49,763 nucleotides of DNA from Candidatus Doudnabacteria bacterium (GTDB taxonomy: Bacteria > Patescibacteriota > Doudnabacteria > UBA920). Shown here in pieces: positions 1 to 49,763 of the stretch; within the stretch, counting starts at the first letter, position 1; each line of letters begins with the position of its first letter. The DNA lies in assembly GCA_003151625.1 (NCBI GenBank), contig PLYC01000023.1, positions 416 to 50,178 on the forward strand. The letters run 5' to 3'. A program made the position numbers and the translations under genes. Under the pieces are notes generated by a model. It ran no database searches. It was given only the letters and a program-made list of their open reading frames with translations, and was not told where the DNA came from.

Positions 1-227
1 AATTGATTTATTTTCCACGTGCTACTGAGATGTTTCACTTCGCACGGTTCCCGCATACTATACCCCACGGCATAGCAGCATGTACTCTTCCAGTACATGG
101 GTTTCCCCATTCGGACATCCACGGATCAAAGCTTATTGCCAGCTCCCCGAGGCTTTTCGCAGGCTATCACGTCCTTCATCGGCTCATATTACCTAGGCAT
201 CCACCGTATACCCTTATATATTTTATA
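1..227 (-). rRNA. rrl: 23S rRNA, 5' portion (runs off the left edge)
   Basis: Minus strand reads AAGGGTATACGGTGGATGCCTAGG...CCGATGAAGGACGTG...CCGAATGGGGAAACCC...GAAGTGAAACATCTCAGTAGC, the conserved 23S 5' domain. The 5' end is estimated by alignment to the canonical start. Confidence 0.97.
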
Positions 228-362
228 TTCTACATTCAATATTAACTAGCAATTTGTGACCGCGATTTTTCAATCACGATTAAACTGCGTAAGGATACAA
301 TGTTACTTACTACTTATAACTCATAAAATTTCGGCAAGAAATTTAATGAGTGAATGAACTTA

Positions 363-466
363 TTTACCCAGCACCAATTTTAGCCTTTTTTAAAAGCCAA
401 AATTATTCCGAATTTTCACAAACTTATCAATAAAGATAAATTGATGAAAATTGGTGCTAGGGTTTA
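363..466. repeat. TTTACCC...GGGTTTA inverted-repeat element (family A, copy 1) in the 23S leader
   Basis: TTTACCCAGCACCAATTTT ... AAAATTGGTGCTAGGGTTTA; same termini as 7691-7736 and 10505-10612. Confidence 0.7.
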
Positions 467-520
467 TCTACCCATAAGTCAACCAAGTCTGATTCTATAC
501 TTGGCGACTTATTTTATTTA

Positions 521-533
521 ATTTTTAAAGATC
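521..533 (-). promoter_or_regulatory. boxA-like rRNA antitermination motif
   Basis: Minus strand GATCTTTAAAAAT, about 300 nt upstream of 23S; resembles the rrn boxA core (GYTCTTTAANA). Confidence 0.55.
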
Positions 534-691
534 GTGTTGTGTAATCCGCTGATTTACTTATTCAATATGGGATTGTCTGTAGGTGGACTAACAACCAAAT
601 AGCTACTGCCCCGCGAGAATCTGCGAGCCTGATACCCAAAGTAAATTGGTATGCTGAGATCTGTGAGCAGTATTTATTTAGTTGCTATTTT

Positions 692-702
692 AGTTAAAGA
701 AC
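692..702 (-). promoter_or_regulatory. second boxA-like motif
   Basis: Minus strand GTTCTTTAACT, shortly after the leader terminator. Confidence 0.55.
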
Positions 703-776
703 TTGATTTTATATTCGCAGCCATTCATTGATTAGTTTCATTGATTAGTTTCATTCGCAGATCGATACATTTCAAC

Positions 777-796
777 AAAAAAACCGCTTTCGCGGT
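777..796 (-). terminator. intrinsic terminator (attenuator) in the 23S leader
   Basis: ACCGC-GAAA-GCGGT followed by TTTTTT on the minus strand; its 5' arm can alternatively pair with 826-837. Confidence 0.75.
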
Positions 797-824
797 CATG
801 TAGGGCACAATTTAAATTGGCCGT

Positions 825-869
825 TTACATAAACCGCAGATTGCTTAAGATTAAGTTTAGTTTTAACAT
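825..869 (-). CDS. putative 14-aa leader peptide MLKLNLILSNLRFM
   Basis: ATG TTA AAA CTA AAC TTA ATC TTA AGC AAT CTG CGG TTT ATG TAA; SD AAAGGAG (878-884) lies 8 nt upstream, just after the promoter. Confidence 0.65.
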   Translation of the reverse strand: MLKLNLILSNLRFM

Positions 870-899
870 AGACTTTGCTCCTTTATTAAGCGTATAGCT

Positions 900-928
900 A
901 TTTTAAATCATTCGGGCTTTGGTGTCAA
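900..928 (-). promoter_or_regulatory. sigma70 promoter for the leader/23S transcript
   Basis: TTGACA-17 nt-TAAAAT on the minus strand, with an AT-rich UP-like tract upstream. Confidence 0.8.
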
Positions 929-1154
929 GGGGAATTTGATTAAAAAAATGTTATTATTTTTGCCTTATTTAAAGGCTTTTTTTAAGCCCTAAAAAGACTC
1001 TTCCACACCTTTCCCACAGTTTCAAATGCAGAATGTTGAATGATGATTTCAGAATGACTGCAATTATGCTGCATTCTGCATTCTAAATTCTGCATTTCTT
1101 GTATTTGACTCTCTCTGCGTTCTGTATTATTTTTCGCAGAAGGAGGACGCAAAC

Positions 1155-1553
1155 ATGAGCGTCAAAATCGACTTTCGCACAGTCAACAACGGACTGTGCT
1201 GGATATGGCCGGACGGATCACCTTGGGTGAAGGATCGCGTCTTTTTCGCGAAGCCATACAAACCGCGGTCTTTGGAAGGCCATTGACCGAAGCATAATTC
1301 GAAGGAAAAGCTGCAAAGCCACCCGGTAAGGCAGTTAATTTACTGCTCAATCTTTCTTTCGGACGTGACCTACATGGACAGTTCCGGAAAGGGGGAGTTG
1401 GTCTCCGGCTTCACATTAGTCGTCAATAATGGTGGCCAGCTACAACTGCTCAACCCTGTCGGGCGTGTCAGGGACGAATTGCAAATGAGCAAATTCAATA
1501 CCGTCTTCAAAATCCACAAAGACGAAGCCGCCGCAATCCGCTCCTTTCAGTAG
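1155..1553 (+). pseudogene. STAS-domain anti-sigma factor antagonist, disrupted
   Basis: AGGAGG SD then ATG. Pieced across frames it reads MSVKIDFRTV/TVLDMAGRITLGEGSRLFREAI...*...LLLNLS/DVTYMDSSGKGELVSGFT...LLN...DEAAAIRSF: two frameshifts, one internal TAA, and the STAS DSSG motif. Confidence 0.8.
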
Positions 1554-1590
1554 GAGCACGCTATGACCCCCGTACCGCAAACCGCGGGCC

Positions 1591-1630
1591 GCAAGCATCA
1601 CCCCGATGTGCGGCCCGCTTTACTTTTTTT
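1591..1630 (+). terminator. intrinsic terminator after the STAS pseudogene
   Basis: GCGGGCCGCA...TGCGGCCCGC followed by a T-rich tract. Confidence 0.6.
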
Positions 1631-1747
1631 CAAACTAATATATAACGACCTGTAAAATTCACGGCCGTGAAAATCACAGGTCTTTTTTTGACTTCTAATT
1701 TTATTTTACGTTTTAGATACAATTGTAGCTAAAACGTAAAAAGGTTA

Positions 1748-3049
1748 TTATTGCTTCCTTACCAGCCAATCCCCTTTAGCCACCCACTTGTACGACGTTA
1801 AAGCTTCCATCCCCATTGGACCGCGGGCGTGGAGTTTTTGAGTGCTTATGCCCGCTTCCGCGCCCATGCCGAATTCCCCACCATCGGTAAAACGGGTAGA
1901 GGCGTTTTGGTAAACCACAGCCGCGTCAACTTCGTTTAAAAAGCGCGCGATGTGTTTTGGGTTTTTGGATAAAATACTTTCGGAATGCCCGGAAGTCTTT
2001 TGTTTAACAAAGGCCAAACCTTCCTCAAAACTCCCAACCGTTTTTATGGACATTTTTAAAGACAAAAATTCTTTGCCAAAATCTGTAGGCTTGGCTTTGC
2101 GCAGGAACTTCATCGGATAAACATTCTTTAATATCCGATACGATTCGTCATCGGCAAAAATCTCCACGTATCGTTGCCCAATGGGCACCATTGCGCAGCG
2201 CAATGGTGCCCATTGGCTGAAAGCGATAAACTTTTTTGCCAATTCCGACATAACCGCGTTCAAAGATTTACGATGAATAACCACAGTATCCAAAGCATTA
2301 CAAACGTCCGGGCGCTGGGCTTTAGCGTTCACGATTATGTCCGCAGCTTTGGCAACATTTACATCGGCATCCACAAAAATGTGGCAAACGCCGGCGCCGG
2401 TTTCTATAATCGGCAGGCGAGAATTTTTTATTACCCATTCAATAAGGCCTTGGCTCCCGCGCGGAACGAGCACATCTACCAAACCGTGCGCGTTTAACAA
2501 AACTTTTTGCCAATTTTCTTTTGAATCAATCAAACAAACCAAATTAGGCGACAGTCGATGTTTTGCCAAAGCTTGATGTATGAGCGAGACCAAAACTTTA
2601 TTGGTCCGATAAGCCTCGCTTCCGCCTTTTAAAACCAAAGCATTGCCTGTCTTTATGGCCAAGGCCGCCAAGTCTATTGTCACATTGGGTCTGGATTCGT
2701 ATATTACCGCGACCACCCCCAAAGGCACGCTAATTTTGGAAAGATGAAGCCCATTTTTTAAATCTTTCTTTTCCAAAATTTTATTTAACGAATCCGGTAG
2801 CTTAGTTAAAGCTTGTAGACCTTGTTCCATCGATAACAATCGTTTGTCGTTTAAAACCAACCGATCATGCATGTCCACGCGCTGCAAATTTTTTAAATCC
2901 TGGTCATTGGCAGACAAAATCTTTCTCTTATTTTTTTCCAATAATTCCGCCGCGCTAATTAAGATTTTATTCCTTTCGGCCAAACTTAAAAGCGCCAAAC
3001 TCGGTTGGTATTTTTTTGCATTCTGTAATTTAACCAACAAATTATTCAT
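1748..3049 (-). CDS. proA: gamma-glutamyl phosphate reductase
   Basis: VPLGVVAVIYESRPNVT, LKGGSEA, ETGAGVCH, CNALDT, NASTRFTDGGEFGMGAE, STQKLHARGPMG motifs. Confidence 0.97.
   Translation of the reverse strand: MNNLLVKLQNAKKYQPSLALLSLAERNKILISAAELLEKNKRKILSANDQDLKNLQRVDMHDRLVLNDKRLLSMEQGLQALTKLPDSLNKILEKKDLKNGLHLSKISVPLGVVAVIYESRPNVTIDLAALAIKTGNALVLKGGSEAYRTNKVLVSLIHQALAKHRLSPNLVCLIDSKENWQKVLLNAHGLVDVLVPRGSQGLIEWVIKNSRLPIIETGAGVCHIFVDADVNVAKAADIIVNAKAQRPDVCNALDTVVIHRKSLNAVMSELAKKFIAFSQWAPLRCAMVPIGQRYVEIFADDESYRILKNVYPMKFLRKAKPTDFGKEFLSLKMSIKTVGSFEEGLAFVKQKTSGHSESILSKNPKHIARFLNEVDAAVVYQNASTRFTDGGEFGMGAEAGISTQKLHARGPMGMEALTSYKWVAKGDWLVRKQ
2178..2216. repeat. perfect 39-bp palindrome in frame within proA (family B)
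   Basis: CCAATGGGCACCATTGCGC-A-GCGCAATGGTGCCCATTGG. Confidence 0.9.
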
Positions 3050-3815
3050 TACTAATCTCCCTGGCTCTTTTTTGCGCCGCTGTTACGGCTTTTAAAATTA
3101 TTTTGTGCAGGTCTTGTTTGCTAAAAACTTTTAAAGCCTGCTCTGTAGTGCCTCTTTTAGAAGCCACTCTTTGGATTAAATCTGCGTAACTGTTTCCCCG
3201 CTGGAGCATTGCCGAGGCCAAAAAAGTTTTTTCCGTAATTTCCCTGGCCTGCTTTGGGCTGAAACCTAAATTTAAAGCGGCTTTTTCCAAGCCCTGGGCA
3301 AAATAGAAAAAATAAGCCGGTCCGCAGCCTGAAATAGCGGTAACGGCGTCAATTTGGGACTCGGTTTTAACTTCAAAATTTTGGCTAATGCTGTCTAAAA
3401 CTTTTTTTACCGAGGCTTTTTCGCTTTTTTGCAAATCGGAAGCTTTCCAACCCGCCACGCCCAAACCAACCGACAAACCTAAGTTAGGCATTAACCGAAT
3501 AACTTTCTTGTGGGAAAAAAGTTTTTGAATGGTGCTAATTTTTACGCCGGCGGCTATGGAAATTAAAACAGCGGGAGATTTAAGTCCGGCTTCAATACTC
3601 AAATCGGCAAGCTGATAGGGTTTAACGGCCAAAATTACGTAATCGGCCTGTTTAAGATTCTCCAAACTTTTGACCGCGTAAATTTTTGCATTTTTCTCCA
3701 AATCTCGGGCTTTAACGTACGTCTTATTATAGACAAAAACCTTTTGGCCTTTTTTGGCCAAATTCTTAGCAATCGCGCTACCCATCACGCCTGTCCCAAT
3801 AATGTAAATAATCAT
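3042..3815 (-). CDS. proC: pyrroline-5-carboxylate reductase
   Basis: IIGTGVMGSAI Rossmann motif, LAVKP, ISIAAGV, RLMPN, TAISGCGPAY, VASKRGTT. Confidence 0.95.
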   Translation of the reverse strand: MIIYIIGTGVMGSAIAKNLAKKGQKVFVYNKTYVKARDLEKNAKIYAVKSLENLKQADYVILAVKPYQLADLSIEAGLKSPAVLISIAAGVKISTIQKLFSHKKVIRLMPNLGLSVGLGVAGWKASDLQKSEKASVKKVLDSISQNFEVKTESQIDAVTAISGCGPAYFFYFAQGLEKAALNLGFSPKQAREITEKTFLASAMLQRGNSYADLIQRVASKRGTTEQALKVFSKQDLHKIILKAVTAAQKRAREISNE

Positions 3816-3888
3816 AAGTTGAAAGTTGAAAGTTGAAAGTTGAAAGTTGAAAGTAACTTATTACTTACCAACTTATTCACTTACAACT
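3816..3888. repeat. heptamer tandem repeat (AAGTTGA)x5 with a degenerate complementary arm
   Basis: Five exact units at 3816-3850 followed by ACTTA-containing units; fills the proB-proC gap. Confidence 0.85.
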
Positions 3889-4963
3889 ATTTAAGAATTA
3901 TCATATAATCGCAATGGATGACTTCTTTTTTAATAACAACTTTAACAGATCCGCCGCTGTGTTTTAACAATAGCGCTGCTTGTAAATCTTTATCGCTATA
4001 ATTTATTTTGCCATAACTTACAATTTCCCCGCCCGAAGCGACTTCCACAATTGAGCCGGGCTCAAAAAACCCTTTTATTGCCAAGACACCGGGCATTAGC
4101 AAACTCTTGCCCTGGCGCAGAGCATCGGCCGCGCCGGAATCTACAATAATTTGTCCAAACCCCTTACTGGCCATAAGCCAGCGCTTTTGTTCGTTTAAAT
4201 TTCCTACCGCGCAGGAAATAAAACGCGTGCCGACAATTTCCCCGCCTTCCAAAATCCGTTTAATAATATGGCGCTCCCGGCCGTCGGCAATAAAAGTAGT
4301 CACGCCCGCAAACACAGCCTGCTGGGCGGCTTTAACTTTGCTAATCATTCCTCCCCGGCCGGACTCCGACATTGTCTTACTGCACAAACGCTCTATTTCC
4401 TTGTCGACTCTGGTGACAACGGAAATAAGTTTGGCGTCCTTATCTTTATGTGGATCTCCCGAAAGTAAACCGGGTTGGTTGGTTAGGAGCAAAAGAACAT
4501 CTGCCTTAACCGCAATAGCCAGCATTGCCGCCAGGGAGTCGTTGTCGCCAAAATTTAAAGATGACGCCGCGACCACATCATTTTCATTAACCACGGGAAT
4601 TACGCCAGCCTCAAAAAAACCGGTTAAGCTGGCTGTGGCGTTATTATACATTTCGCGGCTAAAAAAATCACTTTTGGAAAGCAGGCACTGCCCGGTTTGA
4701 AGGCCAACAGCCTTAAAACTTGTTTCGTAAGATTTCATTAAAAGCGGCTGGCCAATAGCCGCCAAAACTTTCCGATGCACGGAACTTAAAGCTGGGGCCA
4801 AAATTTTGCCGGCCGCTACCGCTCCCGAAGTTATTAAAACCACTTCGTGCCCGCTATTCTTTAAACTTAATACATCCTGGGCAATATCCAAAAGCTTGCC
4901 CGTATCCAAACCGCCCTTTGGGGTAATTATTACATTTGTTCCGATTTTGAGGACTATTCGTAT
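3887..4963 (-). CDS. proB: glutamate 5-kinase with PUA domain (start uncertain: ATA at 4963 or TTG at 5011)
   Basis: RIVLKIGT, ITSGAVAAG, AAIGQ, IPVVNENDVV, FGDNDSLAA, GRGGMISKVKAA, C-terminal PUA (VDSGAADAL...SLL). Confidence 0.95.
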   Translation of the reverse strand: MRIVLKIGTNVIITPKGGLDTGKLLDIAQDVLSLKNSGHEVVLITSGAVAAGKILAPALSSVHRKVLAAIGQPLLMKSYETSFKAVGLQTGQCLLSKSDFFSREMYNNATASLTGFFEAGVIPVVNENDVVAASSLNFGDNDSLAAMLAIAVKADVLLLLTNQPGLLSGDPHKDKDAKLISVVTRVDKEIERLCSKTMSESGRGGMISKVKAAQQAVFAGVTTFIADGRERHIIKRILEGGEIVGTRFISCAVGNLNEQKRWLMASKGFGQIIVDSGAADALRQGKSLLMPGVLAIKGFFEPGSIVEVASGGEIVSYGKINYSDKDLQAALLLKHSGGSVKVVIKKEVIHCDYMIILK

Positions 4964-4973
4964 AAATTTATAA

Positions 4974-5216
4974 TTAAAAATTCCTATAAATATTTTCGTT
5001 GCGCAACCCAACTTCCAAAACAGATAAACCTTCGCGATTCATCCTAAAAATAATTCTCAGTCTGCCGTGTTTAACCCGAAAGACATCCTTATGACCTTTT
5101 AGTTTTGCCAAATCCAAACCCAAAAAATTCCTCTCGTATAATCTAACCATTAAGGAATCAAAGACCGCCCTATGTTCTTTGGCCAGCTTTGCTATGGCTT
5201 TTTGGAGTTCGTCCAT
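4974..5216 (-). CDS. RelE/ParE-family toxin
   Basis: 80 aa, basic; KLKGHKDVFRVKHGRLRIIF...RNENIY pattern; overlaps the upstream antitoxin. Confidence 0.75.
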   Translation of the reverse strand: MDELQKAIAKLAKEHRAVFDSLMVRLYERNFLGLDLAKLKGHKDVFRVKHGRLRIIFRMNREGLSVLEVGLRNENIYRNF

Positions 5217-5442
5217 AATGTATAGCCCCTAGAATTTCTTCAACAGGGACTCCACCTTTTTTTATTTTTGTAAAGTCTATTAAGGTTTCCCAGTTTTCTT
5301 CTTCGTCAACAGGAGTAATCCTAAATAAAGGTTTGGACTGCTTAACTACAATAAAAGATTCGCCCCGCGCCACCTTAGTAGCATACTCGCCCATTTTTTC
5401 CCTTAAAAGCTTTAAACCAATAATTTTTGGAGAATATTTCAT
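5170..5442 (-). CDS. Phd/YefM-family antitoxin
   Basis: IGLKLLREKMGEYATKVARGESFIVVKQSKPLFRITPV matches the Phd N-terminal pattern. Confidence 0.8.
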   Translation of the reverse strand: MKYSPKIIGLKLLREKMGEYATKVARGESFIVVKQSKPLFRITPVDEEENWETLIDFTKIKKGGVPVEEILGAIHYGRTPKSHSKAGQRT

Positions 5443-5457
5443 AATTGTAAAATTAAT

Positions 5458-5497
5458 AGATTATCTTTAGTTTATCTTAAGATAATCTTTATGTCAA
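5458..5497 (-). promoter_or_regulatory. TA promoter with overlapping palindromic operator
   Basis: TTGACA-17-TAAACT, overlapped by TTATCTTAAGATAA and AGATTATCT/AGATAATCT repeats. Confidence 0.65.
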
Positions 5498-5563
5498 AGG
5501 CATTTTTTATTATCATCCTGATCCACAGCGCTTCGAAACTCTTTAGCCAGATTTTAAATACCT

Positions 5564-7633
<2,070 letters not shown>

Positions 7634-7690
7634 TTACTCAATAATTATAGCATTTTTTGGTTTTTTTGATAATTACCAGTTGTAGTTAGG

Positions 7691-7736
7691 TTTACCCCCA
7701 CACCAATTTGTTCAGACAAATTGGTGTGGGGGTTTA
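7691..7736. repeat. family A palindrome, copy 2
   Basis: ACCCCCACACCAATTTGT-TCAG-ACAAATTGGTGTGGGGGT with TTTA at both ends. Confidence 0.85.
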
Positions 7737-7828
7737 TCCACAATGCAAGGCTCTCCAATTTGTGGTAGAATAGAGTTAAAGTGAGTGTTAAAATGATAAA
7801 ATTTAAAAAATAAACAGGACTTTATAGA

Positions 7829-8221
7829 ATGCCTTTCCGCAACAAAAAATTTGAACTTTCACCCAGGCTCAAACTCGGCATTGGCAGAGGCTATTCTCAA
7901 AACCAAATACTCAAATTTTCCGCTATTGTTTGTTTAACGTTAGCCCTTGTGCTAACTGCCAATGCTTTTAGACTGGTGCTTAAAGATAAAAGCCACGCGG
8001 ATAGCAACTCACAGAACCCCCAAGTTTTGGGTGCCACGGACGTTAAACAGCCAAATAGCCAAAGCGGGATGCAGTTTACAGCCTACAAGGTTTTGCAAGG
8101 AGATACTCTGTTTAACATCAGCCAAAAATTCAATATTGACTGGACCACGCTGGCAACCCTAAATAACCTTAAAAGTCCCTTTACCCTCAAACTCGGACAG
8201 ACTATCAACATTCCAAAATAA
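7829..8221 (+). CDS. membrane-anchored LysM domain protein
   Basis: One TM segment, then YKVLQGDTLFNISQKFNIDWTTLATLNNL...LKLGQTINIP. Confidence 0.9.
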   Translation: MPFRNKKFELSPRLKLGIGRGYSQNQILKFSAIVCLTLALVLTANAFRLVLKDKSHADSNSQNPQVLGATDVKQPNSQSGMQFTAYKVLQGDTLFNISQKFNIDWTTLATLNNLKSPFTLKLGQTINIPK

Positions 8222-8376
8222 TTCCAGCACCTTTTTGTCCGGATATTACACCCCCGCAGGAAGATTATTACTCAACCATTCATCCCCGCAGCAGAGCTAC
8301 GGGGTATTTTGGAAGGTGTGGGATAAAAGGAGACTAAAGCATGGGACTGTTAACTGAATCTGTTGGTGGATAAATC

Positions 8377-8404
8377 AAAATCGCCTGTAGCTACAGGCGA
8401 TTTT
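8377..8404. terminator. probable bidirectional terminator between convergent genes
   Basis: Perfect palindrome AAAATCGCCTGTAGCTACAGGCGATTTT. Confidence 0.6.
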
Positions 8405-8443
8405 GTGTATTTTCAGAATACTATTTTATTTAATTACAACTCA

Positions 8444-9820
8444 TCAATTAGGAACAAAGGTCACATCTGCCTGGCCTAAGGTTTGGGAGTTGTAGGCGTT
8501 TATCGGGAAGGTATTATTGAACAAAGAAATACGTTCTTCGTTAATAGTAATATCGCTTGTAGTCACCGGAGTTGCTATATTGGAATTATTAACATAGAAC
8601 GAGCCACCACTTTCAGCCACCACATACGAAGTTCCGGCAGTTACATTGACCGGAGTAATGGATGATGAAACCCAGGTATAGGTCACGCTGGATATTGTAG
8701 TGCTGGCCAAGACTGTGCCGCTTATATTATACAAATAAACAGTATGAGAACCGGTGTCCGCGCCTCTGACCCAAAGCTTGGTAATTTGTCCGTTCTTGTT
8801 TGGGGTAAATTTATAGCCATATGTACCGCCCCCAAAGATTCCGTTGGAAGCGGCACCAGCAAGGGTAGTAAGTGGAGTTTGAGGCGGACCTCCAGTAGAG
8901 CCAGTCGAACCACCGTTATTGTTAGGCACCTCCACCTGAATTTTCCTGCCTATCGCCGCGTTTATGGTATTAATACTAACGGCGGTTTTCCCAGTATACG
9001 GCAAACCCTTCCCAACCAAACCAAGCTGGTCGGCATAAGTACTAATTTTTACATAAATGTCTGCACTGCCGCTGGGGTTGATTAAAATTAATTGTTGCTG
9101 TAAATTAGGATTTAAAGTCCAGTACTCGGAAGAATTATACCGGGTCATAGCCACACTGCCGTCGGTAAGTAGACTGCCGATGCTTGAGCCGTCTGGCGCA
9201 TTCCAATAACCCTGGGTCTTGTCCGGCTGAGTACATGGGATGGTTGGATAAGGCGTGATAGCTTTAGGGTCAAATTCGCACAAATAAGCATAAAGAGCAT
9301 CGTCACTGCCGTTGGTGGTAATATAGTTTACGGTTACCAACCCATAATTGCACGGTCCTGATCCGGCGGTAACATCACAAAAATCATATTTATTTAACGT
9401 AGTATTAAAAACGGAGCCTGCCTTAACAACAACGGTAACTATGGGTGTAGACGTAGCAAGTACTGTTGGAGTTCCATTTAGAGTTACATTGTTGGAAAAA
9501 TTGCTTATGTAGCAACTAGAGGTGCCGCTCGGGCAGGCATGCCTTTCTAAGTTAAAAAAGGCCTGCTCTCCTACTCCGGTCGCGGCATAGAGCGCTGGTT
9601 CGGTTTTTAGCAAATCACCCGAAGACCTGACTTCTATAAACATTATTGTCGCCAAACTAAAACTTATGGCCAAAACCGAAGACAAAATTAAAATCGCCAA
9701 GAGCAACGTTACCCCCGCTTGTCGAGAATCTTTAATCTTTAATCTTGGCACAGTCATTCGACGTGCCACCCCGACTAATGACTGGGGTGAATCTTGAATC
9801 CTATTGGTTTGGTATATCAT
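8444..9820 (-). CDS. PilX-like minor pilin with a C-terminal DUF4082-like beta domain
   Basis: QAG|VTLLLAILIL...ALYAA.G.E PilX N-terminus; Gly/Ser/Pro linker; YGYKFTP..NGQITKL...GTVLAS...TPVNVTAGTSYVV. Confidence 0.7.
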   Translation of the reverse strand: MIYQTNRIQDSPQSLVGVARRMTVPRLKIKDSRQAGVTLLLAILILSSVLAISFSLATIMFIEVRSSGDLLKTEPALYAATGVGEQAFFNLERHACPSGTSSCYISNFSNNVTLNGTPTVLATSTPIVTVVVKAGSVFNTTLNKYDFCDVTAGSGPCNYGLVTVNYITTNGSDDALYAYLCEFDPKAITPYPTIPCTQPDKTQGYWNAPDGSSIGSLLTDGSVAMTRYNSSEYWTLNPNLQQQLILINPSGSADIYVKISTYADQLGLVGKGLPYTGKTAVSINTINAAIGRKIQVEVPNNNGGSTGSTGGPPQTPLTTLAGAASNGIFGGGTYGYKFTPNKNGQITKLWVRGADTGSHTVYLYNISGTVLASTTISSVTYTWVSSSITPVNVTAGTSYVVAESGGSFYVNNSNIATPVTTSDITINEERISLFNNTFPINAYNSQTLGQADVTFVPN

Positions 9821-10559
9821 ATTTGTTCTCTGATACTGCCGTTTGATAATACATTGACACCTGTTCTCCTGTCGGTAATAAAACCATAAACTTAATAATG
9901 ATTACTACCGTTGGCTGAATTTTGGGCACCGAGCCGCCGGCGGGCTTGGTATAAGGATCTTTTTGCGGACGGACTATAAACATTAAGTTATCAATACGCG
10001 CATTGGGCGGATTTAATTTTTGAATTGCGGTTATATTATCCTTTTCCATAGCTAAAGTGCTGCCCCCGTTATTAGTGGAATCAAAATGGCTCGGAATGCT
10101 CCCTATGGTATCTACATAAATGACCCCATCGGCTTTTGCGTAATAAAAACACTCTTTAACGTTATCGGTATTAATAATCCCCAGCCAATTGCTTTTTGTA
10201 TTATAAATCGGGCTATCGCCTACCGAGACAGTACTACCGGGAGGCAAAGGAGGGCGACATGGGGCTTGGGGAGAATCATTGTTAATGCGAGGACCGTATT
10301 TCACATTACCGCTGTCCACATAATAATCGATTTGGCCGTTACGGACTTCCTTGACTAAAAATTCCACAAAATCGCGTGAATCCTGGGTAGCCTGCCTTAA
10401 AGCCTCCCCGCGTCGGTTGATTTTTAAAACATAATTAAACAAAGACAGTAAAGCCACTGCCACAATGGCAAAAATTACCGTGGCTACCATTATTTCCATC
10501 AATGTAAACCCAGCACCACTTTTCACTGATTGAATTTGTTTAACAGATTTAATTGGCAT
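9801..10559 (-). CDS. PilW/GspJ-like minor pilin
   Basis: AG|FTLMEIMVA N-methylation motif; ends YQTAVS. Confidence 0.85.
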   Translation of the reverse strand: MPIKSVKQIQSVKSGAGFTLMEIMVATVIFAIVAVALLSLFNYVLKINRRGEALRQATQDSRDFVEFLVKEVRNGQIDYYVDSGNVKYGPRINNDSPQAPCRPPLPPGSTVSVGDSPIYNTKSNWLGIINTDNVKECFYYAKADGVIYVDTIGSIPSHFDSTNNGGSTLAMEKDNITAIQKLNPPNARIDNLMFIVRPQKDPYTKPAGGSVPKIQPTVVIIIKFMVLLPTGEQVSMYYQTAVSENKYDIPNQ

Positions 10560-10612
10560 AACAATTTTAATTTCCCTACTATTTATATTAGAAAAAAGTG
10601 GTGCTGGGTAAA
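10505..10612 (-). repeat. family A element, copy 3, overlapping the start and cleavage site of the PilW-like gene
   Basis: Minus strand TTTACCCAGCACCACTTTT...AAAAGTGGTGCTGGGTTTA. Confidence 0.8.
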
Positions 10613-10629
10613 CCCTTTTTCCGCGGTAG

Positions 10630-11382
10630 CTAAAAATTCTTCCAGTTAGTTAAATAAGTATCCAGTTCCAACCTGCAAGACACCGATGCGCTGGAAAAAT
10701 CGGACGCCGCAGGGCATTTTTTGTCTACCCACCAGACCTGTGACTGTACTTTTAACATAGAAAGATTCGCGTCATTATTATAAGGAGCGTCGGTAGTATC
10801 ATTTGTAATTATAATTTTTCGGCAATAACCGGAGTTGCTGTTTAGACAGGTTACGCCGCTTCCCGGGCTGTAAAAACCGGTGGTACCGGAATTGTTGGCG
10901 TTAAAATTTAAGCCGTAATATGAATTATTGTCTTTTTTTAAAATCCAAAGATTTGCGGCCGAAGAATCAAAACCCAAGTAATAAAAATTTCCCGCGGTTG
11001 TGCCTGTGCCATTACAATTGTTGGTAGAATTATCGGACGAATTTAAACAGAAAGTTTTATTCAGCCAATTAACATAACAATCGGCAGTCAGCTGGCCAAC
11101 GGGACTTGAGGCAAAATTATAGCATCCTGGGGGGTTGGTAAGAGGATCTTTTATGGTGTCCTGCAACCAATTAGTGTCGCGCATATTCCTGACCGCTTCC
11201 AGACCTTCCCGAGCCAAGCCAGTGGCGATAATTTGTTTTACAATGCCCCCTGAAGAATTAAAAGCGTAAATGGCCAAACCGACAGAGGCGGTTAAGCCCA
11301 TTGTTAAAATAAACACGGCCGCCAAAGTTTCAATTAAAGTCTGTCCTGCTGAATATATTTTGTTTTGCCTTTTAATTTTCAT
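10630..11382 (-). CDS. PilV-like minor pilin
   Basis: AG|QTLIETLAA; A.GLAREGLEAVRNMRDTNWL; ends TYLTNWK. Confidence 0.85.
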   Translation of the reverse strand: MKIKRQNKIYSAGQTLIETLAAVFILTMGLTASVGLAIYAFNSSGGIVKQIIATGLAREGLEAVRNMRDTNWLQDTIKDPLTNPPGCYNFASSPVGQLTADCYVNWLNKTFCLNSSDNSTNNCNGTGTTAGNFYYLGFDSSAANLWILKKDNNSYYGLNFNANNSGTTGFYSPGSGVTCLNSNSGYCRKIIITNDTTDAPYNNDANLSMLKVQSQVWWVDKKCPAASDFSSASVSCRLELDTYLTNWKNF

Positions 11383-11436
11383 TTTTATGAGACTTAAACG
11401 TTTAAGGAGAGCGTCCTCAGTCAGCCAAATGTAGTA

Positions 11437-12198
11437 TTAATTGAAAGTTACCGAACCAGTTATCGCGTTTATAGTGACGGTTTTAAAAACAGTTTTGCCG
11501 GTATCGCTTAGAGTGATTGTCATTATAGAGTCGGTGCTGGCGCTACAGGGCGGTGGATTTCCACTGCTGTTGCAAGAAACGTTATTCTGGAAGTTAATAA
11601 TTTTTTCATAATCATTTGAGTCATCCGATGAAGGGATTGTGTAAGGCATACTGGCAGGGTTTAGCGGATTGCATCCCTTGTCAAGAATTACTTTGGCAAA
11701 AGGTGCGGCGTAAACCAAGAACGCGCAGGTTGGAGTTTGTAAATATTGATTGGGGGGACTATATTGATTTGCCGCGTCGCCAGCCGCGGAACGGTCGATG
11801 GTTATGGGATAGGTAGCGGGAGTAATTGTGGCAATTTGGATATTTGCGGGCAGATTTATGGTTTGAATGTCCACAAGCATGGGTGCGCTGCTAACATTAT
11901 ATATTGCCTCAAGAGTATATTGTGTGGGTTTGGATAAATCGAATTTGAGTACATAAAACTGAACCGATTGGCCTCCGGACAAAGTTCTGGCAGATAGTGT
12001 GTAGCTTTGGGCCAATCTAATGTTGCTGACCAGCTCATTTTGAGCAATCTTAACATTTCGCCCCGCCCTTTGCCCGGCTAAATTTATAACCATAGCCGTG
12101 GCCAGCATAACCATAATCACCAAAACCACCATTAGTTCCATAAGGGTGAATCCGGAATCAGGTTTTAGATTTAAGGTTTTAGATTTAAGGTTTAACAT
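11437..12198 (-). CDS. FimT/GspH-like minor pilin
   Basis: SG|FTLMELMVV; ELVSNIRLAQS; ends TVTINAITG. Confidence 0.85.
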   Translation of the reverse strand: MLNLKSKTLNLKPDSGFTLMELMVVLVIMVMLATAMVINLAGQRAGRNVKIAQNELVSNIRLAQSYTLSARTLSGGQSVQFYVLKFDLSKPTQYTLEAIYNVSSAPMLVDIQTINLPANIQIATITPATYPITIDRSAAGDAANQYSPPNQYLQTPTCAFLVYAAPFAKVILDKGCNPLNPASMPYTIPSSDDSNDYEKIINFQNNVSCNSSGNPPPCSASTDSIMTITLSDTGKTVFKTVTINAITGSVTFN

Positions 12199-12342
12199 TT
12201 CAAAAATTTTTGTTTCAAAACCGAATGAACGAAATTTAAACTGAAATTAGGGAATTGTGAAATTAATTAGAGCAAACGATACCCCCACAATTTCTCTAAG
12301 TTCCATATAATTTCATAATTTCTTTTGTACTCTTATTATGCC

Positions 12343-13146
12343 TTAAAAACCCAAAATTGCCAAATACCAATTTAGCACTTTGTCCCCATAAAACAAGGCC
12401 AAAACAGTGCCCAAAGCCAAAAATGTGCCAAAAGGAATCTGACTTTTTAAGTTTTTTCCCATAAATATGAGCAAAAATGCCGAAACTACCCCGCCTAACA
12501 ATATTGCCAGCATAAAACCTACTAAAATTAGTGGCCATCCTAAAGCCAAACCAAGCAAAATTGCTAGTTTAACATCGCCAAAACCCAGCCAAAGCCCTTT
12601 GGAAAAAAACCAGACCAGATAAAAAAACACCCAGAGGACTGCCGCTGCTATAAGCCCAGATAAAAAGTTACTATGCGGGCTAAAAATATTTATTTTCAGG
12701 CAAACATCTAAAATTATATTTAATAAAAATATGGCGCCGGAGACCGGGAAGATTACTTCGTCTAAAATTAAAAAATGCTCCAAATCAACAACAAAAATTA
12801 CGACGAGAGCAGCCAAAATTATCCAATATTTTAAAAGCTGTATTGCCGGTACCAAATTTTGCGGTTGTATATAATAATAGGAGACGGCAAACAACAGCCC
12901 GGTAATGGCTTCTAAAATAAAATAGCGCGGAGAAATTTTTACTTTACAATATCGGCAATTTCCGAATAAAAACAAATAACTTAGTAAAGGAGCCAAATCC
13001 AAAACCCCCAGCGTGTGCCCGCATGAGATGCAGTGAGAACGTCCGTTTAGGGATTGATTCGCCGGCAAACGCAATATGATCACGTTTAAAAAACTGCCGA
13101 TTATTGAACCAAAGCAAAACGCTAAAAAAGTTAAAATTAATTGCAT
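12343..13146 (-). CDS. pilD: prepilin peptidase/N-methyltransferase (A24)
   Basis: GSFLNVIILRLP, RSHCISC...CRYC, D-LEH and GFGDVKL catalytic Asps, IPFGTFL. Confidence 0.95.
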   Translation of the reverse strand: MQLILTFLAFCFGSIIGSFLNVIILRLPANQSLNGRSHCISCGHTLGVLDLAPLLSYLFLFGNCRYCKVKISPRYFILEAITGLLFAVSYYYIQPQNLVPAIQLLKYWIILAALVVIFVVDLEHFLILDEVIFPVSGAIFLLNIILDVCLKINIFSPHSNFLSGLIAAAVLWVFFYLVWFFSKGLWLGFGDVKLAILLGLALGWPLILVGFMLAILLGGVVSAFLLIFMGKNLKSQIPFGTFLALGTVLALFYGDKVLNWYLAILGF

Positions 13147-13289
13147 AAATTTTGTTTATAAATCTTGTCCGGTTGATGGGCACCATCAGGGATAAATCTT
13201 TTATTTAAGTTGACGATAATTACCGGACAAGCCTGGTTTTTTAAACTCCCTGAAGGTGCCCATCAGGAAACCGCGACTTAGCCTTAACT

Positions 13290-15278
13290 TTATTCCAAAT
13301 GAGCGGCTTGGGGGGCGATTTGGAAAGGCACTTTTTTAATATCGGCTTGATGTTTGACCAGATATAAATAATATTCCAGTTGAGGAATATCAGGCCTGGT
13401 CTTAAAAGCCCTGGACAAAGCCTGAATAGTTGCCGATCTGTTGTTTTCCAACTGATAAATTTTTGCCAGCAAAACCCAAGGGGCAAAATTACTGTCATCC
13501 AGCGTTAAATTTTTAATGACAGCCGATTTGGACGCATTTAAGTCGCCAAGCTGATAATAATACAAAGACTCCTGACCGTACCTGTCCGCAAAATATTTAT
13601 CTATACTCAATGAATGGTTCATTTCGTCTATGGCGAATTGCAAATAAATTTTATTCCCGGTGGATATATAAAGTAAATTATACATATTGCTGGCTTCCAG
13701 GTATGTGCCGGCCTGTGCGGGATGAATGGCGGTAAATTTTTTAATATCATTACTAATAACATCTGGGTCGGTTTTTAAACCAATCTCTCCGCCTATCCTG
13801 TAAATTTCATAAAGCTGATTTGTCGGATTAACTTTTTCCGCCAACGAGCTAAGCTTCAAAGAACGCTGGTAATCCCCGTTTAAATACCCCTGTTTGGCAA
13901 AGCCGAACAAGTATTCGGAAAATACCAAGTCAACTCCAAAAATTATTAATACGATTCCCAAAGCATATCCTGCCCATTTAAGCCTGTTAACGAGCGAGAA
14001 GCTTTTGGTGCGGGTGTATTCAACCAGCAACCCAGAGAGAATAACAGCTAGCAGTAAAAACATCGGGATAGGCGCCGGGTTAAAACTCACGCCAACACAC
14101 CAAGCGACGAGCGCAGACAAACTGGCTATTGTAAGCAAGTCTTTATCCGTTTGTAATTTTTTTACACCGCAATACCCCGATGTTGCCAGGAGGCCTAAAA
14201 AAATTAAAAGGAACGGCAAACCGCCGGTTACGGCCAAACGCAAAAATAAATTGTGGGGATCGTCAAAAACCCCAATTTGAGGTCTGGCCGGCCTATTCTG
14301 CTCAAAAAATAATGAAAAAGTTCCAAGCCCGCTTCCCAAAACAGGATGCAAAGCCACGCCGTGAAGCGATATCTGCCAGGCCGCCAGCCTGGAAGTTGTG
14401 TTGGAATCTGCGTTTTGAATAACCGAAGCAACAGCCAAAGGGCGACTCACATCCAAAAAAATATTCCCGAAACCCAAGCCCAGCAAAACCACTACAAGTA
14501 AACCAAAAAAGATTTTTTTTGGGAAACGAAAAATCAACAACAAAACCAATGTTGTGCAAGCAAAGGCAAACATCGCCAAAAGCGCGCCCCGGCTGGCTAA
14601 AAACAAATTAGCCGTAAAAATTATAAAAACGCATAAGCCGAAGTAAATTTTAGAAGGGAATTTTTTGGCCTGGAGCCAAAAATACAAAACAAAGGGCATA
14701 ATGGCGGCCAAAAACATGGCACTAAAATCGGGGTTTCCCAAAAGGCTGGGTCCCTGGACAAAGCCTGTGCCAGTACCCGCGAAATAGGTAATGTTAAAAG
14801 CCTGCAGGCAGGCAATTACAGAAACCGCCAGAGCATCAAAAACCAAAATTTTTAATAAAAAAATAAACTTGTCTTTGTCCAGCGTGTTTACCAACAATAT
14901 TAAAAAAATAATTAATGCGGAGTAAAAAACCAAGCTGTCTGTAAAACGGTAATACGTGCCAAAAACGCTGTACAAAACATCAATGGAAAAAATTGTGGAA
15001 AGCAACGCCCAAATAAAAAAACCCGCCATTAAATAAAAAAAGGCTTTATTGAATTTCCAATCCCCGGAATTTTTTAACTGGTGATAAAGAAAAGACAATA
15101 AAGCACAGCCAACCAAAACCAGCATCAGGCTGAATTTGATTGTTTCAAAATTTTCATTGGTCAGTAAAATAAAGGCCAATGGGCAGATAAAAACCAAAAA
15201 ACTCAAGCAACTGAATGTTGAGTCTTCGCGATACGGCAAACGAAGTTTTTCTAAGTTGAACATCATTAGTAATGACAA
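13290..15278 (-). CDS. O-antigen ligase-like (Wzy_C) membrane protein with TPR-like tail; possible pilin oligosaccharyltransferase
   Basis: Multiple TM segments; SLLGNP, LASRGALLA, SRLAAW...HPVLGSGLGTF, DPHNLFL motifs; lies in the pilus cluster; start may be the ATG at 15266. Confidence 0.8.
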   Translation of the reverse strand: MSLLMMFNLEKLRLPYREDSTFSCLSFLVFICPLAFILLTNENFETIKFSLMLVLVGCALLSFLYHQLKNSGDWKFNKAFFYLMAGFFIWALLSTIFSIDVLYSVFGTYYRFTDSLVFYSALIIFLILLVNTLDKDKFIFLLKILVFDALAVSVIACLQAFNITYFAGTGTGFVQGPSLLGNPDFSAMFLAAIMPFVLYFWLQAKKFPSKIYFGLCVFIIFTANLFLASRGALLAMFAFACTTLVLLLIFRFPKKIFFGLLVVVLLGLGFGNIFLDVSRPLAVASVIQNADSNTTSRLAAWQISLHGVALHPVLGSGLGTFSLFFEQNRPARPQIGVFDDPHNLFLRLAVTGGLPFLLIFLGLLATSGYCGVKKLQTDKDLLTIASLSALVAWCVGVSFNPAPIPMFLLLAVILSGLLVEYTRTKSFSLVNRLKWAGYALGIVLIIFGVDLVFSEYLFGFAKQGYLNGDYQRSLKLSSLAEKVNPTNQLYEIYRIGGEIGLKTDPDVISNDIKKFTAIHPAQAGTYLEASNMYNLLYISTGNKIYLQFAIDEMNHSLSIDKYFADRYGQESLYYYQLGDLNASKSAVIKNLTLDDSNFAPWVLLAKIYQLENNRSATIQALSRAFKTRPDIPQLEYYLYLVKHQADIKKVPFQIAPQAAHLE

Positions 15279-15435
15279 AATTTACCTGCCCGCCATGCCA
15301 TAATTTCGATGGCGAGAATGCCAGATTAAATAATTAGCTTTAATAATTAGCACCTTGCGCCAAAGCAGGCTTGGCAGGCGGGAAAAATTGACATAATTGA
15401 CAAAACGATAAGCTTTATTTTCATTTATAGCTATC

Positions 15436-15489
15436 ATCCCGAGCCCGATTTGTCGGGAGAGGGATCCCTCACTTCGTTCGGGACGGCAG
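15436..15489. repeat. TCATCCCGAGC...CTTCGTTCGGGACGGCA palindromic element
   Basis: GC-rich imperfect hairpin in an AT-rich gap; shares CCCGAGC/CCTGAGC with elements near 25170 and 27726. Confidence 0.55.
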
Positions 15490-15533
15490 TAAACTGCCGA
15501 TTTTGTCAATTTTTTAAATTTTGTACATTTTTG

Positions 15534-15962
15534 TCATTTCCCAATACTGTTCCACCCCGCCTTATATCCTCCCTCCGCCGTCGGCAAGCAAAAGCTTAAC
15601 TGGAAAGTTACCGGATCCGGTCTTTTATAAACAAAACTTTGGCTGCAGTTAGATGACGAATAATTGGGCAGAGGAAAATTGCTCATATAGGTTAACATAA
15701 GATTTTGATTGTCAAATTCCGTGGCTGTTGGGTAGCGGTTTTGGTCCTGATAAAAAAATTGCAGGGCTTGCGCCGCGCTCTTGGCGGTTTGAATGACTAT
15801 TTTGGCCTGGGAAATTTTTTGCCCCATGGAATTTCCCCAAGAAATGACCAATAATAAAACAACAGCCGCTAACAGGCTGCTAAATAAAATTTTGATTTTG
15901 TTTGAAAAATGAAAATCCACTTTGATATTTGACTTTAACTGACGGACATCCGCCAATAGCAT
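15534..15962 (-). CDS. pilin/GspG-like protein lacking a canonical prepilin motif
   Basis: One TM segment, then ALQFFYQDQNRYP and FQLSFCL, paralleling the adjacent pilin (AMELYFNDQNSYP, YALTFCL). Confidence 0.65.
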   Translation of the reverse strand: MLLADVRQLKSNIKVDFHFSNKIKILFSSLLAAVVLLLVISWGNSMGQKISQAKIVIQTAKSAAQALQFFYQDQNRYPTATEFDNQNLMLTYMSNFPLPNYSSSNCSQSFVYKRPDPVTFQLSFCLPTAEGGYKAGWNSIGK

Positions 15963-15972
15963 TTATTTCAAT

Positions 15973-16012
15973 ATTTTCTATCCCGCCCCACTTCTGGGAC
16001 GGGATAGAAAAT
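15973..16012 (-). terminator. terminator after the major pilin gene
   Basis: ATTTTCTATCCCG...CGGGATAGAAAAT hairpin. Confidence 0.6.
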
Positions 16013-16021
16013 TAAACTAAA

Positions 16022-16495
16022 CTATTGAATACCAGCTGGGGTCAAGGTATGCTGACCTGCGGAATAACCGCCTGTCACTGCTCCTAAACAGAAAGTAAGG
16101 GCATAAACATTTGTCGTGTTAGTTGCGTTGTTGGCTACCCAGACATAATCACCGTTATTGAAGTTTGTGCAAGTACCGTCTGCCGGAGCAGGCGCCGTAG
16201 GAAGCAAACCTATATAATTCGGAGCGATATTCGGTAAACCAAGATTGGTGTTAGTTTTACCGCTTCCTGGAGATCCCATAGTACCACCGGCTTGGGTCGG
16301 ATAACTGTTTTGGTCGTTAAAATACAACTCCATAGCTGAAGCTAACTGCCTGATATCGGCAATTCTTTTTGCGTCCCTGGCCTTGGCTCGAGCCCCATTT
16401 AAGGCCAATAAGACCACAGAAGCTAAAAGACCGATAATGGCAATAACTACCAGCAATTCGATTAAAGTAAATCCAGATTTATTTTTGTTTCTCAA
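16022..16495 (-). CDS. major type IV pilin
   Basis: SG|FTLIELLVVIAIIGLLASVV...ARAKARDAKRIADIRQL; likely TTG start after the SD-like GGGGGTGA; has its own promoter and terminator. Confidence 0.9.
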   Translation of the reverse strand: MRNKNKSGFTLIELLVVIAIIGLLASVVLLALNGARAKARDAKRIADIRQLASAMELYFNDQNSYPTQAGGTMGSPGSGKTNTNLGLPNIAPNYIGLLPTAPAPADGTCTNFNNGDYVWVANNATNTTNVYALTFCLGAVTGGYSAGQHTLTPAGIQ

Positions 16496-16641
16496 TGTTT
16501 TCACCCCCAATCTTAGTCTAAAATAACCCTTCAAGTTCCCGCCGAACGTTAAGCCAGAAAAAACCAGCTTAAGCTCTTTGTTCCCTCCAACTTAAGTTAC
16601 GACTTTTTTAGAAAATGAAGGATAATATTTAAGTTAAGTTT

Positions 16642-16669
16642 ATTATACCATTTTTCATACAAACAGCAA
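16642..16669 (-). promoter_or_regulatory. internal promoter for the pilin gene
   Basis: TTGCTG-16-TATAAT with an extended TG. Confidence 0.55.
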
Positions 16670-16774
16670 GGAAAGTTATGCACAGAGAATAACTAATAAT
16701 CGGTAATTTATAACCCATAACAGGAACACGCTACTAGAGTTATAGGTTATAAATTATTAATTATCAGTTACTGT

Positions 16775-17980
16775 CTATCCAGAAGTGCTAGCCAGATTAT
16801 AAATTGGCAACAAAATACCCGCAACCAATATACCCACGCCAATACCTAATATAATCATAATTATAGGTTCTAGAAGCGTAGTCAAGGTCGAAACTTTGCT
16901 GTCCACTTCTTTTTCATAAAAATTGGCCAATTTTGCCATAATGTCGTCCAGCTGGGCGGTTTGCTCCCCCACCCGAACCATCTGCGTCACAATGCTGGGG
17001 AACTCGGGGTGGCCGGTTAGCCCTTCGCTAATGCTTTTACCTGCCTGAATTTTAACAACTGTGTCTAAAATAATTTCGCGATAAATAGTGTTGTTAATTA
17101 TTTCCGCTACAATCTGCAGGGCTTTAATAATCGGGATGCCGCCGATTACCAACGTTGACAAATTCCGAGCAAACCGGGCCAGGTAAATTTTTTGAAAAAT
17201 ATCGCCAATTATGGGGAATTTGATTTTTACAATATCCCAGTTTCTCCTGCCGCCTACAGTTGAAATGTAATACCTAAAACCCAAAATTAATCCGGCAATT
17301 ATTATTAAAACTATCCACCAAAAGTTATTAAAAAAGTTAGTCGCGGCTATGAGCCAAATAGAGACAGTAGGCAAAGTCCCCCCCTGTTCCTGCAGCACAA
17401 TAGTTAAATTAGGCAAAACAAACTTAAACATTAACATACCAATGCCGAGTAAAGCCGACAATACGAATATCGGATAAGTCATGGCACTTTTAACTTTGCC
17501 GCCGAGTTCATAATCTTTTTCCAACTGATCGGCCAAATAAACCAAAGATTTATCCAGTGAGCCGGAAACTTCACCGGACATAACCAAACTGATATAAACG
17601 TTTCCAAAAACGTTCTGGTATTTGGCCATGGCGTTACTCAAGCTGTCGCCGTTTTCCACTGCGGAAATTAAATCGGAAATTACGCTTAATAGATATTTTC
17701 CGGTAATTTGCTCCTGCAAAATCCTTAAAGACTGGATAATCGGCACGCGCGCGGAAATTAAAGTGGCTAACTGGCGCGAAAACAAAACCAGTTCCTTATT
17801 TTTAACCGATTTACCAAACGGATTATATTTAACAAAAATATTACCCTGTTCCTGCTCCAAAGAAATAATCACCAAACCGTTTTCCGCCAGCAGGCCTTCC
17901 GCCTTGTTCTGATCTACCGCGACCACTGCTCCGCTTTGGATATTACCCTCTTTATTTTTGGCTTTATAATTGAATTTCAT
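16775..17980 (-). CDS. pilC: type IV pilus platform protein (GspF family)
   Basis: FSRQLATLI, GEVSGSL, SAMTYP, ARFARNLSTL, VGEQTAQL, LLEP. Confidence 0.95.
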   Translation of the reverse strand: MKFNYKAKNKEGNIQSGAVVAVDQNKAEGLLAENGLVIISLEQEQGNIFVKYNPFGKSVKNKELVLFSRQLATLISARVPIIQSLRILQEQITGKYLLSVISDLISAVENGDSLSNAMAKYQNVFGNVYISLVMSGEVSGSLDKSLVYLADQLEKDYELGGKVKSAMTYPIFVLSALLGIGMLMFKFVLPNLTIVLQEQGGTLPTVSIWLIAATNFFNNFWWIVLIIIAGLILGFRYYISTVGGRRNWDIVKIKFPIIGDIFQKIYLARFARNLSTLVIGGIPIIKALQIVAEIINNTIYREIILDTVVKIQAGKSISEGLTGHPEFPSIVTQMVRVGEQTAQLDDIMAKLANFYEKEVDSKVSTLTTLLEPIIMIILGIGVGILVAGILLPIYNLASTSG

Positions 17981-18082
17981 ATATTGTAGAAGCGAAAATT
18001 TGCGCGTATCAGTGAGCGAAGATAAACGCGAATTCGCGTTTTTATTCGCGCTACCGTCCTCGCGTCTAACTTCGCTTCTATT

Positions 18083-19153
18083 TTAAGATATTAAAGAGAG
18101 AAAGTACTCGTTGTCTGAAACAAAATTTTGAGCGACTTCAAACTCCACCTGCCCCTGTTTAACCAAAAGTGCCAGTGTTTTATCCAGCGGTACCATGCCT
18201 TCTTCCAAACTGGTGTGAATAATGTTGGAAATTTCGTAAATTTTATTGTCCCTAATAACGTTTCTGACGGCATGATTGACCATCATAATTTCATAGGCCG
18301 GCACCCGACCCCCTCCAACTTTGGGGAGCAAACGCAAACTCACTATACCCACCAACACCGAGGCGAGCTGGCTGCGGATTTGTTGCTGCTGGCCGGAAGG
18401 AAAAACATCCACAATACGGTCTATACTTTGACCGGCGTCGTTGGTGTGCAAAGTTCCAAACACCAAATGTCCGGTTTCGGCAACTGTTAACGCGGCGGAT
18501 ATGGAATCTAGATCGCGCATTTCACCCACCAGCACCACGTTAATGTCTTCGCGCAAAGCCGAGCGCAGAGCATCCGCAAAGGTTACGGTGTCCAAATACA
18601 GTTCTCTTTGAGATATTATGGACTTATCCGGCGTAAACACAAATTCTATCGGGTCTTCAATGGTTAAAATGTGTTCGGCTCTGGTAGTGTTTATTTCGTT
18701 AATTAACGCCGCGAGCGCCGTAGATTTGCCGTGCCCGGTTGGACCGACCATAAGCACCAAACCCTGTTTTCTGTCAATAAATTTTCTAAAAGTTGAAGGC
18801 AAATTCAACTCTTCAATGGTTTTTATATGGTTTGGAATAACTCTTAAAGCAATGCCTAAAACTCCTTTTTGCTTATAAGCGTTAACGCGGAAACGGATGT
18901 TGTCTTTAAAAGCATAGGAAAAGTCTATCTGCAAATCTTTCTCAAACATTTCCTTTTGCTGAGGGGAAAGTAAGACGTTGAGCAGGTCGTTAATATTATC
19001 ATTGCTTAACACCTGATAATTATCCAGGCGAATAAGCTGGGTATCGACGCGAATAACCGGCGGCTCTCCGACCATTAAATGCAAGTCTGAGGAGTCGCGC
19101 TCCAAGACTATGGAAAGCAGTTTATTTAATTCAAGTTCGCTGGCTTTATACAT
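18083..19153 (-). CDS. pilT: pilus retraction ATPase
   Basis: SSDLHL, RFRVNAY, GPTGHGKST, TIEDPIE, SALRED, GEMRD, ETGHLVFGTLHT; start placed at MYKAS. Confidence 0.95.
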   Translation of the reverse strand: MYKASELELNKLLSIVLERDSSDLHLMVGEPPVIRVDTQLIRLDNYQVLSNDNINDLLNVLLSPQQKEMFEKDLQIDFSYAFKDNIRFRVNAYKQKGVLGIALRVIPNHIKTIEELNLPSTFRKFIDRKQGLVLMVGPTGHGKSTALAALINEINTTRAEHILTIEDPIEFVFTPDKSIISQRELYLDTVTFADALRSALREDINVVLVGEMRDLDSISAALTVAETGHLVFGTLHTNDAGQSIDRIVDVFPSGQQQQIRSQLASVLVGIVSLRLLPKVGGGRVPAYEIMMVNHAVRNVIRDNKIYEISNIIHTSLEEGMVPLDKTLALLVKQGQVEFEVAQNFVSDNEYFLSLIS

Positions 19154-19281
19154 AAATATATCGAATTTACGAATTAGGCGAATCTGCGAATGTTCTACGA
19201 ATCTGCGAATTCGTATATTCGCCCGCCTCGCATCGGCGCGAGTCGAGGCGGGTTCCATTCGTTGATTCGATTTATTAATAA

Positions 19282-19710
19282 TTATACTTGTAATATTGTT
19301 TTTACTAAAATCGGGATATCCTGTGGTCGGCTTAGATTACGGTTTAGGTGGCCTAATACCCCGGCGTCCATAAGATCTTTTGTCCCCTGATATCCTAAAT
19401 CACGCGCTGTTGTCAGGAGACTCAATTCCGGAAACTTACGGTTTAATGCGGAAATTAGGCTGGGAGCTTTAAAAGGGGGAGTTATCCCGTCGGCGCAAAA
19501 AATTAACAAGTGCGGCTGGAAACTTATTATCATATCGGTAACTTCACTCAAATTCGGGCAGTGCTTTATATCAAAATTGTGCATGCGCAAATAGTGAGCA
19601 TAAAGCGCGGCTAAGTACGTTTCCGGTTCATAAATTAAAATCCTTTTGGGAACAACGGTTACCCCGGCTAAATCCGCCAAATTAAGTTTTTGTTTAAATA
19701 GATAAGCCAT
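19282..19710 (-). CDS. degenerate receiver (REC-like) domain protein
   Basis: KRILIYE...PHLLIF...LLTT...AGVLGHLNR...P follows REC spacing but lacks the canonical active-site residues. Confidence 0.65.
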   Translation of the reverse strand: MAYLFKQKLNLADLAGVTVVPKRILIYEPETYLAALYAHYLRMHNFDIKHCPNLSEVTDMIISFQPHLLIFCADGITPPFKAPSLISALNRKFPELSLLTTARDLGYQGTKDLMDAGVLGHLNRNLSRPQDIPILVKTILQV

Positions 19711-19813
19711 TTTTTGTATTAACTAAAATTAAGTAAAAAATAATTAAAATTAAATAAAATTTACTGCACCGATTTTTATTTAATTTTACTTAATTTTGGT
19801 CAATTTTATTTAA

Positions 19814-21574
19814 TTATTCTGTTGTTACTCTAATTATTTCTTCGATACTGGTGTCGCCGCGAAGGACTTTAACCATTCCGTCCTGTTTTAAGCTTATCAT
19901 CCCGATTTTTTGTGCTTCTTCGTAAATTTTATGCGCGGAGTTTTTTCCCAGAATCAAATCCTGAATTTCAATTGTAGTGGGCAAAACTTCAAATATCCCC
20001 ATACGGCCGCTGTAGCCGGTATGCCCGCATTTTTCACAGCCCTCACCTTTAAAAACTTTTATTTTTTTTCTGTCTAAACCTTCAAAATAATCGTCGGGAA
20101 TTCCAATGAGTTCTTTCTGGATAACCTCTTCCACGGCTTTGGTCAAAACTACTTCTTTGCGGCAATACCCGCAAATTTTTCTGACTAGGCGCTGCGCGCC
20201 GACCACATTTATTGAGGCTACCAGTAAAAATGGTTCCATCCCCATATCTATTAAGCGGGGAATAGCGCCAATGGCGTTGTTGGTATGCAGGGTGGAAAAA
20301 ACCAAATGGCCGGTCAGCGCCGCCTGCACGGCTAATTCCGCCGTTTCTTTATCGCGAATTTCCCCCACCATAACAATGTTAGGGTCTTGGCGCAAAATGC
20401 TTCTCAACCCGGCGGAAAAAGTCAGGCCAATGTCCGGATTAATCTGGCTCTGGTTAACTCCCTCAATAAAATATTCCACCGGATCTTCCAAAGTCACAAT
20501 ATTTACCGAGGTGGTGTTTAGGATAGATAATATGGAATAAAGCGTGGTGGATTTTCCACTGCCTGTCGGTCCGGTAATTAAAAAAATGCCGTGGGTTTTT
20601 TTTAGGTTATCATTAACCCAAGTCAATGCCCTGCCGCGTACGCCCAACTGGTCTAAAGTCGGAGCCTTGGTGCTTTTGTCCAAAATACGCATGACAATTT
20701 TTTCACCGTAAATAAGAGGCAAAATTGAAACACGCAAATCCACGGATTTTTTTCCGACTTCCATGTGGAACCGTCCGTCTTGGGGTAAACGGGATTCGTC
20801 TATTTTTAAATTGGACAAAATTTTAATTCTGGTGACTATGGAGGGCTGGACACTCTTCGGCAACATCAACGAGGTATGCAAAATACCGTCTATTCTGTAG
20901 CGAACCCGCACGTCCTTTTCCGATGGTTCAATGTGGATGTCCGAAGCATTGGCTTCAATGGCATTGGTTAAAATTACTTCTACAATCTTAATTATTGGCG
21001 CTTCCTCAATAACCGCGGGTTTTTGCTCCTTTTTGGTTTCTGCAGGTTTCAGTGATGCCGTTTCCTTGGTTTGGATGTCCTTTAAGGCCTCGCCTACAAC
21101 TTTCTTTAAATTCTGTTTTTTTCCAATAACCACCCCGACAGAAGTCTCCGAAGCCAAATATAGCTGCACCTGCAGATTTTGTTTTTGACCTAAAAATTCC
21201 AGAGCTTCCAAAGCCGACAGGTTGGTTGGGTTGGTAATAGCTACTTTTAAATTTCTGCCGGTAAGTTCAAACGGTACAAAATTGTAAAAATTAACAGACT
21301 CGCTTGGGATTAAAGCCAAGACCTGGGGCGGAACCGAAAATTGTCGTAAATCTGTATAAGGCAAATTAAAAAAAGCCGCTTTGGCCTTGGCTAAATCTTC
21401 CTCATCCAAAGCTTTTTGGCTGATTAACAGCTGCCCAAAATCCTGTCCGGTTTTTTGCTGTAATACCTGGATTTGCGCGGCAATTTGGGATTTGATAAAT
21501 CCGTTGTCTACCAAAAATTTTTCGAAACCCAAGGATGCGGCAGGCGTGGGACTGGTTTTTATTGGCGTATCCAT
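19814..21574 (-). CDS. pilB: type IV pilus assembly ATPase (GspE/PilB)
   Basis: ASDIHIEP, RYRIDG, RLPQDGR, GPTGSGKSTT, LEDPVE, LRQDP, GEIRD, CxxC...CxxC. Confidence 0.96.
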   Translation of the reverse strand: MDTPIKTSPTPAASLGFEKFLVDNGFIKSQIAAQIQVLQQKTGQDFGQLLISQKALDEEDLAKAKAAFFNLPYTDLRQFSVPPQVLALIPSESVNFYNFVPFELTGRNLKVAITNPTNLSALEALEFLGQKQNLQVQLYLASETSVGVVIGKKQNLKKVVGEALKDIQTKETASLKPAETKKEQKPAVIEEAPIIKIVEVILTNAIEANASDIHIEPSEKDVRVRYRIDGILHTSLMLPKSVQPSIVTRIKILSNLKIDESRLPQDGRFHMEVGKKSVDLRVSILPLIYGEKIVMRILDKSTKAPTLDQLGVRGRALTWVNDNLKKTHGIFLITGPTGSGKSTTLYSILSILNTTSVNIVTLEDPVEYFIEGVNQSQINPDIGLTFSAGLRSILRQDPNIVMVGEIRDKETAELAVQAALTGHLVFSTLHTNNAIGAIPRLIDMGMEPFLLVASINVVGAQRLVRKICGYCRKEVVLTKAVEEVIQKELIGIPDDYFEGLDRKKIKVFKGEGCEKCGHTGYSGRMGIFEVLPTTIEIQDLILGKNSAHKIYEEAQKIGMISLKQDGMVKVLRGDTSIEEIIRVTTE

Positions 21575-21601
21575 ATTGTTATCTCACTTTTAAGACAGCT
21601 G

Positions 21602-21907
21602 CTACTTCGTGGGCTGGGCCACTACCGGAGTGGGGACAATTAGCGCGTCTGGGGAAATACCGACGTCATTTTGAGGAACGAGCTGCGGATAAACAATTTG
21701 ATTATACTGAAAACGATTTGAATCCAATGCTTTACTAAAATCTAAAGTATCGCCGTAGGGCAAAATATTTTTTACGGAAGCGGCCTGGGATGAAGCTGCC
21801 GGAATCGGCGCCGAACTATTGCTAAACAGACCGTTATACAAAACCAAACCCGCGGCTCCAAAAGCCACGACAATAATTACCAGTTGAATTATTGTTTTCT
21901 TGTTCAT
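21602..21907 (-). CDS. small membrane-anchored pilus-cluster protein (PilP position)
   Basis: N-terminal TM segment; lies between pilO and pilB. Confidence 0.7.
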   Translation of the reverse strand: MNKKTIIQLVIIVVAFGAAGLVLYNGLFSNSSAPIPAASSQAASVKNILPYGDTLDFSKALDSNRFQYNQIVYPQLVPQNDVGISPDALIVPTPVVAQPTK

Positions 21908-21950
21908 CTTGTCAAAATTTAAATAATAAATTCGTTAAAATAAAAACCAA

Positions 21951-22571
21951 TTAAGGAGCCAGATAATATGTCTTAAAAGTGACCGTCATATTTAAATTAC
22001 CCGCGGATCCCTGAGTAATTGCCAGGGAATCTACATCTATAAGCCTCCCGCTGCTTTCAAATTTTTCCAGCAACGCCTGTAGCTGGTTAAAGCTCCCAAT
22101 AAGATAAATAGACCCATCCAAAGTTTGAACCGTGCGTGTGACACCAAAAGGGTTGGCCAAAAGCGCCTTATCGCCAGCCGCCACCCCGTCTGGATTGCCT
22201 GAAATATTTATGTTGCCCACGGTTGCACCTACGGATTGCGCAAGACTTTGAATTAGAAGTTGTAATCTAACCGTATTTCCGTCCAAAGGCAGAGCCTGGT
22301 CTAACATGGTTATATTCTGACTATTTGAAGACAGGCTCTTAATTAAACTTTGCAATTGAGTTAGCTGGCCTTTTGTTTGGCTTTGTTGTGCTTGAACTTT
22401 GGCTAAATCGCCGTTTTTCTGGTCAATTTCCGCCTGTTTAGGCAAAAGGAGAAACCAAACAAATAACACACAAATAATTATTAAAAGGCCGGCCTCAAAC
22501 AAAGGGTTGCGGGCGGATTTGGCCTGAGACTGAAGGCTCATGCTGATATTTTTTGTAAAATTAACCGGCAT
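21951..22571 (-). CDS. pilO: type IV pilus PilO-like protein
   Basis: TM, coiled coil, LDQALP, GSFNQL...ESSGRLIDV; start at 22571 or 22541. Confidence 0.8.
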   Translation of the reverse strand: MPVNFTKNISMSLQSQAKSARNPLFEAGLLIIICVLFVWFLLLPKQAEIDQKNGDLAKVQAQQSQTKGQLTQLQSLIKSLSSNSQNITMLDQALPLDGNTVRLQLLIQSLAQSVGATVGNINISGNPDGVAAGDKALLANPFGVTRTVQTLDGSIYLIGSFNQLQALLEKFESSGRLIDVDSLAITQGSAGNLNMTVTFKTYYLAP

Positions 22572-23145
22572 TGTTGCTTTGTGGTTGATATTGAATGATT
22601 TTTGGATCAAATTGCATTTGGACTTCAAACTTGACGCTGGTAGAATTTTTATCCTGCACTTTGCTGAAACCCCCTATGCGCACATCACTAAAATTTTGGT
22701 CAAATCCGGGCAGGTTAAAAATTTGCATATATTTATCCAGGTCTTCCAAAGTCGGAACTGTAACGTTTAAGACTAACCCATTATCTTTACCCACAGTTAG
22801 GCTGCTATAATTGGCATTTTTTAAAGTCGCATCCGCCAATGGTTTGAATAATTGTGACCAATAGGTATGCGGACCAATTAAACCGCTAAGTGTCTGCAAC
22901 TGCTGTTGCCTGGTTAAAAGTTCATCCCTGCCTTTGGCATCCAACGCGGATTGGTTATCGGTGTTAATTTGGGCTTCCGCCGCAACCGTTTTATTGTCAA
23001 TGCTCTTGGATTCAATAAATAACCAGCCATAATAAGCCACCAATAATACCAGCACAGTCAAAAGACCCCTAATTAAAAATTTAGAGCTGTTTTTCTTTAA
23101 ATTACTCCCGCCTGAACTTTGTTTTAATAAATTTATTTCTGCCAC
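22561..23145 (-). CDS. pilN: type IV pilus PilN-like protein
   Basis: GTG start, EINLL motif, TM segment, HTYWS; follows pilM. Confidence 0.8.
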   Translation of the reverse strand: MAEINLLKQSSGGSNLKKNSSKFLIRGLLTVLVLLVAYYGWLFIESKSIDNKTVAAEAQINTDNQSALDAKGRDELLTRQQQLQTLSGLIGPHTYWSQLFKPLADATLKNANYSSLTVGKDNGLVLNVTVPTLEDLDKYMQIFNLPGFDQNFSDVRIGGFSKVQDKNSTSVKFEVQMQFDPKIIQYQPQSNNAG

Positions 23146-23244
23146 TTTTTTTAAATTCCCTATTTAAATTTATAAATTTCAAATGAATGTCAATTGTCAC
23201 AATTTTGAAATTTAAAAATTTGGATTTTATTTGATATTTATAAT

Positions 23245-24261
23245 TTATGTTTGATTTCTTAATGCCAAACCAATTGCAATGGGTAAGCTTAGAGAGTAAC
23301 GCTTTAATACCGGCTCTAAGCTTTGGGCGTAGCCTACCGCCCCTAAAGGGTTACCCAGTTCCACCTTTATTTTTAAATCTTCAAAAAAACCTTCAATACC
23401 TGGCAAATTACTTCCCCCGCCTACCAGTAAAATTTTTTCCACTTGGACATTTTGAGACTGGTAAAGGGTTAACAACTGTTTTACTTCATTCTTAATCAGA
23501 TTTAATACCGGCTTTATTGTCTCCGGGATAAAAGTGGAATTACTGATGCCGAAATCCTTTTTAAACTGCTCGGCTCGGAATATGCTAATGTTCAGGGCTT
23601 GGGCAATTTTGTCGGTAATGGTATCCCCGCCGATGTTAAGGTTCCTACTTAGCCTTAAAAACCCATTCTCTATAATATTCAATCCGGTACTTCTTGCGCC
23701 TATATCTATTATAACACAATTCATAGGCACACTTCCAATTAAAGAGCGGATAAGTGCCAAAGCTTCGATTTCGCCGACTTCCGGTTCCAATCCGGCCAAA
23801 CCAAACATTCTCATGTAATTCTGGGTTATTTGTTTGGGTACGGCTGTAAGTAATATTTGCTGTAAATCTTTGGGTCCCGCGGTATCTCCCGTAACAGTCC
23901 AGGATAGATCTATTTCAGAAAGTGCCAGAGGTACGTACTTTTTTGCCTCAAACTCCACGGCCGTGCTCAATTCGCTCTCTTCCATTTTGGGCAACTGAAT
24001 TACCGAGGTAAATACGGCGCTGTTTGGAAAACTGATTACACACCGCTTGGCTGTAACACCGGCTTTTTGGATTAAGGCCTTTAAGGTATTTGCCATTTGC
24101 TCAATGGCTACCATATCGTTTCCGCCTCCCAGCTGATAACTAATATTAACTATGCCATAAGTATCTAAAATTGTCTTATCCCCATGGGAAACCTGGGCAA
24201 TTTTAATATTCGCGGTGCCGATATCCACTCCCAAAATAGATTTTTTTTTGGAAAACAACAT
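23245..24261 (-). CDS. pilM: type IV pilus assembly protein PilM
   Basis: GVDIGTANIK, EAKKYVP, IDIGARST, LVGGGSNLPG, AIGLALR. Confidence 0.95.
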   Translation of the reverse strand: MLFSKKKSILGVDIGTANIKIAQVSHGDKTILDTYGIVNISYQLGGGNDMVAIEQMANTLKALIQKAGVTAKRCVISFPNSAVFTSVIQLPKMEESELSTAVEFEAKKYVPLALSEIDLSWTVTGDTAGPKDLQQILLTAVPKQITQNYMRMFGLAGLEPEVGEIEALALIRSLIGSVPMNCVIIDIGARSTGLNIIENGFLRLSRNLNIGGDTITDKIAQALNISIFRAEQFKKDFGISNSTFIPETIKPVLNLIKNEVKQLLTLYQSQNVQVEKILLVGGGSNLPGIEGFFEDLKIKVELGNPLGAVGYAQSLEPVLKRYSLSLPIAIGLALRNQT

Positions 24262-24366
24262 TTATTTAACTGCTATTTTGGTTTCTAAGTTGAAATACGG
24301 TCCGATTCGGACTTTTAACTTAATTATAATAATACATTTTACTCCAGTTGTCAAAATCTAAAAAAT

Positions 24367-24395
24367 TTGATAAGATTACCGAAGTTTCCTAAAAT
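24367..24395 (+). promoter_or_regulatory. promoter for the tRNA-Ile/ORF/tRNA-Ala unit
   Basis: TTGATA-17-TAAAAT, divergent from a pilM promoter (TTGACA on the minus strand near 24350). Confidence 0.6.
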
Positions 24396-24498
24396 TATCA
24401 TATTTCGCAACGTGAGTTTATCCTCCAAAGAAAGAAAGTGGATACCAGCCACGATAGGGCTTCCCCTTCGTAGCTATCGCGAAGCGAAAGCGAAGCAG

Positions 24499-24573
24499 GG
24501 GTGTGTAGCTCAGTGGTAGAGCACGTCACTGATAATGACGGGGTCGCAGGTTCGATCCCTGCCACACCCACCA
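24499..24573 (+). tRNA. tRNA-Ile(GAT)
   Basis: GGGTGTG/CACACCC acceptor stem, CGTCA-CTGATAA-TGACG anticodon arm, GTTCGATC T-loop, encoded CCA. Confidence 0.97.
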
Positions 24574-24715
24574 TGTACCATTCGCTCCGCTCAGGTACAT
24601 GGCGCGGCCACGCGCCATATTCATAAGCAGAGCGAATGGTACATGCCCTGCACCGGAGGCCTTCAGGCCGACTGGTACAGGGCCAGTCAACAACACTAAA
24701 ATAAACAACCCCCTT

Positions 24716-24985
24716 ATGCGCTTTTTTTTCTCCCCTCTCATTTTTATTGCCGGTATTTTGTTTATGAAATATTCGGTAACTATTACCGACCAAATTTCCG
24801 GCAAAATAGATTTAGCGGAAAAATATTTGGGCACCGGCGTTGGCGCCGGCACTTATACCTGGTGGAAGCTTTTTGGCCTCATACTATGTATTTTGAGCGT
24901 GCTTTGGCTGTTCAATAAACTTCCGGGCGCCAACAACGCGCCAAACATTACCCCAACCTCGATGATAATCCGAATGATGACATAA
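24716..24985 (+). CDS. small two-TM membrane protein between the tRNAs
   Basis: MRFFFSPLIFIAGILF...GKIDLAEKYLGTG...WKLFGLIL; start placed at the ATG at 24716. Confidence 0.7.
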   Translation: MRFFFSPLIFIAGILFMKYSVTITDQISGKIDLAEKYLGTGVGAGTYTWWKLFGLILCILSVLWLFNKLPGANNAPNITPTSMIIRMMT

Positions 24986-25058
24986 TCCTCCCGAGGCCAT
25001 CCTCGGGATTTTTATAGCCGGTGTTAATTGTCAATTGTTAAAAATTAATAGTTCCCCT

Positions 25059-25134
25059 GGGCCGTTAGCTCACTTGGTAGAGCGCCACATTTGCAATGTG
25101 GAGGCAACCGGTTCGAATCCGGTACGGTCCACCA
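25059..25134 (+). tRNA. tRNA-Ala(TGC)
   Basis: GGGCCGT/ACGGTCC acceptor stem with G3:U70, CCACA-TTTGCAA-TGTGG, GTTCGAAT, CCA. Confidence 0.97.
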
Positions 25135-25168
25135 AAATAAAAACAGCCGATCGGCTGTTTTTATTTTG
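25135..25168 (+). terminator. terminator after tRNA-Ala
   Basis: AAATAAAAACAGCCGATCGGCTGTTTTTATTTT. Confidence 0.7.
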
Positions 25169-25226
25169 TCCTGAGCGAGTCCCGCGAAGCGTGGCACGTC
25201 GAAAGGTAAAGCATTCAAATTATAAC

Positions 25227-25439
25227 TTAAGCTAACACCTTGAGCTTACTAGTCTGCGGCATCTTCCAGGGTTTGGAGGCATCTAAAACTTCTATACCAA
25301 CAATTGTCCCTTTTTTGTTAACATCAAATAACACTCGGCTATTGAGTTTAATAGTCTTATGGACTTTTCCTTTAGAAGCATAAATATACAATGCGTCTAC
25401 GGAATCGTCATATTCAACTTTTTGTAATGGTGATTTCAT
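25227..25439 (-). CDS. DUF2283-family protein
   Basis: KVEYDDSVDALYI...DVNKKGTIVGIEVLDASK. Confidence 0.85.
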   Translation of the reverse strand: MKSPLQKVEYDDSVDALYIYASKGKVHKTIKLNSRVLFDVNKKGTIVGIEVLDASKPWKMPQTSKLKVLA

Positions 25440-25651
25440 AAATAATATAAAGTAATGACAATAATTTTACTGCTCTCTATCACATAAATAACTTCTAGTG
25501 TCCGAATCCCAAACTTCTTCTGTACGATTACTCGGTTTCTGTCGGTCAGTGTTTGTTTATTTGGACTCTTGATGGTAAGAGTTACGGCAACTTTTGAAAT
25601 TTTACGCTCACGTAGCCTCTTTTGAGCATGTGGGCTATAAATAACTTCCAT
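25436..25651 (-). CDS. DUF4258-family protein (putative toxin)
   Basis: IYSPHAQKRLRERKIS...TLEVIY...IIVIT; 4-nt overlap with the DUF2283 gene. Confidence 0.8.
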   Translation of the reverse strand: MEVIYSPHAQKRLRERKISKVAVTLTIKSPNKQTLTDRNRVIVQKKFGIRTLEVIYVIESSKIIVITLYYL

Positions 25652-25869
25652 ATTTGCATTATATCATAAAGCCCTCACTAAATATAATGAGCGTGAACTT
25701 TTTTCTGCCTTTGTTTTAATTCCCTTATTAAATCGGATAGAGGCCACAATTATACCAAATTAAGCAGGGTTATTGAAGATTACGCTTTAGATACGACAGT
25801 GACGCTTTTATTGTGCCTTGTGAAATTGTTTAACTAAAAAGGTGTATAATGCTTTTAAGAAATAAGCTT

Positions 25870-26919
25870 ATGTTAAAAAGAGAAGCTGCCAGAGAATATA
25901 ACAAACTAACCCCTGACGCGGGAGATTTTTCAAATGCTAAAAATGAGAGTATTGAAACTGCTTCCACGAAAGTTAATACTGATAAAGCCGTACCTGAAGC
26001 ACAGCAAAGAAATGGGGAGAGCGTTGTAGAAAAAACAGAAGGTTCTGAAAATGAACATCAATATACCCAAGAGGGTATACGGGAAGAAATTCATCATAAA
26101 GCAGAAAAAATTCGGGGATGGACAAAAGAGATGGGGTATAAAGAAGGTGAAGATTTTTTAATCATTGAAGACATCAGGCAAGCTGCACAAGAAGGCGAAC
26201 AAATCGCTCCACACGAATTAAAACAATTTTTTGTTATTATTTTGGAGGACCGCTATCCGCAATTTCGTGAATATCTATCAGGCAGATATGCCCAAGAACG
26301 CGCGGCCGAAAACCCCAAAGGGAAAGTTAAATTTGACTATAGTTGGGGCGGGCGTTTTCTTGTTGGTGGGGATGGCGTGCCTTTTGATACTGTCGCGGCC
26401 AAAGATATTAAAAATTTAACCGTTGACACTCACCATAATGAATTCAAAAAATTCTTTAAAATTAAAGCAGGTTTTGAATTCCCTTCCCAGGAAGTACTTA
26501 ATCCAATATTACGGGAAATGGCTGATACAGGGCTAGATTATTATGAACAAGCTTTGGCCAAATTAAAGGCCTTACGGGATAATAAACAGCTACCCCGAGA
26601 CGGCTACGGATTGATTGACACCTTGGAGCACGCTACAATTATTCTTAAAAATGCAAAGTCAGGTGAAGCGGTTATTGAATTACCAGATACTATTGGCAAA
26701 GAAGGTATGCCCCCTAAAATGAGGCATTATGCAGATTTAACTTATAATGCCGAAGACATTAAAAATTTTGACAGAGTGTATGAAATCACAGGGGTGAAAA
26801 TACCGGATGAATCCAGAATGGATAAAATTTTTGACCAATTTGGTTTTGACAGAAATAAAATGGAAGAAATTTGTAAAAACTTCTCCGATTATATAATGGC
26901 AAAAAAGACATTAAAATAA
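25870..26919 (+). CDS. hypothetical charged protein
   Basis: About 350 open codons; TATAAT 19 nt upstream of the ATG at 25870; no motif recognised. Confidence 0.75.
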   Translation: MLKREAAREYNKLTPDAGDFSNAKNESIETASTKVNTDKAVPEAQQRNGESVVEKTEGSENEHQYTQEGIREEIHHKAEKIRGWTKEMGYKEGEDFLIIEDIRQAAQEGEQIAPHELKQFFVIILEDRYPQFREYLSGRYAQERAAENPKGKVKFDYSWGGRFLVGGDGVPFDTVAAKDIKNLTVDTHHNEFKKFFKIKAGFEFPSQEVLNPILREMADTGLDYYEQALAKLKALRDNKQLPRDGYGLIDTLEHATIILKNAKSGEAVIELPDTIGKEGMPPKMRHYADLTYNAEDIKNFDRVYEITGVKIPDESRMDKIFDQFGFDRNKMEEICKNFSDYIMAKKTLK

Positions 26920-26950
26920 ATCTATTAAAATTATAATTGAATTATAAAAA

Positions 26951-27623
26951 ATGTTTAATCCATTAGAAAGAGGCAGCGAGTGGCTGCAAAACAGGCAACA
27001 CAGCAACAAATTAAGAGAGAAGGAAGTTAGGGAAAAATATCTGACTGAATTATCGAAAATTGTTTTTCTCCCTCAAGTTGTAAAACTTATATATGGCAAA
27101 GAAGAGCAAGAACGGCTTAACTCATTATTAGCAAATGCATCAGCAAAAGATATAAAATTGGTTGCTGCCGCACAAAAATTCCAAGAGTCAAGGTTCACTG
27201 ACCCTAATATTTCAGTTCTCGGAGAAGCAAAAAATAAAAAACAAAGATATAATCTTCTTGAGGAAGCTCCTGATAATGACCCATATTTAGAAATGGCAGT
27301 TCGAAGACAACAAGAAGTTTGGGTAATAAAAATAGTCAAACCGCAACATACCAAGAATCAAAAAGGAAGAATAGAGCTAAAGGCCAAGGAAAAATCCAAG
27401 AAATTAGACAGCAACTTGGTATTGCTAACCAACCAGAAAAAGAAGAAAAACCGGAAGACCCGTTTGCAGTAGATGAAAAACATATTATGCAGAACAAACA
27501 GCGACCCATCACTTAAGAGAACTTACTGCGGACGGAGCAGATGGGCAAATTGCAAAAGAAATGGATCAAATGGGTAAAAAGTTGGGTATGAGGCCAATTG
27601 CAAAGAAAAATCCAGTTGAATAA
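26951..27623 (+). pseudogene. hypothetical protein, apparently frameshifted
   Basis: Coding-like sequence continues across frames at A5 runs (near 27392 and 27478) to a TAA at 27623. Confidence 0.45.
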
Positions 27624-27797
27624 TATCCTAAAATTAAGCGTATGTTTTGGCTATTTCCGTCCGAACATTGTTCCATAAGCTCCACCAAATAAAAAATATC
27701 CCGTGCATAGGATATTTTTTATTTGTCCCGAGCGAGAAGTCAGACGACGAGTCGAGAAGCAAAAAACCTTCTGTTAAGCCCACCTGATTGAACCGTT

Positions 27798-27826
27798 TTG
27801 ATTATCTCCTAAATTTTCTATATAAT
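27798..27826 (+). promoter_or_regulatory. guaA promoter (leaderless spacing)
   Basis: TTGATT-17-TATAAT, 7 nt before the ATG. Confidence 0.65.
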
Positions 27827-27833
27827 GTAACAA

Positions 27834-29462
27834 ATGCTCCAAACTTTCAAAAAAGCTATGGCTGATGCCTTGGCGGAAATTCGCGAGGAAAAAAAGATTC
27901 GCTCCACGACCGAGCTTTTTTTGTTGTTTAGTATGGGCAGCCAGTTTGACCATTTAATTAAGCAAAAGCTGGACGCTTTGGGGGTTTTTTGTTTGGTGGC
28001 AGATCCTGCTTCCGTGACGGCTGATGATGTTCTGATGATAAAACCAACAGGCATAATTCTTTCCGGCGGACCGGCTTCTGCTTACGAAAACCCGCCCTTT
28101 GACGGCAAAATTTTTGATTTAGGCGTTCCGCTTTTAGGCATTTGCCTGGGCTACCAAATGTGGGCGCATCATATTGGAGTGCCGGTCACGTCATCGGATA
28201 AGCGCGAATTTGGCACTCATACATTTACCATTACAAAACCATCGGCCTTATTAAAAAATCTTCCGAAAAAATCCAAGGTCCTGGAAAGCCACGGAGATAA
28301 AATTTACGTGGATGATAAATTAAATATTTTTGGTACCACAGATAACGCTCCGGCCGCGGCCGGCAACCATAAGCACTTATGGGGCGTGCAATTTCACCCC
28401 GAAGTCACCGAAACCGAATATGGGGAAAAAATTTACGAAAATTTCTGTTTTGGGATTTGCGGCGCCAAAGACAAATTTCCGGCTTCCAAAGTAGCAGATA
28501 AGAAGATTAAAGATTTAAGATTAAAGATTAAAGATAAAAAAGTATTATTGGCTCTTTCAGGTGGCACGGATTCTTCCATTGTCGCCTACCTATTAAAACG
28601 TTCCCTTGAAGATTCCCATCAAGAATTCCCGCATGGGAATCTTCAAGGGAATCAAATCCTGGGAGTCTACATAAAAGGCATTGACCGGCCTGATGATGAG
28701 TCTAATGTAATTAAATATTTCGGGGATGAAAGTTGGATAAAAGTTAAAATCGTGGACGCGACGGACAAATTCCTGACCGCTCTAGCGGGTAAAATTTCTA
28801 TGAAAGACAAACGCCTGGCTATGCGCGGCGTATATAAAGAAATTTTGGAAAGCGAGGCCAAAACTTTTGGCGCAGATTTTATTGCCCAGGGCACGCTCTA
28901 CACAGATGTTTCCGAAACCGGCGGCGGCTACGACTCGGGTTCCAAAAAAGCCCAAATAAAAATTCACCACAATGTGGGTTTAAAATTCAGCCTGCCGGAA
29001 ATTCAACCCCTTATAGACTGTGTTAAAGACACCGGACGCAACATCGGACGCTCCATTGGAGTTCCCGATGAATTGTTAATCCGCCATCCCTTCCCGGGTC
29101 CGGGGCTGGTCGTGCGGATAGAAGGCGAGGTAAATAAAGAAAAACTGATAATCGCGAGAAAAATTGACGGAATTTATATAAAAGAGCTAAAAAAGTGGGG
29201 CTTTTACCAAACCGTCTGGCAGGCCGGCGCTGTGGTAACATCGTCAACAACAACCTGCACCAAAGGCGATGACGCGAGTGATGGGCACGTAATCGCGTTA
29301 TGGGCCGTCTGGAGCGTCAACGGCTTCACCGCCCGCGCGGCGGAACTGCCCTATGATTTTCTTAAACACGTTTCCCAGCGTATGACCAACGAAATCCGCG
29401 AAGTTGGCGCCGTTGTTTATCGCATATCTGATAAACCGCCGGTCACTATTGAATGGGGATAA
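27834..29462 (+). CDS. guaA: GMP synthase (glutamine-hydrolysing)
   Basis: GSQF, ILSGGPAS, LGICLG, SHGD, GVQFHPEV, LSGGTDS, QGTLYTD, RHPFPGPGL, KPPVTIEW. Confidence 0.96.
   Translation: MLQTFKKAMADALAEIREEKKIRSTTELFLLFSMGSQFDHLIKQKLDALGVFCLVADPASVTADDVLMIKPTGIILSGGPASAYENPPFDGKIFDLGVPLLGICLGYQMWAHHIGVPVTSSDKREFGTHTFTITKPSALLKNLPKKSKVLESHGDKIYVDDKLNIFGTTDNAPAAAGNHKHLWGVQFHPEVTETEYGEKIYENFCFGICGAKDKFPASKVADKKIKDLRLKIKDKKVLLALSGGTDSSIVAYLLKRSLEDSHQEFPHGNLQGNQILGVYIKGIDRPDDESNVIKYFGDESWIKVKIVDATDKFLTALAGKISMKDKRLAMRGVYKEILESEAKTFGADFIAQGTLYTDVSETGGGYDSGSKKAQIKIHHNVGLKFSLPEIQPLIDCVKDTGRNIGRSIGVPDELLIRHPFPGPGLVVRIEGEVNKEKLIIARKIDGIYIKELKKWGFYQTVWQAGAVVTSSTTTCTKGDDASDGHVIALWAVWSVNGFTARAAELPYDFLKHVSQRMTNEIREVGAVVYRISDKPPVTIEWG
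28504..28533 (+). repeat. 30-bp tract identical to ligA 6886-6915 (minus)
   Basis: AGATTAAAGATTTAAGATTAAAGATTAAAG. Confidence 0.9.
28601..28651. repeat. 51-bp hairpin in frame within guaA
   Basis: TTCCCTTGAAGATTCCCAT-13 nt-ATGGGAATCTTCAAGGGAA, perfect 19-bp arms. Confidence 0.9.
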
Positions 29463-29550
29463 ACCTCTACTAAATACTAAAGTTACTAAAAATACTAAAT
29501 CCCATTTAACAGGATTTAGTATTTTTGGATTGTTTAATATTTAGTAAAAG

Positions 29551-31008
29551 TCATTCCTGGTGATAGTTCGGCGCTTCTTTGGTAATGGCCACGTCGTGGA
29601 CATGGGATTCTTTTAATCCGGCGTTGGTAATGCGGACAAATTGGGCTTTTTTGTGGAAATCGGCTAAATTTTTAGCGCCGCAGTAACCCATCCCGGCGCG
29701 CAGGCCGCCTATAAGTTGATTTACAACATTCGCCAGCGGACCTTTGTAAGGTACACGGCCTTCTATGCCTTCGGGAACCAATTTTTGCATATTCATTTCA
29801 TTTTCCTGGCCGTAGCGATCCTTACTTCCCTGCTTCATTGCACCCAAAGATCCCATTCCGCGATAAGTTTTAAAACTTCTGCCCTGGTATAAAATCAGTT
29901 CTCCCGGACTTTCGTCCGTGCCGGCAAATAAACTGCCTATCATCACGCTGTCCGCTCCCGCGGCCAGGGCTTTAGCTACATCACCCGAAAATTTAATTCC
30001 GCCATCAGCAACCAGCGGCACCTTGGCTTTGAAGGCTACAGACGAACACTCCATAATCGCGCTAATTTGCGGCACACCGGCGCCGCTAACTATGCGCGTG
30101 GTACAAATACTCCCCGGCCCCATACCTACCTTTATGGCGTCCACGCCGGCCGCTATAAGCGCCCGGGCGCCTTCGGCTGTGGCCACGTTGCCGACCATCA
30201 GTTCTGTCTTCGGGAATGCTTTTTTAATTCTCCTTGTCGCCTCAATCACCCGCTTGGTATGGCCGTGGGCGGTATCTATAACCAAAACATCCACTTTGGC
30301 TTTGACCAAAGCACTCGCCCGGTCAAAATAATCACCCGTCGCGCCAATGGCCGCGGCGGCTAGCAAGCGGCCCAAGCGGTCTTTGGAGGCGTTGGGATAT
30401 TGAATGGTTTTTTGAATATCTTTTACCGTAATTAAACCCTTTAAGATACTATTGGAATCTACCACCGGCAATTTTTCCACGCGATTCTGTTGAAAAATCT
30501 TTTTGGCCTGCTCCAAACTGGTGCCGACGGGAGCGGTAATTACCTTTTTAGTCATTAAATCCCTTACGCGCAACTGCAGGCGCGATTCAAACCGCAAATC
30601 GCGGTGAGTCAAAATGCCCACCAGCTTATTTTTTTCATCCACAATCGGAAAACCTGAAATGCCTCGCTTGGCCATAATTTGCAGGGCATGGGCTATGGTA
30701 TCGTCCGGAGATAAAGTTATAGGATCCACAACCATCCCACTTTCAAAACGTTTCACAGCGCCGACTTCCGCAGCCTGTTCCTCTATGCTCATATTTTTAT
30801 GGAGTACGCCAATGCCGCCCTGCTGTGCCAAAGCTATAGCCAGAGCGCTTTCCGTAACCGTGTCCATGGCACTGCTCATTATAGGGATGGCCAAAGAAAT
30901 ATTTTTGGTCAGCCTGGTTTTTGTCTCCGTCTCGGCCGGCACAACCTCGCTAAAACCTGGCTTAAGCAAAACGTCGTCAAAAGTTAGGGATTGAATAATT
31001 GGTTTCAT
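29551..31008 (-). CDS. guaB: IMP dehydrogenase with CBS pair
   Basis: [48 protein letters not shown]. Confidence 0.98.
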
Positions 31009-31167
31009 AGAATTCCAAATATCAAATTACAAATTTCAAATAAAATCCAAATGTCCAATTGCTAATTTAAGAATTGGACATTTGTTTGATATTGAAGTTG
31101 GAAATTTGAAATTAAAAAATAATTTCAGTTAGTATACTCACTTTGTAACAAATTGTCCAGCGTCGAT

Positions 31168-31210
31168 GGACAATGGGCACCGTTGTGCAGCACAACGGTG
31201 CCCATTGTCC
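31168..31210. repeat. perfect 43-bp palindrome (family B) abutting the purA stop
   Basis: GGACAATGGGCACCGTTGTGC-A-GCACAACGGTGCCCATTGTCC. Confidence 0.9.
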
Positions 31211-32712
31211 TACTGTCTGACAACTATATCTTCCCTTCCCGAGCCAGTTCCGACCAGCAAGATATGTGTTCCAACGTGTTTTTCCAAACGCTGTAAAAAT
31301 GCTTTGGCGGATTTTGGCAAGGAAGATTCATTGTCGGTTCCGTAAATATTTTCGCTCCACCCCGGCCACTGTTCAAATACCGGCACAACTTTTTCCATAT
31401 CCCACGGAGTAGGAAGCTGGCCGGGTAAAAGTTTTTTTCCATTTAACTTATAACCAACCACAACCGGCAATTTTTTTATTCCGGAAAGCATATCGAATCT
31501 GGTCAACGCGAGCCATTTTGGACCATTTACACGAATAGCGTAAGTCAGCCAAGGGATATCTATAAACCCTACGCTCCTGCCGCGACCGGTTGTAGCGCCA
31601 CGCTCATCCCCCAAAACCTGGAAGTACTGGGACAGTTCGGCATTCGATGCTTTTTGAGCATTAATTTTTTGCAGGCGCTCTTGTAAAAATTCCGCCTTTT
31701 TTTGTTTGTCAGTAAACAATCCAATATTTTTTTTAACAAACTCCATGGCCTCCTGTCTCTGCCACATTTCCGAGGGGAACGGCCCGGCGCCAACGCGGGT
31801 CGGCAGCGTTTTTACCACCATTAGTGTGACGTCAAAATTTTGCATGGGCAGCCCGGTGCCAACGGCCGCGCCAAAAGCTGCGGAATTACCAGACGAAACA
31901 AACGGGTAAGTGCCAAAATGGCTGTCCAGCCCCAAAGCCTGCGCGCCTTCAAACAACATTCGCTGATGTTTTTTTGAGGCTTGGTGCAGTACAAAAGAAG
32001 TATCGGCAATAAATGGTTTTATTTTTGGCGTAAACGCCAAAAGCATATCGGCAACATCGGTCGGAGTGGGTATAGAACCGCTGATGAGATTCTTGGCCTT
32101 CATGTCCTTAAATACCGGCAATAAAGTTTTATGCAAAAGTTCCAAAATACCCACCAATTCCTTTTTTCCCAAAAAAATCTGTCCAACTAAAGGTGATATA
32201 CGAAGTTTATACAAACCCTCTAGCGGCCCAATGCCCTTGCCCGTAGTGCCGACCTTCCCTTTGCCGCGAACATACTCCAGCCAAGCCTCCAATAGCCCGT
32301 GCCAAGGCGTCCAGACCGGCGACATTTGGTCTAAATAAATTTTTGGCAATTTACCGCCCAAAACTTTTTTACTTTGTTCCAACTCTTCCAAAAATAAACG
32401 CAAGTCCACCAACTCTCCCCTGCCCATAACGCACTCCTTGCCCTGAGCCAGACCGCACGGAATAAGGTGGCTTACTAACTTTTGGCCATCCGATGTAAAC
32501 ACCGTATGCCCGGCATTGGCGCCGCCGGAAAAACGCACCGTTACCTCGTAATGCGCCATTACGAGGTCTATAATTTTCCCCTTGCCCTCATCCCCCCAAT
32601 TCCCCCCAACCACGACTAAATTTCGGTAAGGAGCAAGGACTTTTTTAAGTATCTTACCGGCGTTTGATGTCTTTGCAGATGATTTTATCATATTGATTAA
32701 TTTACTTTCCAC
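31210..32712 (-). CDS. purA: adenylosuccinate synthetase
   Basis: WGDEGKGK, GGANAGHT, GTTGKGIGP, FEGAQ, GTYPFVSS, TRVGAGPFP, ERGATTGRGR. Confidence 0.96.
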   Translation of the reverse strand: MESKLINMIKSSAKTSNAGKILKKVLAPYRNLVVVGGNWGDEGKGKIIDLVMAHYEVTVRFSGGANAGHTVFTSDGQKLVSHLIPCGLAQGKECVMGRGELVDLRLFLEELEQSKKVLGGKLPKIYLDQMSPVWTPWHGLLEAWLEYVRGKGKVGTTGKGIGPLEGLYKLRISPLVGQIFLGKKELVGILELLHKTLLPVFKDMKAKNLISGSIPTPTDVADMLLAFTPKIKPFIADTSFVLHQASKKHQRMLFEGAQALGLDSHFGTYPFVSSGNSAAFGAAVGTGLPMQNFDVTLMVVKTLPTRVGAGPFPSEMWQRQEAMEFVKKNIGLFTDKQKKAEFLQERLQKINAQKASNAELSQYFQVLGDERGATTGRGRSVGFIDIPWLTYAIRVNGPKWLALTRFDMLSGIKKLPVVVGYKLNGKKLLPGQLPTPWDMEKVVPVFEQWPGWSENIYGTDNESSLPKSAKAFLQRLEKHVGTHILLVGTGSGREDIVVRQ

Positions 32713-32799
32713 CTTCTACTCGAAACACTTTACTAATTTAATATACCATACCCACAAAAAAACCGCCAAGCGATTGCTTAACGGTTTTAACCTACTAGT

Positions 32800-33024
32800 T
32801 TATGATTCCTTATCGTTTCCCCTAACAATTCCCCCAAATTTATCAATTTTTACTCTCTGGTGTCCCTCTGCCTCATCTGTACCTTCTGTTTTGCCAGTCA
32901 GTTCACTAGTATCAATTGGCGTAGAGTTTTTTAATTGCCTGGCAATCTCTTCCGCCGTTAAGTCTGGCTTGCTGATTTCCCACCCTCCTCTCACATCACT
33001 AATATTTCCAATTTTTTCTCCCAT
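32800..33024 (-). CDS. small hypothetical protein
   Basis: 74-aa hydrophilic ORF followed by a terminator-like hairpin at 32757-32788. Confidence 0.55.
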   Translation of the reverse strand: MGEKIGNISDVRGGWEISKPDLTAEEIARQLKNSTPIDTSELTGKTEGTDEAEGHQRVKIDKFGGIVRGNDKES

Positions 33025-33133
33025 AAAATTTCAAATTAATATTTAGAGTGTTAAATGTCAATTGTTTCCGGCCGGAGGCGGATCCGCCTTTGGCGGAAAT
33101 TGTTATTGTTATAACTTGTTAGTTGCCATCCCC

Positions 33134-34501
33134 TCACCTCACCATCCACATTAAACAAGCGAAAATGACCACAAAACTGCTGTTGGCAATAAGAGAGAGA
33201 TGTTGGATGTGGCGTTTAAAGGCTATGGCAAGAATTAAGCTGGAAAGCAGTCCCGCCATAAAGAAAAGATAAAATCGGCTCTCAAAAGTATTGGGATTAA
33301 AAGTCTGACCCATAAAAGTTACGTAGCTGGCTGGCGTGGTTCCGGACAAATTATAGTTGGCCTGGGTATTGGCGGAAAAATCCGCGAGCTGCAGCTGGTT
33401 GGTTTGACCCTGCATGCCAAAGGCTTCAAGCCGGACAGTAGTGTTGGTTTGAGCTAAATCGGAAGCTTGAGCTTGGCCGCTCCAGGTAGTTTGATCTTTA
33501 GGCGAAAGCATTACTGCTTCCTGTCCAAAATAGGCCAGAACTTTTATTGCCGGTCCGCTGACTTGGGCGTTTATTTGAACACTGTCCCCGACCAACTGAA
33601 CGTTGCCGTCCAAAACCGACACAGGCGGTGGCGGCTGAATTTGAGTAGCGGCCAGGGGTTGAACCGGAGTCTGGCTATTTAAAGTCTGCTTGGCTTTGGG
33701 CGGTTGCGCGGCCAAAGCAGCTGAAGCGGCGGCCGGCACGCTGGCACTTTTAACTTGAGTCGGCGCCTGGGCAGGAACAGATAAAACCGCGGGCGCTGGC
33801 GCGGAAGCGGGCTGGACTTGAGTTGGAGTATTTGAAAGGGTTATTTGTTGGGCGGCGGGAGTGCCAAATTCCTGAACTACAAAAGTTGCAGTATGTCCCT
33901 GGTACGTTCCCTGGGAAATGCCGATACCAATGTCCTGAAAGTTTTTATTTAAAATATTAGCTTTGTGCCCGGGGCTGTTCATCCAGGCGGTCTCCACACT
34001 TTCGGCTTCTGTGAAATTTACCGCTAAATTTTCGCCGGCCATTATATAACTGTATCCGGCGCCTGTAATAAAATCCCACGGCGTGTGGCCGTCGGGCGTG
34101 TTGTGAGCAAAATAACCTTTGGCCAGCATATCATCGGCTTTGGCCTGGGCGGCTTTATCTAATATTTGATTTTCGCTTAAGGCCGCAACAGTAAATTCCT
34201 GCCGCGACTCATTAGTAAGGTTAATAATATTATCCACGGTGATTGCCGAAGAAAATGCCGGGGCTATTGGGCCAAAGGACAACAGGGCTAAAGTAAAAAT
34301 TCTCACGGCAACTAAAAGACCCGACATTAAAGCCAGGCTTCTGTGCCCTAAAACATGAGGATGGTAATTATTCCGGGCGTGGGGAATAAAATGATCTTGC
34401 AGGTGCCTCCCCAAAGCCACCACAGGAGAAAAAACTCTCTTGAGGCTTGGGGACTGAAAGCCAATAACGTTTAAAACGTATTCCATTTGTGTTTTGTCCA
34501 C
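33134..34501 (-). CDS. CAP/SCP-domain membrane protein
   Basis: LTNESR...AAQAKADDM...YFAH...AGENLA...WMNSPGHKANIL; Pro/Ala-rich linker; C-terminal TM segments. Confidence 0.9.
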   Translation of the reverse strand: MDKTQMEYVLNVIGFQSPSLKRVFSPVVALGRHLQDHFIPHARNNYHPHVLGHRSLALMSGLLVAVRIFTLALLSFGPIAPAFSSAITVDNIINLTNESRQEFTVAALSENQILDKAAQAKADDMLAKGYFAHNTPDGHTPWDFITGAGYSYIMAGENLAVNFTEAESVETAWMNSPGHKANILNKNFQDIGIGISQGTYQGHTATFVVQEFGTPAAQQITLSNTPTQVQPASAPAPAVLSVPAQAPTQVKSASVPAAASAALAAQPPKAKQTLNSQTPVQPLAATQIQPPPPVSVLDGNVQLVGDSVQINAQVSGPAIKVLAYFGQEAVMLSPKDQTTWSGQAQASDLAQTNTTVRLEAFGMQGQTNQLQLADFSANTQANYNLSGTTPASYVTFMGQTFNPNTFESRFYLFFMAGLLSSLILAIAFKRHIQHLSLIANSSFVVIFACLMWMVR

Positions 34502-34736
34502 AAATCACCAATAACACAAATGGAAACAAATCCGCGATTTGCAGTATTTGTCTTTATTCGTGATTAGTGAATGATTTTTATTTTTGTTTCAAAACCGATG
34601 CTAGTTTTGGCAACGATTTAGTCACTTAACTTAAATATATTATAGCACATCTAACTTTTTTTGTCCAGTAAAATTTTAAAGCCCCGTCCCGAAAAATCGG
34701 GAACGGGGCTTTAGATTGACCTTAAAAAACCCAAAA

Positions 34737-34919
34737 CTATTTAACGGGTACTTTGTGATGAGCTACTACAATAGGGCTAACTGAATCATTAGTGCCATCG
34801 CCGCTTAGAGTAATATAGCTGACCAAAGAAATACCGGTGACAACCAAAAAAACTATTGTCCAAATAAACCATCTTGAATCGTAATTGTTTTTTGGTATTT
34901 GAGAATTTGAGATTGGCAT
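34737..34919 (-). CDS. small single-TM protein
   Basis: MPISNSQIPK...RWFIWTIVFLVVTGISLV; followed by a hairpin at 34678-34712. Confidence 0.6.
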   Translation of the reverse strand: MPISNSQIPKNNYDSRWFIWTIVFLVVTGISLVSYITLSGDGTNDSVSPIVVAHHKVPVK

Positions 34920-34981
34920 ATTTTTCCTTTTTGTTTTGTTCCCCGCCAATGGCGGAATCCGCCTGGACGGATTTATTTTAT

Positions 34982-35305
34982 CTATTTATTTACTAAATTT
35001 GTAACTTCTTTTTTTGCCGAACGGATGGCAAAAATTGCAAAAAATAAACTTACGATCCATAAAGCCACAATGGGCAATAAAACAACCGAGCCCTTTGGAT
35101 AAAAGAAAAGGAAGGCATAGCTTACCACCCCCAGAGAATACAGTTCTATTAAAAAAACCACCACCAGTGCTTTAACCAATTTGCCGACAATGGATTCAGC
35201 AAAAAGTTTGTGAACTTTATAACCCTCTACTATTAAATAAATACTGCCAACAGCCAAAACTACCAAAGCCAGCCATAAATAAGTAGTTAAATCTGCAAAA
35301 TTCAT
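34982..35305 (-). CDS. hypothetical three-TM membrane protein
   Basis: 107 aa with three hydrophobic segments. Confidence 0.75.
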   Translation of the reverse strand: MNFADLTTYLWLALVVLAVGSIYLIVEGYKVHKLFAESIVGKLVKALVVVFLIELYSLGVVSYAFLFFYPKGSVVLLPIVALWIVSLFFAIFAIRSAKKEVTNLVNK

Positions 35306-35389
35306 ATATCTAATTTTGATTTTTATATCTTTAGGCTGTCTAAAACTATTTAATATAATATAGCATAATTTTAGCCAAATGGCAAAAAT

Positions 35390-35800
35390 CTAAGGCCTAT
35401 GCTCTATATTTATATCCAGAATAAACAGTAAAATGCTTAAAAGGTCGGTAGTTAAGCAATATTGGCAAACTTTTTTTATGACAAAAAACTGCAGGGACAA
35501 AAAGACCAAAGCCGCCAAAGTACCCAAAGACAGCAAACCTGTAAGAATTTTTTTCCACAGCAAATAACTGTCGGCTAAAAGCGCGGAGATAATTACTGCG
35601 GTAAAGTAAGCTGCGCCCCAGACCCCAAGCGGAAAGCCAAAAAGAACGGAATATTTGCTGGTTAATACCGCCTCACAGCCGTGAGTTATGTCGCAGGGAA
35701 CCGTATAGCCAAAATAGTGAGCCAAAGCCAAATACAAGCTTACGCCAAAGCCCAAAACCGCTAAAATAACAATAATATCGTGTTTATGTTTTCTGTACAT
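35390..35800 (-). CDS. vitamin K epoxide reductase (VKOR) family protein
   Basis: PCDITHGCEAVLTSKYS...GFP and the CQYC redox motif. Confidence 0.92.
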   Translation of the reverse strand: MYRKHKHDIIVILAVLGFGVSLYLALAHYFGYTVPCDITHGCEAVLTSKYSVLFGFPLGVWGAAYFTAVIISALLADSYLLWKKILTGLLSLGTLAALVFLSLQFFVIKKVCQYCLTTDLLSILLFILDINIEHRP

Positions 35801-35977
35801 AAGGACATTATATCAGAAAATCGGAAGTCGGAAAAATCGGAAGTCGGAACGTCGGATAGTGAGCAATCCGATTTTTCCGACATTCCGACCTTATGACTTT
35901 CCGTCAACACTAATAAAAATCCCCCACTTTCTGGGAAAGTGGAGGATAAAAAATCAGAGTTAGATTTTAAAGCGCGC

Positions 35978-36340
35978 CTAGTAGCGGTCGTTTCTGCCAC
36001 CGCCGTAGCCGCCGCTATTGCCGCCACCACCGTAACCACCACCACTGCCGCCGCGTCCGCCGCGGTCGCCAAAGCTTCTTTTGGGGCGATCTTCCAACGG
36101 TCTGGCTTCCTTGACTACCAAGGTCCGGCCGTTGTAATCGGAGTTATTTAAAGCCGCTGTTGCAGCGTCTGCTTCAGCGTCGTTTTCGAATTCAACGAAT
36201 CCAAAACCTCTGCTTCGACCAGTCATTTTGTCGGTTATCACGGTCGCGCTGGCGACTGTGCCGTGCTGGCTGAATAATTGCTGAAGGTCATCGGAAGTGG
36301 TAGCCCAGGGGATACCGCCGACGAAAAGTTTCTTAGCCAT
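35978..36340 (-). CDS. RRM RNA-binding protein with Gly-rich tail
   Basis: RNP2 KLFVGGI, RNP1 RGFGFVEF, GGY repeats; start at MAKK. Confidence 0.95.
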   Translation of the reverse strand: MAKKLFVGGIPWATTSDDLQQLFSQHGTVASATVITDKMTGRSRGFGFVEFENDAEADAATAALNNSDYNGRTLVVKEARPLEDRPKRSFGDRGGRGGSGGGYGGGGNSGGYGGGRNDRY

Positions 36341-36348
36341 TTTATTAT

Positions 36349-36516
36349 TAGAATCAGTCTTCAAAATTCTTTTTTGTCTGCAATTGCATAATTTCGTCCG
36401 CTGATCGCAAAAAATTTTTCCGCTTAGCCTTTTTGGCTAAACATCAAAATTTATTTACGCCCATCGGCCTAAGATTCTGCAATTTCGACTAAAAAATAAT
36501 TCTTCAGCTAGATTCT
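36349..36516 (-). repeat. ~165-bp structured element (family C, copy 1)
   Basis: Long imperfect hairpin whose reverse complement aligns end to end with 38167-38330. Confidence 0.8.
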
Positions 36517-36685
36517 GGCTTTCTATTGAAGAGCTCACCTTACACTCTTACTGACTATTTAAATGGAACTTTAAATGCTACTCTACAGCGCTCTTAAAAA
36601 GAAAGCCTTGCGAGGTCTTCTGTCTATTTTCATAGACCGAAGTCCCGCCTGAGGCGGGAACACTTAAACTTAAGATGATAAAACT

Positions 36686-36714
36686 ATTATACACTAAATA
36701 TCCTATAATAGCAA
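36686..36714 (-). promoter_or_regulatory. promoter of the RRM gene (implies a ~340-nt 5' UTR)
   Basis: TTGCTA-17-TATAAT. Confidence 0.6.
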
Positions 36715-36727
36715 GGCTCTATTTAAA

Positions 36728-37453
36728 TTAAACAAACCTGGTAATCGCAAATGTTAAAACCACGCCGAATAAAGTCAGACCAATGAGTTTTAAGGAACTG
36801 TGCTTGCTGTGGGCTTCGGGGAGAATATCGCTGACTCCAATATATAACAAAAAGCCGGCAAAGAAGCCCAAATACCAAACCAAAAAATGTGGAGAAACAC
36901 GGAATAACAAAGTAGACAAAGCGCCTAAAACCGGCGCCACGGAATCCACGAGCAAGAATATTTTGGACTTTTTGGTACTGTTGTTGTTGGTTAGCATCAA
37001 GGTAATGGTATTCATGCCGTCCGTAAAATCGTGGGATATTACAGCTATAGCCACTAAAAGCCCGACCGCGGGATTTACCTGAAAGCCCAAACCAATGCCC
37101 ACTCCGTCCATAAAACTGTGTCCGGCCAAAGCCAAAGCGGAAAGAACGCCCACATGCGGGTGTTTGTGGTCGGCGTAATCCGTTTCGTGCGCATGGTGAA
37201 CCACGATAACTTTTTCCAAAATATGAAACAGCATAAAGCCAATGACCAAGGCCACCATTGGCTCTATGGGTTTGTAACCCCCGGCATTAACCTGGGAGAT
37301 TATTTCCGGAAAAATATCAAACGCCACCACACCCAATAAAACTCCTGCAGTAAAGCCCATTATTAAATGCAGTTTATTTTTATACCTTACCGCAAATAAC
37401 CCGCCAAACAGCGTAGAAAAAAATGTGGCAATGGAAAGAATTACGGCTTCCAT
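36728..37453 (-). CDS. ZIP-family metal transporter
   Basis: FTAGVLLGV, His-rich loop, GHSFMDG and SHDFTDG metal motifs, LLYIGVSDILPEAH. Confidence 0.92.
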   Translation of the reverse strand: MEAVILSIATFFSTLFGGLFAVRYKNKLHLIMGFTAGVLLGVVAFDIFPEIISQVNAGGYKPIEPMVALVIGFMLFHILEKVIVVHHAHETDYADHKHPHVGVLSALALAGHSFMDGVGIGLGFQVNPAVGLLVAIAVISHDFTDGMNTITLMLTNNNSTKKSKIFLLVDSVAPVLGALSTLLFRVSPHFLVWYLGFFAGFLLYIGVSDILPEAHSKHSSLKLIGLTLFGVVLTFAITRFV

Positions 37454-37512
37454 AATATTATTTATTAAAACCCCGATCCCGATGACCGGGACCGGGGGTT
37501 TTTTAGATTTCC

Positions 37513-38145
37513 TTAAACTGTTTTCGAAGAGTCTCCGGTAAGCTTTACATCCAAAGTAAGCTCCTCCACAACGCGCGATTTTAAAGATTTATTGGTAAAA
37601 TACAACAGTACAATAAATGTCAGAACCAAGGCAATTAATCCGGCCATCGCCGATAAAAATTCGGTTTGCTTTTCACGAATTTCGATTTCTTTTAACGATC
37701 GGCCGACAACCAAAAAACCCGAACTGCCGCCGGAATAAGGAACCACGACTACGGCTTCGCGCACCCCGTTTGCCGGCTGCCAGGTTTGGCGCCACTCGCC
37801 ATGAGCCCGGACATAATCAAACACCGAAGTTGGAAAAGATGGATTTTTGCCGTCGAGCAAAGCCGAAGAGCCAATTAACGTGCTGGTAGCATTGTAGATC
37901 ATTACAAAAGGCGAAAGTGTTCCCGCAATTTCCGTGGTCCCCTGTGCCGGAACTATTTGACCCGGTTGAGCCTGACCCTGGGCAATTGCGGTAGCTAAAT
38001 CTTCGGCAATTTGAATTTGCGGATCATTTGCCGATTGGCGGTAAGATTGCTGAACCGTGGCATATGCCAACCCCGAAAAAATTATTATTATTATTGCAAA
38101 CGGGAGCCAGGCGTTGAACGTTGCGCACAAAACTTTTTTTGTCAT
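37513..38145 (-). CDS. hypothetical two-TM protein with an extracytoplasmic sensor-like domain
   Basis: TM-QQSYRQSANDPQIQ...TWQP...VVGRSLKE-TM. Confidence 0.75.
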   Translation of the reverse strand: MTKKVLCATFNAWLPFAIIIIIFSGLAYATVQQSYRQSANDPQIQIAEDLATAIAQGQAQPGQIVPAQGTTEIAGTLSPFVMIYNATSTLIGSSALLDGKNPSFPTSVFDYVRAHGEWRQTWQPANGVREAVVVVPYSGGSSGFLVVGRSLKEIEIREKQTEFLSAMAGLIALVLTFIVLLYFTNKSLKSRVVEELTLDVKLTGDSSKTV

Positions 38146-38166
38146 ATTTAAAGGATTAATACTTAT

Positions 38167-38330
38167 TAGAAGATAACTTAAAAATAATTTGTAGGCGAAA
38201 TTCCAGAATTTTGAGCGGATTGGCTCTTAATAAATTTTGACGTTTAGCCAGAGCTAAGCGGAAAAATTTTTAAGACCAAGACGCCAAAATGCTGGAATTG
38301 CAGCCCAAAGGATTTTTAAGATAGCTTCTA
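38167..38330 (+). repeat. family C element, copy 2
   Basis: TAGAAGATAACTTAAAAAT...AATAAATTTTGACGTTTAGCCAGAGCTAAGCGGAAAAATTTTT...ATTTTTAAGATAGCTTCTA. Confidence 0.8.
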
Positions 38331-38387
38331 GTTGCTTGTCGTTTAATTATACACCAAAAATAAAAAATTGCCACTGATTTTAGTATT

Positions 38388-39068
38388 TTAGGACTTAAGT
38401 CCTATATTTAACTTTTGAAATTCATTTCCCACGCTTTTGCCTATGGCATATCCAATAAACGCGCCGGCCACAGCATCGGACAGCCAATGGATGTTAACCG
38501 AAACCCCTAAGCCAATTAAAAGCGCAAAAATCCACGCGCCAATTTTCACCATTTTATTATTCGGATAGAATTCCGCTAAAGTTATGGCCGCGGCAAAAGC
38601 CACTGTTGTGTGACTACTAGGCCAGCCGTTAAACCAGCCGCCACGGTAAAAACCAAACTGAAAACCACTACTGTTGTTTAATAAGCCAGCGAAGTGTTCC
38701 GGCGGCAGACGGCCGGTGAAAACTTTTATGACGGTTGATATTATCCAGCCCAAAATTGCCGCCTGGCCCACAGCCAAACCCCTAATTTGCCAAAGAGGTT
38801 TTTGATCTGCGCGGCCAAAAATATACAGTCCGAGCGGAATTATTATGGGTAAAAACATTCCGGCAACTACGGAAATAAACCCAAGATTAAAAACCCATAA
38901 GTGGCCGGCGGAATATTTGTACCAAGCCCAATCCAAACCGATTTTTACAATTATCCAAGTTATTGCCGCAGCCAATAAATAATTTAAGCCATAATTGTAT
39001 TTGACGGATTTGCCAATGTGGTTGAATATTCTATAAAAAATTTTGCTAACCGGTTGTTCTTTTCCCAT
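38388..39068 (-). CDS. PAP2-family phosphatase
   Basis: KVFTGRLPP, WPSSHT, HWLSD motifs; start at MGKEQ. Confidence 0.88.
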   Translation of the reverse strand: MGKEQPVSKIFYRIFNHIGKSVKYNYGLNYLLAAAITWIIVKIGLDWAWYKYSAGHLWVFNLGFISVVAGMFLPIIIPLGLYIFGRADQKPLWQIRGLAVGQAAILGWIISTVIKVFTGRLPPEHFAGLLNNSSGFQFGFYRGGWFNGWPSSHTTVAFAAAITLAEFYPNNKMVKIGAWIFALLIGLGVSVNIHWLSDAVAGAFIGYAIGKSVGNEFQKLNIGLKS

Positions 39069-39197
39069 ATTGATACTTGAATTATAACCTATTGTTCTAC
39101 TTATGCCGAATTCGTTTTTAAAAATTAAACAACAAAATGCACTGCCAATAACTGGCCGTGCATTTTGCGATAACACAAATTTGGTTATAAACAAGCC

Positions 39198-39512
39198 TTA
39201 TTTTGTATTTTTCTCTAACCGCTCGATTTCATCGGTTAAAAATTCTTCCATAACTTTTAAGTCTCTCTTCAACTGTCTGAAAATTTTCATTTCCTCGCTG
39301 GTCAATTCGCGATTCATTTTTGTGCTTTCCAGCAGTCTAATTTGCTCTTCCATGTTCTCCCTTAGCGTATGGAAAACTTCATGCATCGCCGCTTCGGTCT
39401 CCCCGACATCGCGCCTTAGTTTCTTTTTAAGTTGCCTAAACTTTCGCCAGATGTACCAAAGAATTAGTAGGAGAAGGATAATCAAAAAAATTGCCGGCAT
39501 AAAAATTTCCAA
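39198..39512 (-). CDS. TM plus coiled-coil protein, possibly a C-terminal remnant
   Basis: One TM segment followed by a charged helical tail; start unclear. Confidence 0.6.
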   Translation of the reverse strand: MEIFMPAIFLIILLLLILWYIWRKFRQLKKKLRRDVGETEAAMHEVFHTLRENMEEQIRLLESTKMNRELTSEEMKIFRQLKRDLKVMEEFLTDEIERLEKNTK

Positions 39513-39646
39513 AAATCTCCTCGCCGCACTTTTTGCCTTTATAATAAACTTTCTTGATTATTTTTAACATAAGAATTTCTCTCTTATTAAGACATGTATC
39601 GTTTATAGCTAAAACGATACATTAGTCGAATAGATGTATCGTTTTA

Positions 39647-39811
39647 ATAAAGGTTCCTCGGAGCTTAAGCTCTCGAGCTATTAGTGCAATGAGCTGCCTG
39701 CATTTCGCAGTCCCGCCATCGGCGGGACGAAGTATTGAACCTGTATTAAGACTCCTTGGGCTCGGAAATGATATGCTGCATATCATTTCTCTCGCTCTAC
39801 GTCGCTAATAA
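39647..39811. repeat. modular element (family D, copy 1)
   Basis: ATAAAGGTTC...GAACCTGTATTA...CTCGG...CTCGCTCTACGTCGCTAATAA blocks shared with 46878-46954. Confidence 0.8.
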
Positions 39812-39897
39812 AAACGTTAACTTAAAATCCTTTCTCGCTTACTTGCGGGGCGGCCAGAAGTTATTCGCACCAAATGGTTACGAACCGTGGTTCGCTA

Positions 39898-40164
39898 CTA
39901 TCTTTTTAATACACCCTTAGCAATATACTGCTTCATTAAGGTTTGGTAAGGTACATCTAACTCGTTAGCCTGCATCTTAATACGGGCCATAATATGCGCT
40001 GGCATGCGGAGGGAAACAGACTGGGACGAGGGCTTTAAATTAGGAAAAACGCCACGGGGGGCTTTCAACCAATCAATATATTCAGTGGTATCGTGAGTAT
40101 GCCAAAACTTAGCCTCTTCGGCTTCGGTTTTAAATTTAGGGATTATTTTTAAGCGCTTGCTCAT
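39898..40164 (-). CDS. BrnA/CopG-like antitoxin
   Basis: IPKFKTEAEEAKFWHTHDTTEY...FPNLKPS...SLRMP...VPYQTLMK. Confidence 0.88.
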   Translation of the reverse strand: MSKRLKIIPKFKTEAEEAKFWHTHDTTEYIDWLKAPRGVFPNLKPSSQSVSLRMPAHIMARIKMQANELDVPYQTLMKQYIAKGVLKR

Positions 40165-40399
40165 ATATATTCCTTTCTTTCTTATTGGCTAACCGAGAGG
40201 AAATTACTCTCGCTTTATTATTTCTTGTGGTAAAAGCTATAACCAAAATTTTGTTGCTATTGGTTCTGCCCAACAATCGATAACGTTTCTCGTGCTGGCT
40301 ATGAACCGGATCAAATGATATAAAGTTGAGATTATAGAATGTTTCTTCGGCTTCCAGGACGGTTTTATCAAATAATGTGTCCGTAAATATTTTGCTTAA
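40136..40399 (-). pseudogene. 5'-truncated BrnT-family toxin
   Basis: Start-less open frame ...EAEETFYN...DPVHSQHEKRYRLLGRT...LVIAFTTRNNKARVISSRLANKKERNIYE; lacks the N-terminal FEWD...KH segment. Confidence 0.8.
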
Positions 40400-40402
40400 T
40401 TA

Positions 40403-41179
40403 TTAAATTACGACTTTGGGATACATCCAGGCGCTTATTATGGAAATAATAAGAGTGGCAACGGCCAGTACCAGAATGTCAAAAGGCAGTTGCACCATAT
40501 TGCCAGTGATAATCAACCCCCTCAATCCGTCTACCATATAGCTTAAAGGGTTAACGTTCGCCACTACCTGAAGCCAATGAGGCATAATGGATATCGGGTA
40601 AATGGCGCTGGAGGCAAAAAACAGCGGCTGTGTAATGACCTGGCCAATGCCCATAAAGCGTTCGCGGGTTTTGACAATAGAAGCGATAATCATAGACAGG
40701 CCGGTAAAAAATCCGGCGCCGAGCATAATAATAACAAAAACGCCGAGCAACGACCAAAGCGTTACGTGCAGCTGAATGCGCAGGATTAAAGCAAACAAAA
40801 ATATAATAATGGCCTGCGACAGGCCGCGCACTCCGGCTGAAATCATCCTGCCCCAAACCAGAGCCAGGCGCGGAGTTGGGGTAACAAGCAATTTTTGCAA
40901 AATGCCGGTATCGCGATCCATAATTATGTATAGTCCATAAAAAATGGCAACGAACACCACTGACTGCGTCAAAATACCCGGGGTAAGGAACTGCAAATAC
41001 GTATAGCCCTGGGTGGGAATGGCGCGAATTTTGCTTAATGCTTCCCCAAAAATACCAAGCCACAAAATAGGCTGTAGAGCGCGGGAAATAAGTTCGGTGG
41101 GGTCGTGCAGTAGTTTGCGAACTTCCATTTCCGCTAAGATGTAAGATTTACTGATGGTTTTGATAATGTAGTTAAACAT
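40403..41179 (-). CDS. ABC-2 type exporter permease (DrrB-like)
   Basis: YLQFLTPGIL, DRDTGIL...LVTP, IYPISIMP, NPLSYMVDGLR. Confidence 0.92.
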   Translation of the reverse strand: MFNYIIKTISKSYILAEMEVRKLLHDPTELISRALQPILWLGIFGEALSKIRAIPTQGYTYLQFLTPGILTQSVVFVAIFYGLYIIMDRDTGILQKLLVTPTPRLALVWGRMISAGVRGLSQAIIIFLFALILRIQLHVTLWSLLGVFVIIMLGAGFFTGLSMIIASIVKTRERFMGIGQVITQPLFFASSAIYPISIMPHWLQVVANVNPLSYMVDGLRGLIITGNMVQLPFDILVLAVATLIISIISAWMYPKVVI

Positions 41180-41181
41180 AA

Positions 41182-41982
41182 TTAGTGGAGTCTTTGTTCC
41201 GTTTTTCTGGCACGGCGGATTTCGCGAAAATTTCCGCTAGTTTCCAGCTGGTTGCCTGTAAAATAAATAAACGCGTCATCCAGGCTGGCATCGGGTTTGC
41301 CGGTTTTAGCTTTGAGTTCGGCGACCGTGCCGATGACGGCAATTTTTCCCTGGTTCATAATGGCTACGCGGTCGGCCACCAAATCGGCTTCTTCCATATA
41401 CTGAGTGGAAAAAAAGATGGTGATGCCAAAAGTTTTACGCAGTTCCAGCACGCGCTGCCAGACGTTTTGGCGGGCTATTGGGTCAAGACCCGTGGTAGGT
41501 TCGTCCAAAAATAAAACGTGCGGCCGATGGAGCATAGCTTGGCCTATTTCCATTTTACGGATCATACCGCCGGAAAACGTTCTGACTAAGGAGTCGGCAT
41601 GGTCTCCCAAACCGAGAAAATCCAAGACTTCTTTAATGCGCGTTTTTCTTTCTTTTCTTGGCACTTCGTAGAGCCGTGCCATAAGCATTAAATTCTCGTA
41701 AGCCGTTAGCGTACCGTCAACGGAAATGCTTTGGGGAACGTAGCCGATAGCATTGCGGACATCAGCCGAGTGAGTAACTACGTCATATCCATCTACAGCG
41801 GCTTGCCCGCTGGTCGGTTTCAAAAGCGTAATTAGCATTTTAATTGTTACGCTTTTGCCGGCGCCATTTGGCCCCAAAAACGCGAAAATTTCCTGCGGCA
41901 TAACGCCAAAGGAAATATTATCGACGGCTGTAAAGTCGCCAAACCTCTTGGTTAAATTTTTTACGTCAATAATGTCTGACAT
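41182..41982 (-). CDS. ABC exporter ATP-binding subunit (DrrA-like)
   Basis: GPNGAGKS, FSGGM, LFLDEPTTGLDP; the H-loop reads STQY rather than STHY. Confidence 0.95.
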   Translation of the reverse strand: MSDIIDVKNLTKRFGDFTAVDNISFGVMPQEIFAFLGPNGAGKSVTIKMLITLLKPTSGQAAVDGYDVVTHSADVRNAIGYVPQSISVDGTLTAYENLMLMARLYEVPRKERKTRIKEVLDFLGLGDHADSLVRTFSGGMIRKMEIGQAMLHRPHVLFLDEPTTGLDPIARQNVWQRVLELRKTFGITIFFSTQYMEEADLVADRVAIMNQGKIAVIGTVAELKAKTGKPDASLDDAFIYFTGNQLETSGNFREIRRARKTEQRLH

Positions 41983-41991
41983 ATTAAACTT

Positions 41992-42417
41992 TTAGATTAA
42001 GAGTCTGGTAAGAGAGTTGAGTAGCTGAGCCCTTTGTGTTTTATCCAGCCGCGACAGGCTAACAGCAAACGAATCCGATTTACTGACTTTAGGCACTTTT
42101 TTTAATACCGCGTGGCCGGCTTTGGTAATCTGCAACGGTGTTCGCCGCCGGTCTTTCATATCCACTGTTCTTTTTAAAAATCCTTTATTTTCCAAAATGT
42201 CGGTGGCAGCCACTAGCGTTGGGGGATTAATTTCCATTTCCAGGGCTATTTCTTGTAAAGTCAGGTTGCGGATTGCCAATAGCGCCAGCAGGTTATACGG
42301 CAGCGGCATGATGCCGAAGCCGGATTTGGCCAGCCTTTTTTTTAGGCTACCCCGCAGTTTTCGGGACAGTCTGATAATCATGTCGCGGATATTTTCAATC
42401 TCTTGTAAAGAATCCAT
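41992..42417 (-). CDS. MarR-family regulator
   Basis: wHTH with LENKGFLKR...DRR...ITKAG. Confidence 0.9.
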   Translation of the reverse strand: MDSLQEIENIRDMIIRLSRKLRGSLKKRLAKSGFGIMPLPYNLLALLAIRNLTLQEIALEMEINPPTLVAATDILENKGFLKRTVDMKDRRRTPLQITKAGHAVLKKVPKVSKSDSFAVSLSRLDKTQRAQLLNSLTRLLI

Positions 42418-42549
42418 TAAATTAATTCCATAATTTAATCATTAACCATGATAATTATTACATATCCCAATTAATTGTCAACTTTCTTGCCTATTTAATC
42501 ATGCCAAAAGATGCTAAAATAGTTATATTAATCTTTAATACGCAAACCA

Positions 42550-42975
42550 ATGGACGTAAAAGATAAAATTATGGATACCCATAATATAAAACAGCCTCTG
42601 GTAACTTGGACTTATATAGTTATTGGGTTGTTAGCAGCGGCACTTTTGGCCGTTGTGGTTTGGTTTGGTTTGGATGTTTTTAACCTCTATAAATTGGGCG
42701 TAATCAGACCCGCAGTATCCCGTATACGCAGACGGCCCGGTAGCCGGCCAACACTTGTTGCAAATCAAATTCAAGGTTGGATGACTTTTAGGTACATAGG
42801 GTATGTTTTCCATTTGCCGACAAATTATTTGGCGACAAATCTGAAAATTACCGACCCTAATTATCCAAACATTACTCTAAACAAGTACGCGAGCGGGCAG
42901 AACCTCAATGGCGCAACTTTTGTGCAATCAATCAGAGGGGCGGTAGCGGCTTACGAGGACGGTAACAGGCCATGA
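42550..42975 (+). CDS. hypothetical single-TM protein
   Basis: TM segment plus IQGWMTFRYI motif; 4-nt overlap with the DedA-family gene. Confidence 0.75.
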   Translation: MDVKDKIMDTHNIKQPLVTWTYIVIGLLAAALLAVVVWFGLDVFNLYKLGVIRPAVSRIRRRPGSRPTLVANQIQGWMTFRYIGYVFHLPTNYLATNLKITDPNYPNITLNKYASGQNLNGATFVQSIRGAVAAYEDGNRP

Positions 42976-43583
42976 ATTCACTTTTTCAGACAATCGTCAG
43001 TTACATCCTGATTTATCGGTATGTCACTATATTTGTCATTTCGTTTCTCTCAAGTCTTGGCGTCCCTTTGCCTGCCGCGGCCAGCACCGTTGCGGCCGCT
43101 GCTTTTGCGAGCCAAGGTTACCTGAATTTGCTTTTACTCGTGTTCTTTGGCGCGATTGGTAACATCGCGGGCGACTTGACCATGTATTGGCTTATGCGTC
43201 GCTACGGAAAAAAATTATTATTGTGGCTGCACTTGCGCAAACTGGCTGAATCTCCGTTGTTGCGCAATGTAGAAGAGACAGTGGAAACTTATAAGGCCGC
43301 GGTAATAATGGCCAGTCGTTTCCAGGATCAGGCGACTACTTTGGTGAACATAATTTCAGGTTTAGGCAAGATGGACATTAAGCGCTTCGCGCTGTTTGCC
43401 TCCATAGGAGACATTCTCCAAATCGTATTTTATGTTGCTATTGGTTTTGTATTTGCCGACAACTGGCAATCTGTATACAGCGCGGTCGGAAAATTTGGTT
43501 GGATAATTGCCCTAGTGCTTGCGATAGCAATCACCATAATTTCAACGCAAACGATTAAAAAGGTGCTTAAAAATAAAATATAA
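42972..43583 (+). CDS. DedA/VTT-family membrane protein
   Basis: GVPLP, GNIAGDLTMYWL.R.YG, SRF, SGLGKM..RF. Confidence 0.88.
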   Translation: MNSLFQTIVSYILIYRYVTIFVISFLSSLGVPLPAAASTVAAAAFASQGYLNLLLLVFFGAIGNIAGDLTMYWLMRRYGKKLLLWLHLRKLAESPLLRNVEETVETYKAAVIMASRFQDQATTLVNIISGLGKMDIKRFALFASIGDILQIVFYVAIGFVFADNWQSVYSAVGKFGWIIALVLAIAITIISTQTIKKVLKNKI

Positions 43584-43731
43584 GTTATGCAAAAATCCTT
43601 AATAAAATATTGAGGATTTTTGGTTAGCTCAGGGTCGCGTATATTGTTAGAACATTGCTTGTAGAGAATAGCTAACTTTTTTTGTAGATAAAAAACAAGC
43701 GCACACCGTCAGCAGTTAGTGCAGGGATGGG

Positions 43732-44109
43732 TTACACCAAGACTGAAAAAATTGAGATTACTACCCCAATCAAAACAGCATATAAGGTAATTTGGTTTCC
43801 TCTATTTTTATCCTTTATTTTCGATGATTCGTCGCCAACTTGCTGCGTAGTTCCGGGCGAGCCGAAATTGAAAACTCCTTTGCGGGCAAAACCAAAACAG
43901 AAGTGAAAATATGCCTGCAAAAAACCGGATGCGGACATAACCGCCGGGAAGAAAACAAACAATCGCCACCAAGAATTGACCCGTGCCCACATCAGCGCGG
44001 CGAGCAACACAACAGAAATTGCAAGACTAACCCAGCCAAACATTCGCCGACGAGAGATTTCCCCCGGTCCTATATTACAAACACCGGGAACATATTTGAT
44101 TTCAGTCAT
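43732..44109 (-). CDS. hypothetical membrane protein
   Basis: YVPGVCNIGPGEISRRR...GFLQAYFHFC; three TM segments. Confidence 0.75.
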   Translation of the reverse strand: MTEIKYVPGVCNIGPGEISRRRMFGWVSLAISVVLLAALMWARVNSWWRLFVFFPAVMSASGFLQAYFHFCFGFARKGVFNFGSPGTTQQVGDESSKIKDKNRGNQITLYAVLIGVVISIFSVLV

Positions 44110-44145
44110 ACGCGTGATTTATTTAAAAGTTTTTATGGTTGCGAA

Positions 44146-44748
44146 TTATTTTTTCGCGGCCTTCAGAGTTTGAGCGAGATAAATTAATTCGTTAAAGAAT
44201 GCCTCAAGGCGATCTCCCCTCATGCCTTCTCTTAGCGGTTTAAATAGCTCCGGGTTGGCAGGAACCTTTTCGTTCATAACGGCCATATAGACCTCTACGG
44301 GGATATGAATAGCACTCTTGATCGGATGCATTTGCAACTCAATGACTACTTGGCGCAATTGTTCAATGGAGCGGGCGCCTCCGGCATTACCGAAGCTCAT
44401 AAAGCCAACGGGTTTGTTGCCCCATTCAGGAAAAATGGAGTCTAAAGCATTTTTTAATACTCCCGGATAACCGTGGTTATATTCCGGAGCCACTATAATA
44501 AAAGCATCACCGTCTTTAATTTTTGCCGCCCATCTTTTAACGACCTCATTTGAATAGTTTTCTTTGGCCATAGCCGGAGACATCGGCTCGTCAAAAAATG
44601 GCATCGGGAAATCGCGCAGGTCAAGAAGTTTCGCTTCCACGCCCTCTTTCTTTTTGAGTTCATCAAAAATATAGCGCGCAGGTTTTTCGCTAAATCTGTT
44701 CTTCCTGGTACTGCCGATAATGATTTTAATTTTTAGTGTTGTATTCAT
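44146..44748 (-). CDS. NADPH-dependent FMN reductase
   Basis: IIGSTRKNR, PEYNHGYPGVLKNALD, KPVGF, GGARSIEQLR. Confidence 0.95.
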   Translation of the reverse strand: MNTTLKIKIIIGSTRKNRFSEKPARYIFDELKKKEGVEAKLLDLRDFPMPFFDEPMSPAMAKENYSNEVVKRWAAKIKDGDAFIIVAPEYNHGYPGVLKNALDSIFPEWGNKPVGFMSFGNAGGARSIEQLRQVVIELQMHPIKSAIHIPVEVYMAVMNEKVPANPELFKPLREGMRGDRLEAFFNELIYLAQTLKAAKK

Positions 44749-44827
44749 ATTAATATTTTTAATTAATAAATTTTTGGCTTCGCACTCGGGTATGAGACCG
44801 AGAGATTTTTCAATTTAAAAGTTAGGC

Positions 44828-46864
44828 TTACTCAGCCGAGCCTGCAACAAATTGGCTGTTGTATAACGATGCGTAAAAACCGTTTTTCGCAAGCAGCTCT
44901 TTATGATTTCCCTGCTCGACAATATTGCCGTCATTCATTACTAAAATTAGGTCGGCATCGCGAATGGTTGAAAGACGATGGGCAATAACAAAGCTGGTTT
45001 TGCCTTTCATCAGGTTTTCCATGGCTTTTTGGATCAACAGTTCGGTGCGCGTGTCAACCGAGCTCGTTGCCTCGTCCAAAATCAACATTGGGGTCTTAGC
45101 CAACATCGCTCTGGCAATTGTCAGCAGTTGTTTCTCGCCTTGGGAAATATTATCCGCTTCTTCGTTTAATTCCAAACCATAGCCCTGGGGCAACGCGTGG
45201 ATAAAGTGATCGGCATGGGCGGCTTGGGCGGCGGCAACTATTTCCTCATCAGTTGCATCCGGTTTGCCGTAAGCAATATTTTCACGGATCGTTCCATTAA
45301 ACAGCCAAGTGTCCTGCAACACCATGCCAAATAATTTTCTGACTTCCGCGCGCTTCATATCGCGGGTGTCAACTCCATCAATCTTAATCGCGCCTTTATT
45401 AACATCGTAAAATCGCATTAGCAGATTTACGATTGTAGTTTTGCCCGCACCGGTAGGACCGACAATAGCAATTCTTTGCCCCGGTTTAATATCGGCGCTA
45501 AAGTCCTTAATAATGATTTTGTCCGGGTTGTAGCCAAACACTACCTTGTTGAAATCCACCGCACCCTTTGAGCCTTCAAGCACGATATTTTTTTCATCTT
45601 CGGCGCTTTCTTCTTTCTCATCCAAAAATTCAAATACGCGTTCTGCGGCGGCGGCCGTTGACTGCATCACATTAGCGATGCTCGCCGTTTGGACTATTGG
45701 TTGATTAAACTGGTTGACATATTGAATGAATGCCTGGATATCGCCAATCTGTATTGTGCCCTTAATCGCCAGCCAGCCGCCAACCACCGAAACTCCCACA
45801 AAACCCAAATTGCCGACGAAGGTCATAATCGGCATCATTAATCCTGACAAAAATTGCGACATCCAGGCACTGCTGAAAAGCTTTGTGTTAATCTTTTCAA
45901 ATTTCTCGATTGACCGCTGCTGCCCGTTAAAAACACGCATAACATTGTGGCCGGCGTACATCTCTTCTATATGGCCGTTAAGCTCACCGAGGGAGTCCTG
46001 CTGTTCTTTAAAATAGTGCTGTGATTTTTTGATAATTACCGCAATTAAGATAAAGCTAAGCGGAACGAGTACCAACGAAACAAGCGTCATTTGCCAGGAG
46101 ATTGTAAACATCATAATCACAATCCCGATAATCATCGTGATTGAGGTGACAATTTGAGTCAAGCTCTGGTTTAGGGTTTGGCTCACGGTATCAACATCGT
46201 TTGTTACCCGCGACAAAGTTTCGCCGAAAGTTCTTTTGTCAAAATATGTCAAGGGCAGGCGGTTAATTTTTTCCGAAATGTCGCGTCGGAACTGATAGGT
46301 AATTTTCTGCGAAACGCCGGTCATAATCCAGCCCTGAATGTAGCTAAAAAGCGCGCTTAAAATGTAAAGGAGCAAAAGTTCAATAACAAAATACTTCAGC
46401 TTGCCAAAATTGATTTGCGGTCTTACCGAAAAATCCAAACTTTTAAGGCGATCAAGAATACTTGAAGAAATCTGCGCAAGCCTCGCGGGCGGCACATTTT
46501 GAAGCAACTGCGCGCCGGTCGTCCCGGGTGCAATCTTAAAAGTCTTGGGAAGAATGGCAATAATCTGGTCGTACGATTTCATATCAATAAAATCACTAAC
46601 AACCTGATTGGTCATATTGCCGAGAATTTTAGGGCTGGCGATGGCAAAAACCGTGCTGGCGATGGCAAAGACAAAGACAAAAATTATTGAAATCCAAAAC
46701 GGCTTCATATATGAAACCAGTTTTTTCATCGTCGCTGAAAAGTTTTTTGGCTTTTCAACCAGCGCCATTGCGGCGCGCCCGGCCCCGCCGGGCCCCATTG
46801 GCATTGCCGATTTTGGTTGGTTTGCGCCGGTCTTGGCTGATTGCAATTTAGGATCTTCGCTCAT
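44828..46864 (-). CDS. heterodimeric ABC exporter, subunit with consensus Walker B
   Basis: TMD plus NBD; GPTGAGKTT, ISQGEKQ, LILDEATSSVD, IAHRLST. Confidence 0.95.
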   Translation of the reverse strand: MSEDPKLQSAKTGANQPKSAMPMGPGGAGRAAMALVEKPKNFSATMKKLVSYMKPFWISIIFVFVFAIASTVFAIASPKILGNMTNQVVSDFIDMKSYDQIIAILPKTFKIAPGTTGAQLLQNVPPARLAQISSSILDRLKSLDFSVRPQINFGKLKYFVIELLLLYILSALFSYIQGWIMTGVSQKITYQFRRDISEKINRLPLTYFDKRTFGETLSRVTNDVDTVSQTLNQSLTQIVTSITMIIGIVIMMFTISWQMTLVSLVLVPLSFILIAVIIKKSQHYFKEQQDSLGELNGHIEEMYAGHNVMRVFNGQQRSIEKFEKINTKLFSSAWMSQFLSGLMMPIMTFVGNLGFVGVSVVGGWLAIKGTIQIGDIQAFIQYVNQFNQPIVQTASIANVMQSTAAAAERVFEFLDEKEESAEDEKNIVLEGSKGAVDFNKVVFGYNPDKIIIKDFSADIKPGQRIAIVGPTGAGKTTIVNLLMRFYDVNKGAIKIDGVDTRDMKRAEVRKLFGMVLQDTWLFNGTIRENIAYGKPDATDEEIVAAAQAAHADHFIHALPQGYGLELNEEADNISQGEKQLLTIARAMLAKTPMLILDEATSSVDTRTELLIQKAMENLMKGKTSFVIAHRLSTIRDADLILVMNDGNIVEQGNHKELLAKNGFYASLYNSQFVAGSAE

Positions 46865-46877
46865 ATTGGATTTTGGG

Positions 46878-46954
46878 ATAAAGGTTCTGAACCTGTATTA
46901 GTTCCTCGGCTCGCTCGGCCATAAATGGCCGGACTCGCTCTACGTCGCTAATAA
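46878..46954. repeat. family D element, copy 2 (overlaps the ABC gene stop)
   Basis: Shares exact 10-, 12- and 21-bp blocks with 39647-39811. Confidence 0.8.
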
Positions 46955-48742
46955 GGATGGGTTTTCTTTGCTTTCAATTTCGGCTTTCTCGCGATTAACG
47001 TCAATTTGGTAAGTTTCCAATTCGTCCTCCGAAAGTTGCGAGTAAGCAATTTCGCGATAAACGTCGCAGTCTTTGAGCAGCTGTTGATGAATCCCAACGC
47101 CTGCGATCTTGCCGTCGTCCAAGACAATAATTTTTTCCGCCGACAAAATAGTGGAAATTCTCTGCGCCACAATTAAAACGGTTTTATTTTGGGTTTCGCC
47201 TTTCAGAGCCTGGCGAAGCATTGCGTCCGTTTTAAAATCAAGCGCCGAAAAACTGTCGTCAAAAATGTAGATCTCGGGTTTTCTGACAATCGCCCGCGCA
47301 ATCGAAAGCCGCTGCTTCTGTCCGCCGGAGACATTAGCTCCGCCTTCGGCAATTGGCGCATTAAATTTACCCTCAAGATTATTAATAAATTCTTCAGCTT
47401 GTGAAGTCTCGGCAGATTTTTTCACTTCACTGTTGCTAGCCTCCGGCGCGCCGTATTTAATATTTGATTCCACCGTTCCGGAAAACAAAACGCCCTTTTG
47501 CGGTATAAAGCCTATCTTGGCATAAAGATCTTCTAACTTGTATTGGCGCACATCAACTCCATCAAGAAGAATTTCGCCGGAACTGACATCGTAAAACCTG
47601 GGAATTAAATTTATTAAAGTCGATTTGCCCGAACCGGTTGAGCCAATAAAAGCCGTTGTCTCGCCGGGGCTGGCTTTAAAAGAAATATTTTCCAATACCG
47701 GGGTATCGGCGCCGGGATAACAAAAAGTGACATTTTTAAATTCAACCACCCCGCCGTGGAAATTCTTGGCAGAAATTGGGTTTTTAGAATCTTTAATAAT
47801 CGGCTCCGTGTCAATTACTTCGTTGATCCGTTCTGCCGAAACCGAAGCGCGCGGCACCATAATAAAAACAATGGAAATCATCAGGAATGACATAATTATT
47901 TGCATTGCGTATTGGATAAACGCAATCATATTGCCGATTTCCAAATTGCCGGAATTAATCAAACCCGCTCCCATCCAGACAATTAGTACCGAGGTCAGGT
48001 TTAAAATCAACATCATCACCGGCTGCATAACCACCATCAGCCGGTTTACAAAAAGATTGGTTGCCGTCAAATCAACATTAGCTTTTTCAAATTTTGCCTG
48101 TTCAAGCTTTTCGTTGTTAAAAGCGCGGATGACGCGCAAACCGGTCAAGTTTTCCCTGGTTACCAGGTTGAGTCGGTCTACCAGCTTTTGTAAAATCTTA
48201 AATTTAGGCAGAGCAACGGCAAACATTACAAAAATTATCCCGAGCAAAATAGCGACAGCGAGAGCAATAATCCACGAAAGTGACGAAGCCAGATGATAAG
48301 CCTTGAAGATAGCCCAAATTCCCATAATTGGAGCCTGCAGTACCATTCTAAGAAGCAAAACCATTACCGTTTGGATTTGTTGAATATCATTGGTTGAACG
48401 GGTTATTAGCGAAGCGGTTGAAAATTTATTTATCTCAACCAGCGAAAAGCTTTCCACTCGGGAAAATACTTTGTTTCTAATGTCCCGGCTAAAACCGGTG
48501 GCAATTTTTGAAGCCAGGAAGCCGACTCCGACCGTACAGACGGCGCCGCCCAAAGCTATCAGGAGCATCAAAAGTCCGTTGTGAAAGATTAAGCCGGTGT
48601 CCGACTTGGCAATGCCGTCGTTGATAATCGCGGCCATATAGTCCGGCAACTCAAGCGTTGCCGCGACTGTGCCAAAAACCAGCGCGATCAGCGCTATCAT
48701 CTGGAGAGTGTACGGTTTTAAGTATTTAAAAAGTTTAAGCAT
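46940..48742 (-). CDS. heterodimeric ABC exporter, subunit with degenerate Walker B
   Basis: TMD plus NBD; GSTGSGKST, VSGGQKQR, IFDDSFSALD, VAQRIS (degenerate site typical of TM287/288-type pairs). Confidence 0.95.
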   Translation of the reverse strand: MLKLFKYLKPYTLQMIALIALVFGTVAATLELPDYMAAIINDGIAKSDTGLIFHNGLLMLLIALGGAVCTVGVGFLASKIATGFSRDIRNKVFSRVESFSLVEINKFSTASLITRSTNDIQQIQTVMVLLLRMVLQAPIMGIWAIFKAYHLASSLSWIIALAVAILLGIIFVMFAVALPKFKILQKLVDRLNLVTRENLTGLRVIRAFNNEKLEQAKFEKANVDLTATNLFVNRLMVVMQPVMMLILNLTSVLIVWMGAGLINSGNLEIGNMIAFIQYAMQIIMSFLMISIVFIMVPRASVSAERINEVIDTEPIIKDSKNPISAKNFHGGVVEFKNVTFCYPGADTPVLENISFKASPGETTAFIGSTGSGKSTLINLIPRFYDVSSGEILLDGVDVRQYKLEDLYAKIGFIPQKGVLFSGTVESNIKYGAPEASNSEVKKSAETSQAEEFINNLEGKFNAPIAEGGANVSGGQKQRLSIARAIVRKPEIYIFDDSFSALDFKTDAMLRQALKGETQNKTVLIVAQRISTILSAEKIIVLDDGKIAGVGIHQQLLKDCDVYREIAYSQLSEDELETYQIDVNREKAEIESKENPSLLAT

Positions 48743-48747
48743 AACGG

Positions 48748-49185
48748 TTATTTAGTAAATCCTCGAAACTCGGACATTTTTTTAACCAAACGAATCAGTT
48801 CCTTCGTGTCCTTTTCTCCCAGAAATTCAGCAAGGATTTGGGTTTTTTTGGCAAATTCTTTTTTTAATGCCACTACTTGCTCACGCCCTTTTTTAGTCAG
48901 CTCAATAAGGACGACCCTTCTATCACCGCTGTCAGATAGGCGCTTTACTAAATCCTGTTTTTCCAGGGTATTTATTTGGTGGGTAACCGCCGCCAGAGTG
49001 ACACCGATCTTGTTGGCGATTTCCGATATCGTAATCGGCTGGCCACTCTTTAGTTCGTAAATCAAAAACAGGACGTGCTTTTCGGCACCCTTTAAATTTG
49101 AACAGTCGTGCTTTAACGTATTTGACCTTTTTAGCTGACCAACAACGTTTTGCAGCTCAAAAGCTAATTCTTGGCTGGATTGCAT
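48748..49185 (-). CDS. MarR-family regulator
   Basis: ISEIANKIGVTLAAVT...LEKQDLVKR...DRRVVLIELTKKG. Confidence 0.93.
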   Translation of the reverse strand: MQSSQELAFELQNVVGQLKRSNTLKHDCSNLKGAEKHVLFLIYELKSGQPITISEIANKIGVTLAAVTHQINTLEKQDLVKRLSDSGDRRVVLIELTKKGREQVVALKKEFAKKTQILAEFLGEKDTKELIRLVKKMSEFRGFTK

Positions 49186-49246
49186 ATACTTTACTTGATA
49201 AAAAGTTTACTAAGTAAAGTATATGGTAAAAAAAATAATCTGTCAA
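49183..49246 (-). promoter_or_regulatory. marR promoter with inverted-repeat operator
   Basis: TTGACA-17-TATACT; the CATATACTTTACTT/AAGTAAAGTATATG inverted repeat spans the -10 to the start codon. Confidence 0.7.
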
Positions 49247-49363
49247 ATATTACTATAACTTTCCTGTAGGAATACCATTATGCATTGGCCGGCATGAGGT
49301 GCGTTAATTTAGAAAAATTGTCGCAGGATGTGTCTCGTCCAGCGATAATCTCTTCATTCCAAC

Positions 49364-49391
49364 AAAAAAACCGCCCATGGGGCGATTTTTT
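49364..49391 (-). terminator. terminator downstream of 16S rRNA
   Basis: Minus strand AAAAAATCGCCCCATGGGCGGTTTTTTT, about 170 nt after the 16S 3' end. Confidence 0.7.
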
Positions 49392-49562
49392 ACATACATT
49401 TTAACCTTTAACGGCTAAATAGTGATTAGAAGGTACAACACCAATGCTTACATCAAAAGTTGATTCAAGAAGCGCTAATTTTCGAAAAAATTAACGACGA
49501 CCTATGGAATGTATGACAACAGGCACCTTCGAAAAGGTATCAGGTCATATATTTTATTCCTT

Positions 49563-49763
49563 AGAAAGGAGGTGATCCATCGACAGCTTCCGCTACCGAT
49601 GCCTTGTTACGACTTAGCCCCAGTTATGAGCTTCGGCTTAGGCCACCTTACGGTGAACTTTAGCCGCTTCCCACTTCCATGGCTTGACGGGCGGTGTGTA
49701 CAAAACCTGAGAACGTATTCACCGTAACGAGGCTGATTTACGGTTACTAGCGATTCCGGCTTC
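49563..49763 (-). rRNA. rrs: 16S rRNA, 3' portion (runs off the right edge)
   Basis: Minus strand GTACACACCGCCCGTCA...AAGTCGTAACAAGG...GGATCACCTCCTTTCT, including the anti-SD. Confidence 0.98.

Follow-up and report, generated by a model that had tools for sequence, protein, structure and literature searches.

Ribosomal RNA is the classic untranslated RNA; in the usual view, ppGpp, NTPs and DksA act on the promoter to set how much of it is made, and antitermination guards the transcript. In the ribosome feedback model reportedly put forward by Nomura and co-workers in the 1980s, an excess of translation-competent ribosomes represses rRNA synthesis; the effect in E. coli was later ascribed to promoter control by NTPs and ppGpp. 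In the attenuators of enterobacterial amino-acid operons (trp, his, leu, thr, pheA and ilv), the position of the leading ribosome selects the structure that forms, and a ribosome at the stop codon leads to termination. Growth-rate control of E. coli ampC works via ribosome binding at an attenuator, and pyrBI and pyrE rely on UTP-sensitive coupling. Antibiotic-inducible attenuators, as presented in the accessible portions of the reports on bmrCD, yxjB and mef/mel-msrD, place alternative terminator and antiterminator structures under the control of an upstream ORF (uORF) (PMC4191407, PMC6851288, PMC4335068). Antitermination in rRNA leaders, in the excerpts available, depends on boxB-boxA-boxC elements together with NusB/E/A/G and SuhB (PMC4807359, PMC10250234). 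In the literature that we searched, no rRNA gene is reported to carry a leader peptide or an attenuator. One Corynebacterium paper in which the terms ‘ribosome-mediated attenuation’ and ‘rRNA transcription’ both occur was set aside, as the attenuation in its available text concerns amino-acid operons. Patescibacteria are listed among the clades with unlinked rRNA genes in the part available of a study of such genes, which points out that a single operon keeps 16S and 23S in step, so that unlinked genes need another explanation (10.1101/705046).

Here we analyze the region upstream of a stand-alone 23S rRNA gene in a Candidatus Doudnabacteria bacterium, which belongs to a group of ultra-small bacteria. 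The window is the whole stretch of DNA studied, 49,763 nucleotides of contig PLYC01000023.1 (assembly GCA_003151625.1). Judged from sequence comparison, this leader is probably a ribosome-mediated leader-peptide attenuator, situated between the sole recognizable promoter and the 23S gene, in which read-through would be the default and a ribosome reaching the stop codon of a short ORF would bring about termination.

Anatomy of the 23S leader

The elements of the leader and its surroundings, all on the minus strand and listed in the direction of transcription, are as follows.

900..928, minus strand: sigma-70-type promoter, with −35 TTGACA at 928-923, a 17-nt spacer and −10 TAAAAT at 905-900
878..884, minus strand: Shine-Dalgarno (SD) sequence AAAGGAG, 8 nt before the ATG
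825..869, minus strand: leader ORF of 14 codons plus TAA, peptide MLKLNLILSNLRFM with 5 Leu; ATG at 869-867, TAA at 827-825
827..837, minus strand: segment 2, predicted antiterminator 5′ arm GCGGTTTATGT (minimum-energy folds and pair counts)
804..822, minus strand: predicted antiterminator inner hairpin GGCCAAT-TTAA-ATTG-T-GCC (minimum-energy folds)
792..801, minus strand: segment 3, predicted antiterminator 3′ arm ACATGACCGC (minimum-energy folds)
777..797, minus strand: intrinsic terminator GACCGC-GAAA-GCGGTT plus a seven-T run at 783-777 (sequence scan)
690..702, minus strand: boxA-like motif GTTCTTTAACTAA, downstream of the terminator (motif regular expression)
533-521, minus strand: second boxA-like motif GATCTTTAAAAAT (motif regular expression)
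1..227, minus strand: 23S rRNA gene, 5′-terminal part only, since window and contig end here (Rfam LSU_rRNA_bacteria, model positions 1-230, 158 bits)

The initial annotation had described this arrangement from the sequence, and our analysis recovered its parts. The TTGACA-17-TAAAAT promoter scores 11/12 and is the top promoter-like site within positions 1-1500; from its position, transcription is predicted to start at ~893. The SD sequence is complementary to CTCCTTT of the 16S 3′ end (...GATCACCTCCTTTCT), as read from the 16S gene in the window, and the 14-codon ORF with its 5 Leu was likewise confirmed, as was the ACCGC-GAAA-GCGGT terminator, which is followed by seven T in all. The pairing proposed between the 3′ end of the ORF and the 5′ arm of the terminator around an inner hairpin (837-827 with 801-792) is the minimum-energy fold, and the absence of a long ORF ahead of the 23S gene also held: from the terminator to position 227, where the 23S gene starts, ORFs on the minus strand do not exceed 27 aa.

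The 5′ arm of the antiterminator takes in the last four codons of the leader ORF and its stop, and its GCGGT core is identical in sequence to the 3′ arm of the terminator. Since the last six bases of segment 3 (797-792) are also the 5′ arm of the terminator, antiterminator and terminator are mutually exclusive. The whole antiterminator (837-792) forms the minimum-energy fold of the leader in the window, at −31.1 kcal/mol with z = −2.5, and GCGGTTTTTTT of the terminator is unchanged throughout an 18-sequence alignment. The inner hairpin at 822-804 is possibly an RNA polymerase pause hairpin, as far as its sequence indicates. Conservation of the boxA-like motifs appears loose because the regular expression, itself narrow, matches the leader in only 12/50 loci. 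Rfam searches with gathering and E-value thresholds gave no family for the 23S leader; in the E-value search of positions 1-1400, only chance-level matches fell in 777-928, the best being isrK at 16.5 bits versus a gathering score of 50.

Distribution among Patescibacteria

A BLAST search with the leader found matches in 17 of the 24 other genomes of the family to which the window belongs. The 5′ end of the 23S gene lies 320-570 nt downstream in 16 of these 17 loci and the seventeenth locus ends before it; the 23S gene was present downstream at every locus whose flank was examined. Model R1 detects a single copy in the genome of the window and matches 76/146 genomes of the order. Model R2 matches 92/146 genomes of the Patescibacteria class of the window, once per genome; its training sequences came from this class, and only its extra matches are therefore independent. 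Broken down by family, R2 matches 69/94 genomes in f1, 5/10 in f2, 14/25 in f3, 1/9 in f4, 2/5 in f6 and 0/2 in f5. The suggestion that a similar layout might precede 16S genes was not borne out: it occurs in 0/30 16S-upstream regions, and R1 gave no match in four 16S-upstream loci.

To look beyond the class, we applied a model-free scan, which recovers 46/50 class members, to the 900 nt that precede the 23S gene in each of 80 other Patescibacteria. The layout was found in 18, a count unfiltered for ORFs that are tails of longer genes, compared with 0/80 on the antisense strand and 0/80 after shuffling. Seventeen of the matches come from the 57 loci without a tRNA or 16S gene upstream, and only 9/18 pass a strict promoter regular expression. 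The background of the scanner is 15 sites in 3 Mb, taking both strands of the genome of the window, mostly at gene 3′ ends, a rate at which ~0.4 sites would be expected in 72 kb. These 15 loose look-alikes come from 221 terminator-like sites of this 1.5-Mb genome, and only the locus in the window also has a consensus promoter.

Conservation of the leader ORF

Among 50 distinct homologous loci, an ATG ORF is present in 49, the fiftieth locus being incomplete. Its length is 14 codons in 43 loci, 13 in two, 15 in two, 16 in one and 10 in one, and the −10 element ends 30-42 nt upstream of the ATG in most of them. In 39 distinct sequences there are no in-frame stops between the ATG and GCGG (0/350 codons), compared with 86/350 and 26/350 in the other frames. 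These counts suggest that the leader ORF is translated. SD-like 4-mers are less regular, occurring in 22/50 homologous leaders and missing in 28/50. In the genome as a whole they precede 14% of 873 long ORFs versus a 12% background inside the same ORFs, percentages that are rough because each ORF start was taken as the most upstream ATG; this agrees with the earlier statement that most genes of this organism lack a clear SD.

In families f2, f3 and f6, and in four genomes outside the class, the peptides are unrelated, the helices differ in sequence and the GCGG core stands in another reading frame. Despite these frame differences, the stop codon stays within a range from 3 nt ahead of the start of the 5′ arm to 15 nt past it. 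That the stop stays near the 5′ arm while the peptides drift argues that it is the act of translation that matters and not the peptide. In f1 the C-terminal R-F-M is kept, which could reflect a function of the peptide, but the RNA pairing of these codons would explain it equally well.

Alternative RNA structures

The antiterminator is predicted at −14 to −21 kcal/mol versus −4 to −10 for the terminator, and in 37/39 distinct sequences no fold of the region has a lower energy. Thus the minimum-energy fold of an untranslated leader is the antiterminator and not one that would permit the terminator. RNAalifold on a plain MAFFT alignment gave only the terminator and a 4-pair stem, and missed the antiterminator because the variable inner hairpin was misaligned; we therefore used per-sequence folds and model-guided alignments. 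In the 53 sequences aligned, pairing holds in 80% of cells, and changes on both sides occur in 13/18 pairs, including 6/7 pairs of the inner hairpin, although the alignments behind these pair counts (A2 and A3) lean towards the proposed structure because they were fitted to it. The covariation score is 0.234 versus 0.120 in shuffles, of which 0/500 reach 0.234, and slid controls give at most 0.070. The sequence of the inner hairpin is nearly invariant in the genus of the window, and between families its pairing is kept but its sequence is not. The body of the ORF is variable in the aligned leaders and holds no conserved complement to the 5′ arm that would form a segment 1:2 hairpin.

The expectation that relatives would share the SD, ORF and stem layout with covariation is thus upheld for the ORF and the helices, with the SD-like element present in only 22 of the 50 leaders. 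The layout recurs in relatives, its frame is open and its helices covary, and it is far beyond chance.

Promoter supply and genome context

A perfect TTGACA, a 17-nt spacer and TAnnnT are found upstream of the ORF in 48/50 distinct loci, and the other two loci end there. Sites scoring at least 10/12 between the terminator and the 23S gene occur in only 6/50 loci, at unrelated positions, and a second conserved promoter in this interval was rejected. By sequence, the promoter upstream of the ORF is the only conserved one that we recognize for the 23S gene. In other Patescibacteria, the distance from the terminator to the 23S gene is about 100-200 nt.

Two metatranscriptome runs of one study yielded contigs identical to the window over 213-571 (X5) and 311-463 (X8). 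These exact-identity contigs, with a depth of ~2-10, leave 572-900 uncovered, a gap that is neutral on read-through; transcript starts and ends are not shown by the contigs. Peat and soil runs in the public data contain the DNA.

No Rho RNA-binding domain was found in the genome, which is rated 100% complete, and intrinsic termination is therefore the plausible mode. The genome contains a nusB gene, encoding NusB, and a RelA/SpoT homologue; the latter could, by conjecture, override the attenuator at the promoter. The boxA-like motifs, which lie downstream, form an element separate from the attenuator and do not offer another identity for it. In the same organisms the 16S gene is preceded by a structured leader that lacks an ORF; the Rfam search gave no family for this leader, which may be a matching sensor for the small subunit.

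Proposed mechanism

The proposal of the initial annotation, a leader-peptide attenuator before a stand-alone 23S gene, draws support from the open ORF of nearly fixed length, the covariation, the default fold and the absence of another conserved promoter. Its regulatory logic, with the antiterminator masked once a ribosome stands at the stop and read-through when the leader is untranslated, is likewise favored by the comparative data, with the mechanism itself remaining a reading of sequence. RNA polymerase would start at ~893 and make a short 5′ UTR followed by the 14-codon ORF. If the leader is free of ribosomes, the antiterminator, which emerges first and is far more stable, would fold and block the terminator, and polymerase would pass through the boxA-like leader into the 23S gene. 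A ribosome at the stop codon would instead cover or unwind the GC-rich core of the 5′ arm while polymerase adds ~50 nt; with this arm masked, the 3′ arm would pair with the next GCGGT and transcription would stop at the T run. Because a ribosome finishing the ORF would trigger termination, read-through should fall as prompt loading and completion of the 14 codons become likelier, and the net effect would be that translational capacity feeds back negatively on the making of 23S rRNA.

From sequence features we infer that the ORF is translated, how the ribosome footprint lies, in which direction control runs, any polymerase pause at the inner hairpin and what the physiological signal may be. A ribosome reaches ~12-13 nt past its A site. 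The kinetic window would be tight, with ~92 nt of transcription set against initiation plus 14 codons, and polymerase pausing would be needed. An rRNA output that rises when translation slows would also oppose stringent logic in starvation. As to what is being sensed, we tentatively suggest that Patescibacteria may gauge translational capacity on the nascent pre-23S RNA, using the 14 codons as a test ORF: if a free and competent ribosome loaded and finished it in time the transcript would be aborted, and otherwise 23S rRNA would be made. Sensing of limiting 50S subunits, raised earlier, stands as one possible physiological reading, but sequence cannot separate it from sensing of general translational capacity.

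Alternative explanations

The same switch might instead respond to ribosomes stalled early in the ORF, by antibiotics or translation stress or, more narrowly, by scarcity of charged tRNA-Leu; the antiterminator would then be left free, and rRNA synthesis would rise in compensation. Such logic is found in the antibiotic-inducible uORF attenuators, as far as the available texts describe them (PMC4191407, PMC6851288, PMC4335068), and from the geometry a ribosome stalled no further than codon 8 would be expected to leave the GCGG core exposed. The leucine content also fits in part, and with it the tRNA-Leu sensing offered as an alternative in the initial annotation: Leu makes up 25% of codons 2-11 versus 11% expected from base composition, and is commonest at positions 5-8. 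This enrichment is a feature of the class; even so, only 14/49 peptides have tandem Leu and one has triple Leu, and leader peptides outside the class contain 0-3 Leu and have no residue in common with class members, which makes Leu sensing a weak, minor variant. The peptides differ between families, with no common arrest motif among those compared, and extra rRNA during amino-acid starvation would be physiologically backwards. We regard stalling as an unlikely primary signal, though one compatible with sensing of translational capacity because both signals would use the same switch.

Two further explanations would take the ORF out of the control of 23S altogether. The leader could be an independent small gene with a self-contained ~115-nt transcript, acting as an sRNA or as the mRNA of a small protein; a separate, unrecognized promoter downstream would then serve the 23S gene. 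Its terminator is indeed canonical, but a promoter-like site between terminator and 23S is seen in just 6 of 50 loci and none is conserved, and the terminator is only about 100-200 nt from 23S in other Patescibacteria. A plain terminator would need no covarying and more stable competitor hairpin, the peptide is not kept between families, and the element is found only upstream of 23S, once per genome; an independent gene thus seems improbable. We consider it more improbable still that a ribosomal protein, an assembly factor or a small molecule decides the outcome by binding the inner hairpin, with the ORF being incidental. The near-invariance of this hairpin in the genus of the window and the structured, ORF-less 16S leader of the same organisms would suit such a ligand, and attenuation mediated by ribosomal proteins exists elsewhere, according to the part available of one report (PMC4538822). 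An incidental ORF, though, is hard to reconcile with a frame that is open in 49/49 complete loci with 0/350 in-frame stops, whose ATG is invariant and whose length hardly varies; between families the hairpin keeps its pairing and not its sequence, and Rfam gave no match.

Implications and comparison with known systems

If the attenuator reading is true, a translated leader gating an rRNA gene would be a new control point, at which the ribosomes that read the leader ORF could directly throttle the synthesis of their own rRNA. This would give the old idea that ribosomes regulate their own synthesis a concrete mechanism, a hard-wired physical feedback operating where 16S and 23S have separate transcripts, and the device would be ancient enough for a phylum-wide spread. 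The attenuator would also bear on how unlinked 16S and 23S genes stay in step. The phylum in which it occurs is difficult to grow in culture, and its gene regulation has hardly been explored. A short and modular element, it is easily moved to reporter or cell-free systems, with a possible use in synthetic biology as a compact sensor of free-ribosome load.

Compared with described systems, the 23S leader resembles in its parts the attenuators of amino-acid operons: a short ORF lies close to the promoter, the regulated gene is preceded by an intrinsic terminator, and one strand is common to antiterminator and terminator. Unlike the trp, his and leu type, it has no run of regulatory codons and matches no Rfam leader family, and its product is an rRNA, whereas those attenuators regulate biosynthetic mRNAs. 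It also lacks a segment 1 and hence the 1:2 hairpin, so an untranslated leader would read through, unlike in the amino-acid operons. In this respect it is like the antibiotic-inducible attenuators, where, in the accessible accounts, an unfinished uORF gives read-through; those accounts describe resistance genes and drug-dependent arrest peptides, whereas here the gene encodes 23S rRNA and no arrest motif is common to the families. As in ampC, pyrBI and pyrE, output would be set by prompt ribosome engagement of the nascent leader and not by a specific amino acid. In those three the ribosome suppresses the terminator hairpin directly, and in the 23S leader it would suppress the antiterminator, so the sign would be reversed.

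Like the antitermination leaders of rRNA operons, as the available excerpts describe them, the element acts in cis within a pre-rRNA leader and would alter elongation or termination, and boxA-like motifs and nusB are present here as well. Antitermination in those excerpts is mediated by proteins that make polymerase resistant to termination; the 23S attenuator lies upstream of the boxA-like motifs and would impose a conditional stop ahead of any loading of an antitermination complex. Finally, unlike the promoter control of E. coli rRNA synthesis, the sequence of the 23S leader points to sensing that is physical and direct, on the pre-rRNA as it is being made.

Leader anatomy upstream of the 23S rRNA gene

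The stand-alone 23S rRNA gene is preceded on the minus strand by a putative attenuator operated by translation, with the following parts.

928-923 / 905-900, minus: promoter, -35 TTGACA, 17-nt spacer, -10 TAAAAT (score 11/12)
884-878, minus: Shine-Dalgarno (SD) sequence AAAGGAG, 7-nt complement of the 16S 3' end
869-867 to 827-825, minus: leader ORF, ATG to TAA, 14 codons, peptide MLKLNLILSNLRFM
837-827 / 801-792, minus: antiterminator arms GCGGUUUAUGU / ACAUGACCGC, inner hairpin 822-804 (minimum free energy, MFE, fold)
797-777, minus: terminator stem-loop GACCGC-GAAA-GCGGTT plus seven T (read from the sequence)
227, minus: start of the 23S rRNA gene (Rfam match, model positions 1-230)

Reading and folding of the sequence showed every detail of the promoter, SD, ORF, terminator and antiterminator in the initial annotation to be correct. 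The promoter is the top-scoring promoter-like site within 1-1500 (11/12), and the proposed 7-nt SD match was confirmed against the 16S 3' end at the opposite end of the window (...GATCACCTCCTTTCT). With the ORF left unblocked, the MFE structure of 900-770 is the antiterminator rather than the terminator (-31.1 kcal/mol, z = -2.5). The interval between terminator and 23S, said to lack ORFs of at least 60 aa, contains no minus-strand ORF above 27 aa. In two metatranscriptome runs from one study, the exact contigs are confined to 213-571 and 311-463 and have low depth, and they show neither starts, ends nor read-through.

Directly downstream of the terminator, 732-757 (minus) holds a tandem direct repeat, GAAACTAATCAAT twice, with CTGCGAAT on each side. 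On the upstream side, the A/T-rich promoter flank adjoins an imperfect palindrome (1023-1099) rich in TGCAGAAT / ATTCTGCA; it matches itself in inverted orientation, has short matches on other contigs of the same genome and of one relative, and looks like a small dispersed repeat. The related words CTGCGAAT and CGCAGAT turn up again in the leaders of 23S and 16S. About 800 nt (929-1747, minus) separate the end of proA (1748) from the 23S promoter; this stretch has no ORF above 62 aa on either strand and carries a plus-strand terminator-like hairpin at 962-976, followed by a T run.

Conservation within the class

An exact-pattern scan of species genomes found the element at 35 loci. Of the family's 24 other genomes, a BLAST search with 228-1154 matched 17; in other families it matched 0 of 16 genomes. 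The best-conserved block is exactly the ORF 3' end, the hairpins and the terminator. The 23S 5' end follows 320-570 nt downstream in 16 of the 17 relatives' loci, the seventeenth stopping short of that range. A first covariance model, R1, found a single copy in the window's genome, no match in four 16S-upstream loci, and matches in 76 of 146 genomes of the order. A second model, R2, built on 53 sequences from class members so that only its additional matches are independent, matched 92 of the 146 genomes of the class, meaning the Patescibacteria species genomes grouped with that of the window (families f1 69/94, f2 5/10, f3 14/25, f4 1/9, f6 2/5 and f5 0/2), once per genome except for a weak second match in one; misses by either model say little because many class genomes are fragmented and may lack an assembled 23S gene.

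Indirect evidence for translation of the leader ORF

An ATG ORF ending in the hairpin is present at 49 of 50 distinct loci, the fiftieth being incomplete. Its length is 14 codons at 43 loci, 13 at two, 15 at two, 16 at one and 10 at one. Across 39 distinct sequences, none of the 350 codons between the ATG and the GCGG core of the antiterminator 5' arm is an in-frame stop, while the other frames have 86 and 26. The peptide body drifts freely and indels are absent. These patterns are strong, though indirect, evidence that the leader ORF is translated. The +1 frame inside it (830-866, minus, and homologues) is unusually stop-rich, at 86/350 codons versus about 8% expected by our arithmetic from base composition, largely because TTA (Leu) so often precedes A; this could be a side effect of AT-rich coding with many Leu, Lys and Asn codons, or it could reflect selection against frameshifted read-through.

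An SD-like 4-mer is present in 22/50 leaders. Genome-wide, 14% of 873 long ORFs have such a 4-mer upstream, versus a 12% background inside the same ORFs (starts guessed as the first ATG), which bears out the remark that most genes lack a clear SD. The genome seems not to use SD sequences, although its 16S retains the CCUCC tail.

The f1 peptides share a C-terminal R-F-M, encoded by the very stretch that forms the helix 5' arm; in one member with an altered final Met codon, the partner strand is altered to match. In f2, f3 and f6, and likewise in four genomes outside the class found by the model (4/144), the peptides are unrelated, the helices have other sequences and the ORF runs in another frame with respect to the GCGG core. 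They retain the consensus promoter, ATG, 10-16 codons and stop, with 23S following, and the stop codon falls within a range from 3 nt ahead of the point where the 5' arm begins to 15 nt beyond that point. A stop position kept despite unrelated peptides is what selection on the position of the terminating ribosome, not on the peptide sequence, would give.

Competing hairpins between the promoter and 23S

In each of the 39 distinct sequences, one long hairpin spans the stretch from the GCGG core to the terminator 5' arm, with a folding energy of -14 to -21 kcal/mol. By itself the terminator reaches -4 to -10 kcal/mol, and the antiterminator is the MFE fold in 37/39 when both structures are allowed. 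In a model-guided alignment of 53 sequences, whose fitting to the proposed structure favours that structure (pairs were counted separately on 40 sequences), 80% of cells are paired, 13 of 18 pairs have changes on both sides, and the covariation score is 0.234, versus 0.120 for shuffled controls (0/500 reach 0.234) and at most 0.070 with slid partners. Plain RNAalifold on a MAFFT alignment returned the terminator only and not the antiterminator. The MFE folds and the covariation support the claim of a mutually exclusive antiterminator, and relatives keep the ORF and terminator/antiterminator layout upstream of their 23S genes. Neither the ORF body nor the 5' UTR was seen to contain a conserved complement to the 5' arm; segment 1 of the trp leader thus lacks an equivalent here.

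A perfect TTGACA-17-TAnnnT lies upstream of the ORF in 48/50 distinct loci, and the remaining two end there. Between terminator and 23S, only 6/50 loci have a site scoring at least 10/12; these sites share no common position and all lack a perfect -35. In other Patescibacteria this gap is often only 100-200 nt. Because the conserved promoter is found only upstream of the ORF and the gap is short, 23S transcription has, to judge from these sequences, to pass the terminator.

Candidate layouts outside the class

In a phylum-wide sample, 23S 5' ends were located in 113 of 151 genomes. We scanned 900 nt upstream of 23S in 80 genomes outside the class, leaving aside the four known ones, the weakest matches and too-short contigs, with a homology-free scanner for a hairpin with at least 6 T, an ATG ORF of 8-20 codons and a stop region that pairs with the terminator 5' arm in the MFE.

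Candidate layouts flagged by the scanner
Loci outside the class, sense: 18/80 (possibly including tails of longer ORFs)
Same 80 loci, antisense: 0/80
Same 80 loci, shuffled: 0/80
Loci preceded by a sense tRNA or 16S end: 1/23
Remaining loci: 17/57
Class members, positive control: 46/50
16S-upstream regions: 0/30

Over the window's whole genome, both strands, 15 of 221 terminator-like sites were flagged. Most of the 15 are gene 3' ends, and none but the 23S leader has a consensus promoter; at this background rate about 0.4 hits are expected in 72 kb. A strict promoter regex was passed by 9 of the 18 outside-class hits. At one locus outside the class (L191, genome G202), the ORF-terminator layout precedes a tRNA-Ala gene and then 23S, so the device can gate a tRNA-23S unit too.

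Genome arrangement and the 16S leader

The window covers most of a contig from the 1.5-Mb genome (34 contigs, rated 100% complete) of a member of the Patescibacteria (CPR). Its 16S gene lies about 49 kb upstream of 23S on the same strand. Two better-assembled relatives have the two genes 48-54 kb apart, which makes the unlinked layout a conserved one. Adjacent genes for tRNA-Ile(GAT) (24499-24573, plus) and tRNA-Ala(TGC) (25059-25134, plus), whose usual place is the 16S-23S spacer, lie on the strand opposite the rRNA genes, about 24 kb from either. A preprint lists Patescibacteria among clades with unlinked rRNA genes (10.1101/705046).

The Rho RNA-binding domain PF07497 was not found in this genome, a NusB gene is present and boxA-like motifs lie downstream of the terminator, all of which would fit an attenuator. 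A RelA/SpoT homologue is also present, so promoter-level stringent control may coexist with it.

The separately transcribed 16S has its own TTGACA-17-TATAAT promoter, followed by a structured leader, conserved and about 200 nt long (contig C18:639-824, minus, of the same genome, which is locus L110:615-815; homologues L107-L136), ending in a hairpin and a run of 6-8 T several hundred nt before 16S. Among 94 further genomes of the family, BLAST found it in 38; it has neither an Rfam match nor a conserved ORF (ORF-terminator layout in 0/30 16S-upstream regions). Its fold has z = -3.5. A long-range helix, UCAAUUUUG / CAAAAUUGA, closes the domain in which the terminator-like hairpin lies, and the 3' strand of this helix is beyond the T run. 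A conserved GGAG is followed by an A-rich stretch without a start codon. This leader could be a second, different sensor for small-subunit rRNA, or merely a processing domain.

Proposed mechanism and alternative readings

Most likely, a ribosome at the leader stop causes termination, and an untranslated leader would allow read-through into 23S. A ribosome whose A site is occupied by a stop codon protects about 12-13 nt on its downstream side and about 15 nt on its upstream side. Its footprint on this leader would take in the middle helix, half of the inner hairpin and the GC-rich core of the 5' arm. The terminator hairpin, at 31-44 nt beyond the stop, would remain free; the end of the T run, about 50 nt past the stop, would be roughly where polymerase stands with a ribosome directly behind. 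With no ribosome, the antiterminator would be complete before the terminator 3' arm is transcribed, making read-through the default. For termination, a ribosome would have to load on the nascent leader and translate 14 codons in the time that polymerase takes to transcribe about 92 nt, and the inner hairpin seems well placed to pause polymerase until melted by the ribosome. The terminated fraction should therefore climb steeply with the initiation rate of competent ribosomes, and 23S output fall as translational capacity rises. Since reaching the stop takes both subunits, a 50S shortage would favour read-through, as the initial annotation proposed; it would be one possible cause, the sequence being the same for any slow or rare translation.

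An independent small gene of promoter, ORF and terminator is unlikely: the separate promoter that 23S would then need has no conserved site after the terminator, and a plain terminator has no need of a stronger competing hairpin. We consider it very improbable that a protein or ligand operates the switch with the ORF incidental, which would leave the open frame, invariant ATG and fixed ORF length unexplained. Leu or tRNA-Leu sensing, the alternative raised earlier, has some support, as Leu makes up 25% of codons 2-11 versus 11% expected from base composition; however, tandem Leu occurs in only 14/49 peptides, members outside the class have few Leu or none, and the response has the wrong sign for starvation. 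The signal might instead be ribosomes stalled by antibiotics or stress, with scarcity of charged tRNA-Leu as a narrower variant; this would act through the same hardware as termination by a ribosome at the stop, and we give it a small chance.

Comparison with known attenuators

Our full-text literature search, which covered the main text of openly accessible papers, found no leader peptide or attenuator described on an rRNA gene, in keeping with the initial annotation; a candidate precedent proved to concern amino-acid operons. The hardware is shared with ribosome-mediated attenuation. To our knowledge, the element stands apart from every known attenuator in having no regulatory codons, in having no segment 1, hence read-through as its default, and in having an rRNA gene as its target.

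What the first reader, a model, noticed from the sequence alone, without database searches (positions are those of the whole stretch)
2178..2216. Perfect palindrome translated inside ProA, with a compensatory-variant twin after purA
The 39-bp (13-codon) perfect palindrome encodes QWAPLRCAMVPIG just before the VEI segment, where ProA normally has a short loop. An intergenic copy (31168-31210) has the same core CAATGGGCACC-R-TTG-Y-GC-A-GC-R-CAA-Y-GGTGCCCATTG, and every difference is mirrored in the other arm. This indicates a mobile or self-correcting hairpin that can land in frame in a housekeeping enzyme, analogous to Rickettsia palindromic elements.
Basis: partly seen in the sequence, partly recalled or inferred. 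Interest (0 to 1): 0.75.

Follow-up and report, generated by a model that had tools for sequence, protein, structure and literature searches.

The report
REP-type mobile hairpin inside ProA
The palindrome translated inside this bacterium's proline-synthesis enzyme is a copy of a small mobile DNA hairpin (a REP-like element with its own dedicated transposase in related genomes) that is scattered through ultra-small Patescibacteria genomes and now and then lands in frame in essential genes.

Summary
Both palindromes exist exactly as described: 19+1+19 nt at 2178-2216 inside proA, and 21+1+21 nt at 31168-31210 touching the purA stop codon. Every difference between them is mirrored. Most ProA relatives are 414-419 aa; this one carries about 17 extra residues.

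One scan of 185,579 species genomes found 79 sites. Of these, 67 lie in 30 MAGs, 25 of them labelled as Patescibacteria lineages. The ends (A)CAATGGG...CCCATTG(T) are constant, while inner stems differ and stay complementary (340 of 345 unconstrained pairs).

In four of those genomes a roughly 207-220-aa IS200-like HUH/Y1 transposase gene abuts the hairpin, and three are bracketed on both sides. Its best family match is "REP-associated tyrosine transposase" and its best fold match is PDB 4ER8. This is the REP/RAYT layout.

Of the non-coding copies, 41 of 60 sit within 60 nt after a stop codon. Eight of 69 copies are in frame within conserved proteins: ProA, RF1, LigA (twice), a SpoU methylase, FemAB, Fmt and GH1.

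REP/RAYT systems and intragenic REPs are already known, so this is a new member of a known kind. No transposase lies in the window, and mobility is inferred, not shown.

The parts
2178..2216 (.). Copy 1 of the palindromic element. It is a perfect 19+1+19 palindrome. The family core CAATGGG...CCCATTG spans 2179-2215, with inner-stem variant CACCA and centre CGCAGCG.
   Evidence: I11. Covariance model R1 scores it at 56.7 bits, E 3.8e-14. It is stop-free in all six frames. G+C is 0.63 against 0.42 for the window.
2177..2230 (-). Extra segment of ProA, residues 274-291 (FIAFSQWAPLRCAMVPIG). Residues 279-291 are the translated palindrome. The net gain over the usual ProA length of about 416 aa is 16-17 residues.
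   Evidence: In the AlphaFold2 model the segment prolongs helix 260-284 and then runs as a low-confidence loop (pLDDT below 50 at 282-290) into strand 296-299.
1748..3049 (-). proA (glutamate-5-semialdehyde dehydrogenase), 433 aa and intact. It is the first gene of a proA-proC-proB-containing stretch.
   Evidence: The ORF keeps all columns that are invariant in A1, including Cys250.
31168..31210 (.). Copy 2 of the palindromic element. It is a perfect 21+1+21 palindrome with core 31171-31207, inner-stem variant CACCG and centre TGCAGCA.
   Evidence: I7. Model R1 scores it at 63.4 bits, E 3.9e-16. No T-run follows and no terminator-like site is called.
31210..32712 (-). purA ORF (500 aa). Its TAG stop codon (31212-31210) overlaps the last base of copy 2.
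29551..31008 (-). guaB (IMP dehydrogenase), the next gene downstream on the same strand. Copy 2 therefore lies between two co-directional genes, directly behind the upstream one.

Best explanation
The two palindromes are copies of a REP-type (repetitive extragenic palindrome-like) element family of Patescibacteria. In related genomes this family goes together with a dedicated HUH/Y1 'RAYT-like' transposase.

**What is shown**
- The family has fixed ends, (A)CAATGGG ... CCCATTG(T), a TTG/CAA inner block, and a genome-specific 5-bp inner stem that stays perfectly complementary.
- The family is dispersed at a few copies per MAG.
- Non-coding copies lie mostly just behind stop codons.
- The transposase gene is bracketed by copies of the element.
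- A minority of copies lie in frame inside conserved genes.

**What is inferred from the biochemistry of IS200/IS605 TnpA and E. coli TnpA-REP (recalled)**
- The hairpin forms on single-stranded DNA, for example at the replication fork.
- The transposase recognises it by shape plus the conserved foot, cuts through a phosphotyrosine link, and pastes the single strand into another single-stranded site.

**How this explains the finding**
- Most surviving insertions are those behind genes, where a hairpin is harmless or useful at the mRNA 3' end. Copy 2 behind purA is one of these.
- Both window cores have no stop codon in any frame. An insertion whose net length is a multiple of three in a surface loop simply adds 13-17 residues. 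This is what happened in ProA between the helix after the catalytic Cys250 and strand VEIF.
- The mirrored differences have two possible causes. Only hairpin-forming copies may be propagated, and/or intrastrand template switching may 'correct' quasi-palindromes. Which process dominates is not shown.
For: - **Family and distribution.** The scan found 78 loci, of which 75 are distinct, holding 79 sites. Sixty-seven sites are in 63 loci of 30 MAGs: 25 labelled as Patescibacteria lineages, 3 labelled 'bacterium' and 2 labelled 'Gammaproteobacteria'. A single MAG holds up to 9. About 5 matches are expected by chance (my estimate from 20 fixed bases, 9 gap lengths and 596 Gb).
- **Complementarity where the search pattern did not force it.** Of the inner-stem pairs, 340 of 345 are complementary, with 11 different 5-mers. 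Of the centre pairs, 154 of 209 are complementary. The covariation score is 0.318 against 0.121 in shuffles (0 of 500 reach it), and 94.7% of cells are paired against 35-51% when the partner is slid.
- **Transposase.** Pfam Y1_Tnp hits 3 of the 139 neighbouring ORFs, and tblastn finds a fourth.
  - L047: copies lie 3 nt before the called ORF (a TTG start) and 4 nt after it.
  - L056: copies lie on both sides.
  - L074: the right copy is 9 nt after the ORF, and a left copy was found at 1057-1105.
  - L060: a copy ends a few nt before the ORF called from 2045 (its ATG lies at about 2051).
- **Transposase identity.** The best and only NCBIfam family is REP-associated tyrosine transposase. The invariant HUH motif (MPNHFH) and the Tyr in YIHQNP are present in 22 of 22 aligned sequences. 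The best fold match is 4er8_A, 'REP associated tyrosine transposase bound to a REP hairpin', at E 3.4e-5 and TM 0.52/0.65, followed by ISDra2 and IS608 TnpA. JGI already names several homologues RayT.
- **Position.** Of the 60 non-coding copies, 41 lie at most 60 nt after the stop of an ORF of at least 100 aa, half of them within 13 nt. Only 1 has just a gene start nearby.
- **In-frame copies.** Eight of 69 copies lie inside Pfam- or NCBIfam-recognised proteins.
- **ProA.** Relatives P0003 and P0022 carry peptides of the same kind (QW..L...M.PI) at other registers of the same loop. On the ProA tree they lie apart from P0001+P0002, and P0003 is sister to the insert-free P0012 with support 99/97.
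- **Reading frames.** Both window cores are stop-free in six frames, as are 43 of 69 family cores.
Against: - No transposase gene lies in the 49.8-kb window (tblastn), and the rest of the source genome could not be examined.
- There are only two copies in the window. The next covariance-model hit has E 0.47.
- Copy numbers in the MAGs are low (at most 9), against the hundreds seen for classical REPs.
- The GTAG or CGTC tetranucleotide that tags the described REP superfamilies is absent from both window copies. GTAG (the G being the core's last base) is formed at the 3' side of only 6 of 69 copies.
- The transposases score 45-58 bits, below the NCBIfam cut-off of 80, and have no sequence-level PDB hit.
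- The transposase model has mean pLDDT of only 69.
- Copy 1 has C/G instead of the usual A/T next to the core; A occurs at -1 in 62 of 69 copies and T at +1 in 66 of 69.
- In LigA the palindrome-coded 13 residues replace a native loop of about 9 residues rather than simply adding to it, so 'clean insertion' is not established everywhere.
- Mobility itself has not been observed.
Confidence: 0.8

Rival explanations
1. The hairpin is a conserved functional signal that evolves in place and is not mobile. It could be a transcription terminator, an mRNA 3' stabiliser or a protein-binding site. The copy in ProA would then be a coincidental or convergent occurrence.
For: Of the non-coding copies, 41 of 60 lie just behind stop codons. 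Many are flanked by A-runs and T-runs: AAA on the left in 19 of 69 and TTT on the right in 15 of 69. The ends are conserved across many lineages.
Against: - A signal that evolves in place does not explain a block of about 48 nt that is absent from most ProA orthologues.
- It does not explain the same element inside seven other proteins.
- It does not explain transposase genes bracketed by it.
- Copy 2 has no T-run and is not called a terminator.
- A terminator or stabiliser role may still be a secondary use.
Confidence: 0.08
2. The element is a miniature inverted-repeat element (MITE) made of two terminal inverted repeats and moved by a DDE transposase, duplicating a TA target site.
For: TA follows the core in 39 of 69 copies and precedes it in 29 of 69. 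The element is little more than two inverted ends.
Against: - The flanks co-vary as mirror images (AAA/TTT, TTA/TAA, ATA/TAT). Flank pairs are complementary in 44, 46 and 61 of 64 rows. They therefore behave as part of the palindrome, not as a direct duplication.
- No DDE transposase was seen among the 139 neighbouring ORFs, whereas four Y1 transposases abut copies.
Confidence: 0.05
3. The motif is a DNA-uptake signal for natural competence, arranged as inverted pairs as in Neisseria, and is enriched by biased uptake and recombination.
For: The window and its relatives encode type IV pilus genes. Genome-specific 'dialects' of a conserved motif recall uptake-sequence dialects (recalled). Competence is reported for Saccharibacteria (abstract of PMC10187176, seen in the listing).
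Against: - The density is about two per 50 kb here and at most 9 per MAG, far below the roughly one per kb of known uptake sequences (recalled).
- Uptake sequences arise by point mutation and do not add about 48 nt to a gene.
- The association with a transposase is unexplained.
Confidence: 0.03
4. The palindromes are chance matches or an assembly artefact.
For: None beyond the fact that palindromes can arise from chimeric assembly.
Against: - The shuffles argue against chance.
- The same insert is present in an independent 92%-identical protein record, P0002.
- The same core, 37 of 37 nt, occurs in another assembly, L042.
- Sixty-seven further copies occur in 30 assemblies.
Confidence: 0.01

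Closest known systems
REP elements with REP-associated tyrosine transposases (RAYT, TnpA-REP). The examples are E. coli REP/BIME with YafM and the structure 4ER8.
   Same: - The element is a short palindrome (33-41 nt core).
- Copies are dispersed and lie mostly behind ORFs.
- The transposase gene is bracketed by copies.
- The transposase has the HUH motif and a single catalytic Tyr.
- Its best fold match is 4ER8 and its best family is NF047646.
   Different: - There is no GTAG tag.
- The stems are perfect, so the element looks the same on both strands apart from the centre.
- There are few copies per genome.
- The same ends are kept across many candidate lineages rather than one genus.
- The transposase is longer (about 206 aa against a 146-position family profile) and scores below the family cut-off.
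GTAG- and CGTC-tagged REP superfamilies with intragenic REPs (Di Nocera et al. 2013, PMC3733652; passages read).
   Same: That paper reports REPs predominantly downstream of coding regions, REP ends that supply stop codons, REPs lying entirely within ORFs of known proteins (many in replication and repair genes), and head-to-head and tail-to-tail dimers. All of these are seen here, including LigA and a tail-to-tail form inside a transposase gene.
   Different: - Neither tag is present here.
- The phyla listed there for GTAG repeats (Proteobacteria, Cyanobacteria, Chloroflexi, PVC) do not include Patescibacteria.
- The paper's Additional file 3, which lists the intragenic REPs, was not seen.
Rickettsia palindromic elements (RPE).
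   Same: Both are palindromic repeats inserted in frame in genes that apparently stay functional, in small genomes of host-dependent bacteria. This rests on the statement in PMC3733652 and on recalled papers by Ogata et al.
   Different: - RPE-1-type elements are longer, about 100-150 bp (recalled).
- RPE-4 and RPE-6 carry the CGTC tag.
- According to PMC3733652, CGTC REPs lack a dedicated transposase. Here one is found.
- No sequence relationship was tested or is expected.
IS200/IS605 insertion sequences (IS608, ISDra2).
   Same: They have the same enzyme fold (ranks 2-19) and the same Pfam Y1_Tnp family. They also recognise hairpins on single-stranded DNA (recalled).
   Different: - Those elements carry different left and right subterminal hairpins and move the transposase gene itself.
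- Here nearly all copies are solo hairpins of about 40 nt, and both flanks of the gene carry the same palindrome family.
REPINs (REP doublets forming hairpins) of Pseudomonas (Bertels and Rainey; recalled, not read here).
   Same: Two inverted units form one hairpin as the replicating unit, there is a single associated RAYT, and the pair persists over long periods.
   Different: - The element here is only about 37 nt in all.
- Each 15-nt arm is self-complementary only in some variants, for example CAATGG-GCA-CCATTG in the window copies.
- Whether the arm or the whole palindrome is the unit is open.

Membership tests
REP/RAYT system | A short (about 20-40 nt) palindromic repeat that can form a stable stem-loop. 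| tested here: met
   The cores are 33-41 nt. The window copies fold at -24.1 and -25.5 kcal/mol, z -7.9 and -9.3.
REP/RAYT system | Several dispersed copies in one genome. | tested here: inconclusive
   The window holds only 2 copies in 49.8 kb. Related MAGs hold up to 9 matches to a strict pattern. The source genome beyond the window could not be searched.
REP/RAYT system | Copies are mainly extragenic, downstream of ORFs or between co-directional or convergent genes. | tested here: met
   Of 60 non-coding copies, 41 lie at most 60 nt after a stop codon. Window copy 2 abuts the purA stop and lies before guaB.
REP/RAYT system | A Y1 (HUH) transposase gene flanked by copies of the repeat. | tested here: met
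   The genes in L047, L056 and L074 are bracketed on both sides, and L060 on one side. This was seen in related genomes, not in the window. The relative orientation of the flanking copies can be read only from the loop; in L047 the two loops point the same way.
REP/RAYT system | The transposase carries the HUH motif and a catalytic tyrosine and has the RAYT fold. | tested here: met
   H80, H82 and Y140 are invariant in 22 of 22 sequences. Foldseek's top hit is 4er8_A at E 3.4e-5. NF047646 is the only NCBIfam hit but scores 45-58 bits, below the cut-off of 80. The model's pLDDT is 69.
REP/RAYT system | A conserved GTAG (or CGTC) tetranucleotide at one end of the repeat. | tested here: not met
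   The window copies are flanked by GCC/GCT and GGA/TCC. TAG follows the core, forming GTAG with the core's last base, in 6 of 69 copies. The conserved foot is ACAATGGG/CCCATTGT instead. The tag definition is taken from PMC3733652.
REP/RAYT system | Cleavage and mobilisation of the repeat by the transposase. | not testable with these tools
   This needs biochemistry or population data.
Rickettsia palindromic elements | In-frame insertion in genes that remain intact. | tested here: met
   ProA is intact with all invariant columns. Seven further cases lie inside recognised domains.
Rickettsia palindromic elements | Sequence family of Rickettsia (CGTC tag for RPE-4/6, about 100-150 bp for RPE-1) with no associated transposase. 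| tested here: not met
   The termini and size are different, and a transposase is associated. The RPE features come from PMC3733652 and recall. No RPE sequence was compared.
IS200/IS605 insertion sequence | A transposase gene carried between two different subterminal hairpins and moving as one unit in several copies. | tested here: inconclusive
   The flanking hairpins belong to the same palindrome family, and solo hairpins far outnumber genes (67 copies against 4 genes in the loci). The copy number of the gene per genome could not be counted.
DNA uptake sequence | Very high density (about one per kb) of a short motif with no link to a transposase. | tested here: not met
   There are two copies per 49.8 kb and at most 9 per MAG, and the motif is linked to a transposase. 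The density figure for known uptake sequences is recalled.

The most novel reading that the evidence does not exclude
The hairpin and its transposase form an old, largely vertically kept pair that spans much of the Patescibacteria. Transposases only 45-59% identical are flanked by hairpins with the same 8-nt foot. On this reading the pair is more than a passenger in these roughly 1-Mb genomes.

- The hairpins are kept perfectly symmetric by a hairpin-templated correction process. This would account for centres that vary within one genome yet are mostly palindromic.
- They serve as gene-end signals.
- They are repeatedly taken over as protein loop segments.
- The ProA loop between the AKK and VEIFAD segments is a true hot spot. 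It was hit at least three times by different dialects of this family and also by a second palindrome-compatible peptide family (VSRVTLDT in P0004, P0006 and P0027). A possible reason is that the native flanks (GGCAAAAA / TTTTTGCC) themselves form an inverted repeat.
Probability: 0.2. Interest if true: 0.7.

Novelty: new member of a known kind. Interest (0 to 1): 0.5.

Why it matters
- **Genome biology.** Patescibacteria have some of the smallest and most streamlined bacterial genomes, yet they keep a REP-like hairpin and its transposase across many lineages and tolerate it inside essential genes (proA, prfA, ligA, fmt).
- **Annotation.** It explains odd 13-17-residue inserts and false N-terminal extensions such as MVPIV... 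and MMPIV... in these MAGs.
- **Assembly.** It flags a repeat that can break assemblies.
- **Research use.** It offers a compact and very regular system in which to study how Y1 transposases read hairpins and how palindromes stay perfect.
- **Limits.** It does not change what is known in principle. REP/RAYT systems and intragenic REPs have already been described.

Tried and rejected
- **Rfam, whole window at gathering thresholds.** Only rRNA ends and two tRNAs were found, and nothing at either palindrome.
- **Covariance model R1 over the window with filters off.** There was no third copy; the next hit has E 0.47.
- **Peptide patterns for decayed in-frame copies in the six-frame translation of the window.** Only the two known sites were found.
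- **Search for the second peptide family (SRVTLD and variants) in the window and all loci.** No match was found, so its DNA was never seen.
- **phmmer of the transposase against PDB sequences.** No hit at E up to 0.01. The link to 4ER8 comes only from the fold search.
- **tblastn of the three transposases against the window.** Nothing scored better than E 5.8.
- **Terminator scan at copy 2.** No site was called.
- **Palindrome 32543-32567 inside purA.** It lies in a conserved, ungapped part of PurA and is not an insert.
- **Literature.** Nine searches and two papers read in passages turned up no paper that describes this repeat or links RAYT/REP with Patescibacteria. The one paper holding both phrases concerns an archaeal transposase. 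Subscription journals and 1.7 million unsearched PMC articles are not covered.
- **Twelve of the 79 scan sites lie in records labelled outside Patescibacteria.** By the mismatch count, which includes the centre, four have 3-7 mismatches and sit in ordinary coding sequence (L027, L034, L072, L078; L034 and L078 lie in unnamed membrane-protein-like ORFs, the two proteins aligning MGTSMGTIAAI[GT]PIA). A fifth, L031, has 4 mismatches and lies in an unscanned 213-aa ORF at a contig end. L069 has 3 mismatches but lies 3 nt past a 665-aa ORF. Six (L003, L005, L043, L044, L068, L071) have 0-1 mismatch and an unknown relation to the family. All twelve were left out of the family statistics.
- **Not checked.** The source genome and the DNA behind P0002, P0003, P0022, P0004, P0006 and P0027 therefore stayed unexamined.
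Full report
**1.

Positions 2178-2216 are a perfect 19+1+19 palindrome, and 31168-31210 a perfect 21+1+21 palindrome. The 11-mer CAATGGGCACC, with up to one mismatch, occurs only at these two sites on both strands. That is 4 matches against 0.77 expected, and 0 of 100 shuffles reached 4. As single-stranded DNA the two hairpins fold at -24.1 and -25.5 kcal/mol (z -7.9 and -9.3).

The first palindrome lies in the minus-strand ORF 1748..3049. This is a full-length ProA by NCBIfam (477 bits, cut-off 289). There the palindrome encodes QWAPLRCAMVPIG, residues 279-291.

The second palindrome overlaps by one base the TAG stop of purA and precedes guaB on the same strand. The two arms differ at two positions, and both differences are mirrored.

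**2. It is an insert in ProA**

The ProA profile needs 411 positions for 428 residues. Solved ProA structures show a gap exactly there.

Of the 120 listed relatives, most are 414-419 aa. I aligned 31 of these 120, chosen by rank and by unusual length, so the fractions below are not prevalence estimates. Twenty-four have the short loop.

An AlphaFold2 model (mean pLDDT 84) puts the extra residues 274-291 at the end of helix 260-284 and in a low-confidence loop (pLDDT below 50 at 282-290) before strand 296-299. This is downstream of the catalytic Cys250. That is the kind of place where extra residues are tolerated.

**3. Other ProA relatives have related inserts in the same loop**

- P0002 (92% identical) has the same insert with one change at the central codon.
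- P0003 carries QWESLCATMTPIV, and P0022 carries QWASLPDAKMPIVG. Both are at other registers of the loop.
- These peptides are what this family gives in its first reading frame. Their inner parts fit other 'dialects' of the family seen in DNA elsewhere (AGTCA in L035 and L059; CATCT in many loci).
- On a ProA tree built without the loop columns, the three groups lie apart. P0003 is sister to the insert-free P0012 (99/97), and three changes are needed on the best tree. Starred branches alone do not exclude a single origin.
- P0004, P0006 and P0027 carry a different shared peptide (VSRVTLDT) at the same loop. I could not see their DNA.

**4. The family elsewhere**

The window comes from a Patescibacteria-like organism. 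Its best-named ProA relatives are Patescibacteria MAGs, and it holds type IV pilus genes and pro and pur genes, and begins and ends within rRNA genes.

One scan of 185,579 species genomes used a pattern that fixes only the ends (CAATGGG / CCCATTG) and the TTG/CAA block. It returned 78 loci. Three of them (L023, L048, L057) duplicate others, which leaves 75 loci and 79 sites. About 5 sites are expected by chance (my estimate).

Sixty-three loci with 67 sites belong to 30 MAGs:
- 25 are labelled as Patescibacteria lineages (Saccharibacteria, Yanofskybacteria, Doudnabacteria, Uhrbacteria, Paceibacterota, 'Patescibacteria group').
- 3 are labelled 'bacterium'.
- 2 are labelled 'Gammaproteobacteria'.

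The labels are those of the records and may be imprecise. Twelve loci from other phyla were set aside. By the mismatch count, four of them have 3-7 mismatches in ordinary coding sequence (L027, L034, L072, L078), L031 has 4 mismatches in an unscanned ORF at a contig end, L069 has 3 mismatches just past an ORF, and six have 0-1 mismatch and an unknown relation.

One locus (L042) has a core identical, 37 of 37 nt, to the ProA copy.

**5. Anatomy of the family (67 copies plus the 2 of the window)**

- Core length is 33-41 nt.
- A precedes the core in 62 of 69 copies, and T follows it in 66 of 69.
- The next flank positions vary as mirror images: AAA/TTT, TTA/TAA, ATA/TAT.
- The five stem positions that the pattern left free take 11 different forms. 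They are complementary in 340 of 345 pairs.
- The centre is the most variable part and is still complementary in 154 of 209 pairs.
- On the alignment, 94.7% of cells are paired against 35-51% with slid partners. The covariation score is 0.318 against 0.121 in shuffles (0 of 500 reach it).
- Copies within one MAG share the inner-stem form and differ in the centre.
- Model R1 finds only the two known copies in the window. It finds one extra copy in 289 kb of loci, L074 1057-1105.

**6. The transposase**

Of the 139 ORFs next to or around the copies, three are Pfam Y1_Tnp (IS200-like) proteins of 207-212 aa. tblastn adds a fourth, in L060.

- In L047 one copy ends 3 nt before the called ORF (a TTG start), and another starts 4 nt after it.
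- L056 is likewise bracketed.
- L074 has one copy 9 nt after the ORF and one about 15 nt before its start codon.
- In L060 a copy ends a few nt before the ORF called from 2045.
- Two further homologues begin with MVPIV... or MMPIV.... This is the translated right arm, so a copy lies directly upstream there too (an inference from protein sequence).

The only NCBIfam family hit is 'REP-associated tyrosine transposase', at 45-58 bits, below its cut-off of 80. HUH (MPNHFH) and the Tyr of YIHQNP are invariant in 22 of 22 aligned sequences; I aligned 18 of the 120 listed hits, the 3 translated proteins and the L060 ORF.

An AlphaFold2 model of moderate quality (pLDDT 69) matches best 4er8_A, 'REP associated tyrosine transposase bound to a REP hairpin' (E 3.4e-5, TM 0.52/0.65). 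ISDra2 and IS608 transposases follow.

The family is large: 2,736 proteins at E up to 0.001. The named ones among the best 120 are from Patescibacteria lineages, and JGI already calls several 'REP element-mobilizing transposase RayT'.

No such gene lies in the window.

**7. Where copies sit**

Of the 60 non-coding copies, 41 lie at most 60 nt behind the stop codon of an ORF of at least 100 aa. Half of those are within 13 nt. One copy has only a gene start nearby, and 18 have neither. Window copy 2 is of this kind.

Eight of 69 copies are in frame inside recognised proteins:
- ProA (the window)
- RF1 (L001)
- a SpoU methylase (L016)
- a family-1 glycosidase (L025)
- LigA at the same site in two MAGs (L036, and a decayed copy in L058)
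- a FemAB-family protein (L037)
- Fmt (L073)

All three reading frames are used. Both window cores are free of stops in all six frames, as are 43 of 69 family cores.

In LigA the 13 coded residues stand where the window's own LigA has a native loop of about 9 residues. Gain and replacement therefore cannot always be told apart.

The transposase gene of L060 itself carries an in-frame 10-residue insert. It is made of the two arms in swapped (tail-to-tail) order, and its dialect (CACCG) is that of window copy 2.

**8. Mechanism**

The following are shown: a hairpin family with a fixed foot and free but complementary interior; its dispersal; its place behind genes; its bracketing of a Y1 transposase gene; and its in-frame copies.

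The following is inferred from IS200/IS605 and E. coli TnpA-REP biochemistry (recalled). The enzyme reads the hairpin on single-stranded DNA and moves it as a single strand.

The mirrored differences fit selection for hairpin formation at each round of copying. They also fit correction of quasi-palindromes by intrastrand template switching (recalled). Neither was tested.

**9. Comparison with what is known**

Di Nocera et al. 2013 (PMC3733652; passages read) describe REPs tagged by GTAG or CGTC. They report that these lie mostly behind ORFs, sometimes supply stop codons, sometimes lie within genes of known function (many in replication and repair), form head-to-head and tail-to-tail dimers, and in the GTAG case accompany RAYT genes. 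They also place Rickettsia RPE-4 and RPE-6 among the CGTC REPs.

The present family shares all of this except the tag. It comes from a phylum not listed there. Nine literature searches found no description of it (with for the one candidate).

I therefore file it as a new member of a known kind. It works like a REP/RAYT system and meets most membership features. It fails the GTAG/CGTC tag, and the features that need the whole source genome or an experiment remain open.

**10. Limits**

- The source genome beyond the window was not seen.
- The DNA of the ProA relatives was not seen.
- Population-level polymorphism was not examined.
- Copy numbers come from a strict pattern on incomplete MAGs and are lower bounds.

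Noticed in passing
window 1-227 (-) and 49565-49763 (-): The window starts with the 5' end of a 23S rRNA gene and ends with the 3' end of a 16S rRNA gene, both on the minus strand. On this contig, 16S and 23S are therefore about 49.3 kb apart with some 45 genes between them. The rRNA genes are unlinked.
   Followed up: no
ProA relatives P0004, P0006, P0027 (alignment A1, columns about 355-370): A second shared peptide, VSRVTLDT, sits in the same ProA loop in three relatives that lie apart on the tree. The peptide could be encoded by a perfect palindrome, which would make it a second element family at the same spot. No DNA was available, and no match was found in the window or the loci.
   Followed up: partly
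L060 about 2203-2245, inside the transposase ORF 2045-2704: The RAYT-like gene itself carries an in-frame 10-residue insert (TVPIGCQWAP) that is absent from 21 of 21 other family members aligned. It is made of the two arms of the element in swapped, tail-to-tail order.
   Followed up: partly
window 2150-2245 (-): The native ProA codons on either side of the insert (…LAKK… and …IFAD…) are themselves an inverted repeat, GGCAAAAA / TTTTTGCC, and pair in the predicted fold of the 96-nt stretch. This could bear on why the loop is hit repeatedly.
   Followed up: no
window 7694-7733: A perfect 18-bp-stem palindrome (ACCCCCACACCAATTTGT / ACAAATTGGTGTGGGGGT, 4-nt loop) lies between the divergent starts of ligA and a LysM-like gene. 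Its likeness to the family model is only weak and non-significant (E 0.47).
   Followed up: partly
window 24572-24645: A 35+4+35 nt imperfect palindrome (86% complementary) starts two bases after a tRNA gene at 24499-24570.
   Followed up: no
window 31039-31093 and 31145-31175: The purA-guaB spacer holds more inverted repeats built on TTGTCCA/TGGACAA-like words. One of them overlaps the left foot of copy 2.
   Followed up: no
window 31615-31755 (purA residues 320-366) and 44828-46864: PurA has about 32 more residues than the solved PurA 3ue9, lying between residues 319 and 367. The MsbA-like ABC transporter is 678 aa, with about 58 more residues than the profile positions its match spans plus some 46 unaligned N-terminal residues. 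No palindrome was listed at the PurA stretch.
   Followed up: partly
window 32543-32567: A perfect 11+3+11 palindrome lies inside purA. It encodes part of a conserved, ungapped stretch (VMAHYEV), so it is not an insert.
   Followed up: yes
L053:2-1981 and L061:3-1544: The GyrB genes next to copies of the element in two Patescibacteria MAGs carry intein splicing domains (Pfam Intein_splicing).
   Followed up: no
L007, L017 (CAZGDX01), L075 (CAYHPG01): Two MAGs labelled 'uncultured Gammaproteobacteria' carry typical copies of the element. The transposase homologue P0206 is reported on a contig of 59,435 nt, the same length as CAZGDX010000002.1. This points to either a wrong label or transfer outside Patescibacteria.
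   Followed up: no
L003, L005, L043, L044, L068, L071: The same end motifs are present in six hairpins from records of other phyla, with 0-1 arm mismatch by the count (R1 scores 33-51 bits). L005 (Anaerolineales UBA6092) scores highest. L069 (Achromobacter) also matches R1 (31-33 bits) but has 3 arm mismatches. Their relation to the family is unknown.
   Followed up: no
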